Translations under genes and position numbers: made by a program | The notes under the pieces: model-generated | Told to the model about the DNA's origin: nothing | Databases searched by the model: none | The model's input: only the letters and a program-made list of their open reading frames with translations | Source of the DNA: Malacoraja senta | Lineage: Eukaryota | Direction: 5' to 3' | Assembly: GCA_038087875.1 (NCBI GenBank) | Contig: CM075993.1 | Coordinates: 5,768,001 to 5,832,000, forward strand | Length of the DNA: 64,000 nucleotides | Part shown: positions 1 to 64,000 of the stretch, one piece after another | Layout of the letters: every line of letters begins with the position of its first letter | Position numbering within the stretch: the stretch's first letter is position 1

Positions 1-598
1 TATTTTGTTTTAATTTTTAATTAAAAAAATAATTATTATTTATTAGAAGTACATTAGATTACAACCAATTACATTAGTACTCGTCACATATATCTTATTA
101 CAATTAATGTACTCCGTTTATTTTTTACACTAATAAAGGGAAAGGATGAGATTGAGAGAAAGAAGAAAGTGAAGGAAAAAAGTGAAAGTGTAAAAAACGT
201 GACGACACAAAAACAAAAAACAAAGACCCTATAAGAAAGAAATTAAAAAAAAGAGTTAAGAAATAGACCCTAAAAAAGAGAAAGAGGGAAAAGAGAAAAA
301 CAAATACTTTTTTGTAAGCATCACGCAAATGGGACATACCAACTCTCCAGCTTTCATCCCCCCTTACCTGACCTCAGTTTTTTTTTAGTACTTTTGCACC
401 CTGTACTTGTAATAATTCTATAAATGCAGACCACGTCAGGTGGAAGTGATCTGGTTTACCTGCCAGGAGGAGTCTTATCTCTTCTAGGTGTAATGTTTCG
501 AACATATTTGAAATCCACATGTTTATAGTTGGTATTGGAGCATTTTTCCAGAATTTTAGGATTAACTTTTTTCCAGTTATTAACCCATAGTCTATCCC
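1..598 (-). mobile_element. L1/Tx1-type LINE 3' fragment (ORF2 C-terminus, 3' UTR, A-rich tail)
   Basis: [19 protein letters not shown]...HLEE...W; terminal TGTACTTCTAATAAA motif shared with the 54172-55110 element. Confidence 0.8.
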
Positions 599-922
599 TT
601 GGGGGTATTTAAGGTCGGGCAACGCCCGTGCCCATTTGACGAGTAGGGAGCAGCACTGTAATAATAATAATAAATATGTTTCGTTCACACAACTTTGTGC
701 TCCGACTGATTCTTGGCTGGACTCCTGCTAGTCCTTTATACCATGGGTATGTTAATACTTTGCCTCAAATCTCCAGCTGAATTTTGAAAATCAGGAACAG
801 CTCTTCAACCTGATGCTGATGAAAGGTTCCTCAGTGAAGTTTGGTTGAAATCTCCTTTATAACAAGTACTGCCATTCCATGTTGGCATTCAAGGCTCTGG
901 TTTGCAAGCACAAGGTCACTTT

Positions 923-1055
923 ATAAGTTCATAAGTGATAGGAGCAGAATTAGGTAATTTGGCCCATTAAGTCGAGTAGCCATTCAACCATGGCCCATCT
1001 ATCTTTCCCTCTTAACCCCATTCTCCTGCCTTCTCCCCACAACCCCTGACACCAT
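923..1055 (-). mobile_element. CR1-type LINE 3' tail
   Basis: Same GGGGAGAAGGCAGGAGAATGG...AATTCTGCTCCTAT tail as other CR1 copies in the window. Confidence 0.7.
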
Positions 1056-1118
1056 GTGGATAGTTAGACCATATAACAATTGTCATTCTAGATACTCCAG
1101 CAAATCAAAATCTCTTAC

Positions 1119-1212
1119 CTAGTCCGCTCTGCTTCACGTCAGAGATCTGCTTGGAATATGGTGGAACCAAGAGCCGGTATCCAGTGTACTTAGGGGAACT
1201 TTCCGACAGCAC
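1119..1212 (-). CDS. PPIP5K1: PPIP5K1 exon ([32 protein letters not shown]), 94 nt, IDR
   Basis: tag/gtaaga; resembles recalled PPIP5K1 VLSETSSSRPGGYRL...MKQSGLG. Confidence 0.9.
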
Positions 1213-4200
1213 CTAGCAACAAAAAGAGAGATGCTTTACATAGAAGAGAAAACAATTGGACAATTTCAAGGTAATTTCTGATTTGAAAATACTTTCTTTG
1301 TCAAAAGGTCCTGCAGCAGCAAGTGGAGCGGGAGGAACAAGGTGAGGCACAACCGCAGAGACAGTCCCTTCAGACAGGCGAAACAAAATGCAGTGTTTAA
1401 GGGCGGCACGGTAGCGCCGCGGTAGAATTGCTGCCTTACAGCACCAGAGACCCCGGTTCGATCCTGACTATGGGTACTTATCTGTACGGAGTTTGTTCGT
1501 TCTCCCTGTAACTGCTGTGGGTTTTCCTCAGGAGCTCCAGTTTCCTCCCACACTCCAAAGAGGTACAGGTTTGTAGGTTAATTGGCTTGGTAAATGTAAA
1601 AATTGTCTCTAGTGTGTGTAGGATAGTGTTAATGTGCGGGGATCGCTGGTCGGCGCAGGCTTTGTGGGCCGAAGAGCCTGTATCTCTAAATTAAACTACA
1701 CAGGAAGACTCAAGCTAACCACTGTGATCATCGAAACAACAGTGTCGCATCCCAAGATGAATAATTTCATAGTACAACAACCCTGCTGACTCACAAAAAT
1801 GTATCACTATATACTTCATCGTATTAAGGTGTTTTCATTGTGAAACTTTGAATTGCAAGGCTGTTCTCACTCCATTTTCATTATTATGCAGTCTACATTC
1901 CACATTACCAAATGGAGTCAAGTTAAGGGCCTGTCCCACTTGGCCGTCATTTGCACCTCATTTACGCGTCATATGTAAAATAGGTCAACGTCGCACGCAA
2001 ATCATGCGACATCATGCCGTCTAGTGCACGTGACGTTATTAGAATACGGCGCGCGGCGATACACGTGAGACGTCGGGACACCAGTGTGCGACGCCAATGC
2101 CTCAGCGTGCGTACCCAATGCGTCAGCGTGCGTATGCGATACGTCACGCAGGTGGCGCGCGAGGATTTTGTGCAGCACGAAATCCTGGAGCGCCGCGAGA
2201 TACCGCGCGCAACTCCACACTCCTCCACGCCTCTCCATGCGCCCGTCGCACACTACCAGTGTGTCACAACGCGACGACCGCATTTTTGGATTCACGTAAA
2301 TGGCGCGCAAATGACAGCCAAGTGGGACAGGCCCTTTACTTGGTGGTAAGCTGAAGGAAGTGGGAATTCCCTTTTAACCAAGGCAAACTGGGAAAGTAGA
2401 AAGACACAAAGTTTAGTTTAGAGATACAGCATGGAAACTGGTCCCTCTGCTCACTGTTCATGTTGAGCATCGATCACCCGTTCACAGCTGTTCTATGTTA
2501 TCCAACTTTCTCATCCATTCCCCACATACTAGGGGCAATTTCACAGAGGCCAATTAACCTACAAACCTGCATGTCTTTGGGATGTGGGAAGAAACTGGAA
2601 CACCCGAAGGAAACGTTTGATAGCTCTGGGCTGGAGTTTAGAAGGATGATTGGGGAATCTCATTGAAATGACGAAATAACGAAAGGCCCAGATAGAGTGG
2701 ATGTGGAGAGAATGTTTGCAGTAGTGGGAGAGTCTAGAACCAGAGGGCACAGCCCTAGAATAAAAGGACACATCTTTAGAATACAGACGAGGAGTAATTT
2801 CTTTAGCCAGAGGGGGGTGAATCTGTGAGATTCATTGCCACAGATGGCTGTGGAGGCAAAGACATGGATATTTTGAAAGCAGAGATTGACAGGTCCATAA
2901 GGTCATAAGTGATAGGAACAGAATTAGACCATTTGGCCCATTATGTCTACTCTGCCATTCAATCATGACTGATCTCTCTCTCTCTCCCGCCTCCCCCCCC
3001 CCCCCAACCCCACTCTCCTCTCCCCCTCTATAATCCCCGACACCTATACTAGTCAAGAATCTGTCTATCTTAGCCTTAAAAATATACATTGACTTGGGCC
3101 TCCACAGCCATCTATGGCAACTAATTCCACAGATTCACCACCCTCTTACTAACTAAATTCCTCCTCATCTCCTTCCTAAAGGAACATCCTTTAATTCTGA
3201 GGCTATGACCTCTGGTCTTAGACTCTCCCACGAGTGGAAACATCCTCTCCACTCTTCTTCATTAGTAAGGGTGTCAAAGGTTACGGGGAGAAGGCAGAAG
3301 AATATGTTTGAGATGGAAAAAATAGATCAGCCATGATCGAATGGCGGAGCAGACTCAAAGGGCCGAATGGCCTAATTCTGCTTCTATGTCTTATGGAAAC
3401 CCACACAATCACAGAGAGAACCTGAAAACTCCACAGAGACAGCACCCAAGGTCAGGATCAAACCCAGATTTCTATCACGGAGAGGTAGCAGCTCTACCAG
3501 TTGCGCCACCCTACCGCCCTTAGTGTTTCTTCCAAGTTGAAGCCTGTATGCCCTTGACTTCTAACCATGCTTTATACAGAACTAACACCTGTACTTAACA
3601 TTTTCTTTGCAAATTCTGTGTCCCCTCTAAATGATTCTCTTTAGGTTTCAACCTTCAGACACGCACCTTTTGAGCAATGCAGATCAACATTCCATTTAGC
3701 TGGTGTTGTTTAAAATGGAAAGCTGAGGAGCATGGAACCAAGACCTCCACGATATCTTTTAACCTCTGGTAGTTTGGTCAGCACTGATTACCAGGCACAT
3801 GAGTTAATGTGTAAAATGTTCCACCAACATTCTCCAGCAGTCTCAGCTCTCATGCACATTCCATAATTCCTTGATTGCTTGATCAGACTGTTGATCACGA
3901 CACACATGTCCAAATTCAGAAAACATGACACACATAAGAGTGGATAATTATACCCAGACTATTTATGGGAGCCCTGCTTTCCCCAGCTGTGTGATGGTTG
4001 CCAGTACATTCCTGGGAGTCAGTTGTTTTATTTTAAAGCTATTTGTTCATTCGCAGAACGTGGACGTCACTTTAACGTCCATTCCTAACTGAGCCTAACC
4101 TAAAGGGGGACTTTAAGAATCAAACTAATTGCTGGAACTTGAGTCACCTGCCAGTATGACAGTGTGAGGATCAGCTGTATAATGCATTGTGAGACAGTTC

Positions 4201-7200
4201 GCGTTACAGGAGGATTGTTGGCTAATGGCACCAGACCTGATGCAAACCCAAAGGGAGCATCATATACTCCAGGTCTCCAGGGGAAGCGAATGGCTGGAGG
4301 AGCTATCAACTCAAAGTTTTTATTACGTTGATTATATATACAGATAAAATACATTGCTCCTTTCCACAAATAATGACTTTAAGAAGTGAATCTCTCCCGT
4401 CCCACAGTTTACTAATAGACAGGGTCCCGGATAACATGAAGCTATATGGGATATTGGTGATCGGGAGCATCCCCTGCCTCGTGAATACTTCTGCTGAACC
4501 AGGTTAGGTCTGGGAATGTCAGATACATTTCCAAGTTTTCCTTCTCAATCCAAAATTGGGGAATTGTAAATGAAAAAGCATAAATTCAGAGAATGCTAGT
4601 AATTCAGCAATTCAGGCAGAATCTTCAACCTAAAATGATAGCAGTTTCTCTCTCTACAGATGCTTTCTGACCTGCCGAGTCATCTTTTTTCATCTGCAGT
4701 TTTTTAATTTATTGAATTGAGTCTTCATAGGCTTGTTGCCCCTTCAGAGGGGTGTTTGAATTATAATCTGTAATACATATCTTTCAAGTCCATTCTCATT
4801 AACCACTTAGTCCCTCAATTTTTATAATCACCATCCACAATTTGTATCTACTTTTGAATGGTAGTGTTTGCTGGTGCTTCAGTGATATGAAGCACTGCCA
4901 TTATTGTTGCACATCTTACATCAAAGATAAATCAATATCCTGGAGAGAAGCTGATCTGACAACCTTTCAGCAACAGTGCATGAGATGGATGATCAATCTG
5001 CATCAAATAATAATGCTTCCGGGAGAAATGATGGTTGGGACACAGAGGAATTTGGCATTCAGGCCAGGGAATATTTGACCATCATTGCATCAGGCAGACA
5101 AGACTTCAACGAAAGGATTTAGCTATCTTTTATACCAGTCTAAGATTTCTCCCAAGTTTCCATTCATCACAGAACCTAATCTTTAGCCAATTTGATTTAT
5201 ACTGAGTGATATCAAGAAATGGCCAAGAGCATTGGACACTGCATAGGATGCGAGACCAGACAAAACGATGATGGAGTACTAAAGATCTTTACAATGACAA
5301 CACTGGTATCTTCCCAACAATGTGAAAAATTGCTTATGCAGCTCTTTTAATCAAAAGCACGACCAATCTAGTTAATTAGAACACAGACTACTCTTGATCA
5401 GCTAAGTGAAGCAATGTATCAATGCCATTGCTGACAAGCATCACTTACTAACCAATCTACTCCCCAATGCCAAGTTTGGGTTTCAGCAGAACCACTCACT
5501 CCAGCCTTGCTCCAAACAAGAATAAAAAAGCTGAATGCAGAGGTGTGGTTTGAGATTTGACTGAATATGGCATGTACGATACAAAACTTTATTCATCCCC
5601 GGAGGGACATTAAGCACCAAGGTAACAGTAAAATCAATGGTCAATAAGGAGAAAACTTTTTAATGATTGAGCTATGGCTCATATAAGGAAAATGCTTGAG
5701 GTCTTTGAAGACCAATCATCCCAACCAAGGATATCACCACAGGAGTCACTCGGACCTGCACCCGAGGTTGCTTCTTCAATCATTTCAATAACAGTAGATG
5801 CTGAAGAAGGTTCTTGACCCAAAATATTGTCTGTCCATTCCCACCACAGATGCTTCCTGATCGCGTGAGTTTGTCCAGCGTGATGCGTTTTGGTCTAGAT
5901 TCCAGCGCCTGTAATTTCTTGTGCCCACAGTTACTCACCGAGGCCATTGCAACCTCTGCTACCAAGAGAAACAAGGGCAGCAGTCACAAGGGAACGCACC
6001 ACCAGTGGTTCCCCCATCTTGGAAATACATCAGTGGTCCTTCATCTTCTCAGAGTACAAAACCCAAGAGTACTGTGGAAATATCTTCAACAGAAGGACCA
6101 TAGCAGTTCAAGTGGTGACACACCACCACCTTACCAAGGGCAGTTAGAATGGGCCATAAATGGTAGCTTTCCTAATGACACGTAGATCCAGATGCAACTT
6201 AGATTACTCATTTATATCTTGGAGTGGAATGCAACCCCTGATTAAGAGACAAGGTGCTTATTAACTGATTAAAGGGCCTGTCCCACTGTACGAGGTAATT
6301 CAAGAGCTCTCCCGAGTTTTAAAAAAATCAAACTCTTGGTAAGTATGTAGAATGTACGTAGCGGCTACGTCGGAGCTCGTGGACGTCTCGTAGCGGTTCA
6401 TAATGCTAGCGGCAGGTACTCGGGAAACACGGAAACACGTGACGTTTTTTCAGCACTGTGGAAAATGTCCACCAGAGCCCCGAGTACCTACGATACATTA
6501 CCGTAATTTTCCGAGTTCGAATCGGGCGAAACTCGGGGGAACTCTTGAATTACCTCGTACAGTGGGACAGGCCCTTTACTGCTTCCAAGTGGGTCAAGGA
6601 CGCTGGAAACAACTTTCTGCAATGATACACCAAAAAAACATTAAGCTTCAAATTCAAATCTTCAGATTGAAATAAATTAAGTTTGCACTGTGATTCAAGA
6701 ATCTGAAATGCAAGAGTCTATAATCAGGGAAAAGTACAAATGAATCAAAATATACTTCAAATATGTTTATGAATATTTGATAAAATATTTTACTTGAGAT
6801 TCTTCGAATAAATTGAATTCCATTAATATAACGTCTTTATCATTGCTAAAACACGCCAAGAACTTCAAAAGAAAACAAAATAAATTACACAGATCCATAT
6901 AAGGAGATGACTGGTGAAGCTTGGGTCACATACTTGGTTAAAGATGGAGATTTTAAAGAGGATCTTGGAAATAGGAAAGAAACAGAGGTTTAGGAAGGAA
7001 TATCTGCAGTTTAGGGCTCTGGCAGTCTGATGCAGCTGTCAATAGCAGCGTGATTAAATTTAGGGATGATCAGAGTACAGAATTTGAGGAGCAGAAAGAT
7101 CACAAAGCTCAAGAGCTAGACAACATTACAGAGACAGACAGAGGAGTGCCTACTTAGGGATTTAAAAATCAAGGATGAGAATTTTAAAATAACATCTGTA

Positions 7201-10200
7201 GAACTCTTCGGATGCCGAGTGCTTATGATGGAATTACAGTTATTAGTAAAATGAATAAATTACAAGATCAACATAAACACTCTCTAGCTTAAAACTACAA
7301 ATGATAATCTAAATCAGTACATCAATCATTTGGTCTTCTGCATTCCTATTTATAAGATTATGCATATGTAATGTGGTTCAACATTAAGTCCAACACGCAA
7401 AATTTGGTCTTGACTTCATTGGATAGACAATAGGTGCAGGAGTAGGCCTTTTGGCCCTTCGAGCCAGCACCGCCATTCAATGTGATCATGGCTGATCATC
7501 CCCAATCAGTACCCCGTTCCTGCCTTCTCCCCATATCCCCTATTTTTTAAGACCCCTATCTAGCTCTCTCTTGAAAGCATCCAGAAAATCTGCCTCCTCG
7601 TCTGTGGAATCCTCTGAGGCAGAGAATTCCACAGACGAGGAGACAAGGAATGATGATGGAAAGTTTGATGAAACATGGATGAGAGATGGAAAGATCTTAG
7701 AGGGCACAGGGGGTTACAGTGGTTATGTTACAGTTGAATATTCTAGAGGTCGGCACGCTCTCTGTGAACCAAAATCATTCACAAATACTCATTGCAGAAG
7801 AAAACGCTTCCCCAATCTGCCATGTCTGTGACTTCAGCCTTCTGAGCTGGTTTTACTAATCACCAAGGGGAATGAAAGTAAAGTTCAGCAACACCACCTA
7901 ATAATTACTAGGCTTTCCACTGACAGCCACATCCTGAAAATGATGTATTCAAATAAGAAACAAAATGACCAAATTGATCATTTTCACAATTAACTAGAAA
8001 GATACAAACATCTAAACTAGCAGAAGTTTAAAATAAATTAAAACATGTTTTAAAATTTGGGGACTTTAAACATGCTCTGTCACTCAATACAATCATGGCC
8101 AATTCTTTTATCTCAGCAGCGTTTTCCTGCACTCCCCACACCCCTTCATTAATTTTGTGTCCAGGAATCTCTTTCCTTCTTAAAATATGTTCAGTGACTT
8201 GGCCTCCACAGTCTTTCATGATTCAGATTGTCATTTGAAAAGGCTCCTGCTCAGTCCTAAATGTCTTTCTCCATATGTCATTCTGGTTTTAAAACCCCAC
8301 CCAGGAGAAAACCCTCCCTGCATTTTTGTATGTTTCAATGTGAGCTCCTTTCATTCTTCCAAACTCCAATTAATTCAGCCTGGTCAACGATAACTCCAAA
8401 TACAACAGCCCCACCATATATCTGAAGAATGGTCTCGACCCGAAACGTCACCCATTCCTTCTCTCCAGAAACGCTGCCTGTCCCGCTGAGTTACTCCAGC
8501 ATTTTGTGTGTGCCCACCATACAATCAGGTGAACCTCACTCATTCATTTTTTGAACAATCAAGGAGTTATCTGACCAAGGCCCTGTAGGAAGACATCCTC
8601 CTGCAATGAAGGTCAACGAGCCATATTCCTTTTTAAACCCTGCTGCATCTGCACATTTTCTCTCAGTGACTGGTGTAAAGAAAAGACACCCATAATCACT
8701 GAGTACATTAACAGCTCTGGCCCTATCACCATTTAAAAAGGAAAGCATAGAACCTAGAAAGGTACAGCACAAGAACAAACCTATCGATTCACAATGTCCA
8801 TGCTGAACATGATGTAAAATAAACTAATCTCTGCCAGCATAGGATCTATATCTCTTCATTCCCTGTATATCCATGTGCCTATCTAAAAGCCTCTTATACC
8901 ACACTGCCTCCACAATTCATGGCAGTGCATTCCAAGCACCCACCATCATTCATAAAGACTCCTCACACCCTTGGAATAGTCTGTTCGAACTTCTACCATC
9001 CGGCAGACGTTACAATGCCTTCTACGCCCGCACCTCCAGGCTTAGGAACAGCTTCATCCCCAGAGCTATAGCTGCTCTGAACGGCCCTGCTCTGTGCTTC
9101 CCCCCCCCCCCCCCCCCCACCCCCATGAACTATCTCCCTCAGATGGTCACGTCGCACATCGACCCGGCACAGACCTATTTGCACTTTATACTGCTTTAAC
9201 TGTTTTTTCTTAAATCTTGTTTCTCTGGGTGTCTAAATTTTTAGTTAATTAAGTTATTACATCGGATGGAAGCTGCATTCCAAATCTCGTTGTACCTCTG
9301 TGCAATGACAATAAAAGATGTTATTATTATTATTCCTTATAATTTAAAAAAAACTTGCCCTACACATCTCCTTTAAACTTTGCCCTTCACCTTAAAGCTA
9401 TGCCCTCTATTCTTTGACATTTTCACCCTGGAAAAATGGTTCTGACTGCCTATCTAATGTATGCCACGTATTTTATCTAATTCTGTTGGGTCTCCCCTCA
9501 ACCTCTGGCATTGCAGAAATAACAATCCAGTTTGTCCAAACACTCTGCCTTTTATTTTGTTTCCATTAAAGAGGATAACTTCACATTTAACCACATTATA
9601 CTGCATCTATTACGTATTTGCCCATTTGCTGAATTTGTTTACCTTGCCTTGAACCCTCTTTGCATCCTTCTCACAATTAACAAACCGACCCATGCAAGGG
9701 CAAATACAAACGTATTACATTCAGTTCCCTCATGCAAACCACCGATCTCATGAATGTGCTCCAAAACATTTAAATTATGGTGAATAAAACTTCAAATATG
9801 TAATAAATGAATTGGAAAAAGTAAAATCAGAGAGAATAACTCACCAAAGATCCAACTGTTGCACAATAAGCAGACAAAGAATTTCACGCGCACAGTATTG
9901 ATGAAGATAATTAGACACACTGCCAAAAAGGAGCTATAAAATTGTAAAGTATGTGGGATTGATGCATGAAAAAGGGAGCAGTGGTGTTACTGCAATATAT
10001 AGATTATTTTCAATAACTTGCTTAGGGATCTGCCAGTGCTGGTTAACGTTGTGGCCAATGGTACATCTCAGGATGATGACTATGCTGAAGGTTGCGAGGG
10101 CGGCAAGGATGCGCAGTGGTTGAGTTGCTGCCTTACAACGCCAGAGACCTGGGTTCGCTCCTGACTATGGGTGCTGCCGGTGCGGAGTTTGTGCGTTCTC

Positions 10201-13200
10201 CCAGCGAGTTTTCTCCGGGAGCTAGACAATAGACAATAGATGCAGGAGTAGGCCATTCGGCCCTTCGAGCCAGCACCGCCATTTAATGTGATCATGGCTG
10301 ATCATCCCCAGTCAGTACCCCATTCCTGCCTTCTCCCCATATCCCCTGACTCCGCTATTTTTAAGAGCCCTATCTAGCTCTCTCTTGAAAGCATCCAGAG
10401 AACCTGCCTCCACTGCCCTCTGAGGCAGAGAATTCTACAGCTCTGGTTTTCTCCCACATTCCAAAGATGTACAGGTTGGTAGGATAATTGGCTTTGGTAA
10501 AAAAAAAATGTTACTTGTCCCTCGGATAGTGGTAGTGTACAGCGATCACTGCTCAGCACGGACATGGTGGGCCAAAGAGTCTGCTTCCGCGCTGTATGTC
10601 TAAACTAAACTAAGGCACCAGAAATAAAAGTCGATGGTAACAGCGAAACACTGACTTTGTTTCCCTTGGACTCGAAACAATTCAACACATGCACCAAATA
10701 CAAACCGTGCGTGCAAACACCCTCCATATTTACCTCCATGGAGCCCATTTTCCGAGCCTTGGTCAGGGCAGACTTCCTGTGGGTGTGAAAAGACTCGGCT
10801 GGCAATGCCGGAAGAAATCCATCCACATCATCATCATCATTCCCTCGATTCTCTGAAAGGTCTTCCATGCTGCCCTGATCGGTCTTGGAGCCACCTTCAT
10901 TCTACAGAGGCAAGAAATGCCGTTACAACCAATCTCAGAAAGACATAACTAATGAAGACTAGCAAGGATGCTAGATCAGGATCAAGAGTGTTTTATTGTC
11001 ACATGTCCCAGACAGAACAAAGACATTCTTACTTGCAGCAGCACAACAGAATATGTAAACATGGTACTCGATAAACAATATATAAACGAGAAAAAGAGTG
11101 ATTCCAAATAGTTGTTATATTGGGCAGCTATTAGCAAATAGTTGCCCAAATGGACAAGAATCGATCCATAAATTAGTCCAAAATAAATAAATTGGTTAAA
11201 TATTGGATATACAGGCATTTAGATGGGCAGGGGCTAATTAGGGATAGTCAGCATGGTTTTGTATGTGGGAGGTCGTGTCTCACAAATCTGATTGATTTTT
11301 TTGAAGACGTGACCAAAAATGTCTATGAGGGCAGAGCTGTAGATGTTGTGCACATGGACTTCAGTAAGGCGAGATAGCTGAATGGATAGCAAATTGGCTC
11401 CAAGGAAGAAAGCAGAGGGTAATGGTGGAAGGTTGTTTCTCAGACTGGAGGCCTGTGACCAGTGGTGGGCCTCAGGGTTCAGTACAGGGCCCGTTACTGT
11501 TTGTCATCTACATTAATGATTTGTATGAGAACATACATGGCAAGATTAGCAGGTTTGAGTTTGCTGATGATACAAAAGTGAGTGGTTTTGCAGATAGTGA
11601 AGATGGTTGTGAACAATTGCACCAGGATCTGGATCGATTGGCCAGGAGGGCAGAGGAATGGTTGATGGAATTTAATACAGAGAAGTGCGAGGTGTTGTAA
11701 TTTGGGACGTCGAACAAGGGCAGGATCTACATAGTAAAGGGTAGGCCTCTAGGTTGTGTTGTAGAGCAGATGGATCTAGTACAGGTACATGGTTCCGAGA
11801 AGGTCGAGTTGCAGGTAGATAAGGTGGTCAAAGAGGCCTTTGGCACTTTGGTCTTCATCAGTCAGAGTATTGAGTATAGAAGTTGGGAGGTCATGTTGCA
11901 GTTGTATAAGACGTTGTGAGACCACATTTAGAATATTGTGTTCAGTTCTGGGCACCATGTTATAAGAAAGATATTGTCAAGGATGTTGCCAGGACTAGAG
12001 AGTATGATCGATAGGGAGAGGTTGAGTTGGCTGGGTCTCCATTCCATGGAGCGTAGGAGGATGAGGGGAGATCTTAAAGAGGTATACAAAATCATGAGAG
12101 GTATAGATCTCGTAGATGTACAGAATCATTTGCCCAGAGTTGGGGAATCGAGGACCAGAGGACATAGGTTCAAGGTGAAGGGGAAAAGATGTAATAGGAA
12201 TCCGAGGGGTAACTTTTTCCACACAAAGGGTGGTGGGTGTATAGGAGGTAGTTGAAGCTGAGATTATCCCATTGTTTAAGAAACAGTTAGACAGGTACAT
12301 GGATAGGACAGGTTTGGAGGGATATGGACCAAGCGCAAGCAAGTGGGACTAGTGTAGCTGGGAAATTGTTGGCCGGTGTGGGCGAGTTGGGCCGAAGGGC
12401 CTGTTTCCACACTGTTATCACTATGTGGAAGAAGGACTAATTAGATCCATCTACAAAGAGCAAACACATGCAAGATGGCCCACATGCCTCTTTTTTGCAT
12501 CTATAAATAATCTTGGTGCAGTTTCTGATCTTATAGTTTCACTTACATCTTTTACATTTCAGATTACTTTCATGGTTGTTCAGACTCCACCTTTCACAGC
12601 TATTGTGTCTAAATGTCTGAGTAAAATTGGAGTATGTATGTCCAGGCACCAGAAACTATTTATTTCAGCTCCAGATCATGCCCATTTTTGGAATGATGCA
12701 GATTAAAATCATCCTAGTCAAATATATAGAACAGTAAGAGCAAGGGAGTGTAGTAGCAGAACATGTATTATACTGTTATATAATTTTAGATTTGCTTGAA
12801 AGTTTACAAATGTCACGCTGTATGTTGCTGCAAGTAACATTCTCGTGATTAGAGCACTTGATCTTTTTTAATTATCCTTTATGAAACTGTTGTCTCTGAC
12901 TGGGTATCTTCGAAGGCGGCAGAGATATTCACTGGTTTCAGAAGGAGAGATATAAAAATGAAAAAATTTCAATAAACAAAAGCAGAATCGTTCATATTCA
13001 TGATTTGCTAAACTGAAACTCGGCCAAATAAAAATCTACTTGATCACATTCACAAGATATTATTCCTCAACTGAAGTCTTCCTCGAGCAAAAATCCCAGC
13101 AACAATGGCTTGAGATGGGACCAAAGTGTTATCCTGCAAGTTAAAACAGAAAGCCCCGAGTCTCGTGAGTGAGACCGAGTCATACAACCTTGTAACACGA

Positions 13201-16200
13201 GTCTCTTAATTAGGCCACAGCTGACAAAAAAAACTGGAAGAGAATTTGGGGCTAATAAATCCACATTAACACTGCAGAAAATAACGTATACTATTTTGTG
13301 ATTCGTAAAGGGATTGTGTCAACCCGCTGTGACTTACCTCAGCAGATGCCGGACGGAAGCCAGATCCTGTGGGAGCGTTTTCATCCTCATCACAGCCTTT
13401 AGCCCCTGGACTGAAGTGAAGCTCCACGTGAAACCGTTCTTCAGAGGAAGGGTCCTGGCGGAAAGGAGAACATTGCAAAACCACACAGCGCAAGTTACAA
13501 GATACAAGAGCACAGATCACGTGGTAAACCTATTAATAATATTAAAGATCTTATGGCGTGCATCAGAGACCTGGAGAACAAAAACAAGTTATGCTTAACC
13601 TTAATAAATCAATCGGTTCAGCCTCTACACTTCTCTAAACCTATGCCCCCAGTTGTTCATTCCCCTACCCTAGGAAAAAAAATTGTAAGTAAGTTTATTG
13701 GCCAAGTATTCACATACAAGGAATTTGCCTTGGTGCTCCGCCCACAAGTAACAACTTGACATACAGTGACAGTTACGAATGACTCAGAAAACACTAAACA
13801 TTAATAATAATAAAACATTAATGATAAAACACCATTGATGTGAATTCCGCATCTTTATTCCCCTCATGATTTTATACACCTCTCTAAGATCACCCCTCAG
13901 CTTCGGGCACTACAGAGAATGGAGTCATAGTCTGTCCAATCTCTCCCTATAGATCAGTCCCTAGAGTCCAGGCAACATGTTAAATCTTCCCTGCACGCTT
14001 TCCAACGTAATAGCTTTTTACTGCAGCAGAACACTCTTTGTTGCCTGTTGCATTTCCATTAGAAACTACACATTGGAAAACCTACAACCACTGAAGATAT
14101 TATCTCACTTTGTAATATTGATAAGACTTCAAATTAACAAATGCGCGCCATGCTGCACACTACATACAAGTTTAAGACATTTATTCTATGTAAAAATGGA
14201 TTCCCGTCTCAAATATGCTGTTAAAATGGAAACTGCTGTGAAAAAAAAAATCATTGCTAGGTAGACAAAAAATAGCTGGAGTAGCTCAGCAGGTCAGACA
14301 GCATCTCTGGAGAAAAGGGAATAGGTGACACTTTGGGTCGAGCTGCTTCTTGTAGATGATAGGAATCTGGAAACTGGGTGAAGATGGAGGAAGTGATCAA
14401 ACACCTAATCAAAGGCAGTGCATCTGTCAGTACAGAGAGAGAGATGATGAATGGGGATGTATTTACATTGTGCTGCTCACCTTTTTGAATAACCTTGCCA
14501 AGAAATATTGGCAGCGATAAAAATGAATCTTTTGTTTTAATTAGCAGTTTGAAATGGAGCTAGAAGCTTCCTCGCCATTAGCTTTTAAACTGGAACTATA
14601 TAGATATTTGAAAAGAAAAACACACACTAGGGGTCTTCTGAAGGAGCAGAGAATTGAGGTTTAAGTAATAGCTTCCACAAGGTTTGCATATACACGATGG
14701 GGCCCAATGGCTTCCATGTCTGCTTGAGGATTCCATATTTTACGTAATAAAATGCTCTCAATTAGCCACGAGTGTTATTTGTTATCAGATTTACAAGTCA
14801 CTGTACACATATAAAATTAAGCTTCATCGATTCCTCAGAGAGTCAATGCCTCAAATCCCAATTAACACTACTTTTTAATTTTAAAGATGTGTGAACATTT
14901 CCTTATCACAAAAAAATATTAATTTGGCTACAACAGAGACATATGGACTGGAAATGTTTGTTTAATCCCTCTTCTGCAGTTTGAGGTTAATTCGCAATTG
15001 CAATTGAAATGGGTCAGTGTGGGAGAAAGAAAGGAGCAATGACGTTGGTTTAGTGTGTCCACTGCAAGTGGATGGATGAACAGAACAATCTCCTGCAGAC
15101 CTTTACTGTCCAAGGTCATATTTGAGGATGGGTTAGGAGCTCCAGCAGGAAATAGTGACTTTTGAAAGAGAAGGGGAAACAAAGGTTAAGCAGAGGATCA
15201 CTTGCACCTCCCTCCAACCTCATCTACCGTATCCGCTGTTCAAGATGTGGACTCTTATGCATTGGCGAGACTGAGCGATCGTTTCGCGGAACATCTTTGC
15301 TCAGTCCGCCTGAACCTACCTGATCTCCCGGTGGCTAAACACTTTAATTCTCCTCCCCATTCCCACACAGACCTATCTGTCCTAGGTCTCCTCCATTGTC
15401 AGTGAGGCTAAACGCAAATTGGAGGAACAGCATCTCATATTTTGCTTGCGCAGCTTACAACCCAGTGGTACGATATTGATTTCTCTAACTTCAAGCAACC
15501 CTGGCATTCCCTCTCTTTCCATCCCATCCCCACCCAAGTCGCACCAGCTTCTCGTTTTCTTTTTGCATATCTTTCATTCATTGTTCTTTATCTCTCTACA
15601 TCATAGATTATAGCTCTCGTTTCCCTTTTCCCAACCAGCCTGAAGAAGGGTCTCGACCCGAAACGTCACCCATTCCTTCTCTCCAGAGATGCTGCCTGTC
15701 CTGCTGAGTTACTCCAGCTTTTTGTGTCTATCTTCGGTTTAAAACAGCATCTGCAATTCCTTCCTACACATTTGCAGTGAATAAATAGTGTTTTCTAACT
15801 GAAGCACGGCAGGCAATGGTGCACGCCAATGATCTGTGCGACGACCACTTAATAAATTACTTGGATGTTGAAATACAGATTAACATTTCAAGATTTGTTG
15901 GTGTCACCAGAATTGGGAGTTCTGTAAACCCATTGGGCTGCATCTGAAACGGGGCCCATTTCCACGTGTTGTACCTTATTGTTATCCTCGTACAACATGA
16001 TGACAATCTGAGTCATGTAGTTCAGTTCTGACACTGCACCAAGGTAGTCCATGGCTCTTTTCCACTGCTGATCCTTTAGCTCCTAAGAAACAGAGGGGGA
16101 AATATATTAATGCAGACTCAAAGTCACCTAAGAATCCCTGCGACAGATTGGGTAACAGTAGAGGGAGAAGATGGAATAGGGGCGGGGAGAAATGAGGCAA

Positions 16201-19200
16201 AAGACAACATTTAGCAATGGGAACGAGAGTAGCCCGTAGGGTCGATTAATATATATTTTAAAATTCTCTCCTTTCAAATTCTGCTCATTGTTGGGCACTA
16301 ACTTATTGAACAAACTATGATAGTAAAAGCGCTACTTACTCCCAAAAGACCTCCGAAACGAAATAAGCTCAGCAACGAATGAACGTGGCTCTCACTCGTA
16401 AAGTACAACCGTGTCCGCACGTGGCGTCCGGGAGACATCACCCCTCTGGAATAGCTAAACAACAAGATGAAAAGTCATCAGGTGGACAGCATTTTGCCAA
16501 AGTAAATGATAGTGGACTTGCATTTCTATGGTGCCTTTCACAAGGAAAGTTACACTCAATGGAGTACTTTCAACATGTTGAATTGGAGGAAATGCTCGGT
16601 GCCACAAACAGGAACCAACTCATGAGCAGATCATGTTGAAGGGAGACAGGCTATCTGGGTACCTAGGATAACAACTCCTGATTTGCTTTGACACAGTGGC
16701 TTGGGATCTTTTATATCCCACCCTGCTCCCAGCACCAAAATGGAGGTCAGGCTCTCTTGTTCAAAGTGTGGCATTCTACAGTACTGCACTGTGAGAAATG
16801 GTGCATTAATTCAGACACGAGGTGATCAGAGAACACTCCGTGTTCGGGAGGGTGGTAGAGAAAAAAAAGACACATTAGGAGGAAATATGCACGTCAAGAT
16901 AATTTGCATTAAGGCGTCTGGAGTAAGAAATGAACTCACAAATTTCTGACTCCAATACTATATGGGAAAGATAAAATGGGTGAGGGCAGGATTAATGTAA
17001 AAACAGGTGCTTGATGGTTGGTATGGACTCAGTGGGCAAAGGGCCTGTTTCCGTGCAGTTTCTCCCTATGATTCTCTGAGAACGAATACAGCATTTTACC
17101 AGGATGATTCCTGCAATAATGATTTGACAGTACAGGGACAGCTTAGGCAGACCGACCCTACATCTTCTCAAATTTTGAAGAATGAGAGGAGATATAATTC
17201 TTACAGGTTACTGGGGAAGGTGCAGATTTGCTGGGATAGCTAAAACAAGGGTCAAGTCTCAAAATAAGGAGCATGACAGAGGATAAGAAATTTCTTCAGC
17301 CAAGAGGTTTAGTTAGTTTAGAGATACAGCATGGAAACAGGCCCTTCAGCCCACCAAGTCGTGCCGACCAGCAATCACTGGTACACTCATTCTATCTTAC
17401 ACACTAGGGCCAATTTTTTTAAAGTTTTTTTTTTTAAAAAGACCAATTAACCTACAAGCCTGCACATCTTTGGAGTGTGGGAGGAAGCTGGAGCACGCTG
17501 AGAAAACCCAAGCGGTCACAGGGAGAATGTGCAAACTCTGTACAAACAGGCATCCGTGGTTAGCATCAAATCAGGGTCTCGGGCACTGTGAGGCAGCAAC
17601 TCAACTGCTGCGGAACCACGCCACCCGAGCGATGAATCTTTGAAATTTTCTTCACATGAGCTGTGAAGACTCAGTCAGAGTATGTGCCTAGTATAGGCTG
17701 AGGACTACATACTTCATTATACACTGGAATATGGGATTAGCATGGGAAAGCAGCATGGAGGTAAGTTGTGGAACAGGTGGCACAGGTTGAGTGGTCTATT
17801 CCTGCTTCTGTTTCGCATGTTATTAATGTCTTCCAGTATTTTGTCAGAATGATTTATTTCATCCAAGCGCCGAAACACTGGAAAACTGAACAGAGGACAT
17901 TGCATGTAATCTGGTGTCAGAGTAAGCAGATGTGATGGTGGTGTTTGACTAGCTTTTAGACAAGTACATGGGCCTGCAGGAAATGGAGGGATATGGATCA
18001 TTTACAGGGCAGAGGAGATTAGTTTAACTTGGAATAAAGTTCAGCACAGATATTGTGCGTTTGTTCCTGTTCTAAACTGTTCACTTTGTTTTTCTATGAA
18101 GGAGCATCTGCAGTTCCGCGTGTCTCCACTGTAATGTTCTATGTGTTAAAGAAGGAACTGCAGATGCTGGAAAATCGAAGGTACACAAAAATGCTGGAGA
18201 AACTCAGCGGGTGCAGCAGCATCTATGGAGCGAAGGAAAACGTTACCTATTTCCTTCGCTCCATAGATGCTGCTGCACCCGCTGAGTTTCTCCAGCATTT
18301 TTGTGTACCTTGTAATGTTCTATGTTCTTGATACCTGCTAATCCATAACAGTACTTATAATTGAGATCTTTACCTAAAGGGCTTGTCCCACTTGGGCGTC
18401 TTTTGTGCTTCATTTACACGACATAATTTACGCGTCACGACGCGCGCATTACGTGCATTACGCGCGCATGGCGCGTGGTGGCGTAGGCAGTGCCGTGCGG
18501 TGCCCCGGGATTTTGGGATTCTCAAAATTTGCGTGACGCACAAATGACGCCCAAGTGGGACAGGCCCTTAACTCACCTGCACACATCACTTCCATCTTGT
18601 CTCCCAACCTCACTTTGGCAACTCTCTAATATAATTCCCATCACTTCTTCTGAAGTCAGCAGTCTGGGTTTGGATCTTCCAAGGACATCAAATCCCTTCA
18701 CACAATATTACCATCAGGTGCCAATGGGTTCCAAAAATCACCTTCTCCGCGGCAAAATCAGCTCCACGTCCCATTTTCTGATAGTCTCACGACATACAAA
18801 CAGGATCCTCAACAAACTAACTCAACTCCCTGAGTTACACAGGACCAGGAGACATTCTGCCTACCAAGCCTGTGCCAGATCTTTGAAGAAACTGTCCAAT
18901 TAGTCCCACTCCCCTCTCCCTTTGCCAGCAGCAAAGCAATTTTGAGTTCCTTTTCATCTACTGATCCGATTAAACTTTGAAAGCTATTATTGAATCCACT
19001 TCCTCTATGCCAACAGCAGATTCAGATTACATTTTTTTTTTTAATCTCTTTGCCAGCTTAATTTTTGTTAAAAGAGTAGCAAAATACTTGCCAACATTTT
19101 CAAGTTTATATTTTTTCGATTCAGGATTTTCCCTTCGGAAACAAAAGGCCATCTGCAGAAAGGAGTGGCGCATAGTTTGATCAAGTGGCAAAGGCTCATG

Positions 19201-22200
19201 CTCTCAGTGGCTGACTTACAGTGGATGCAGTTTGTTGACAGATTCATCTTCATGCGTCCTTTGTAAATCCAGCTGCATCTTCGTGATCAGTGGAAGGCAG
19301 TATCCGTAGGCAATGTCCAGCTTTTCTTCCTTATTAATGCCATATTCCTACAGGAAGAAAAACAAAGTGTAAGGCTGCTAAACAGCAGTCCAGTAAAAGG
19401 GATACCAAGAGAGATCCTGCCCTCTTGACAAATGAGATCCAGGCAAAAGTTGTGCCCTCAAAACATCAAGAATAGAGGGGTCATGGTAAGCATACAGACA
19501 AGTTTTAGTTTTAGATCGAATGCAGGTCTCTGGTGCTGTAAGGCAGCAACTCTACCACTGTGCCACCATGTCGCTTAAATAATTAAGCTGGGAAAATTCA
19601 TGGGAGGTGGTCTTGGAGGGGAGGATGCTCCTCAAACTGCGGAGCATCTTGGACAATACAGCTCACCCCCTCCATGACACACTGGTCAACCCGAGGAGTA
19701 CCGTCAGCAACAGACTGGTCCCACCAAGATGCAGTACAGAATATCACAGGAGATCCTTCTTCCCTGTGGCTATCAAACTGTACAAATCCTCCCCCTTCTG
19801 TTGTGGGGTAGACGGAGACTGACTCCCCTCCCCCATCGTTGCACATCCCCAATCCTTTCCACTCATCACTTTAAATTTCAGGTTTCATGTATATTGTGTT
19901 TTATGACTGTTGGCAGATCAATTTCCCTCCTGGGGTAATCTATCATATCGTAGTTAGACAACAGGCCATTCCATTACAGCTGTGAAAAATATACATCATC
20001 TAGATGTGCTGGGACGCATCCTCACTGGTGATCTGGGGTCATCGGGTGTTTCGGGTCTCACAACATCAGACACCCTCGCCCAGGCGACCCAGCCGGGGTT
20101 GATCAGGCCCCGACTTGCGTCCCAGCAGCAACCGCCCATGGATCAGCCATCTTAGTAACTACTCTGCAGGGGTTGGGAGACTCTAGTGCGTGGAGGGACT
20201 GGGCTCTGTGGGGTGAGTCCTGGCCGGGCTCCTCCTGCGTTTCACCAGTTTCAAGGCCTGTGCGCTGCACCTCTTTCTCCTTCTCTGAGCATTTCATTCT
20301 CGCCCGATGGATTTTTAGGCCACGGTGTTTCAATAGGCCTTTCCGTAGCTTTATATGGTGACTTTCTCACGAAAGACACAGACTGGGGTGCTAACCCTGA
20401 CTTTCCCGGGTGCCGTCTTTCCGTGCCATCAACTGTCTCTCCAGTAGTCACCAAACTATTCTTGGTTGTCACCCAGTCTACTCCTAGGTGCCACTGGCTG
20501 AGCCAGACTTCAGTGTGAAAAATATACATCATCTAGATGCGCTGGGATGCATCCTCACTGATGTGATCTGGGGTCATCGGGTGTTTCGGGTCTCACAACA
20601 TCAGACACCCTCGACCAGGAGACCCAGCCGGGGTTGATCAGGCCCCGACTTGCGTCCCAGCAGCAACTGCCCACGGATCAGCCATCTTAATAACTACTCT
20701 GCAGGGTAAATACTGTGAAGAGGGTACAGCACAAATTCACAATTTGTCAATGATAGGGTAACAATAATTTAAAAGATTGCCAGTTTCAAAAGGCCAAACC
20801 CAGATTTAGCAGGATTTTCATTCTGTTAGGTTTTGATTGGGTGTATAAGTTAATGTGAAGAGTCTCTGTTTGATGATTCAGTGAGAAAGGACTCATCAAT
20901 TAAAAAAAAAAAAATCACTGAAACATTGATGGAAGGGATTCGCAGAAATATTCAACACTCAGGAATTCTTTGCCACAGTTACAGATTATGGTGAGATGCT
21001 TTACTTTTATTATTATTATTTTTTTAATTTTTATTTTTTTTATTTTTTTAAGGACTTAATGGATAACAGGGCCACAGGGCAATTAGAAGCACACTGGGTA
21101 GTGGACTTGGCATTGGATTGTGTTAGCCAAGATCCAACGTTAAGGCCTTCTGGTGATTCAAGCAGCCACTACTACTCATTTCAAATACCATCTTTTTTTT
21201 CCTTTTTTTTTTTTAAAAGAACTGTAGGTTTTTATTCTCACCAACTGTTTTCTTTTTACTGTTGAACAACCCTGCAATTTCTCAGTGCTTTATCAGTCCC
21301 ATAATAAACCAATCCCATCTCCTCAATAACTAGCATGTATACAGCTCATTAATACAGTAAAGCATCCCAAGATGCTTCACATGAGCAGTTAGACAAAGAA
21401 CGCCAGAGGAACAGATAGTAAGACAGGTAAACGAGCAACTTGATCAATAAAGTGGGTTTTAAGGAGTCCTCTAGGAGAGAGAAAAAGGCAGAAAGTTATT
21501 ATTTTAGTGGACAGTTGCGCAAACCACTGGCTGATTCTGCAAAACGTCATATCCCTACCAACCTCTCCTCACAAAACGCTCACAATGTCACTTGGTTGCT
21601 ATGCATTCCTGCAGGATGTGCATGGAACACAACTGTAATAGCGTCACACCATACAGGTGGAACTGCTGGTAAAGTTGCTGCCCTACGGTGCCAGAGAGCC
21701 GGGCTCAATCCTGACCTCGGGTTCTGTCTGTGTGGAGTTTGATCATTGTGTGTGATTGCTGGGCTTCCTCAAGGTGCTCCGGTTTCCTCCCACATTGGTT
21801 CATTGGCCTCTCAATAAACTCCTTACACACTCGGGGCAATTTAAAGTGGGATAGCATAGACCTAGCGTGAATGGGCGATCGATGGTCGGCGTGGACTCAG
21901 TGGGCCTGTTTCTATGCTGCATCTTTGGACCAATTCAATCAATACATGGACAAATTCATGAGTGATAAAGGGTCGTCAAGTTGACCAGTAAAGGTGATGA
22001 GAGGGAGATTAAAAGGGTGCTTGCAAACAAACCAGGCGATGAATGAGGCGATTATGGGACAAGGGCCTAGGGCTGTACGGGGGAACTCACAGCATGGGTC
22101 TTGGTCCTCAAATAATGCCAAGAAGAGGACCAATATTTCACGCCCAGGGAAACTGATGGGAGATTTGATAAAGATCCATTTATATTTCCCATGAAAATAT

Positions 22201-25200
22201 AAAATATGTGCATAACTGAGGAAAAGCTAGACTTTGTACAAACCAAATGCTTCTCATTGAATACATTTGATACCATTCACAGCCACACTATTGGATGGGA
22301 ATAACTTTAACCATAGAGAACCATGTGGTGATGTATTTAAGAGAGAGTTAGATATATCTCTTAGGGCTAACGGAATCAAGGGATATGGGGAGAAAGCAGG
22401 AACGGGGTAGTGATTTTGGATGATCAGCCATGATCATATTGAATGGCCTACTCCTGCACATATTTTCTATGTTTCTATGTTGACAAGAGTACCAAACCAC
22501 CCAGCAATTTACTCCCTGGTTGGCTTTCTTCCTTTGTTTAAGAAGGAACTGCAGATGCTGGAAAATCGAAGGTAGACAAAAGTGCTGGAGAAACTCAGCG
22601 GGTGCAGCAGCATCTATGGGGCGAAGGAAATAGGCAAAGTTTCGGCCCGAAATGTTGCATATTTCCTTCGCTCCATAGATGCTGCTGCACCCACTGAGTT
22701 TCTCCAGCACTTTTGTCAGATCTTCTTCCTTCACGTTAATCCAGCAATTTGCAAAAGCACAACTGGTTTTGAAGACATTTTACTGATTATCTTCCCATTC
22801 CCTCTAGTTCTCGAGTTTGATTTCTCAACCAGCATTCACCCAGCAGTGCCCCCTGAAAATACAAAGATATCCATTGTTAGCATATCATTAATTTCTAGAC
22901 AGTTCATTCATACAAAAATCATCTCCCAAACTTCTGAAGTGAGAAACATTTAATGGCACGAGGGCAAGTGGGAAAGGAAATAACTTTTATTCCCAGAACA
23001 ATAGCAGGCAGACTGAAGCTCAATTAATTTTTGTGGGAACTTTACCCTATAAATCAGCAACACATTTCTTGTTTCAAATAATTAATGAATTTACGAATAT
23101 GGAAATGAGAGAGAGAAGACAAAGTTAAGAAGATTGGATTGTGTGGGACAGAACTGCAGGTGCTGGTTTACATTTAAAGGGGCTGTCCCACTTGGGTGAC
23201 CTAATCTGCGAGTTTAGAAGAGTGTCTTCGACCTTCAAACTCGCAGCCATGGGTAATCTCCTTCGCTGACCGGGCATTTTGATTTTCATTGGAGTTTTCA
23301 GGACCAGGGAAAACCGACCGGTAGGTAAAAGGCCCGCTAAACTTTGTTAAACTTCTTATAAGTGTCTCCACTCCTTCTCTCCCCACCCCCCCTCCCCTCT
23401 GCGCTCTCTGAAGGACTTACCGTTACTGTGCAGCCGTTTTACCTTCTTCATAGCGGGTGTCAATTTTGTGTGTGCGTGTGTGTGTGTGTCACAAACTTAG
23501 TAGGCCAGGCAGAAAAATAATAGGTGTAATTTTGGGTCCAGACCGTTCTTCAGACTGTGAAGATTGGATTGTCTGAAATACCTAGAAATATGATCCCACT
23601 CTGCAACACTAGTGCCAGGTATTCCCAGAAAACTGCCATATGCGGTCTTTGCAATGGATAATGCCAAATTCCCATTTGGAAACCATGTTTACCATCAGCC
23701 AGGACTCAGCCTAAAATCTGACACTGCAAAGCAAATTGCTCTCTGCTAATTACACTGCTGTTTACTGAGATGATGCTGTCATGGTCAGACACTAGCTTCT
23801 TTCGCTCTGCATGTACATGTAACATAATCATTCTGCTGAGGGGAGCAGGGAGGGAAAGAGAATGGCAGAGAAGGAATGCTGCAAGCCAACAAAATAAAAA
23901 ATATTGTACAAGAAGGAACTGCAGATGCTGGAAAATTGAAGGTATACAAAAATGCTGGAGGAACTCAGCGGGTGAGGCAGCATCTATGGAGCGAAGGAAA
24001 TAGGCAACGTTTCGACCCGAAACATTGCCTATTTCCTTCGCTCCATAGATGCTGCCTCACCCGCCGAGTTTCTCCAGCATTTTTGTCTACCAAATAATAT
24101 TGTGCACATTACTTTATGTAAAGTGGCACAATGGGAGCATCTAATCGATACTGGTGACGATCACAGGTTTACTGCCACTGTGAAAATAAATTTTTAACCA
24201 GCGTTCAGAGAACAGTAGAATGGAGAAACGCGAGGCATCTTAGAATAAAAGACTTGTATCCGTTGCCATTCAGAGGGTGGAGCTCAGCAAAGCAGACTGT
24301 ACGTGCAGACAGCGCAGACATAGCTTGCATACTAAAGCTTTGTCCACAGTGAAAAACATCACCATTGGGGGAATATTAGGGTTGAGATTTATGAACAGAC
24401 AGGGAGACGGCTCATTTAACACATGCGAGCAATGCTGATTTACAGAAGGGAAATACGCAAAAACAGTCAATATGTTCAGATCAAAGCTTAACCGTCACGA
24501 TGCTGATATGCGAGGCTCGACATGCGGCATTAGTACAGTGATTATTTATTACTTATTATCTCAATTAATATGCATGAGAAATTCATTAGAAAAGAACCAC
24601 CGTGAAAGAATAATAAAAGCGAACACAGCAGTGATCAACGACAGAAATCCTTTCATTGCTTTAATTCAGTGTTACTTTAATTCAATTGTTGCAGGGCGGC
24701 ACAGCGGTAGAATTGCTGCCTTACAGCGCTTGCAGCACCAGAGACCCGGGTGCCGTCTATATGGAGTTTGTACGTTTTTCCCCGTGACCGCGTGGGTTTT
24801 CTCCCCGATCTTCGGTTTCCTCCCACATTCCAAAGGCTTACAGGCATGTAGGTTAATTGGGTTGGTGTATGTGTAAAATATCGTCCCTAGTATGTGTAGG
24901 ATCGTTTTAATGTGCAGGGACCGTTGGTCGGCACGGACCCGGTGGGCCGAAGGGCATGTTTCCGCGCTGTATCTCTAAACTAATCTCCAATTCCCCAAAA
25001 CTCTGCAAGTCCCCCCCATGGATCCCTGCACCCATCGACTCTTTCCACCATTCAGCTACTCATTAAAACTTACCATTCATTCCAATATCACCTTACATTG
25101 CTGTATCAAATTTGGTTTGACAAATCACCTTGAAATGCATTATCAAATATATATTGATGGTGCAATATGAATGGAAATCATTGAAGGGAGTCAAAAGGGT

Positions 25201-28200
25201 GAGGTAATTTAGCTTTACTGGAGGACATAACATCTGCTGACATCTTTGCACAGTGCTGACCAAGTGCTGCATCGTCAGAGGGACGTGGCCTCTGAACAAG
25301 ACAGTCTATTCGGGACCTGTACGATCAATTACAAATCGACTCCTACCCCCTCGTCATTTATCTTAAACAAGGTTTAAGGATCTTTCAATGAACAAAATAC
25401 TTACCAGGCCTATCTTGAACATAGAACAAACGGTACAGTACAGGAGCAAACCTTTCAGCCCACAATGTTTGTGCCCGAACATGATGGCAACATAAACTAA
25501 TCTCATCTAGAAAGTGGAGGGTTAGCACAATTCCTGATAATTAATTGCATGCAAAGCATGTTAGATGTTAGAGAGGCTTTCCAATGGCCCTTTGGAATTA
25601 CAGAATATATAGCAGTTCATCAGGCCAATTGGCCGAACTAATCTGTGTTAGAGTTGTACCTTACATAAGAATCATCATTCCCAATGAGTCTTACAGCATA
25701 GAGTCACAGACTCAGTCATACAGTGTGGAAACATGCCCTTCGGCCCAACATGCCGACACCGGCAAACATGTACCATTGACACTCGCCCCACCTGCCTGCG
25801 TTTGGCCCATATATCCCTCTAAATCTGTCATATCCGTGTTAAGGGCCTGTCCCACTTTACGAGGTAATTCACAAATTCTCCCGAGATACACCTACGGCCT
25901 CTTACGGACCCTTTACGGACATTCTGCGAGTTTGAATGAAGGGGAAAACTCGGGGGAATTCGTGAATAACTTGGGAGAATTCGTGAATTACCTCGTAAAG
26001 TGGGACAGGCCCTTAACTGTCTAATTGTTTCTCAAACTTTGCAATAGTCCTTGCCTCAACTACCTCCTCTGACAGCTCATTCCATACACCCATCATCCTT
26101 TGAGTGATAAAGTTACCCCTCATATTCCTATTAAATCTTTCCCCCTTCACCTTAAACCTATGCTTAGTTTTCAATTCCCCTACTCCAGGCAAGAGACTCC
26201 AGGCGTCTACCCGATCTATTCCTCTCATGATTTTATACACCCCAGTGCATCCATTTCATTTCTTTGCAGAAACTGCATTCAAGAAAATCATCTAAATTGT
26301 TCATGCCAGACAACCATCCAAGTAAAGAGATGAATAACTATCGTTCCCATGTACCCAGTCTTAGATTCTCCTAGAAGAAAACAGCTTAGCACTTCTATCC
26401 TGTCTAACCCACTGATAATTTTAAAGACGTCATCTCTAAGCTTTATCTTTTATAAAAGAAAAAGCTCCAACTAGTTGTGTCCCTTTAGCTAGAACCTACT
26501 AGTTTCCGCATCATCCTTGACAATCTGTTTTGCACTCTCTCTGACACTTTTTTTAATGTCCTTTTTAATAGTACGGAGACCAGATCTGTACACCAGCAGC
26601 GTAGTCTAGGCATTTTCCCTTCAATAAATGTTCAAGGCTTTTCTTTGCCAGCAAGTGAATTAAATCATTCACTCAAGGATGGTCAGAGAGCTATGCTGTG
26701 TGTGGTGAATGAAAATCAGGAGGCACAGATGCAGATATGCTTCTTTCAAAGCCTTCTATTTCTGTGTGTGTGGCATTGTGTCGGAAATGTAACCTTCAAA
26801 TCAGCCGTGCGTTGGCATTAATTCAATTCATAGAAGGTTCTGGTTTGATAAAAACACGTTTGAATTACAAGGTTTATCCTGGATTGCCAAAAAGGGCTGG
26901 AATTAAAATGCTGGCGGTAGAATACATCAGAAAGCAGTGCTTGTAGACATCTACAGTTCTTGGCACCATCTCATGGCAGCACAATGTAACTGCAGTTTAT
27001 ACCAAGGTAGATATAAAAAGTTGGCCCCTTTCATAGAAACATAGAAATAGAAAATAGGTGCAGGAGTAGGCCATTCGGCCCTTCGAGCCTGCACCGCCAT
27101 TTGATATGATCATGGCTGATCATCCAAACTCAGTATCCCATCCCTGCCTTCTCTCCATACCCCCTGATCCCTTTAGCCACAAGGGCCACATCTAACTCCC
27201 TCTTAAATATAGCCAATGAACTGGCCTCAACTACCTTCTGTGGCAGAGAGTTCCAGAGATTCACCACTCTCTGTGTAAAAAATGATTTCCTCATCTCGAT
27301 CGTAAAAGTCTTCCCTCTTATCCTTAAACTGTGACCCCTAGTTCTGGACTTCCCCAACATCGGGAACAATCTTCCTGCATCTAGCCTGTCCAACCCCTTA
27401 AGAATTTTGTACGTTTCTATAAGATCCCCCCTCAATCTTCTAAATTCTAGCGAGTACAAGCCGAGTCTATCCAGTCTTTCCTCATATGAAAGTCCTGACA
27501 TCCCAGGAATCAGTCTGGTGAACCTTCTCTGTACTCCCTCTGTGGCAAGAATGTCTTTCCTCAGATTAGGAGACCAAAACTGTACGCAATACTCCAGGTG
27601 TGGTCTCACCAAGACCCTGTACAACTGCAGTAGAACCTCCCTGCTCTTATACTCAAATCCTTTCAAACAAATTCTTCTTCAATCGCAGTGAGGCAGCAGC
27701 ACTGCCAGCTGTTCCACTTCAGACATTGGCACAGCTGGTGGACCCACTGCCTCATCGTGCCAGAGACCCGGGTTCGATCCTGATCTGGAGTGCTGTCTGT
27801 GTGGAGTTTGAACGTTCTCCCAGAGCCCATATGGGTCTACTCCGGGTGCACCGGTTTCTTCCCACATCCCAAAGACGTGCAGGTTTGTCAGTTAATTGAC
27901 CGCTGTAAATTTACCGTAATGTGTAGGAAGTGGATGCGAAAGCATGATAACAGAGCAAGTGTGAATGGATGGTCGGTGAAGCTGCATCTCTAAACTAATC
28001 ACCTGTGGCAAATGTCAACCTGGAATAGTTACAAATACAGGTTGAGGATTATTATTGTTACTGTACCGAAGTACAGCGAAGAGTTTTGCTCTACAAGCTG
28101 TCCAAACAAATCAGATAATACAATCTAAAATTACAATCAAGCTAAACACAAGTACAAAGCAAGGGGGAAGATGCTACCCCTTGAAGAATGGGAAGCATCT

Positions 28201-31200
28201 CCCAGCTACATGAAAAACTACAATCATTCTCAACATTGTAGTTCAAGAGTTCCATAGACAAATTCCAATGTTTGAAATATGGTTAAGGTGAAATGGACAG
28301 TACCCCTGACTTGTGGAAAGACAGTTCGGAAGCCTGATAACAGAGGGGAAGAAGCTGTTCCCAAGTCTGGTGATGCGCATTTTCAAGCGGCAGGAGAGGT
28401 ACATGGTGTGAATGGCAGAAACATGAACGAAAGTACCAGGAATGCTGATTATCTGGCATTGTTGAGCTGAATATTGAGCCTGGAAGAATGTCCAGTACTG
28501 TAGCATTCACTCTTTGGGTCAATTAATTCCTACCTGCGGAATGATGATATCAGCAAGGGCCTTGGAGAACTTGAATAGTTCCAAGGTGTCTTCCAGCTTC
28601 AAGGCACCGTTGTGCTGCACATCATATTTGATGCAGTCGTAGATGTCCGGGATTTTACTGATGTCATAACGGCCGCTCTTCATTCGGAAATCCTTCTCCA
28701 GCTTTAACCAGCGTTGCAGCATTAGCTCCAGGGTCTCGCTGTGATACAGCTGAAGGTCTGCAATTGACAGGGTCCGGCACGGTTACACAAATTCTGATAC
28801 ATTCTACCAGACTCTAATCTACAAAGACCACAACAAAGATAGAGCACGTGGCAGAATAAAGTGTACAGCTATGGAAACAAAATATCTGACAATTTTTCTT
28901 TCAAAAGATTAAATGAACACAATGCACTCATTACATTTGTACATGCACCTGACTTTTCACAAGAGTAATTACTACAAATGTTTCTTGAGAACACTGGCTA
29001 GAAATAATCTCAAGAGAAAAAAAAAACACATTACAGCTCACCCAATCTCCCCATCACTTAAAACTGGTTCCCTGCTACCTGTTCAGGTGGCATGATAGTA
29101 TTATTGGGAAAATGGCCCAGAGCAATACTTTATAGACACAAAATGCTGGAGTAACTCAGCAGGTCAGGCAACATCTCTGGAGAAAAGGAATAGGTGACGT
29201 TACGGGTCCAGACCCTTCTTCAGACTCCACTCTCAATCACAATCAGAAGCAGAACAGAATGGTTTGTATTTTTTCCAGCAGTTAAGAAAGTGTGATGAGT
29301 GAGTGAAGTGTTCCACACGATATAGATGAGGATAATTAAATATAGCATCTATAGCTTTTATTGATATCTCTGGATGTTAATCCAGTTCTTCGATTCTAAC
29401 TCAAACGTCTCCAAGCTTCAATAACAAATCAGCGCAATAAAAAAGCTACAAATAATGAGAACTAGAAATAAAAAGAAAACTGCATAGAATAGTCAGCTGA
29501 TCAAGCAGCATCTTTGGGGAGAAGCAGATTTAACCTTTCAGGTGGAAGTTATTTAGGGACAGTTTCTTCTCAGCTGTTAGCAGGTAACTGAACCATCCTA
29601 TCAACAACGAGAGAGCAGTCCTGAACTACTATCTACCTCATTGGAGACCCTCGGACCATCCTTTGGACTTTATCTTGCACTAAACGTTATTCTCTTTATG
29701 ATGTATCTGAAGACTGTGGATGGCTCAATTTGTAATCATGTATTGTCTTTCTGCTGACTGGTTTGCACGTAACAAGCTTTTCACTATACCTCGGTACACG
29801 TGACAATGAACTAAACTAACTATTGACCTGAAACATTAGCTCTACTTTCTCTTCCATAGATGGTGCTCATTTATTTGATTGGTTCTGCAAAAAAAAATCA
29901 TGCTCATTTTATGTTTATTTATTTTATTTAGTAAGTTTCACACTTGCTGAATAATTCTTCAAACAAAAAAAAATATATATATATACTAGACCAAGTGCAG
30001 ACCCACTGGGTCTGTTCCCCTAACGCGCGGTTGCAGGGGGGGGGGGGGGCTGCGGCTTCACACGCACACTAACCACCTCCCACACAAGGGGGGGGGTGAG
30101 AGGGGGGTAGGGGAAATGGGGTGGGGAGAGGGGAGACCGCTGGGACGGACACACACATATATACACACACATATATATATACATATACACACATGTATAT
30201 ATACACATACATACACATACACATACATATATATGTCTGAAGAAGGGTCTCTACCCAAGAACGTCACCCATTCCTTCTCTCCAGAGATGCTGCCTGTCCT
30301 GCTGAGTTACTCCAACATTGTGTCTACCTTCGATTTTAAACAGCATCTGCAGTTCTTTCTTACACATAAATATATTTACCTGCTGATTTGGGATCTTCTA
30401 ACCTCTTCTTAATCTGCGAGGTCAGATTCTGAACCAAGGAGTAAACTCGATCACAAGTGGTGACAGGGTTTTGAATTAACTTCATGGAATTAATAACAGA
30501 AGCACTGCCAGTGGGAGCCAGCTGCAAAAGATAACAGACCAGATGCAAACAGTGTTAATAAACAGGACAAGGAACAGAAGTCACCCGACTGCTGGTTGAT
30601 TCCAACAGACACTACAATGCAAACGGACAGCAAATGATGGTACTTGATAATTTTGTGGTCTTGCTTCAGCACAATTCTATGTTGGCAATGACACACAGCG
30701 ATAAAGAGTACTTCTGTCCTTCTACAATCGTGCTTCAACTCTCAGTTGTCAGAAGATACCTTTCCCAGCACCTGACCTCCAACAATCTTCCTGCTGGAGT
30801 GCAGCTAACTTACAGGACAAATGGGAAGGTGTTCAATATACATCTCCTTGATGCCAGAACATGCGGTAGTGTGTTTTAAGTGCCTTTCAATAAATATTGT
30901 TGCACCATGTCCGTGAGTATGACTGGGTCATTTGACATGGTGTCAAGAAGTGGTTGGTAACCCACTCCGTGTTTAGGTTTATCGGGTTTTATTTTATCCC
31001 ACTTCTGACACCATGTCAAATGACCCAGTGATACTCACAACAGTATCTATTGAAAGGCACTTATAATACACTACAGCATGTTGTTTCAGCTGTGTAGCAG
31101 CGTAGACTGCCAGCACGAGTTGGGTTATGATAATATGAACTGTAGTAGGCGGAGCTTCTACTAATAAAGAACTGCATTGTTTAGTAAGTGAAGTAACCAA

Positions 31201-34200
31201 TCTACAAGAACCAAGGCCGCACCAGAACGCCAAGGCCCCGCTAGCGATCCTTTCTTCTGTGATACAAATTAATTTAGCAACACAGCATAATGCTAAAGTC
31301 AGAGATCTCAGGTTTGCATAAAAACAAGAGCGGAGCATGCACTGACGAGGTTCCAGAAATGTATAGTGTAGAAATAGGCAGCTTTGGGCACCTTGATTAT
31401 GTCAACTCTGATGTCAGTCTTCACTAATCACATTTGCCTCCATTGGGCCTCATATTCCTCTACACCTTTCACAAGTACCGCCCCAAAAGCCTCTTGAGCA
31501 TAGTAACAAAAATAAACTTTAGTTATTTTAAAAAGATCTTTATTTTTGAAAATCCTACTATTTCTGAAAAGCAACATTATTATAGCAAGTCTGAAACGCT
31601 CTGGCCCCTAACTCCCTTTTCCCCAATGACACGTGTTTTTACAACAACATTATCTATAATGTGAAGCTTCTTCAGAATGCAACTATCACGTATAGCAGAG
31701 CTGCCTGCACCTGTGATGCAGAGCTATAGGTAGAAAATACACAGGAAACATGCTCGAGCTCTCTCAAAGCAAGCAAGCAACAGCCATGCAATCAGCTTTG
31801 CCTTTCTTAATGTAGAACTTCTTCTTCCTGCGTATGGCGTGCAGAGCCTAAAGTTGTAGGACAACTTGTTTTATTTGATCTTATTTGATTGTACACGCTG
31901 GGTTGATTGCATTCGTCGAAACAGGGCGGACCACGTGAAGGTTGCAATCTAATGTAGAACTGTTACGACTAGATGGTGCCACTAACATAGAGCACCTTAT
32001 CACATCCAATCCTCTCCCAACCCAGTGGATGCAGGCACTTGGTTACCTTTTTGTAGTCCTCTTCTGTGAACTCCTGATCCTTCTGCATGAACTCATGAAG
32101 TCGGGCTTTGACGCGGTGCTGACAGCAACTAAGCGAGTTGCTGTTACTGTCCAGAAGACCATTCATGTTGGCACTTTTCACCATCTGCACCAGAATTGGA
32201 GTCAGCTCCCCTTCCAATGCCAGGAGACCCTGTAACATAGTACACAGAAAGATGATAGGTGACGTCTTGAGGATCTTGGTATAGAGGTATATTTTGGTGT
32301 GTCCATGCTGTGAGGTTGACCTCATCCCCACTTCACAAGTCCAATACTGTTATTAGCAAGAATCAAAAAGATACAGTATTCTGTATCTGTCCTGGGCTTC
32401 CTCCATTGTCAGAGTTAGGCCACATGCAAATTGGAGTAACAGCACCTCATATCTTGCTTAGGCAGCTTACAACCCAGAAGTATGAATGTTGACTTCTCTA
32501 ATTTAAAGTAACCCCTGCATTCCTGCTCCCTCCCCCACCCTAGTCATCCTACTAGTTCCACTGCTCACATCACTTCTTCCCCTGCCAACAAAGGGGCCAT
32601 TATAGGCTCCACTCTTCCTTGCTTATGTGTTGACAGCCCTGCTTTGTCCTGGCCTTTTCTTAACTCCAGTTCCTTCCCTTCTACTTTCAGTCTGAAGAAG
32701 GGTCCCTACCAGAAACGTCACCAGTCCTTTTCCTGCAGAGATGCTGCCTGACCTGCTGAGTTACTCCAGCAATGTGTGTCTAGCCTTCGTTTAAACCAAC
32801 ATTTGCTATTCCTTTCTACACAGTACTTGGTTGCCTCTTTTTCACCCGTTCTACTGAAAGCAAACTAAAACTGCAAAGAAGTAGTCAGTGCCGTCTTCTT
32901 TGTTGTCGTGTGCTGGGGCAGTAGGGCGAAGGCCACAGACGCCAACAGGATTAACAAACTCATCAGGAAGAACGGCTCCATCCTGGGGGTGGAGTTGGAT
33001 TCATGGGAGGTGGTCTTGGTTGGGAGGATGCTCCTCAAACTGCAGATCATCCTGGACAATACAGCTCACCCCCTTCATGACACACTAGCTAACCTGAGGA
33101 ATACCTTCAGCAACAGACTAGTTCCACCAAGATGCAGCACAGAACACCTGAGGAGATCCTTCTTCACTGTGGCTATCAAACTGTACAACTCTTCCCCCTT
33201 CAGTAGTGGGGTAGACTGACTCCCCTCCCCAATTCTTTGCACATCCCCAATCCTTTCCACTCATCACTTTAATTTCATGTATCTTGTGTTTTATGAGTGT
33301 TAGCAGATCAATTTCCCTCCTGGGATAAATAAAGTTCTATCGTATCGTATCGTGAAAGCCTCTTTCTTCACGTACCTTGGCAAAAGCCGCGGCTGTCATC
33401 TGCACTCTGCCTTCATCGGAGGCATAGATCTTCAAGTCGTGCCTGTAGGTGCTGTGCAGACGAAGGAGACCGCAACCAGGAAAGCCAGCATAATCCCCTG
33501 AGAGAAAATAAAAATCACTTCACCCTCTGTTCAAATCACTCCAGTCATCTGCAGATGGTCCACCATTTAGTTTGACCTTGGATAATCTGTATCTTATTTC
33601 TTTTTTTTTTTTTAAATTCCACAACTCTCAAAACACTATTCTTTTCAATTGCAGTTCTGAAGTTTTCAATTGCCCCATTCTCAGCTCTTTGTCGACAAGA
33701 TTTCAAGATTTTCCGTCTGAAGAAGGGTCTCGACCAGAAATACCACCCATTCCTTCTCCCCAGACATGCTGCCTGTTACCCCGGCATTTTGTGTCTATTT
33801 TCAGATTTTCACTTCCCTTTGTGTATAGAGGGGCCTCTTAACACCAATCCTGAACAATCCGTCATATCCCACTGTTCTGTACTCCCAGGGGAAGTTACTT
33901 CTATCCACCCTCCTGACTACTTTAATCATATTAATTATCGAAATCAACTCTCCACTCAACAGGAAAATTTATCTGTGCAATCTGTCCACTTAATTTAACC
34001 TTTTGAATTCTGGTATTAGTCTGCCAGGACTAGCCCAGTATGCCAACCGGGTTGGCATGGATAATGTGGGCCGGAGCCTCTTTCTATGCTGTTCTCTATG
34101 CCTCTATGATCTTGATACTATCTCAATTTCCAAGTATGTCAGTATTCCAGTGTTGTGATTTACTGTGGTCCAGGTCACTCCAAGCAATGCTCTCAGAACT

Positions 34201-37200
34201 GCAAAGTAACCTAGAAAAGTCTGAATAATTTAATATGCTGCCTAAACCTCGACACTACATACAATGCAGTGAAAAGGTATAAATATTATTTTCGCGTTCA
34301 ACAAAGTGTTTGTTGAAAATAGGAACAACAAACTAAAAAGGTTGAGATCAATTGACTGACTCCAGGCCTTTCCAAGTGCAGATAATTGGATAAATTAAAC
34401 TTGTTTCACAGCTGCTGAACATGCAAGTTGTCCCCTAACTGCACTGATGTCTTAAATAGAAAGAATTCTTCCACTGACTAGAATTAACTTCATCAGAGGT
34501 GGACCACGTTACACAAAACTGGTTCGGCAACTCGAACAAACCAGGAATGATGGAAATTATAAAAAGTCGTGGACACTGCCCAGTCCATCACGGAATTGAT
34601 CTCTCAACTATCGATGGAATCTATAGTTGAGAGAACCTAAAGGCAACCAGCATTATCAAGGACCCACATCGCCCTGACCATATTCTTATTTCACTCCTGC
34701 CATGGGGAAGGCAACACAGGAGTTTGAAAACCATGACCACCAGGTTCAGATATAGCTACTTCCCATCAACCATTAGGCTATTGAACAGTACAAACACCAA
34801 CTAAACTTCAAAGTGTCTTTGTTGCACGAGGAACTTTGAGCTTTTGTTTTGTTTTGCACTAACATTAGGAAATTATTAATTTATTGAACTTTCTTTGTTT
34901 TATTATTTTAACTATTGACCACTGTGTTTACAGACCTATTATTCTACAGCAAGCAAGAATTTCACTGCTCTGTTTCGGTACAGATGACAATTAACCCCTC
35001 TTGATTCTTGACAAATGATTTTAATTTTATCCTTAACGAACAGAGCTGTGACATGATTTTTCAAAGCAGAACGCATGATGTATTGCTTTGTAAGAACTAT
35101 GTGTTGCAGAAGGTCATTGTTTGTAGGTGAAGGAACATCCCCAGAACACCACAAACAGCAAGGGAGAAGTAACATTATAGAAAAATAGGAGCAGAATATG
35201 ATAAAAGATCAATACCAATCTTACAAAAAGTTAAAGACTTCATTAGTCGTTAAACTGTTTGAGCAAATCAAGCTCAACAAATGGGCTTGCACAAATCCTA
35301 GAAAAAAATGGATATCCAACGAATTGAAGGAGTAATCAATAGCATCAAATTCAGATGTTTATCTTGCAAAGTATATCTGAGTCAACAGCAAAATCAAATA
35401 TATTAAACAACACGGTAAAGAATGAATTAGCTGCATTAATGATGTAAACAGGCAACACTTGTTAGGGAAGAAAAGATACAAAGTGCTGGAATAACTCGAC
35501 AGGTTTGGCAGCATTGGTGGAGAACATGGATACCTGACATTTCGGGTCGGAGAAGAAGGGTCCCGATCCAAAATGGCACCTATCCATGTTCTCCAGAGAT
35601 GCCATCTGACCCACTGAGTTATTCCAGCACTATATGTCTTTCTTTTTTTTTTAAACCTGCATCTGCAGTTATTTCTTTCTACTTGTTAGGGTTTGCAGCT
35701 TGGAGGAAGAAGTTAAAATGACACCTGAACATGTGAAATTGAGTGTGTGGCACCGAAGTGTGTGCGGCATGTGAAGTGCGCGGAAGTGTTGTGGTGGTGA
35801 AGACACATGATGGGTTAAAACAACTTCGATTAAAAATGTCATTGATTCATTTCTTGGCACAATCAAGTGGCAGTATCCTGTGGGTGCCACACAGACCCAA
35901 ATCAAAGGGAATTTGTAATCTTGCGCAGGTGCAAGTTGCCAACGTCATAATTTTACTGATTCCTGGCCATAGCTACCGTCAGAATAACAGAAGGCTCACT
36001 CTGTTTATGAATCACTGTGACAATTAGTTTGTTGCACATTTGCTGCAACTGGTTAGATTGGTCCCAGGACGAGACATGCAAAGGGAATGGAAATGGGGGG
36101 TTAATTCATCACAAACTCAGAACACAGGGCAGCAATCAATCCCTTACCACAGTCAATAGGAGAATCACAGCTCAAACCTGTGCTGCTATCATCTATATTC
36201 ATATAAAAAGCAGGAGGAAAAGACAAAAAGATTAACATTATTCGTACCTCATGCCCCAGCTAAAGTGATTGTGACTCAATAACTCAACACACAAGAGTGG
36301 TATACGGAAAATGTTTGAAGTACTTCAGAGTTAAACTTAAAATGGTGATCAGTGTTGGGTTGGGCAAGGAGAGCACCAACCCTGCTGAGAAGAGTTGAAC
36401 CAAGGTGTGAATGAACTTCAGTGGAAGGAGTTTATTGGGAAGGGCGGTGTCGCAGGGCCTGATGGTGGACTGAATTCAGGAATTGAAGTTCAACTTGATG
36501 AAACAGGAGAAGGAGGTTCCCCACAGCTGAAAGAAAAAACACAAAATGCTGCAAACACCTCAGCAGGTCAAGCAACAGCGGCGGGAAATGAAAATGAAAA
36601 AATAATGCTAATGTTCCAGGTCTGGAAACCTTTACTAGTTTAGTTGGAGATACAGTGTGGAAACAGGTCCTTCGGCCCACCGAGTCCACACCGACCAGCG
36701 ATCCCCGTACATTAACACTATCCTACACACACTAGGGGCAAATTTTACATTTACACCAGGCCAATTAACCTACAAACCTGCACGTCTTTGTGCAAGTTGA
36801 AAACCCACGCAGGTCACGGGGAGAACGTACAAACTCCGTACAGACAGCACCCGTAGTCAGGATCGAACCGAGTTCTCTGGCGCTGTAGGACAGTAGCTCT
36901 ACCGCTACACCACCTTGTGGGCACATTTTAAAAAATCATCAGACAGCATCCGCAGGAGACAGATTCAAACTTGCGATAGGTTGGTTCAATACGGGATCCA
37001 CATTTTGATGAAGGGTCCCAGACCTGAAACGTCAGTTGCTTCTCATTCCAGATGCTGCCTGACCTGCATAGTTTACAACATTTCTGTTTTTATTTCCGAC
37101 ATCAAGCACCTTGAGCAATTTTGATTTTCCCCACTGCTGATTTCTACCCAAGTGAGTAATCAGAAGGGGATGGAGTCAGAAACCAGATGTGCTGCTTTAT

Positions 37201-40200
37201 AAGAAGCAAAGCTGAAGTTATTTGATCATAAATGGGAGAAGGTACTTGCTTGTGATTAGCTTAACATAGAGCAAGTAGCCAGAGACTCAGCAACAACCAA
37301 GGAGCTCAAGAAGGTGGTAGAGAAGCAGAACACTTCCATTATACAAGTGTGAAAGATGGCTCGACAAAGTTACCTGGTGGTAGTATGCAGTGGAGAGAAA
37401 GAGTGGGGCAAAGGGCTGGACAAAACCAAGGTGGCTGCAGATGTGATGGCTGGAGGAGATCAGTAGGAAAAGGACCAGATTAAAGTAGAGACACAAAGGA
37501 CAAAGCAAAAAAGTGCTCAAGTAACTCAGCAAGTTAGGCAGCATCAGTGGAAGGAAATACACTGTCGAAGTTTTGGTCGAGACCATTCCTCTGGACTGAG
37601 AGCAAACAGGAGATTGGCAGTACAAAGGGGTGACGAGAATGGAGCAATGGGATGGATTGGCAGATTAAGCCAGGTTGGGGAAAGAGGGATGGAGATAAAA
37701 ACAGTTTGAGACACGACTGGAGATGGTAATCGAGGATTTTAGATGACAAATTTGATGGGAAAAGTGTGGAAGACAACATATTGAGAGGAGCATGTGGGTG
37801 ATGGATGAAATAGCTCGACGAAAAGCTAGAGGGGCTAATCCTTCACCTCCAACCTCATCATCATTCAGGAAACCAAACAGCCCTTCCACATGAAGCAGAG
37901 ATTCACATATACCTCCTTGAATCTCATTTATTCCATTTGGTGCTCTCTATGTGGTCTCCTCTACATCTGTGTGACCAAGTGCAGATGAAGTGACCGCATC
38001 GCCATGCGCCTGCGCTCTGTCCGCAATGGCCACCTGGAGCTCCAGGTTGCTAGCCATTTTAATTCCTCTCCCCATTCCAACACCAACCTGTTTTTCCTTG
38101 GCCTCCTCCACTGCCAGGGCAAGGCCAAACACAACTTGAGGAACAGCACCACACATTACGCCTCAGTAGTCTCTAACACAAAGGTATGTACGTTGAATTC
38201 TCTAACTTCAGGTTATTTGTTTTCCCTCAGTCTCCATCTACCCTTATCCTCCCACACTCTTCTTCCCACAACATCCAGCTCCCCTCTCACCCAGTCTTTC
38301 ACAGTCACTCCATGCCTACCCCACCTCCCTTATTTGGTCCCATATTCCACCTTCCTTTCCCATCTGATTCCATCATCTGCAGCCTCTGGCGACCTCACAA
38401 CCCAGACTCTGTCATGTCCACCCCTCTGTCCCCCACCTGACTTCATCCAGCCCTCCCCACCTGGATCCACCCCTCTCATGTATAGGAAAGAACTGCAGAT
38501 GCTGGTTTACACCAAAGATAGACACAAAATGCTGGAGTAACTCAGCGGGTCAAGCAGCATCTCTGGAGAGAAGGAATGGGCGATGCTTCAGATCTGATGA
38601 AGGGTTTCGACCAGAAACATCACCTATTCATTTTCTTCATGGTGCTGCCTGACCCGCAGTTACTCCAGCATTTTGTGTCTATCCACTCATCTCATGTCAG
38701 CTCTCTCCCACCAGCTCATCTCTTTGTACCGGCCAGCTCCCCTCCACTGTTTCAGTTCAGAGGAAGAGTCAGGTCATGACAAAACATCAACTGTCCATTT
38801 CCCTCCACAGATGTTACCTGACCTGCTGAGTTCTTCCAGCAGGTTGTTCCTTGACCAGATTTAAATACTTTCCATTTGTACTCTGGAAGTAATACCTCAC
38901 ATCAAGGCCAATGAGCAATGGGCAATCCGGCGTGGGGGGACTGCCATGAGGGGCGGGGGGGGGGGGGGCGAGGGGGGAGAACAAAGGGGGAACTGGCGTG
39001 GATGGGGGATTTGTACCTTTATCAGCGTCCTTTATGGGCGACTATTTGCATACCTTGGCACGGTATTCAAGTAAAGAATTTCACAGTGACTTGTCACATG
39101 TGACAATAAAGTATTCAATTCAAGATCATCATTTATGTTTTCTAGTCCAATCCAACACACTAACCAACAGGAACCATACATTGGGCGTGATTATTCATCA
39201 CTGGCATAGGCTGGGTTGACTTTCCTCCCTCCCTCCCTCCCTCCCTCCCCACAATTACCACTCTATTCCACTGGAAGGTGCAATGCAATTGAATTTTTTT
39301 GGTTACTATCCATTAACTCACCCACACAATACTTTATGTAAGCTATTCAACTGTAGATTAAGCCCGACAACTGAATGTTACAACAGAGTGGCTTATGTTA
39401 CTGAACTGCATCCTGGGCTAGGAACAAGAAGAAATTTAACTTGTCCCTTGACCAAAGAAATTAAGGCTAATTGCAACAAATCTGCAGGCCACCTCTGGTT
39501 CCATGATGGATCAATCGGATGATGCAAAGCACAGAGTCCATTAAAAAAGGAGAGCAGCTGGACAACTCAATGGGTCAGCTGCCCTCGATTTTTGCTACAG
39601 GTTCCAGTCTCTTGTGCCACTATATGCAGAGTAAATTAGAGTTTAGACTGATAACAGGTGCTGGACCCCACCAATACGAGAACATTAACATCTAAGAAAT
39701 TTTCATAAAGATTCTCCTCAATTTAAGTTTCCAGCCTTAAGATGTGAAGAACAGACTTTAAAAATTTAAATAACACTGGGAAGATATTTGTGTGCTGTAT
39801 CTCTCTAACCCACAATAAAAAAAGTCACTCATTCAGACTATTCCAGCCAGCAACAAAAGGATCAAATACTAAAATAAACAATGGTTGAAAATAAAGGGGA
39901 TATTTTCTTCAGAAAACCCAAACACACAGCATTTTCAATCGTTCATGATTTAATCTAAGTTCCCAACCACCATCCATGTTGAAGATGTTGGAGTTGGGAG
40001 ATTCTTTATTACTCTCTTCCCAACTAAAGCTAAGAATTGAAAATTCATTCCACATTTTAATAATTGGTTCAAATGTTTTTTTTTTTTAAGAGATACAGTG
40101 TGGAAACAGGCCCTTTGGTCCACGAAGTCCACGCCTACCACTAGCACTATCCTACACACTAGGGACAATTTACAATTTACAGAGGCCAATTAACCTACAA

Positions 40201-43200
40201 ACCTGTACTTTTTCCTTGGCCTCCTCCACTGCCAGGGCAAGGCCAAACACAACTTGAGGAACAACACCACATATTACGCCTCAGTAGTCTCTAACCCAAA
40301 GGCATGTACTCCATGCCTACCCCACCTCCCTTATTTTGGAGTGTGGGAGGAAACCAAAACTCCATCGAAAACCTACATGGTCACGGGTACAAACTTTGTA
40401 CAAACAGCACCTGTTGTCAGGATCGAACCTGGGTCTCTAGTGCTGTAAGGCAGCAACTCTACTGCTGCACCACCGTGGCTGGAAAACTCAGCCAGTGGGA
40501 GAGGGTTGTGTTTTTAAACTAAGAAATTCAACATGGAGATGGGCCTCGGGCAAGCAGAAATCCTTATTGATTACTCAGCACCACTTATGATCAGTCAGTG
40601 TTGACTGGGGTCTACGTTCATCTAAAAATACAACACTTGAAACATCATCTTGTTGCAAATGCTCATGTTCACCATCAGTATTTCAAATGTTGGTTTCAAG
40701 CATTTCAAAATAGGGAGAATAAAGCAACAATGAAATGGAAGGCAAAGACCACAAAATAACATATCCCACTGAGAAATGAGCGCAATGGATTTTTACAGAA
40801 GAGGGTTACATGAGAGGAACTAAATATTTGGAAATTGATACAGAAATTAAACTTGTTCATTGGAATTGTGCACCTGACCCTTCAGCGTTATATGCTCTTC
40901 TCTTTATAGATGCTGACAGGCCATCCACATGGTGTTTTATTGCAGCAACGCAGTGTCATCAATCCTCCCTCAGCAATAATAGGAAGAGAGGGTCCCCCCC
41001 CCACCCCCACCCCTCACAAAACCACAGCTGACAATAATTCTTTCTGCATGGTTTGATGTTGATGATCATCATGCCAGTCCATTTGATACAAAAGAGCTCA
41101 TGGAAAATGTATATTAGTTACATAGCACAGATGCTACACACACACACAAACAGAAATCTCTACAGCTCAGGTTACCAATGCCAACAGATCTTCATGGCAT
41201 CCTAACTGAACTTTCATCCATCAGTCAGGCAAGGGGGCCAAGAACTGTAAGCTGTTCACAATATTGAAATAGGATTGACCAAAAGCATCAGGCAGCATAG
41301 TTTAGAGGTATAGTCCTGGAATCTGGCCCTTCGGCCCACGTCGACCAGTGATCACCAGTATACTGGTCCCATCCTACACCAAGGACAATTTACAGAAGCC
41401 AATTAACTTGCACGTCTTTAGGATGTGGGAGGAAACCGGAACTTCCGAAGAAAACCTACACGGCCACAGGGAGAACATACAAACTCTGTACAGACAGCAC
41501 CTGTAGTCAGGATTGAACCCGGGTCTCTAGTGCTGTAAGGCACCAACTCTACCGCTGTACCACTTTGCTGCCCCAAATGCAATGTCTGTACTTAAGGACG
41601 ACATTTTATCTTGAGACTGCAGTTGGGAATCCCTTCATGAAGAGAGAGATTTCAGTGATAATCAACCAGAGTGCAGGCAGGACAAATCATTTCATAGCTC
41701 TAGGGCCATGAGCTTCAGTGTTACAGATAAACTTTATTACAGTTGTATTTATACCAATGGAACAGCATGCTTGCAGAGTATTCCATAACAAATGGCACAG
41801 AATCCAAACACAGCATCCACTTGGTGTTGAATGTACTGTAGTAGAAACGTTACACTAATGATCGAGTTTTTATGGCTTCTCATTGTTTTGCGCATAGCTG
41901 TGCTCATGTCACTGACCCGATGGCCCTAAACCATGCAGTGAGCACCACCAATAGACTGTTTTCAATCAGTGAAAATCTTTTGTGCAAAATGAACCTTCCA
42001 TGTTCAAAGGTTACAGCCAATTCCAGAAACTCAAGTTTCCAAATTCATGGCTCATGATCCATAGAAACATTTTCGAAATAGGTGCAGGATAGGCCATTCG
42101 GCCCTTCGAGCCAGCACCGCCATTCAATATGATCATGGCTGATCACCCAAAATCAGTACCCTGTTCCTGCTTTCTCCCCATATCCCTTGATTCCATTAGC
42201 CCCAAGAGCTATATCTAACTCAAAAGGCAGACAGGATTGTTCACAGAAACATTCGGCTTAAAACAGCCAGAATTAAAAGGCACAACATGGTTTTCATTTT
42301 CTACGCCCAGATGGGACTCAGGAACCTTTTCTGAAAATTGTTGGCTTAGGACAGTGTTACAATCTCAACAAAGAGGGGGAGAAAAACTCTGGCAAATGAC
42401 ATAACACATTTGTACCTAGTATTTTTGATGGGGACAGCTACCTTAGAGAAAACGTACCTTGCCCTCCAGGGTACATGCACCTGAACGCTCTTCCAAGCTC
42501 TTCAGCTTGCACCCTCCCTGCTGGTGTCAGCTCACCACCCCATTTCAGCACCAGAAGCAAGGATGGATCCTCCCTCCTCGAATCTGTAAAGAAACCACAC
42601 ACACCAAAATGGCATGAATAGCATTTAGCACAACTCCATGTTGAAGTCAGATTAAAAGGCCCCCATCCTCCTCTCGCTCCCAAGTGTTAAGACTGTGTTA
42701 GGAATAGCAAGTGTTAAAAAAAGGACATTTTGGGAAAAGCAGCATTTATTGCTCATGCCAGCTTGTACAATGAGGCCTGCTGGCTCATTTCAGCATGCAG
42801 CCAAGAGTCAAACACATTGCTGAAGGTCTGAAATCACTTTTTGGCTACGTTTTTTACAAAAACGTATGCACTTTTCGATAAAAACAAAAAATCCAATCTT
42901 TTTGGGTTGCCATTATGACCGACATTAAATTCTAGATTATTTTAAACTAAATTTAAATTCCCAGCTGTCACACTGGGATTTAAAGAAATTCTGCATTGTT
43001 AATCAAGGCTGGATTACCATACACCAATGTAACCAACTACACCTGCATGGGTTTGGTCCTTGGCTTGTAATATTAACTGCACCAATTGGGAAACAGGAGA
43101 ACAGCTGAAATTGGTCTCAGAATCCATGGAACGGCAGAATTATGTAGGATTCGCACTCTAGACACCACCTGGTGATGTGTACTTCAGAATTGTGACGTTT

Positions 43201-46200
43201 TGACCAAGGATTTACATGAGATATCTTCCACAGAGTTGACAGTCTGGAGAAGGGTTTCGGCCCATCTCCTTCGCTCCATAGATGCTGCTGCACCCGCTGA
43301 GTTTCTCCAGCATTTTTGTGTACCTTCCACAGAGTTGATTTTGTTAATACACATCAGCCAGCCTCATGTTTTAAGGACGAGCCCAGCAGTGAGAATTAGT
43401 TGGTAGTTAATCTACTGTGAACACTCAGCTTCAATACGTGGGGAGGGGGTGGGGGGGGGGGGGGAGGGGTGAAGCTAAGTTCTGCTCTAGAAACAACAAT
43501 GTAATTCAAGAGAAAGACAAGGAACTGCAGATGCTGGAATCTTGAGTAAAAGACAAAGTGCTCGAGTAACTCGGCAGGTCAGGCAGCATATTTTAATGGA
43601 ATATGGGCAAGACAAAGCCTGGCTAGTGATGGGTGATACAGGGGAGAGGGGCAATTGATTGGCTGGTAGGTGATCAAAGGCTAGGGAAGCATGGGATATC
43701 ATCTGAAGAAGGGTCTCAACCTGAAACGTCACCCATTCCTTTTCTCCAGAGATGCTGACTGTCCCGCTGAGTTACTCCAGCATTTTGTGTATGTCATTCC
43801 CAGAGTTGATTTGTAAACGTGCCATTCAAGCTACTTCTCCCTCCCAATGGGGAGGGCTACGTTAACAACGGTGTTCTATCTCAATGAAGACAATAAACAG
43901 AATATATCTTCTCAGATCGACCTACAATTGTACATTCCATACCTTCCTCTTCACTGGATGTCTTGGGCTGTCCATGTGGCAAATATGTTATTTGTACTTT
44001 CCTATTTATTCCAGAGAAATGACCATACCTGCAACAGAAATGGCACATTAATAGAGAACAGTGGGAATTCAGTGGTCAGTCGGCCTCAGAACGAGTTTGA
44101 TAAAGTAGAGTAGGTCTATAAATACTGGGCCACCAACCAAACAGGAGAGGGTGGTTCATGGAAGGGAGCCAACATCTTCCAATGATCAGATGTCAGCTGA
44201 AACCTTGTTCCAAGTCTATATTAGCAAACAGTAACTTCAAGATGTGCAAGTTGAAGTTTAAAAAAAAATAGACACGCCAAGATATTAATGCAGTGAAACC
44301 TTGGTAACATCCATAATGCAAACATTGCCTGGACCTCTTTCTTCTCCTCCCCCCCCCCCCCCCCCCCAACCCCCACCAACACTTAGACTTACATTTCCAG
44401 TACAGTCTTCAGCTGTTCCAACTTGGATTTCTTCTCCTCAATTTCACAGTCATTATGTTGCCCGAGTTCAGCTAAAAGATCACGACTAATGTCTAGAACT
44501 TCCTGCGGGGACCAAGAGAGAATCAGGTCTGAAGATATATCAGGCAGCTCGGGTACCATTGCAAGACAGTTCACTTTAACAATTGAAGTGCTACATTGGA
44601 ATGTTCCTGGGTATATGCTCCCGTGTCATTTAAGCCCCACAGCCTGACCCCCTTCTCCCTTGTGCACAACCGCAGGTGGTTATTGGAAACACAAGAAACT
44701 GCAGATGATGGAATCTTGAGCAAAGATCAAAGTGCTGGAGGATTTGAGTTCTTCCAGCACCGTTTTTTGAGCAGGTGGTTACTGTCCACTGTAGGCACAG
44801 CTTTGTCAGTGGCCATAAAGTCAATGCACTAATCTGCATTATATCATCATATAAAGTGATATGTTTGTGACAGTACACACAGTAAGACATACTGGCACTT
44901 CTAACAATTTGTCTTGTTTAATTTTCCAGCCACATGATACAATTATTCACTAATCACACATGTAAGGACTTTGTTTATGAAAAAAAGCACTGGCCATATG
45001 TATTTAAGCAATAAATCACAGGCTGTTGATTTCACAATAGGATAAAAATGTTTGCAAAATTAAAAAAAATTCTTGATGATAAACACAGCAGGCTCTTTCA
45101 ACAAAGAGAAGCAGACAACCAATTAAGATGTACTGTAAAGGGAGACTTAAGGGATTGTACTGACAGTCTAAGAAACAAACTCAAACGTTTCTGCTGTTGC
45201 AAACTCGGCATCAACAAAGGGTGTAAATGTAGGTTGCGGAAGAGGCAAAGGTGTTGGTCATCATTTTTCATGCCGCTAAGATGAACGTGCTATGTGAATA
45301 TACTGCCTGAACAATCCTGTACTTTACTTCTTGGTTCCATATCACTGGGAACAACATTCAGCTGCACAAGAAAGTCCTGAGGCAAGGCAAGATGGGCGCA
45401 TAAGCCCCAGGGCTTAGTGGGAGCAGTAGGGAGCATCAAGACGCAGCCATTTTACGCATTAGATTCCCGAGAGCTGGGTGTACCTGGAAGATGTTTTCTG
45501 GGAGCAGTCAGCCTGCTACTGGAACAATCAGGGGCTGATGTTGCTTACAGTGGGGTTCCCAAAGGGCAATATTTGAAAATTATTTAGCTGAGAATTTTCT
45601 CATACCTGAAGTTGTTTTGGTTTCTTAAGTTTCAGCTTTCCGGTCTTGTATCCGTCATATTTCCCAAACAAGTCAAAGAACCTAGGAGGAAACAAAAATG
45701 TAAGGTATTAGTTTAGAGACAGATAAAGACTTCAGCTCAGTATGGGAAATTTAACTTAATAAAAGTAGTGTGTGTCGCAGTCAAGATCACATTTCCTCTC
45801 TGGACCAGAATAAAACGTATTTGCAAAAAGCCATAACAAATAAACTGGGACAAACTGCAAGCAGGAGGCCAAATGTTTCATTGACCTTGTCTCTTCAAAC
45901 AGGTCTAGGTAACAATCGAGAAGATACAAGAATACACACCGTTAAATTTGACTAAGCCTTCTTATTTTAAACTGTCCATAACAACTGTGCACCGAGCTAA
46001 TAAATCAGCATTGCTTCTCCCAAATGCCACTCAATTTCATAGGCTTTTAATTTACAAAGAGGTTTGAATGAAGACACTTTAGATCATTTAACATTATTTT
46101 TATCCTGTCACATCCAGATCTACTGAAAAGCTAAACACTGCAGATGCTGGAAATCTGAGATAAAACCAGAAAATACTGGAGATATCCAGCAGGTCATGCA

Positions 46201-49200
46201 GCTTCTGTGGAGACAGGCAAAGTTAATGTTTCAGGAGACATTAACTTAGTAGCACTCTCCATACAATTTGCCCGATCAACTGAGTAACACTAGCATTTTC
46301 TGCATTTTGTTAAGATATCTAGCTGTTTCTTGTGTCCGGGTCTCACCCATTCTTGCTGCTAAATCCATTTCAGCTGGATTTACGATCTTCAACGAAGAAA
46401 TTTCTCCTCATCAGAGACTAAATTGGACAATCCTTATTTTGAAACTGTTCCTGATTGTTCTTGGTATCCCCACTGGGGAAATATCCTCCCAGCCCCATCA
46501 ATCTCTCACTGAATCTAGCACATTTCAATAAATTCACACCTACATATATACATAGAAAATAGGTGCAGGAGTAGGCCATTCGGCCCTTCGAGCCTGCACC
46601 GCCATTCAATATGATCATGGCTGATCATCCAACTCAGTATCCCGTACCTGTCTTCTCTCCATACCCCCTGATCCCTTTAGCCACAAGGGCCACATCTAAC
46701 TCCCTCTTAAATATAGCCAAGGAACTGGCCTCAACTACCCTCTGTGGCAGAGAGTTCCAGAGATTCTCCACTCTCTGTGTGAAAACGTTTTTTCTCATCT
46801 CGGTCTTAAAGGATTTCCCCCTTATCCTTAAGCTGTGACCCCCTTGTCCTGGACTTCCCCAACATCGGGAACAATCTTCCTGCATCTAGCCTGTCCAACC
46901 CCATAAGAATTTTGTACATTTCTATAAGATCCCCTCTCAATCTCCTAAATTCTAGCGAGTATAAGCCAAGTCTATCCAGTCTTTCTTCATATGAAAGTCC
47001 TGACATCCCAGGAATCAGTCTGGTGAACCTTCTCTGCACTCCCTCTATGGCTATAATGTCCTTCCTCAGATTTGGAGACCAAAACTGTACGCAATACTCC
47101 AGGTGTGGTCTCACCAAGACCCTGTACAACTGCAGTAGAACCTCCCTGCTCCTATACTCAAATCCTTTTGCTATGAAAGCTAACATACCATTCGCTTTCT
47201 TCACTGCCTGCTGCACCTGCATGCCTACTTTCAATGACTGGTGTACCATGCCACCCAGGTCTCGCTGCATCTCCCCTTTTCCTAATCAGCCACCATTTAG
47301 ATAATAGTCTGCTTTCCTGTTTTTGCCACCAAAGTGGATAACCTCACATTTATCCACATTATACTGCATCTGCCAAACATTTGCCCACTCACCCAGCCTA
47401 TCCAAGTCACCTTGCAGTCTCCTAGCATCCTCCTCACAGCTAACACTGCCCCCCAGCTTAGTGTCATCCGCAAACTTGGAGATGTTGCCTTCAATTCCCT
47501 CATCCAGGTCATTAATATAAATTGTAAATAGCTGGGGTCCCAGCACTGAGCCTTGCGGTACCCCACTAGTCACTGCCTGCCATTGTGAAAAGGACCCGTT
47601 TACTCCTACTCTTTGCTTCCTGTTTGCCAGCCAGTTCTCTATCCACATCAATACTGAACCCCCAATACCGTGTGCTTTAAGTTTGTATACTAATCTCTTA
47701 TGTGGGACCTTGTCGAAAGCCTTCTGAAAGTCCAGATACAACACATCCACTGGTTCTCCCCTATCCACTCTACTAGTTACATCCTCGAAAAATTCTATAA
47801 GATTCGTCAGACATGATTTACCTTTCGTAAATCCATGCTGACTTTGTCCAATGATTTCACCACTTTCCAAATGTGCTGCTATCCCATCTTTAATAACTGA
47901 CTCTAGCAGTTTCCCCACTACCGATGTTAGACTAACTGGTCTGTAATTCCCCGTTTTCTCTCTCCCTCCCTTCTTAAAAAGTGGGGTTACGTTTGCTACC
48001 CTCCAATCCTCAGGAACTACTCCAGAATCTAAAGAGTTTTGAAAAAGTATCACACCTCATTCTTTTAGACTCAAATTAGGCACAACCTCTTCATATATCA
48101 ATCCTCATCCCAAGGAATTAACCTAGTGAATCATCTCTCTGTCTCTAACTATGTCCTTCAAAGTGTGGGGACCACATCCAAGCAAATTACTCCAAATGTT
48201 GTCTTACATTTCTTACATTGTCTTACAAATGTTGCACAGCAAAGTTGTATCAAAACTCTTTACAAAGTTTTATACTCAAAAGCTTTACAATAAAGGACAA
48301 GACATCACTAAATTTCATGTATTACAACCTCCAGAAATGTTTGCACCACATTCTGCACTTACACCATTCAATTAATAACTTCCTTTTTTTATTTTCCTTC
48401 CAAAGTGCATAATGTCACATTGTCCTGGTTTAAACTCCAGTTGCCAACTTTATCTTTATCTCTTGCGAAATGCATTCACTTCACAACTTGCTCACCCACC
48501 TATTTTTGCATCATCAGCAAGTTTGGCTATAACCTACTCTACTGTAGCATTATAGAGCACACAACACAGACACATGCTCATCAGCCCACGTTGTCCATGT
48601 TAACCAAGTTGGAATACGTTTGCCTGCATTTTGCCCATAGCCCTCTAAACCCTTCCTATTCATTTATCTGTCCAATGTCTTTTATTGATTAGATTTGGTC
48701 ATCCGCATCAATAACAGATTATGGATAATTGAGCATCGATTCCAGAGGCATCCCACTTGTTACTGATAAACCAATGCAAAAAAAGTCCCATTTATCCCAG
48801 TTATCTATTTTCTGTAGTTACTATTCTCCCATCTGCATCAAATTATAACCCTATCTCATGTACAACCTTTCATTCGCCACCTTATTAAATGGCCACTGAA
48901 AAGCCAAATATCATCAGTGCCTGGTTCACATTTATCCACCCTGTTTGTTTTACCTTCAAAGTGCTAGCAAATAGGTCAAACCTGATTTCCCTTTCATGAA
49001 ATCATGCTAAATTGTCTGATTGTTTTACGTGTTTTTTTTTTAAATGTTCTGTTAGTTCCTTAATAGTAGATTCCAGCATTTCCCTACTATCAGGCTCATG
49101 GCCCATTCCTTCTCTCCAGAGATGTTGCCTGTCCCGCTGATTTATTCCAGCATTCCGTGTCTATTTATGGATCTGTTTCCTGCTCTCTGTCTCCCTCCTT

Positions 49201-49541
49201 TATTGAACAGTGGCATTACACACATTTGTTCCGGTATTTCCATACACAATATCCCTCAAAACATTATCTCCCACACTTACTCTTCAAGCCTTCATTTCAC
49301 TAATTAATTTATTGTCACCTGCACCTAGATGCAGTGGCACAATTATACACAAGGGAAAGAGTGCAATGGTTGTAAAGTAAAAATATTAGCAGATTTCTTC
49401 TGAGACAGTTCACCAGAATCACCACATCTCTGGTGCCTTTGAATATCAAGTTCTTAAAAATAGTTTTATCTTGGCCTAAAAGGCCCACTGCCATGGCGGC
49501 GACCAGTCTCTGAACCTGTACTCGCTGGAGTTTAGAAGGAT

Positions 49542-49573
<32 letters not shown>

Positions 49574-52500
49574 AATCTCACCAAAACCTACCAGATAATG
49601 AAAGGTTTCGATATAGTGGACTTGCAAAGGATGTTCCCAGTAATGGGAGAGCCTAGGACCACAGGGCACCGCCTCAACAATATGACATACCTGTAGAATG
49701 GAAATGAGGCATTTTCTTTCGCCAGGGCATGGTGAATCTGTGGAATTCACTGGCACAGACTTAACTTGATGTGGAAGCCAAGACATTGGGAATTTTTAAA
49801 GCGGAGATTGATAGTTTCTGATATGGGCGTCAAAGTTTACGGGGAAAAGGCACGAGAATGGGGTTGAATGGAAAAAATAGTTTAGCTCTGATCAAATTGT
49901 GGAGTAGACGCGATGGGATAAATGCCTTAATCCTGCTCCTATGCATTGAGAACTGACATGAGTCCGGTTCAGTTTGGAATAGAAATAATTGAGCATCGAC
50001 AACTATGGTTTAGGTGGAGTCGTGGTACTCGGCGAGCACTCTCATCTTTAAATAAGAAGATTTCAGGTTCGGAGACCGGAGAACAAAAATCCATTGCAAT
50101 GACGTCCGAGGGAGCTGTTGGAAATATTACACCAAGTCTCTGCTTGCTGTCTCAGGCAGATGTATAAACATCTGACAGCAATGTTTTGAAGAACAGGAGA
50201 ATTCTCTTCAGTGCATTAGTCCATATTTAATTTAAAAAATATATCTGGTCATCATCAGCCTGCTGTTTATTGGAGTTAGCTATGCAAGGTTGTCTGCCAT
50301 GTTTCCCTACATTATAACAGTGAGCATGCTGCCAATCAGTGCTATTGAAGAAGTGTCATTTTAAAGTTTTGAAAGATGGTCATTGAGCTGTGCAGCACGG
50401 AAATAAGTCCTTCAGCCCACGCTGTCCATGCCAACCAAGTTAGTATTCGGGGCTGGCCCCATTTGCCTGCATTTGGCCCATTGCCCTCTAAACCCTTCCT
50501 GTCCATAGATCTGTCCAAATGTCTTTTAAAAAGCATAATTGCATTTCTGTAGCTTCCCTTGGCAGCTCATTCTAAATACAGACTACCCGCCAAGTGAAAA
50601 AGTTGCTCCAGATGTCACTCTTAAATCTCCCCATTCTAACTTTAAGCTGATGTCCCCCATTGTAGAATTTCCCACCCTGGGAAGATGACTGTTAGCATTC
50701 ACTTTATCCATACTATAGAAATGCAAGTCTCTTACTTTATATTAGCAGTGATTACTATAAGCCACTTGCGGATAGCGCAGAGGCCTTCCAATGACATGCC
50801 AAGGACAGCATTAAGCCTTTCTTCTCCGCGCGAGAACAGAGTAAACACAATGCACGTGGTTAAGCCTCCTGCCAGCAGGTTCATTAGAAAATAGTGTCAA
50901 GTTTTTTTAAGCTAGTCAGTAACAAAATCCATCTTCATAAAAAAAAACCTTGTGCAGGAATTGTTCAGAGTCAAGAGTCCAACAATTCAACACTTCTGGT
51001 CACCCTCACACAAGACAAAGGAGTCACAAAGTTTAAAGAAAATTCAATAAACATGATGACATTTATAGGTCTGCTTTCCCTGGTTGATTGAGGTATATAC
51101 AAATTATGAAGAGTATAAATAGCGTACACTGTGGGGAAACATTTCCCCTCACTAGACGTTATTCCCTTCATCATGTATCTGTACATTGTGGACGGCTCGA
51201 TTGTAATCATGTATAACCTTTCCGCTGACTGGTTAGCACGCAACAAAAGCTTTTCACGGTACCTCATTATGCGTGACAATAAACTAAACTATACATCAGA
51301 GGTAGATAAAACTATCAGATGTAGATTTAGGGTAAGGTGCAAGTAATTTAGAGAGGATTGGAGGGAGAATCTTTATCACCCAGAGAGAGGCAGACAGCAG
51401 CATGTACTGCTGGGGAGAGTTGTGGAAGCAAAATTGCCGACAGCACTTGAATCACCCAGGCATAGAGGAGCTACAGACCATAGGCAGGAGATTAGATTAA
51501 TTATGGATGTGTGCGTGGATGTGGTGAACAGAATGACTGTTTCCATTCTGTCTGAATCTACAACTTGTCATTTGGGGTTTTGAGGTCCCAAGAGATGATA
51601 GTCCATTTGTATGACTACACACACCACCTTCCCCCAAATGATTACTTTCTCATCTACGTTGACTTTGAGGGAGAACATTATCAAGGACATCATGAAAACT
51701 CATTGCTCTGTGCTCCAGGACTTTAATTTCCATCCTCAGTGAAATAACAGTTAAGATACTGACTTGATTATAATAGGTAGACAAAAATGCTGGAGGCAGC
51801 ATCCATGGAGCGAAGGAAATAGGCGACGTTTCAGGTCGTGACTCTTCTTCAGACTGATGTGAGGGTGGGGGGGGGGGGGGGAGAAGAAGAAAGGAAGAGG
51901 CGGAGACAGTGGGCTTAGGGAGAGCTGGGAAGGGGAGGAGAAAGCAGGGACTACCTGAAATTGGAGAAGTCAATGTTCATACCGCTGGGGTATAAACTGC
52001 CCAAGCGAAATACGAGGTGCTGCTCCTCCAATTTACGGTGGGCCTCAATATTCCTTTGTGGCAGCCCTATATGTGCAATCTAGGGAGTGCAATAAGGTTT
52101 GAATGGGTAAGATGGCTGTGGAGGACAAGTCATTGGGTATTTTTAAGGTGGTGATTGACGGATACTTGATTAGCAAGGGTCAAGGGTTATGGGGAGAAGG
52201 TAGGAGAATGGAATTGAGAGGGAAAGATTGATGGCAGAGTAGATTCGATAGGCCGAAAGGCCTACTTCTGCTCCTGTGACTTATGAATGTATAGCCATCA
52301 GGAGAAGCAATAGACTGCTGGCTACTGAGCCACAACTACTAGTCATTGTTCAAGAGGCAGATATTCCTGGGTTGCACACACAAGCCTTCCAAGTATCTAA
52401 CCAGAGATCCCTGCACCCCTTCAATTGCAACCTCCTGCACATCCCATATACGTGAAGCCAATTTACATTAAGCAAGACCCCTCAAGCACTTACAATATAG

Positions 52501-55500
52501 TATTACATCAGCTACCTGGAGAAGGTTGTCGAGGAATACATAATGGCAAAGTTGTCATATCTTCATCAAAACAATGCCATAGGCTTAACATCTCATTTAA
52601 AAATAACTGCACCTCATGCACGACAGGAACCCCCCCCCCCCCTCCCAACGATTCACTGGGAGCATCAGCCTAGCTGCTGTCCGAGAGCAGGACTAGAATC
52701 CATGACGTTGCCACCAGGAGATGAGTATGCACACATGGCCACAGCATGAAATGGAATATGTCAAGTTTCACCAAATGGCCAGAAATATATTGATAGCTAT
52801 GGTGCCCCCCGAATGACCTTCCATTTCTGCAACTCTCCTCATCCACACAAAGCAGCCTCCCCCCACCATCGACTCCATCTACACCACGCTGCCTCAGGCA
52901 AGAAGCCAGCATACCCAAGGACCATTTTCACCTCGGTCATTCCCTCTTCTCGTCTCTCTCTTGTCGGGGGGGAAGATACTGAAGCTTGAAAATAAGTACC
53001 AACAGGTTTAGGAACAGCTTCTTTCCTGCTGTTATCTGACTACCGAACAATCCTCTCATCAGCTAGGATGTGGTCTCGATCTCCAAACCTTCCTCATTGC
53101 GGATCCTGCACTTTCTCCGGAACTGCAATGGTACAATGCTGCAGTACTACAGTCTGCACTCTACCTCTTTGTATTCCTTGGTGTACTTGTGCATGGCTTG
53201 ATTGTACTCAAGTGTTGTACGATTTGACTGGATAGCACACAATCAAAGCTTTTCATTGCATCTCCGGCGCACATAACAATAATAAACCCTCGTCAATCTG
53301 ATCACTAACTTTGGGTGCATGACTTCCATCTTCATCTTCTGTTTGGGAGTTCGGTCTCCATGGCGAATGATTGCTATTACACAGCGTAGCTCCATCCTGC
53401 AAAAACACAATCAGTTTGCTTTGAACAAAGCACATTAAAAACATTTTAACAGGTACATTTGATAGGAAAGGTTTAAAGGGATATGGGCCAAATGCAGGCA
53501 AGCAGAACTAGTGTAGAAGGGGCATCTTCTAACCGACCCGTGGTCGGGGCCTCAAATAGGCCCCGACCACGGGTGAAAGTAGAGGAAGTGGACTGAACTT
53601 TGCTGCCTTCCCTCACAGTGGGAAACGTTGATCCCGCCGTGGGGGGATGTTTTTTATGTTTAATGTTAAATTACATAGTGTTATGTTTATTTTATTTGTG
53701 TGCTGCAATGGCAACTCAAATTTCACTGCACCAATTGGTATATGTGACAATAAATGTCTTATGTCCTTATGTCTTATGTTGTTATGTCTTGATTGGCAAG
53801 TTAGGCTGAAAGGTCTGTTTATGACTCAATGACACCCTCTGGCTTTATATTTCACTCCTCTGTCTCCTTATCTGACACCCTTTGGTCTCCTGTTTATCTC
53901 AATTCTTTATCCACCCATCTGCCTCTTAACTTATTTTCCAGCTTTTGCCCCCCTACTACAATCACTCTGAACAAAGGTTTCAAACTGAAACAATGCCTAC
54001 ACCATGTTCTCCAGAGACACTGCCTGACTCGCTGAGTTACTCCAGCACTTTGTCTTTTTTGTTGTTGTTGTAAACCTGCATCTGCAGTTACTCATGTCTC
54101 CATAAACCGAGCAAAACCCAGTTTCCAAACTCACCGAAACTTGCAATATCCACACTCAAACCTCAACTCCAACCTACCAGCGACAGAGGTACTTAGAGAA
54201 GAGTGGGAACGGGAATTAATGATAAAAATTACGAAGGTTACATGGGAAAAATATTTGATATACATTCACAAATGTTCGATTAATGCAAGACATAATCTAA
54301 TTCAATTAAAAATTTTACATAGATTATATTATTCAAAAACAAGATTAAATAAATTCTATCCAAATATATCCCCCACTTGCGATAAGTGTTTAACCCAAAA
54401 CGCAACTATAACACACTCTTTTGTTTCCTGTATAAAACTTTATAGATTCTGGAGTGATATTTTCAAAATATTTACCAAATTATTTAAGATAAAAATGGAA
54501 CCTAATAATGAATTGATTATATTTGTGGTAATGGAAGATGGGAATAAATTGAATCCATCTCAAAAATTATTTTTTAATTATGGTTTAATAATAGCAAAAA
54601 AATTAATACTTAAATTTTGGAAAAATACACCAATACCAACGCTCAAAATGTGGATTGCAAGTATGTTGGACACCGCACATCTTGAGGAAATGCGATTCCT
54701 CCTAAGAGATAAATGTGACCAATTCATAACGAGTTGGTCTCCATTTGTCGTCTTTTTGGAATCATATGGTGCAACACAATTGTAAAAGCTAACTGTCTCG
54801 GGACTGGGCGAGGGATGGTCAAGATTATAAATAATGATCTCCTTACTTCTTTTTTCTTTTTCTTCCTTTTTTCTTTTACTCTCTTTTTCCTATTTTCTAC
54901 TCTTTAACTTTCTTCTTTCATTCTCTATTTTTCTTCTCCACACACTATATATCTCACGTTTTTCTATACTTTATTATCTAATTTATTTTTCTTTTTCCTC
55001 TTTACTATAATAAAAAAATAAGAAGCTGTACATAAAATGTATTATGAAAATATGATTGTATACAATTGTACTTCTAATAAAATAAAAATATTTTAAAAAA
55101 ACAAAAAAACACTCAACTCCAGCTAGGCAAGAGCCAGACCGTCACCCGAACCACAACTCATAACCTCAAAACATTGCCTATCATTGTTGGAATACTCAAA
55201 ATGCCTCCAACAATTAAATTTGTTTTAAGAAGTAGTCAATTCTGTTTTATATGCAAACTTAGAACCAGTTTGAAAAAGAGCAAGGCAGTTATCCCTAGTC
55301 TCATGGCCATATTTATTCTGGGCCTATTCCATGCTGACTGACTCTAAAACAAAAAATAACATACATAAATGATAGAGCAGGTACAGGTACATTTAACAGG
55401 TACATTTGATAGGAAAGGTTTAAAGGGATATGGGCCAAATGCAGGCAAGCAGAACTAGTGTAGAAGGGGCATCTTCTAACCGACCCGTGGTCGGGGCCTC

Positions 55501-58500
55501 AAATAGGCCCTGACCACAGGTGAAAGTAGAGGAAGTGGACTGAACTTTGCTGCCTTCCCTCACAGTGGGAAACGTTGATCCCGCTGTGGGGGGATGGTTT
55601 TTATGTTTAATGTTAAATTACATAGTGTTGTGTTTACCTTATTTGTGTGCTGCAATGGCAACTCAAATTTCACTGCACCAATTGGTATATGTGACAATAA
55701 ATGTCTTATGTCCTTATGTCTTATGCCGTTATGTCTTGATTTGCAAGTTAGGCTGAAAGGTCTGTTTATGACTCAATGACACCCTCTGGCTTTATATTTC
55801 ACTCCTGTCTCCTTATCTGACACCCTTTGGTCTCCTTCTTATCTCAATTCTTTATCCACCCATAAATGATAGAGCACTGTAAGGGGCTATCAGCCCATTG
55901 TGCCCGTGTCCGTTGCTTAGCTCTCCAATTAGTCTTTCCTCACAACACTACTTCTCAAGTTCTTCTGGTCGAGCCTTCTACAATGTCTTTTCAGACAGTG
56001 CATTTCTGATCACTACAATTTCCTTGCATTAAAGAATTACATACATGTCAGATATATCTTGTCCTGACCATTCTGCTGCTGGAAACAAGTTTTTTTTAAA
56101 CTTCTAAATGAACTCAGGCAGCATCTGTGGAAGAAGACTACCTTTTGGGGTCAGGACCCTTCAAAGCTCGAGTAGAGAAGAGATGGTTGGAAGAAAGAGG
56201 AGGGGCAAGAACTGGCAAGTGATAGTTGGATCCATACAAGGAGGAGTTGATTGCAGATGCAGCAGATGGGAGAGAGATGGGTAGCGAGCCACAAGGACTG
56301 GGGGGGGTGATGTGAAGAAAACAAAATGGCTGCAGATGGTGGAATCTGGTAAGAATGGAGTGAGATATAGAAACAGAGGGAGGGATGGTAGACTGAGGGA
56401 AATGAGGGTGGAGAGGAAAGATGGGACCCAGTAGGAGTGGGTGATGATCAGAAGATTTCAGATTTCAAAATTCGAGCATCTGCTTCGGTTTCCCTGCTCT
56501 TACTTAGACACTGATTTTGAATACCTCTTGGAACCTCCCCTCCCAAGCAGAACAAAACCAGCTCCTCGAACTTCCTTTCATGCCAGGTAGTTAACAATAT
56601 TACACATAGTTTCACATGGTTAAGTAGGCCAGACCAGAACATGCACAAATGCTGGGGCTTCAACTTACATGGTTCCCGAGGTAGTTGGAACAATGGGAAT
56701 ATCTTCAGCCTCTGTGGGTATGGACCATGGTATCTGCAGTTGTGGGGCAAGCTCCCGCATAATTATGTTACTGGGGGGGGAAAAAGCAAACTGAATTCAA
56801 TTGCTTCATAGACCGAATATATAAATACTGTATTTAAAACAAGAGAAATATGTACTTCCCTACCCCGGGACAAATATGTACTTCCCTACTTTCCATACTC
56901 CCACTTAGACTCAACTTTTCAAATGTACAAATACGTGATATTAGGCATAGTACTTCTACCCTGTTCTGTCATTCGGTAGCTTTGTCTTGAAAATGTTCAA
57001 AAACTTTATTGTATCACGGTATGGGAAAGAGAGACCAAAGACTCTTAATCCTCAATGCTTCTATCTAAAATAGGCAACCCCCTTTATCAGGCCATGATCC
57101 TGCCCTGAAGAACTCCTACATTGATGCCCTGGGTCTGGGATGATTGACATCCAACAAACACGACCACCATCTTTTGTGAGAGATGTGATACCAACCACTG
57201 TGGGCAAAACCAGCAAGTTGCTCTGATAGAGGTCTAGTGCATACATAGGCTAAACTCTCTTAGCAGGAACCATTCTACAGTACACTAGTGGACTAGCAGG
57301 CTCGAAGGGCTAAACAGCCTCCTCCTGCACCTGTTTTCTATGTTCAGAATCTCGAGGCACAATTATTGATTCCATTTAAATCCCACATGAGAGATGGTAA
57401 ATTTAAATAAACACATTTGAAATTAAAAAGTTATCATTGGTAATGATGACTATGAAGCTAGTGGACTGTTGTCACTAAAATGCACCTTGGTCCTTAATGT
57501 CCTCCAAGGGTAGGAATATCTCATCTTCTGTTCTGACCATGTGCATCTACAGACTCACCTATACTGGCCTCCCCAAAGAGTGAATGACCAAGACACAATT
57601 GGAGTTTTTATTGTCAAATGTGCAAAGTGCAAACACACAATGAAATTATTTTCTTACAAAGTCCAGTAGAGTATCGCACACCTAACCACATCCTCAATTA
57701 GCAAGGGTTCAGAAATAGTCTATTGAGCCTGCATGTAAGAAGCTCCAAGTTCAAAGTTCAATCCGCTCTCTATTTCTTCTGAATGGTGTCCGATGGAGGC
57801 AAGCCCAAGGCTGCTGCGGGCAACCAGCCATTTCCTTCCTTGTATACGACATCCCTCTCCTCGCCCGTCCATCTTTGTTCCCAAGGAGCGCCCTTTGAAA
57901 TGACCCTCTCAAATCTACTCCCACTTCTGCCTGTAACTAAACGCCCCCCTCACAGAATGGTCCCTTCAACATAAATGCTATTCTCACTTGAAAACCCTTG
58001 CACTGGTGCAATACGAGCAAAAATGTTTTTATTTGATCCTTACCCAAGGATTTTTGCGCAGTCGTCATAATATTTCATCGAATTTTTCACGAAGCTGAAT
58101 CCATTGACGTCGCAAACATAGGAATGCCCATTTGCCCGCAACAGATCAAAACCACAGACAGTTTGCTATGAAAAACAAAATGGGCTCATTAATGAAAATC
58201 AATGCAACCTGCTGCCTCATGGCATTGGGAAGCTGGATCATACGGCACTTCTATAATCACAACAGAGGTTGGTGAATCTGTGGAAGGCTGTGGAGGCCAA
58301 GTCAGCGGATATTTTTAAGGCAGAGATAGATTTGTGATTAGTACAGGTATCAGAGGCTATGGGGAGAAGGCAGGAGAATGGGGTTAGGAGGGAGAGATAG
58401 ATCAGCCATGATTGAATGGCAGAGTACACTTGATGGGCCGAATGGCCTAATTCTACTATAACTTATGACCTTATGAGCCAGTCTAAACTTATTCTTATGA

Positions 58501-61500
58501 AAGACTTTAAATAAGAGACCAGTATCAAAATGATGGGAAGCAATATGATCAAAATAGGAAAACATGCAATACCAACAATTAAACCAGCATCACACACCAC
58601 TGTCAAATCAAGGCTTTGAAACATTCTCTTTATGGTAAAACTAGCAAACTGGCATATTTGGGACTGTGATAATGTTGAGAAAGCAAATTTTCTGTTCCAG
58701 TGGATATTAGAGCTATTAATTTTATTATCCCATTGCACATGGGAATTAAATACTCTTGACTCTTGACTAATTCCCGTGTTATACAGTTATATGATTTATT
58801 TTCACCCCAGAGAACCCGATAGGTTTAAACAGTGCTGGAAATATACAAACACACTGGGCCATTATGGGCTCCACCATTCCCGAGGACATCTGTTGCTGGC
58901 CCTGATTTGTTCTGGCCATTTCACACCTCCCCGCCCACCTCTGCTTTCAGTCGGAAGAACGGTTATGACCCTAAACATCGGCCATTCATTTTCTCCAGAG
59001 ATGCTGCCTGACCCGCTGAGTTACACCAGCATTTTGACTCCATCTTCAGTATAAACCAGCATCTGCAGTTCATTCCTATTAACACTGTGGGCCCGGGCTC
59101 CAGCTTCTGCCCTATCCGTGTTCCCGACTCCTGATATTGCAGACCCCAAACCCAGCTCTGGCTGCACGTTCTAAATGTACTCGGGAGCACTGGCTCACAT
59201 TCCACTCATGGATGTACCTGATGCCAAACGAGGATTTCTGAACAATCTAATGTAGGATTATCGGTCTTTATATACTGCACATGGCATGATATTGTTGCGT
59301 CCTATGGCGCTTCTTGCCACAACCTTCCTAACTAACCTTAAAAGCTACACAGACTTTCCTGGCGACAAGCTTTTCCATGGCTGTTAACATCACAGGGTAA
59401 CGAATCTCTTTGCCCTCACTGTCCCGTTCCACTTTTCCATCGAGGGCTGGCGATTTGCGAGCCTCAGCATGAGCATAGTCCGGACCAACAGTGTATACCT
59501 GCAAGGAAAAGGACATTACATTCATTACATCTGCCCACACACGATACAATCCAGATGACCCGCGATCCTTCTTCACCTTATCAGCTGGGAGTCAGATAAT
59601 ACTGAAATTACTCAGGAGGTCAGGCTACATCTGAGGGAGGAGAAACAGAGTCAACATTTCAAGTTGGAGACCCTTAAATCGGAGTTCTGATAAAAGGTCT
59701 CCAAACTGAAAGATTGACTCTAGTTCTCTTCCCACAGATACTGCCTGACCTGCTGAGCATTTCCAGCATTCTCAGTTTTTGTTTTATATATCCAGCATCA
59801 GGAGTTTTTTTGATTTTCATCCAGTATTCAGGCTATAGGGGTTATGAATTTCTCCACAACTGCAGAGGAGCTACAGCACAACTTATTCTGAGCTTTGTAA
59901 TCCTACCATACACTGCAGTTCCTGTGAAGAAACAGAATGTAATTTAGCATTTAATGCCAAATGTTTTTTCAAAGAAAAGCAGCAACTATTACTCTGTTAC
60001 TTGATTGCGTGTACTTATTTGTCAAAGAACAGAAATCTGATTTAGGATTCATGGTTCTATGATCATGTTGAATGATAGTATCCACATCCACCCCTACAAC
60101 AGAGAACTTTGCTCTCACCTCACAATTACCTCACCCAAATATTGAGATATACAAGTAGAAAATGGAACTGCACAAATGCACTGATGGTTTACACAAAAAA
60201 AACAAAGTGCTGGAGTAACTCAGCAGGTCAGGCAGCAATCTCTGAAGAAGTGTCCCGACCCGAAACGTCACCTATCGATGTTCTCCAGAAATGCTGCCTG
60301 ACCTGCGGAGTTCCTCCAGTACTTTATGTCCGATTGTGGGATACATCTCTCCCCCACCCCATGGGGACCGCCCTAGTTTCCACACTATGGAGGTAGACCC
60401 AGTCTTCCTCACTGACCTGCCCAAGTTCACAGTGCGCACTTTCAACAGAGCAACCAGAGCACTCTCTATTTATGTGTAGGAAGGAACTGCAGATGCTGGT
60501 TTAAATTGAAGATAGACACAAAATGCTGGACAGGCAGCATCTCTGGAGAGAATGAATGGATGATGTTTTGAGTCAAGACCCTTCCCTGAAGAAGGGTCTC
60601 TGAAGCCTGTCCCGCTGAGTTACTCCGGCATTTTGTGTCACTCTCTATTCATGATGCTATCAGAGCCATCAGCAGGTACTAAACCCTAACTGGAGTTATC
60701 TGATTCTGACTAAGTTGTACATCTGAGAATAATGATATTTATTATTTTTTAAATCACAGGCAGGGATAAAATTAAAAGAACTCCTGTATGCTTTTCCCCC
60801 AAGCAGTAAGGTATAACAGCTTACTGAAGTGCGCACAGCACCTTTACATCTGTTCCATCTGTTGGCATGAATTCTTCGTAGATGTATGAACCAGTCTTAC
60901 GCACGGTACTTTCAGGAGAGTAGACGCTGCTCCGACTTCCAATCTTAAAAAGTAGATATGAGAAGGTAAAAATCAAATTACATTAACAGGCCGAAGATAG
61001 CCACAAAAAGCTGGAGTAACTCGGTTCCCTCTTATACCTTAACAGGCCCATGTGTTCTAATGCTATCCGAATCAGAAGGTACAAGAGACTTGCTGGGCCT
61101 GGAAAGCAGCAACAAATACACATTTCATTGTTCCATTGCCACTACATATGACAATTAAACATTTTTTTGGACTCTCGACATGAGAAGAGGTTGTACTTCA
61201 CAGCTATTTTGTTGTTCATTTTAACAGAGGAAATACTAGAGAGATCGGGAGTTCCTGAGTAAAATACAATACAATTTATTTATTGTCATTTGAACCTCAA
61301 ATGAAGTTCAAACAAAATTTGGTTTCTGCAGTCATACAACAAGAAAAAAACCAAGACACACAATTAACACAAACATCCATCACAGTGAATCTCCTCCTCA
61401 CTGTGATGCAAGGCAAAGTCTTGTCTCTCCCCTGTGTTCCATTCTTCTCCCGATGTTAAAACCCCCGGTGGGTGATGGCAAGTCCCGCGGCTGTTAAGGC

Positions 61501-63900
61501 CGCGCCGGGCGATGCAAGGCCCCGTAGGAAATAATACGATTTTAAATACAGCAAGATTAGGGATCTTAAAAAAGTTTGAGTTTGTTATGTAAATACTCTC
61601 CATTTATCTAGTTGGGAAGAATAGGAGGATTTGTCATAATAGATTTCTGTGAGCTACATTTGAGGGGAAAATATGCATTAACTGAACCAGAATGGCACCC
61701 ACAGAAAGGAAAACGATGCAATGACCCTTTTATTGAAAATGGAGAAAGCTGGGAGGAGTTTAACTATTTTAAAAGAACAAAAGATAATTATTTTGTATCT
61801 GGATATTCTGTCTGAAAAGCAGAGTCAAAAGCAACTTTCAAAAAAATGTACCTGGTTTAATATTTCTGGGTAATGGGAAAAGCAGGGAAATTGAGCTAAT
61901 TGGAAAGCTCTCAAAGAAGCAGCACAAGCATGATGGACCAAATGGCCTTGTGTACTTTTACAAATTACTCATCACAAAAAGCAAGGCTGTGAATGTCATA
62001 CCTTACGGAACAGCCTCTGGCTCCCTCCCCCTGCCGACACAGGGTAGTAAATGTACACATTATGGTCTTCTGCACTCACGGGTTTCTCAACAAAAGGCTT
62101 CTGGAAGATTTCTCCGTTCACTTCTACGTGATCATCTCCTTCCACCAGGCTACACTCTGCGCAGGTTAAGAAAACACAGGACACAGGATTTATTTGTCTG
62201 TGGTTTTGACTTTTAATCAATCCTTAACATTAACAGGCAGAGGAAGCTGATTTGCCCATCAAACATGCCTCACTCAGTGACAGGTTACTTGTGACTGGAC
62301 CGCTCTCCAACCCCCGCCATTGTCGTGTAATCTTCCCTGCGAGTCAAAGAGGGGGCAAGAACCAAATCCAGCTTTTGATTTCCAAACAAACAGGAAAAGG
62401 TTATTCTAAAAGGTGGCTCAGCACTTCAACTCCCCCTCCCATTCCGTATCTGACCTCTCTGTCCTGGGTCTCATCCATGGCCACAGCGAACAACACCAGA
62501 AATTGGAGGAAATGCACCTCATATTCCGCTTGGGCAGTCTACACCCTGGGGGCATGAACATTGAATTCTCCCAACTCTGCTAGCCCTTGCTGTCCCCTCC
62601 CCTTCATCAGCCCTCTGGTTGTCTCCTCCCACCCCCCAGCCCTCAGGCTCCTCCTCCGCCTTTTTTCCTTTCTTCTCCCCACCCCTTATCAGTCTGAAGA
62701 AGGGTTTCGGCCCGAAACGTTGCCTCTTTCCTTCGCTCCATAGATGCTGCTGCACCCGCTGAGTTTCTCCAGCATTTTTGTGTACCAAAGGTTATTCTAT
62801 GTTTTTCAATTTTAGCATTCAGAGAAAGATTGCTAATATTGCAAGTCTTTATATCAAGACTAGTCCAAAGGCTTCATCTACTGCATCCGGTGGTCCCGAT
62901 GGGTAAGACCAAGCATAGAATCAATTATCATTGCGCCAAACACTTGGTTAGCCCAGGTCCACTGAATCTCCCAGGTGCTAACCATTTTAAATCCTCTGCC
63001 CATTCCCATACTGACTTCTGTCCTAGGCCTCCTCCATTACCAGAGTGAAGCCAATTGCGCTTGGATAGCTTACAAACCAACGGTATGAACATTGAATTAT
63101 CTTATTTTAGGAAACTTAAACTCCCCCTCCCTTCCCACCTCTACCCCTTTCTTCCCCCACCAATAGATCTTAAAATTAACATAGATTTACAAATCATTTG
63201 GATCATAGAATTGAAAAGTTTGTAACTGGGCACCCTAAATTATTGCCAACAGTTTGTTAAAACAAAAGATGTTAAAATCATTGTTCAAGCAAAACCCAGA
63301 AAATAATTACACCAAGGTAACACAGTGGCACAGCTGGTGCCTCACAGAGCCAGAGATCCGGGTTCAATCTTGAGCTCAGGTGCTGCATGTGTGGAGTTTG
63401 CACATTCTCTCCATGACACTGTGGGTTTCCTCTGGGAGCTCCGGTTTCAACTCACATCCCAAAGATGTGTGGGCTTACAGGTTAATATCCCTCTGTAAAA
63501 AAAAACCCTAGTGTGTAGGGAGTGGATGAGAAAGAAGGATTACATAGAACTAGTGTAAATGGGCGATCGATTGTTGGCATGGACTCGACGGGCCTGGTCC
63601 CAAGCTGCATCTCCAAACTAAAACATTATATTCATCGATTTTTAAAAGACATAACGTAACATTTCTGCTCTCATGTAGGTTTGAAAACACCACAATTTAA
63701 AAATAAATCAGATCAAAAAGAAACAAACAGGTTGAACTGGGCAGCAACATTGCAAAGTTAACCAGACAAATCACAAGAGCCTTGCAATTTCACTTTGTAG
63801 ACAACAATACCAACCATCAGGTCGGTCCGGATCACGATTTAACACTGCGTAACGAGGAAGATCTATTCCTTCTTCCTGCAAAATTCGATAGACTTCTCTC
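1119..63900 (-). CDS. PPIP5K1: PPIP5K1-like inositol hexakisphosphate/diphosphoinositol-pentakisphosphate kinase (partial; 21 internal exons, both ends outside the window)
   Basis: Spliced exons give one continuous frame: ATP-grasp kinase region, RHGDRTP phosphatase motif, then the start of the C-terminal IDR. Segments [39 protein letters not shown] and GSMEVLSE...KQSGLG match recalled PPIP5K1 better than PPIP5K2. Confidence 0.9.
1401..1698 (+). mobile_element. HE1-type V-SINE, full length
   Basis: tRNA-like head with B box GGTTCGATCC, V-domain GGAGTTTG..GTTCTCCC..GGGTTTTCC..TTTCCTCCCACA, CR1-like tail ending CTCTAAA. Confidence 0.85.
1926..2335. mobile_element. Harbinger-like MITE, subfamily A
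   Basis: TIR AGGGCCTGTCCCACTTGG; TTA/TTA target duplication; CpG-rich interior. Confidence 0.8.
2411..3520 (-). mobile_element. HE1 V-SINE split by a nested CR1 fragment, itself split by an inverted CR1 tail
   Basis: SINE halves 2411-2614 and 3395-3520 with GGAAAC duplicated; CR1(+) 2615-2895 and 3253-3394; CR1(-) about 2896-3252. Confidence 0.75.
5100..6180 (+). mobile_element. Old degenerate CR1/L2-group LINE 3' portion, interrupted by a Penelope mini-element (about 5800-5920)
   Basis: Remnant QFGF-like RT DNA near 5465-5490 and a CACCACCACCTT..AAGGGCA..GGGCCATAAATG tail; boundaries approximate. Confidence 0.5.
6273..6575. mobile_element. Harbinger-like MITE, subfamily B
   Basis: TIR AGGGCCTGTCCCACTGTACGAGGTAATTCAAGAG; flanks TAA/TTA. 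Confidence 0.8.
7424..7633 (-). mobile_element. CR1 3' tail (young family)
   Basis: Nearly identical to 10224-10438; related to the 27034 and 46551 copies. Confidence 0.8.
8419..8512 (+). mobile_element. Penelope pLTR-derived mini-element with hammerhead-like core
   Basis: CTGAAGA-ATGGTCTCGACCC-GAAACGTC; 9-bp TSD CCCACCATA (8410-8418, 8513-8521). Confidence 0.7.
8945..9334 (+). mobile_element. Rex1/Babar-type LINE 3' end nested in a CR1 fragment
   Basis: [20 protein letters not shown]...[20 protein letters not shown], (TAT)n tail; minus-strand CR1 sequence on both sides. Confidence 0.7.
10098..10612 (+). mobile_element. HE1 V-SINE interrupted by a minus-strand CR1 tail (10224-10438)
   Basis: SINE head and tail resume across the insert, with AGCT duplicated. 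Confidence 0.75.
10734..10901 (-). CDS. PPIP5K1: PPIP5K1 exon ([18 protein letters not shown]...[15 protein letters not shown]), 168 nt, IDR
   Basis: tag/gtaaat; resembles recalled PPIP5K1 NEEMKTNQGSMENL...RKAGSME. Confidence 0.9.
11209..12424 (+). mobile_element. CR1 LINE, degenerate RT and 3' end
   Basis: [40 protein letters not shown]; multiple stops and frameshifts. Confidence 0.9.
13338..13454 (-). CDS. PPIP5K1: PPIP5K1 exon ([39 protein letters not shown]), 117 nt
   Basis: cag/gtaagt. Confidence 0.95.
15199..15770 (+). mobile_element. Penelope-like element 3' part: GIY-YIG endonuclease remnant plus pLTR with hammerhead-like core
   Basis: [10 protein letters not shown]...[21 protein letters not shown]...EEQHLIF.L.SLQPSG; CTGAAGAAGGGTCTCGACCCGAAACGTC at 15640-15667. 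Confidence 0.85.
15975..16082 (-). CDS. PPIP5K1: PPIP5K1 exon ([36 protein letters not shown]), 108 nt
   Basis: tag/gtacaa. Confidence 0.96.
16340..16454 (-). CDS. PPIP5K1: PPIP5K1 exon ([38 protein letters not shown]), 115 nt
   Basis: tag/gtaagt. Confidence 0.96.
17306..17625 (-). mobile_element. HE1 V-SINE
   Basis: Reverse complement of the 1401 family. Confidence 0.8.
18145..18310. mobile_element. Palindromic Penelope pLTR mini-element
   Basis: About 65-bp inverted arms; 15-bp TSD TGTAATGTTCTATGT (18130-18144, 18311-18325). Confidence 0.8.
18378..18568. mobile_element. Harbinger-like MITE, subfamily A
   Basis: TIR AGGGC(T/C)TGTCCCACTTGGGCGTC; TAA/TAA target duplication. Confidence 0.8.
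19220..19347 (-). CDS. PPIP5K1: PPIP5K1 exon ([42 protein letters not shown]), 128 nt
   Basis: tag/gtaagt. Confidence 0.95.
19598..19951 (+). mobile_element. Rex1/Babar LINE 3' fragment
   Basis: [18 protein letters not shown]...[12 protein letters not shown]; same family as 32885-33353. Confidence 0.8.
19981..20706 (-). mobile_element. Tandem (about 1.36 units) of an internally deleted HERO-like non-LTR retroelement
   Basis: About 190-bp direct repeats 19981-20171 and 20514-20706; spacer encodes [13 protein letters not shown]...[18 protein letters not shown] (recalled HERO N-terminus); repeat encodes KMADPW..AGTQVGA* (recalled ORF end). Confidence 0.65.
21655..21930 (+). mobile_element. HE1 V-SINE, degenerate
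   Basis: tRNA head, V-domain and tail recognisable. Confidence 0.7.
22541..22717. mobile_element. Palindromic Penelope pLTR mini-element
   Basis: Inverted arms around GTTTCGGCCCGAAAT; TTCTTCCTT on both flanks. Confidence 0.8.
23143..23558 (-). mobile_element. Penelope mini-element disrupted by a one-ended Harbinger-like MITE (from about 23178)
   Basis: 14-bp TSD GAAGATTGGATTGT (23129-23142, 23559-23572); TIR AGGGGCTGTCCCACTTGGG has no partner. Confidence 0.65.
23911..24091. mobile_element. Palindromic Penelope pLTR mini-element
   Basis: Inverted arms around GTTTCGACCCGAAAC. Confidence 0.8.
24694..24982 (+). mobile_element. HE1 V-SINE
   Basis: GGGCGGCAC head, V-domain, TGTATCTCTAAACTAA tail. 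Confidence 0.85.
25842..26013. mobile_element. Harbinger-like MITE, subfamily B, nested in a CR1 3' fragment (about 25715-26240, minus)
   Basis: TIR AGGGCCTGTCCCACTTTACGAGGTAATTCAC; flanks TTA/TAA. Confidence 0.8.
27034..27658 (-). mobile_element. CR1 LINE, 5'-truncated young copy
   Basis: Open C-terminal ORF ([19 protein letters not shown]), CTATGTTT-type tail, CCTTTCA TSD. Confidence 0.92.
27725..27998 (+). mobile_element. HE1 V-SINE
   Basis: B box GGTTCGATCC and V-domain. Confidence 0.8.
28534..28757 (-). CDS. PPIP5K1: PPIP5K1 exon ([24 protein letters not shown]...[11 protein letters not shown]), 224 nt
   Basis: cag/gtagga; contains [15 protein letters not shown]. Confidence 0.96.
29986..30150 (-). 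mobile_element. Non-autonomous Helitron 3' end
   Basis: Minus strand: hairpin CAGACCC-AGT-GGGTCTG, 8 nt, then CTAG followed by T. Confidence 0.7.
30148..30234. repeat. Compound (AC)/(AT) microsatellite
   Basis: Visible directly. Confidence 0.95.
30380..30521 (-). CDS. PPIP5K1: PPIP5K1 exon ([47 protein letters not shown]), 142 nt
   Basis: cag/gtaaat. Confidence 0.95.
30690..30858 (+). mobile_element. RTE-clade LINE RT remnant
   Basis: [18 protein letters not shown] resembles the RTE G..I.YRTDGKLFNL motif. Confidence 0.55.
30860..31140. mobile_element. LTR-retrotransposon relic: LTR 3' end plus tRNA-Leu PBS, as an inverted pair
   Basis: Minus strand ...TGACA|TGGTGTCAGAAGTGGGAT (31013-30996); inverted copy at 30860-30953. 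Confidence 0.65.
31820..31949 (-). mobile_element. 5'-truncated LINE/SINE with (GAA)n tail (Vingi/RTE-like)
   Basis: 12-bp TSD TAATGTAGAACT (31808-31819, 31950-31961); ends CCATACGCAGGAAGAAGA. Confidence 0.6.
32047..32229 (-). CDS. PPIP5K1: PPIP5K1 exon ([28 protein letters not shown]...FTEEDYKK), 183 nt
   Basis: cag/gtaacc. Confidence 0.96.
32325..32822 (+). mobile_element. Penelope-like element 3' fragment with pLTR
   Basis: Homologous to 15340-15770; core at about 32692-32719. Confidence 0.75.
32885..33353 (+). mobile_element. Rex1/Babar LINE 3' end
   Basis: VVCWGS...RINKLIRK...HPLH...SFF.VAIKLYN; AATAAA and (ATCGT)n tail. Confidence 0.85.
33376..33497 (-). CDS. PPIP5K1: PPIP5K1 exon ([41 protein letters not shown]), 122 nt
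   Basis: cag/gtacgt. Confidence 0.96.
34520..35010 (+). mobile_element. Degenerate Rex1-like LINE 3' end
   Basis: Remnant SIIKDPH.P.H...LLP.GR DNA; TGACAATTAA tail. Confidence 0.6.
36636..36915 (-). mobile_element. HE1 V-SINE
   Basis: Reverse complement of the 1401 family. Confidence 0.85.
37838..38860 (+). mobile_element. Older Penelope-like element (GIY-YIG remnant, 3' UTR, pLTR) with a nested palindromic mini-element (about 38480-38680)
   Basis: [20 protein letters not shown]...LGLLHCQ; imperfect ATCCAC...TCTCATGT duplication around the nested insert. Confidence 0.75.
40088..40478 (-). mobile_element. HE1 V-SINE containing a locally templated insert (40209-40339)
   Basis: SINE sequence resumes on both sides of the insert. 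Confidence 0.8.
41298..41575 (-). mobile_element. HE1 V-SINE
   Basis: Reverse complement of the 1401 family. Confidence 0.8.
42458..42583 (-). CDS. PPIP5K1: PPIP5K1 exon ([42 protein letters not shown]), 126 nt
   Basis: cag/gtacgt. Confidence 0.96.
43240..43323 (+). mobile_element. Penelope pLTR mini-element
   Basis: 15-bp TSD CTTCCACAGAGTTGA (43225-43239, 43324-43338). Confidence 0.75.
43943..44028 (-). CDS. PPIP5K1: PPIP5K1 exon ([28 protein letters not shown]), 86 nt
   Basis: cag/gtatgg. Confidence 0.96.
44393..44502 (-). CDS. PPIP5K1: PPIP5K1 exon ([37 protein letters not shown]), 110 nt
   Basis: cag/gtaagt. Confidence 0.96.
45606..45681 (-). CDS. PPIP5K1: PPIP5K1 exon ([25 protein letters not shown]), 76 nt
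   Basis: tag/gtatg. Confidence 0.95.
46542..48049 (-). mobile_element. CR1 LINE, 1.5-kb 5'-truncated young copy with RT domain
   Basis: [41 protein letters not shown]; one in-frame stop (47286) and one frameshift (about 46840); TSD TCACACCT. Confidence 0.95.
50135..50340 (+). mobile_element. Ancient Deu-domain SINE remnant (SacSINE1/AmnSINE-like)
   Basis: CTCAGG.AGATGTA...TATCTGGTCAT...TGCTGTTT...CCTACATTA.AACAGTGA resembles the recalled Deu-SINE consensus. Confidence 0.5.
51776..52046 (-). mobile_element. Penelope-like element 3' end with pLTR
   Basis: Minus strand [21 protein letters not shown]; core CTGAAGAAGAGTCACGACCTGAAACGTC. Confidence 0.8.
52820..53290 (+). mobile_element. Degenerate Rex1-like LINE 3' end
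   Basis: Remnant IDSIYTTRCL..ASI.KD.FH.GH and [14 protein letters not shown]; ends near an exon donor. Confidence 0.6.
53310..53396 (-). CDS. PPIP5K1: PPIP5K1 exon ([28 protein letters not shown]), 87 nt
   Basis: cag/gttagt; RHGxRxP histidine-phosphatase motif. Confidence 0.96.
54172..55110 (+). mobile_element. L1/Tx1-type LINE, 5'-truncated
   Basis: Open ORF2 C-terminus with C-x2-C...H...C (CDKC..THSFVSC), pyrimidine-rich 3' UTR, AATAAA, A tail, TSD CTCAACTCCA (54162-54171, 55112-55121). Confidence 0.88.
55380..55863 (+). repeat. About 480-bp direct duplication of 53441-53918
   Basis: Near-identical sequence; second copy bounded by the 16-bp repeat CATAAATGATAGAGCA. Confidence 0.92.
56669..56770 (-). 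CDS. PPIP5K1: PPIP5K1 exon ([33 protein letters not shown]), 102 nt
   Basis: cag/gtaagt. Confidence 0.96.
58044..58165 (-). CDS. PPIP5K1: PPIP5K1 exon ([40 protein letters not shown]), 122 nt
   Basis: tag/gtaag; contains the catalytic DVNG motif. Confidence 0.96.
59337..59498 (-). CDS. PPIP5K1: PPIP5K1 exon ([54 protein letters not shown]), 162 nt
   Basis: cag/gttagt. Confidence 0.96.
60475..60638. mobile_element. Degenerate palindromic Penelope mini-element
   Basis: TSD CACTCTCTATT(T/C)ATG (from 60460 and from 60639). Confidence 0.7.
60842..60943 (-). CDS. PPIP5K1: PPIP5K1 exon ([34 protein letters not shown]), 102 nt
   Basis: aag acceptor, gtgctg donor; not in the ORF track, read by hand. 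Confidence 0.95.
62002..62156 (-). CDS. PPIP5K1: PPIP5K1 exon ([52 protein letters not shown]), 155 nt
   Basis: cag/gtatga; kinase domain. Confidence 0.96.
62418..62787 (+). mobile_element. Penelope-like element 3' end with pLTR and hammerhead-like core
   Basis: [50 protein letters not shown] from 62694. Confidence 0.82.
63316..63623 (+). mobile_element. HE1 V-SINE
   Basis: tRNA head, V-domain and tail. Confidence 0.8.
63815..63900 (-). CDS. PPIP5K1: PPIP5K1 exon ([28 protein letters not shown]), 86 nt
   Basis: cag acceptor, gttggt donor; phase fits the next exon. Confidence 0.93.
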
Positions 63901-64000
63901 CTGCAAACATAAAAATAATCCAATTCTAATCCAGAAAACAAACGTTGATGCCTTACGATATTCCATTCACTCTGTACTTCGAATTTAAATGCAAATATAA

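Follow-up and report, generated by a model that had tools for sequence, protein, structure and literature searches.

A predicted hammerhead-class RNA with a helix-bridged break between A9 and G10.1 in the 3′ untranslated region of HERO-like retrotransposons

Introduction

The nearest described relative of the RNA reported here is the type-SGC hammerhead, HRIMA-1 and a variant (Eckert et al. 2023, PMC10085705), which was reported only from metatranscriptomes and from no known organism's genome. Its blocks follow in the order S-G-C, its core is pseudoknotted and the link from stem I to stem II is short, as in the motif described below; a helix joins the far ends of stems I and II, and we liken it to the k-turn arm found here. 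The same text assumed that block C of the hammerhead is unbreakable. In our motif, unlike type-SGC, block C is interrupted: stem II takes its 5′ strand from upstream, and A9 leads into a clamp helix. The motif has a four-way junction and a k-turn besides, and the setting also differs, being a transposon within a eukaryotic genome. A hammerhead in which a pseudoknot replaces helix II is active (Zhan et al. 2024, PMC11300833); it resembles our motif in having a remodelled helix II with A9-G12 and G10.1-C11.1 retained, but its A9 and G10.1 are adjacent and its blocks stand in the classic order.

Self-cleaving RNAs are known from several retroelements. The hammerheads of Penelope-like elements and retrozymes (PMC6765202, PMC11167929, PMC4209133) likewise lie in the terminal repeat of a partially tandem retroelement, and unit-length and circular RNAs have been proposed for them as we propose here; a circular template was suggested for both groups (PMC6765202), and an internal start of reverse transcription was shown for a Penelope-like element (PMC11167929). 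Those ribozymes are mostly of minimal type I and belong to GIY-YIG elements, whereas ours is a large six-helix motif in an element encoding a reverse transcriptase (RT) and a restriction-like endonuclease (RLE). The HDV-like ribozymes of R2 and related elements (PMC6765202) are also self-cleaving RNAs of RLE-type non-LTR retrotransposons, cleavage being predicted in our case; they are of a different class, sit at the 5′ end and set the 5′ junction, whereas our motif is 3′ and no insert 5′ end fell at its cut. Elements of the HERO clade are described in PMC4640811 as RLE-type and mostly not site-specific, like the element examined here. A search of openly accessible literature found no report of a ribozyme or 3′ UTR structure for the HERO clade, of a HERO hammerhead, or of a natural helix-bridged A9/G10.1 break.

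Results

The window locus

The window is the whole 64,000-nucleotide stretch of Malacoraja senta DNA that was analysed; the genome set holding it is called G000 (the window is on contig C17), and L-numbers denote single loci. On the minus strand of 20545–20610 the hammerhead segments are as an earlier sequence-only reading had claimed, with the GAAA strand preceding the CUGANGA strand (S-G-C). The segment 20610–20604 reads GGGUGU-C17 and the stem I 3′ strand follows at 20603–20598; GACCC-GAAA occupies 20592–20584, from where the stem III strand runs on to 20579; and the stem I 5′ strand (20564–20559) leads into the core GUGAGGA (20558–20552), in which C3 is G, as that reading had remarked. The predicted cut also stands where it had been placed from the sequence (Table 1). 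A second copy of the motif lies 533 nt downstream, within the unit at 19981–20513; it too is C3G, and its stem I is short of 2 nt. Neither copy reads CUGAnGA, and judging by this lesion both are likely inactive, a suspicion already voiced for them. The two copies share three non-consensus bases, one of which is unique to the window locus. A target-site duplication was looked for at the window insertion and none was found.

Table 1. Parts of the two head-to-tail copies and of the RNA motif in the window (window coordinates; pairing percentages are from the family alignments)
Feature	Position	Strand	Remarks
Internally deleted HERO-like unit, 533 nt, non-autonomous	19981..20513	-	5′ region, N-terminal ORF remnant, ORF end, 3′ UTR
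5′-truncated upstream tandem copy (unit positions 343-533), head-to-tail with the 19981-20513 unit	20514..20706	-	
N-terminal zinc-finger ORF remnant	20151..20366	-	fish RT polyprotein matches, best E 1e-19
X′ strand, 5′ arm of the clamp helix	20651..20662	-	partner 20540-20551 (12 bp); helix 93.4% paired
Hairpin H1 of the four-way junction	20626..20650	-	92.2% paired; loop contains ORF stop codon and palindrome
True stem II 5′ strand	20621..20625	-	G10.1 equivalent is 20625; 89.7% paired
Non-bulged strand of the k-turn and 5′ arm of the return helix	20611..20619	-	84.1% paired; one mismatch in window copy
Block S: stem III strand, U16.1-C17, stem I 3′ strand	20598..20610	-	predicted cut 20604/20603
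Block G: stem II 3′ strand, GAAA, stem III strand	20579..20592	-	
3-nt bulge of the k-turn, GA, 3′ arm of the return helix	20568..20578	-	
Stem I 5′ strand and core C3-A9	20552..20564	-	window: G3 lesion; family: C3
X strand directly after A9, 3′ arm of the clamp helix	20540..20551	-	
Second copy, whole RNA motif	20008..20127	-	G10.1 at 20090; predicted cut 20069/20068; G3 at 20025

Six C3G copies cluster on C17 of G000 at 5.0–5.8 Mb, around the window, and contig C4106 repeats the window locus exactly, probably as an assembly duplicate.

The host element

The unit at 19981–20513 arose by internal deletion: the beginning of a fish RT polyprotein is encoded in its 5′ half, while the final codons of an autonomous partner, together with that partner's 3′ UTR, make up its 3′ end. 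A first look gave 1171 candidates for the 533-nt unit in G000, and the autonomous partner, whose ORF end is 520 residues or longer, gave 108 exact pattern matches there; L091 is a 3.6-kb copy of it. The partner, which has the same tail, shows the layout of HERO-type elements, that is, a single ORF with an N-terminal zinc finger, RT, a C-terminal zinc knuckle and RLE; a relative gave Pfam RVT_1 plus a weak zf-RVT match, and an RPD..ELT..K motif was read by eye. Protein homologs occur in bony fishes, lancelets and one bivalve, and include Takifugu Q76IN2 and Tetraodon Q7T1J8, which we take to be HEROFr and the tandem element Zebulon, respectively. The HERO-like character seen at first reading is borne out by layout and homologs, and the host element likely belongs to the HERO clade, a label drawn from the domain layout and the names of those two homologs rather than from a reference tree. 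Protein search found at least four diverged families of the element in G000, and a metagenome scan yielded 80 loci out of 227 confirmed. Protein-led scans of viral contigs gave no relative, and a PDB sequence search with P0011 gave no match.

Small contigs including C2172 of G000 (L224) hold arrays of 3856-bp period that contain a second HERO-like family, whose tail is broken inside the motif by another repeat; these arrays are likely a satellite-like amplification of a dead copy. The called ORF of one relative (P0010) starts inside what looks like the tail of an upstream copy (compare window 20150–20759, minus strand), and a reading frame can therefore apparently stay open across the tail-head junction.

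Block order and core letters across the family

Of the 80 metagenome loci, 13 had no tail and 10 had a tail of less than 200 nt, leaving 57 tails of at least 200 nt after the ORF-end motif. A descriptor of the S-G-C order with stems I and III matched 51 of these 57, against a shuffle mean of 0.125 (maximum 2 in 200 shuffles), and the non-circularly-permuted order first noticed in the window is thus a property of the family. When all helices were required, 39/57 tails passed, versus 0/120 viral and 1/120 prokaryotic control stretches that had been picked for GAAAC..CTGANGA among the matches listed. Motif scans of the viral and prokaryotic collections gave no convincing copy outside the element among the matches listed, and no Rfam family matched at gathering score, nor did anything relevant appear at E<=10. 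With G000 included there were 111 tails of at least 200 nt; 34 did not match the descriptor (most of them copies of one G000 family into which another repeat intrudes, the others decayed copies), and the 77 annotated tails were reduced to 29 representatives of less than 80% identity. These representatives are related, and counts over them are not independent events; their endonuclease ends are 50% identical at the median. Judged from these tails, the motif is clade-wide in a widespread group of animal retrotransposons.

Family members carry CUGAnGA beside stem I, GAAA with A15.1-U16.1, and an NUH site. Among the 29 representatives, position 17 is U in 14, C in 8, A in 7 and never G; position 7 takes all four bases; C15.2-G16.2 is present in 29/29; and the 10.1-11.1 pair, read with the upstream strand, is G-C in 24 and G-U in 3. 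A stems-only scan of the 80 loci, with core letters left unconstrained, returned GAAA, CUGAnGA, G10.1 and NUH in all 30 loci matched (the scan took its spacing windows from an earlier model, was run without a shuffle control, and gave one spurious second register in L134). Exact 17-mers of family A in G000 had C3 in 296 of 342, the remaining 46 having another base (21 G, 15 T, 10 A); conservation of CUGANGA, which the sequence-only reading had set as a check, is therefore found by both routes. By this comparison, the positions left free and those held fixed follow hammerhead rules. One metagenome contig with a broken ORF (L160) has U3 together with A8, a known natural covariation of the hammerhead 3-8 pair (PMC3088659); this single case is suggestive.

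Helices and covariation

We aligned the 29 representatives with MAFFT from sequence only. Stem II formed with the upstream strand, stem III and stem I were paired in 89.7, 96.4 and 92.3% of cells, respectively; stems I–III contained 106 cells with two-sided change, a value reached in 0/500 shuffles, and slid controls gave 36–41%. Covariation in all three stems had been put forward as a check: stems I and III passed it, but stem II as first drawn (GCGUC/GACCC) was paired in 51.8% and 43.7% of cells in its two registers, which is near chance, and that pairing was abandoned. The 5′ strand that pairs with the strand before GAAA lies instead 18–22 nt upstream of U16.1, with two-sided changes in 4/5 pairs, a G-C or G-U start in 27/29 representatives, and 5/5 pairs in 24/29. 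The type-SGC arrangement, with CUGAnGA running directly into the 5′ strand of stem II, was not seen; the strand after A9 pairs upstream.

The 12-bp long-range helix formed by that strand (X:X′, Table 1) had been regarded as a competitor of the ribozyme fold and proved to be a conserved part of it. In an alignment of 22 sequences (A3), hand-picked for similar H1 length, the six helices were 93.1% paired with two-sided change in 29/36 pairs; the clamp helix X:X′ was 93.4% paired with two-sided changes in 9/9 pairs, hairpin H1, between X′ and the stem II strand, was 92.2% paired, and the sixth helix (the k-turn arm) 84.1%, both covarying. RNAalifold, unaided, recovered X:X′, H1, the k-turn arm and stem III; in the single-sequence MFE fold the 5′ strand of stem II pairs elsewhere. 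The junction helices abut without unpaired bases in 25/28 representatives, by a scoring that favoured short links and with two or three of the 28 calls doubtful (L165 and L179 among them). Because the post-A9 strand and the partner strand of stem II pair separately upstream, and abut in this manner, the A9-G10.1 link appears from the alignments to be broken, with a four-way junction in its place.

A k-turn consists of a 3-nt bulge with tandem G-A and A-G pairs between two helices. This pattern was found in 24/29 representatives, a few with a weak second helix; in some others stem III extends by way of a large bulge instead. The far end of stem II passes through one base into the k-turn arm, the other strand of the arm leads through a few bases to the far end of stem I, and the link from stem I to stem II is 2–8 nt; these short links around the arm require a sharp bend below stem III. 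The arm, which covaries, occupies the place that matches the helix between the far ends of stems I and II in type-SGC, an equivalence drawn from the text of PMC10085705; because it sits there, the motif can be analysed as a circularly permuted type-SGC whose opening lies within block C.

Core lesions

All core bases were kept in only 40 of 71 family copies. C3 was changed in 8/71, against a median of 2.9% at other non-CpG C positions; G5, A6 and A14 had no changes in the 71 copies. Three autonomous-type loci (L070, L072 and L073) have A13U in common, along with one X-strand change, and their core-mutant source seems to have transposed; as this sub-lineage has apparently spread, some rounds may do without cutting. 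In family A of G000, change at C3 (the 46/342 given above) was several times background and neighbouring core bases were spared; one guess is that the excess represents RT errors at a modified base.

Insert ends, tandems and RNA reads

The 3′ end is constant from copy to copy and carries no poly(A), whereas the 5′ end varies; the 3′ ends match 0–4 bases of the unit start. In a set chosen by 3′ end, 10/10 copies that reached the unit start continued into a tail; the full-length autonomous copy L091 also begins with a piece of tail, and 9/47 metagenome tails run on into a next unit. The 5′ ends of inserts were examined in 30 of 49 junction copies: 12/30 run past the predicted cut, and 0/30 begin at unit positions 443–448, where that cut lies. 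A genome-wide pattern test gave 4 matches at the cut versus 7 at a control position, with about 1–2 true truncations in each. We therefore reject 5′ trimming like that of R2, insert 5′ ends showing no excess at the cut (0/30; 4 versus 7); since they ignore it, the 5′ end is not fixed by the ribozyme here, unlike in R2.

Tandem copies at the same locus share variants at 6.8 per 1000 columns, compared with 2.2 across loci (23 loci; 0/2000 permutations), C3G in both window copies being an example. This fits a circular template that is read more than once; a tandem source that is read through, or jumps from one RNA to another of the same locus, would account for it too. RNA reads from a related species (polyA, depth about 50) showed no pile-up at the cut; five reads start 3 nt upstream of it, which we do not count as support, and others cross freely. 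The RNA runs were shallow or consisted of contigs only. One of them, X11, contains a 3692-nt contig on L035, about one autonomous unit long, that joins the tail back to the 5′ region and assembles as a tandem or circular repeat would.

Discussion

On the alignments, a six-helix RNA is conserved in the 3′ UTR of these elements, with the full hammerhead core, the blocks in S-G-C order and stem II closed from upstream. We regard it as a new architecture of a known ribozyme class with predicted activity. In hammerhead geometry A9 pairs with G12 and stacks on G10.1-C11.1. The four-way junction would here be made of the A9-G12 pair, X:X′, H1 and stem II, and would hold A9 and G10.1 together; stem II would stack on the A9-G12 pair as usual, while X:X′ would stack on H1. 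The k-turn or large bulge would fold the end of stem III back, enabling the arm to reach the far ends of stems I and II and to take over the function that the I-II interaction helix has in type-SGC.

The main reading, to which we give a probability of roughly 55%, is that this hammerhead fold cuts tandem or read-through transcripts to unit length and that the product gives a likely circular template. Self-cleavage of intact copies, after NUH, is predicted with good confidence. The steps that follow are drawn more loosely: the cut unit may be ligated to a circle, or RT may jump between its ends; reverse transcription may start internally just after the tail; and cDNA could run past one unit to yield partial-plus-full tandems. 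We put the circle step slightly below an even chance. A role of the ribozyme in producing the tandem structure, as supposed from the window at the outset, is plausible. A point against the main reading is that a cut in the 3′-most tail would destroy a linear TPRT template. The widest claim, namely that A9/G10.1 is a fourth natural break point of the hammerhead, clade-wide in HERO, with four-way junction and k-turn, and that an autonomous LINE-type element replicates by way of self-cleaved circular RNA, is offered tentatively.

We consider it unlikely that the structure is a non-catalytic recognition tail for the RT protein of the element, merely resembling a hammerhead. Non-LTR proteins bind their template in this part of the RNA, the strand that follows A9 does belong to another conserved helix, the DNA ends and RNA reads examined carry no end signature, and core-mutant lineages appear mobile, all of which such a tail would accommodate. 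It would leave unexplained, however, why the missing strand of stem II is present upstream, its first base being G10.1 paired to C11.1, and it provides no reason for the absence of G at position 17 or for the freedom of N7; nor does protein binding account for G8, G12 and A15.1-U16.1 being fixed across proteins of 50% median identity.

There is also a small chance that the ribozyme is active without any circle, cutting host read-through or tandem transcripts or limiting expression, and that tandems come from template jumping by RT. The R2 RT is reported to jump from the end of its template to another RNA. All the ribozyme evidence applies here as well, partial-plus-full tandems are the product expected of jumping, and RNAs of one source locus would share variants too. 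Jumping would be expected, however, to leave many clean full-length ends, whereas all 10 start-reaching copies of the set chosen by 3′ end continue into a tail, so that the element seems to have no natural 5′ stop. That the RNA is an ordinary type-SGC hammerhead, its stem II made of the post-A9 and pre-GAAA strands once the long helix opens, is very improbable: 4/5 such pairs are possible in this family after one extra base, but across the representatives this pairing is the near-chance one described above, its covariation (0.195 and 0.171 in the two registers) is not above slid controls, and the best of five offsets never gave the 5/5 pairs that the upstream strand gives in 24/29.

If the reading of a cleaved transcript with a split block C is true, it would overturn the published premise that the blocks of a hammerhead cannot be broken up, a premise because of which descriptor and Rfam searches miss the motif, and it places a non-circularly permuted ribozyme in animal genomes in hundreds of copies per family. 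The family offers dozens of natural sequences for a cleavage assay, opens to experiment the question of how an R2-group element that lacks both poly(A) and a fixed 5′ end goes on yielding head-to-tail copies, and is relevant to the use of the 3′ UTRs of such elements as insertion templates.

Three smaller structural elements accompany the motif. The H1 loop holds the palindrome UGAUCA or UGGCCA in 16/29 representatives, and a GACG-type tip in 6 more; the palindrome, by its sequence, could be a kissing-loop dimer site joining two RNAs. A small terminal hairpin (window 20526–20540 and 19993–20007, minus strand) lies 3′ of the clamp helix, some 12 nt short of the fixed 3′ end, and is a candidate signal for the start of reverse transcription. 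The 5′ region (window ~20400–20505, minus strand) consists of successive short hairpins whose loops are rich in purines, with a UGAC-like word after each; this row is conserved in distant relatives (L128, L151, L158, L174, L182, L184 and L187), and is possibly a protein-binding array, a promoter or a translation element.

What the first reader, a model, noticed from the sequence alone, without database searches (positions are those of the whole stretch)
19981..20706. Head-to-tail tandem of an internally deleted HERO-like retroelement with LTR-like direct repeats
Seen on the minus strand: [3' end 20706-20514][5' region and N-terminal coding 20513-20172][3' end 20171-19981], period about 534 bp. 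RT and nuclease are absent, and both 3' copies start with the same CCCTGCAGAGTAGTTA junction. A possible TSD CTGTGAA lies at 19980-19986 and 20713-20719. Inference: a non-autonomous unit copied for more than one unit length, as expected from a circular or tandem-transcribed RNA (retrozyme-like). The HERO assignment is from recalled motifs.
Basis: partly seen in the sequence, partly recalled or inferred. Interest (0 to 1): 0.7.

Follow-up and report, generated by a model that had tools for sequence, protein, structure and literature searches.

The report
Jumping gene with permuted hammerhead motif
This is an old, shrunken copy of a fish-type jumping gene whose duplicated end carries what looks like a rare, rearranged self-cutting RNA (a hammerhead ribozyme), which could explain why this gene family inserts as slightly more than one full unit.

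Summary
The repeat is real: 20514-20706 and 19981-20171 are 95% identical. The 533-bp unit is a twice-deleted, high-copy derivative of a fish RT+RLE LINE. Its closest named proteins are pufferfish ones that I recall as Zebulon/HERO.

The head-to-tail junction is native to the family. It aligns without a break to an autonomous relative (L010, 77%) and to L003, so local duplication is unlikely. A partial tandem structure is already reported for Zebulon (title seen, content recalled).

New here: the repeat holds all hammerhead core strands in the non-circular S-G-C order. Eckert 2023 found that order only in metatranscriptomes. Stems I and III pair. The cleavage base is C or A in 40 of 41 relatives and never G. 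Stem I covaries 5/0/0/5, read from codons. Stem II has a conserved mismatch and fails the published descriptor.

Both window copies share a core C-to-G change and are probably dead. Best model: a ribozyme-cut, circularised or end-joined RNA is copied for 1.36 units into one target site. No cleavage and no circular RNA is shown.

The parts
20713..20719 (-). Upstream copy of the candidate 7-bp target-site duplication (TTCACAG on the minus strand)
   Evidence: Sequence; chance about 0.003 in a 20-nt window; empty site not seen
20707..20712 (-). Six extra bases at the 5' junction, as often seen at truncated LINE 5' ends (inference)
   Evidence: orthologous flank runs into copy A in organisms B and D (records 24 and 32)
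20514..20706 (-). Copy A: 5'-truncated upstream copy of the last 193 nt of the unit, spanning deletion D2, the ORF end and the ribozyme-like motif
20598..20610 (-). Hammerhead block S of copy A (stem III strand, GUC, stem I strand); predicted cut between 20604 and 20603
   Evidence: analogy with PMC10085705
20579..20593 (-). Hammerhead block G of copy A (stem II strand, GAAA, stem III strand)
20545..20564 (-). Hammerhead block C of copy A (stem I strand, CUGANGA core with C changed to G at 20558, extra U, stem II strand)
   Evidence: (family letter at 20558)
19981..20513 (-). One full 533-bp unit of the non-autonomous element
20340..20513 (-). 5' region, natively continuous with the repeat upstream of it
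   Evidence: Colinear with L010 and L003 across 20514/20513; matches N-terminal extensions of P0011 and P0056
20320..20339 (-). Deletion junction D1 (about 137 nt lost, including the first half of the N-terminal Cys motif)
   Evidence: bridged by many contigs
20157..20327 (-). Remnant of the N-terminal coding region (HRGLKIH...PCRVV)
   Evidence: 81% identical over 57 aa to P0001, E 1e-29
20147..20162 (-). Deletion junction D2 (about 2,960 nt lost: RT, zinc knuckle, RLE); joins the N- and C-terminal remnants in frame. Also present in copy A at 20682-20697
   Evidence: bridged by contigs in all four runs
20103..20146 (-). C-terminal remnant of the ORF ([14 protein letters not shown]) and stop codon
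   Evidence: C-termini of relatives
19981..20171 (-). Copy B (downstream repeat): block S 20063-20075 (predicted cut between 20069 and 20068), block G 20044-20058, block C about 20012-20030 (C to G at 20025, 2 nt lost in stem I)
19980..19986 (-). Downstream copy of the candidate target-site duplication, overlapping the element's last six bases

Best explanation
This is one old retro-insertion, 1.36 units long, of a high-copy non-autonomous derivative of a Zebulon/HERO-type RLE LINE. SHOWN: the unit's anatomy, its abundance, the native repeat-to-5'-region junction, and hammerhead core strands in S-G-C order in the repeat. INFERRED: in intact family members this motif cuts RNA at GUC/GUA (about 0.65). 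A locus longer than one unit then has two cut sites and releases a unit-length RNA (535 nt here, about 3.6 kb for autonomous copies). That RNA is most likely circularised by a host ligase (about 0.45). The partner element's RT/RLE nicks a target, primes on a short match (TTCACA) at a fixed internal point about 90 nt downstream of the cut, and copies round past the cut site until it falls off. The product is [5'-truncated repeat][full unit] between target duplications. The two copies then diverged in place. This locus's own motifs are probably inactive.
For: Junction colinear with autonomous L010 (262/339, E 2e-68) and with L003 (70% over 326, E 8e-47). The repeat also lies upstream of the ORF in 2 of 3 relatives whose N-terminal extension is 120 aa or longer. 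L010 is terminally redundant with period 3,639. Organism D has a different repeat-to-5'-region junction at depth 437.6 against 9.52 for the single-copy flank. Copy A runs through the family-specific deletion D2, so the upstream repeat was regenerated from the unit's own 3' part, past the predicted cut. A and B share two letters that are rare in the family (at most 0.5% at 20531 in the three DNA runs; at most 4% at 20558), as expected from one template. Their private changes are CpG-rich. Ribozyme: a relaxed S-G-C descriptor hits L009 and L011 (one stem II mismatch) and L010 (two), and 0 sites in 20 Mb of composition-matched random sequence even without a stem II rule. Stems I and III are 92% and 90% paired. 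The residue over U16.1-N17 is S 26, Y 14, H 1 of 41, never C or W. Stem I covaries D-H 5, V-Q 5, crossed 0 (nominal p 0.008). Core position 7 varies (U, C, G) while its neighbours hold in most loci.
Against: Stem II pair 2 is unpaired in 10 of 10 sequences and the helix is only 63% paired. The strict published descriptor matches 0 of 11 loci. A rival helix GGGUC/GACCC is 100% paired. The DNA alignment shows no significant covariation (170 of 500 shuffles), and it was selected with a pattern covering block G. The codon-read covariation infers third positions and may be one ancestral event; 2 of 23 parsed relatives break stem I. Both window copies carry the same core C-to-G change. If the template carried it, the template should not have self-cut in cis, which fits an uncut or strand-transferred template (or later conversion between A and B) better than a circle. 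No RNA evidence: all runs laid were contigs, and the one 'RNA' run was flagged as probably DNA. Rfam finds no ribozyme.
Confidence: 0.5

Rival explanations
1. Linear, terminally redundant RNA with strand transfer or end-to-end template jumping. The ribozyme (if active) only sets the 5' end. RT reaches that end, moves to the matching 3' repeat of the same or a sister RNA, and continues. No circle is needed.
For: Gives the same anatomy, shared rare letters and passage through D2. R2-type RTs jump between RNA ends and R2 uses a 5' ribozyme (recalled; HDV-like ribozymes of non-LTR elements are cited in PMC13725137). Upstream CUGGGUC can pair with GACCC and could hold the 3' copy uncut.
Against: It needs the 3' copy to stay uncut although its sequence is the same as the 5' copy. 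CUGGG has an equally conserved partner in the G-C linker (95.5% paired), which leaves block G free.
Confidence: 0.27
2. The motif is a non-catalytic RT-binding structure or a vestigial ribozyme. Partial tandems come from read-through transcripts of tandem arrays that are 5'-truncated during target-primed reverse transcription.
For: Conserved stem II mismatch and failure of the strict descriptor. Rival hairpins pair well. The template of this insertion may have carried the core mutation. L010's redundancy and the deep junction contig in organism D also fit arrays.
Against: It does not explain the C/A-only cleavage base, the stem I covariation over about 35 nt, or all three core strands with linker lengths inside the published limits.
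Confidence: 0.2
3. Local DNA duplication, or two independent insertions at one site.
For: A and B share rare letters, which local copying or conversion would also give.
Against: The junction is native and colinear with distant relatives. One candidate target duplication encloses both copies. Independent insertions would rarely share two rare letters.
Confidence: 0.03

Closest known systems
Zebulon of Tetraodon (Bouneau et al. 2003; title seen in reference lists; name link and content recalled) / HERO clade of RLE LINEs (PMC4640811, PMC9004415, passages)
   Same: Single ORF with RT and C-terminal restriction-like nuclease in relatives. L010 is 65-67% identical to Tetraodon AAN12398.1 over about 1,040 aa. 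Partial tandem structure. Hosts are mostly teleosts, also lancelets.
   Different: This unit is non-autonomous (533 bp, two deletions). I found no ribozyme described for the clade.
Type-SGC hammerhead ribozymes, HRIMA-1 (Eckert et al. 2023, PMC10085705; main text parts 2-5 of 8, supplement parts 1 and 8 of 42)
   Same: Block order S-G-C, an extra U after CUGAnGA, a short stem I-to-II linker (4-6 nt), a G-to-C linker of 13-14 nt, and full stems I and III.
   Different: Those were found only in metatranscriptomes, with a contiguous stem II and a fourth helix. Here the motif is genomic, sits in an animal retrotransposon, and has a pyrimidine-C mismatch at stem II pair 2.
Retrozymes: plant LTR type and animal non-LTR type (PMC7229834 and bioRxiv 10.64898/2026.07.22.740005, passages)
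   Same: Non-autonomous, with hammerheads in repeated ends; proposed circular RNA template giving more than one unit.
   Different: Those use type III or type I hammerheads and Gypsy or Penelope partners. This unit descends directly from an RLE LINE and keeps ORF remnants.
Penelope-like elements with pseudo-LTRs (passages)
   Same: Partial tandem with a hammerhead in the repeated part.
   Different: Different RT class and nuclease (GIY-YIG); minimal type I hammerhead.
R2 elements
   Same: RLE LINE with a self-cleaving ribozyme that sets the RNA 5' end (cited); best solved-structure hits of the relatives, E about 1e-22.
   Different: R2 has an HDV-like ribozyme, no terminal repeat and rDNA specificity (recalled).

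Membership tests
HERO clade / Zebulon | Single ORF with RT and C-terminal RLE (PD..ExxxPWE..K..KY) after a CCHC knuckle | tested here: met
   In the parent family: RVT_1; knuckle in 5 of 5 and RLE motif in 4 of 5 proteins by regex. The locus itself has lost them.
HERO clade / Zebulon | RT phylogeny with labelled HERO references | not testable with these tools
   No labelled reference held. AAN12398.1, BAC82599.1 and BAC82598.1 carry only generic names; their identity as Zebulon, HEROTn and HEROFr is recalled.
HERO clade / Zebulon | Host range: fish, lancelet, sea urchin (PMC9004415) | tested here: met
   Named hits among the 120 listed of 619 are mostly teleosts, plus Branchiostoma and one bivalve; no sea urchin is listed.
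HERO clade / Zebulon | Partial tandem structure (recalled for Zebulon) | tested here: met
   Window, L003, L010, P0011, P0056
Type-SGC hammerhead | Blocks in order S, G, C with linkers of 0-8 and 0-15 nt | tested here: met
   Linkers 4-6 and 13-14 nt; descriptor
Type-SGC hammerhead | Core CUGAnGA, GAAA and UH | tested here: met
   CUGAnGA in 7 of 9 element-derived loci; N17 is C or A in 40 of 41. GAAA in the loci was fixed by my search pattern; by codon, E is kept in 28 of 41. Not met in the two window copies (C to G).
Type-SGC hammerhead | Stems I and III of 4-7 bp | tested here: met
   92% and 90% paired; stem I covariation read from codons; none seen for stem III
Type-SGC hammerhead | Contiguous stem II of at least 2 bp beyond the G-C pair | tested here: not met
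   Pair 2 is unpaired in 10 of 10; strict descriptor 0 of 11 loci. Filed as SGC-like, not as a member.
Type-SGC hammerhead | Fourth helix joining stems I and II | not tested
   Not counted
Type-SGC hammerhead | Site-specific self-cleavage | not testable with these tools
   Needs a bench assay
Animal non-LTR retrozymes | Type I hammerhead in tandem units of about 170-400 nt | tested here: not met
   533-nt unit, S-G-C order, no Rfam hammerhead hit
Animal non-LTR retrozymes | Expressed as circular RNA | not testable with these tools
   Only contigs were available
LTR retrotransposons | Terminal repeats with fixed ends, made by an RT-integrase element | tested here: not met
   The upstream repeat starts at different points in the window and in L003; the parent encodes an RLE, and Pfam finds no integrase

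The most novel reading that the evidence does not exclude
Zebulon/HERO-type LINEs carry an active, non-circularly permuted (S-G-C) hammerhead in their terminal repeat and replicate through a self-cut circular RNA with internal priming. This would be the first genomic example of that ribozyme topology and the first hammerhead in an RLE LINE that I could find in print. The 533-bp family would be a retrozyme whose autonomous parent is identified by descent.
Probability: 0.42. Interest if true: 0.88.

Novelty: new variant of a known kind. Interest (0 to 1): 0.72.

Why it matters
Type-SGC hammerheads were reported only from metatranscriptomes, with none in genomes of known organisms (PMC10085705). 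A widespread animal LINE family carrying one would give this topology a cellular role. It would also offer a mechanism for the partial tandem structure of Zebulon-type elements, and would link retrozyme-like circular RNA replication to R2-related enzymes, which are studied as gene-insertion tools. The first test is a one-day in vitro transcription.

Tried and rejected
No whole genome is held for the window, and the records behind the loci are not held, so copies and start points could not be counted genome-wide. An empty-site search in the window failed: the repeat at 19596-19952 ends about 30 bp from the element and does not continue on the other side. No joint skipping the element was listed in four runs; this proves nothing, because tables were cut. 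Rfam gave only two chance hits by E-value and none at gathering score. Plain folding of the 3' and 5' regions is no better than shuffles (z -1.13 and 0.00), and the folding program cannot model pseudoknots. Searches of viral and prokaryotic collections found nothing. A protein search for short translations of the repeat found nothing; the representative search did. L004 and L008 (2 of 11 loci) match only the pattern and were left out of the alignment. P0152 and P0171 (2 of 43) were dropped as unrelated low-complexity hits. A side hairpin upstream of block S shows two compensatory pairs in DNA, but by eye many codon-read relatives break it; it is not relied on. An HDV-like ribozyme in the 5' region was considered by eye and not seen. 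Earlier findings of the scan had no look-alike; the word searches gave other element families.

Full report
OBSERVATION. On the minus strand the window holds copy A (20706-20514), a middle part (20513-20172) and copy B (20171-19981). A and B are 95.3% identical over 193 columns, with 7 substitutions, 4 of them CpG transitions, and one 2-nt gap. No other copy lies in the window. TTCACAG flanks the whole (20719-20713 and 19986-19980), with a chance of about 0.003 in a 20-nt window. Six of its letters are also the element's last letters, and six extra bases separate the upstream copy from A. The element lies in sense orientation between two exons with His_Phos_2 matches (33376-33495 and 19219-19347). 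I recall these as PPIP5K, and the neighbouring repeats as those of a cartilaginous fish; neither was tested.

WHAT THE UNIT IS. The frame at 20366-20106 finds 11 proteins among 21 candidates. The named ones are from teleosts, and the full-length ones carry RVT_1, a CCHC knuckle and an RLE motif. Their best solved relatives are R2 proteins. Against L010, an autonomous relative from a metagenome contig, the unit lacks about 137 nt (D1) and about 2,960 nt (D2). D2 joins N-terminal PCRVV in frame to the C-terminal [14 protein letters not shown]. Copy A begins about 15 nt upstream of D2, so it is a truncated copy of the deleted unit.

ABUNDANCE AND AGE. I laid 4 of the 23 listed runs. Contigs bridge D1 and D2. 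Summed depth inside the unit is 7,867-22,924 against 9.52 for the unique flank in X5, and 108,943-770,523 against 78.7 in X3. The tool warns that this is no copy number, but hundreds to thousands of copies are likely. In organisms B and D the orthologous upstream flank (7 differences in 217 nt, 13 in 239 nt) runs into copy A, so the insertion predates their split from the window's lineage.

FAMILY NAME. A search with P0004 gives 619 proteins (120 listed), mostly teleost, plus lancelet and a bivalve. Among them are Tetraodon AAN12398.1, which clusters with BAC82599.1, and Takifugu BAC82598.1. I recall these as Zebulon/HEROTn and HEROFr; no call names them. L010 is 65-67% identical to AAN12398.1. 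HERO is described as an RLE clade of fish, lancelet and sea urchin, mostly not target-specific (passages of PMC9004415 and PMC4640811). Bouneau et al. [quoted passage not shown] That it describes Zebulon as a partial tandem is recalled.

THE JUNCTION IS NATIVE. Of 11 metagenome loci, 9 are element-derived. Two continue from the repeat into the 5' region (L003, L010), six continue into unrelated flank (L007 and L009 share flank), and one ends with its contig. The window aligns across 20514/20513 without a break to L010 (262/339, E 2e-68) and to L003 (70% over 326). L003 has the same layout as the window: unique flank, truncated repeat, 5' region. L010 is terminally redundant with period 3,639, which fits either terminal repeats or arrays. 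Of 51 relatives with a located N-terminal motif, 3 have extensions of 120 aa or more, and 2 of these (P0011, P0056) translate the repeat upstream of the 5' region. In organism D one contig joins the repeat to a shortened 5' region at depth 437.6 (I compared its 36 intervening letters by eye), and another bridges the junction with 15 gap letters. Other copies leave the repeat for flank at 20511, 20512 and 20520. A and B share two letters that are rare in the family: at 20531/19998 the family letter is at least 99.5% in the three DNA runs, and at 20558/20025 it is 96-99%. This points to one template or to later conversion.

THE RIBOZYME-LIKE MOTIF. The repeat reads GGGUGUC-UGAUGU, then GACCC-GAAAC-ACCC, then ACAUCA-CUGAnGA-U-G. 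These are the three hammerhead strands in the order S, G, C, which Eckert et al. 2023 call type SGC. I read main-text parts 2-5 of 8 and supplement parts 1 and 8 of 42, not the HRIMA-1 alignment. Their descriptor allows linkers of 0-8 and 0-15 nt and an extra U after the core; here the linkers are 4-6 and 13-14 nt and the U is present. They found type SGC only in metatranscriptomes.

FOR A RIBOZYME. Stems I and III are 92% and 90% paired. A descriptor allowing one or two stem II mismatches hits L009, L011 and L010, and nothing in 20 Mb of random sequence even with no stem II rule. Spurious translations of the repeat gave a wider sample (43 hits, 41 kept). The codon over U16.1-N17 is S in 26, Y in 14 and H in 1, so N17 is C or A and never G, while the two linker codons vary freely. 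Where the frame ends in xHH or xQH, D pairs with H five times and V with Q five times, never crossed (nominal p 0.008). That reads as UGAUG/CAUCA against UGUUG/CAACA in stem I. In the other frame 11 of 13 are compatible.

AGAINST A RIBOZYME. Stem II pair 2 is unpaired in 10 of 10 sequences and the helix is 63% paired. The strict descriptor matches 0 of 11 loci. GGGUC upstream pairs with GACCC in 9 of 9, although the same upstream strand has a partner in the G-C linker (95.5%). The DNA alignment shows no significant covariation (170 of 500 shuffles) and was selected with a pattern over block G. The codon result infers third positions and may be a single ancestral event. Rfam is silent. I therefore call the motif SGC-like, not a member. 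Both window copies have the first core C changed to G, and B has lost 2 nt of stem I, so this locus should not cut.

MECHANISM. Shown: a non-autonomous unit copied for 1.36 lengths, through its own deletion junction and about 100 nt past the predicted cut site, ending at a near-fixed point with a short match to the target. Inferred: intact loci release a unit-length RNA between two cuts (20603 to 20069 here, 535 nt). The copying start lies about 90 nt inside that RNA, so RT must continue from the RNA's 5' end onto its 3' end. A ligated circle does this simply, as proposed for retrozymes (PMC7229834, passages). Strand transfer on a terminally redundant linear RNA is the main rival, and uncut read-through RNA from arrays is the next. 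The shared core mutation argues that this particular template may not have self-cut in cis. Trans-complementation or later conversion could reconcile it with a circle, but neither is shown. No RNA data bear on this: all runs were contigs, and the one guessed to be RNA was flagged as probably DNA.

NOVELTY. The partial tandem is probably known. Ten searches of the held library gave no paper linking HERO or Zebulon to a hammerhead: hammerhead+retrotransposon+HERO returned 0, and SGC returned only the original paper. Most of those hits I saw as listings only. I read passages of PMC13725137, of the 2026 retrozyme preprint (no HERO or Zebulon mention; its supplements are closed), and of PMC5678591, PMC7650587, PMC2684134, PMC7599744 and PMC6274825. 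Repbase, Dfam and subscription journals could not be seen and may hold a prior description. Verdict: new variant of a known kind, interest 0.72; 0.88 if cleavage and circles are shown (probability about 0.42).

Noticed in passing
window 33376-33495 and 19219-19347 (minus): Two exons with His_Phos_2 matches (recalled as PPIP5K). The element sits in sense orientation in this gene, where an active ribozyme would cut the pre-mRNA; both copies carry a core mutation.
   Followed up: partly
run X5, joint 20389 to 20515: A different repeat-to-5'-region junction with a shortened 5' region, at about 46 times single-copy depth: an amplified subfamily or a tandem array.
   Followed up: partly
P0056 residues 1-151, P0011 residues 1-126: The reading frame is open from inside the repeat through the 5' region into the ORF, so translation might start far upstream or just after the predicted cut.
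   Followed up: no
ena/lgn/jgi rows: Many short-read contigs that hold the full ORF are 3.3-4.4 kb long, about one unit, as expected if assemblers collapse a terminally repeated or tandem element.
   Followed up: no
window 19596-19952 and 32999-33349: A very abundant repeat (85% between the two copies) with a short tandem tail ends about 30 bp from the element's 3' end.
   Followed up: partly
window 18178-18311, 22575-22717, 7591-7645: Self-complementary stretches (87-96% palindromic) of a repeat family that recurs many times in the window.
   Followed up: no
L004:7-26 and L008:92-111: Exact 20-base matches to the block G pattern in two contigs that share flanking sequence and are unrelated to the element.
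   Followed up: no
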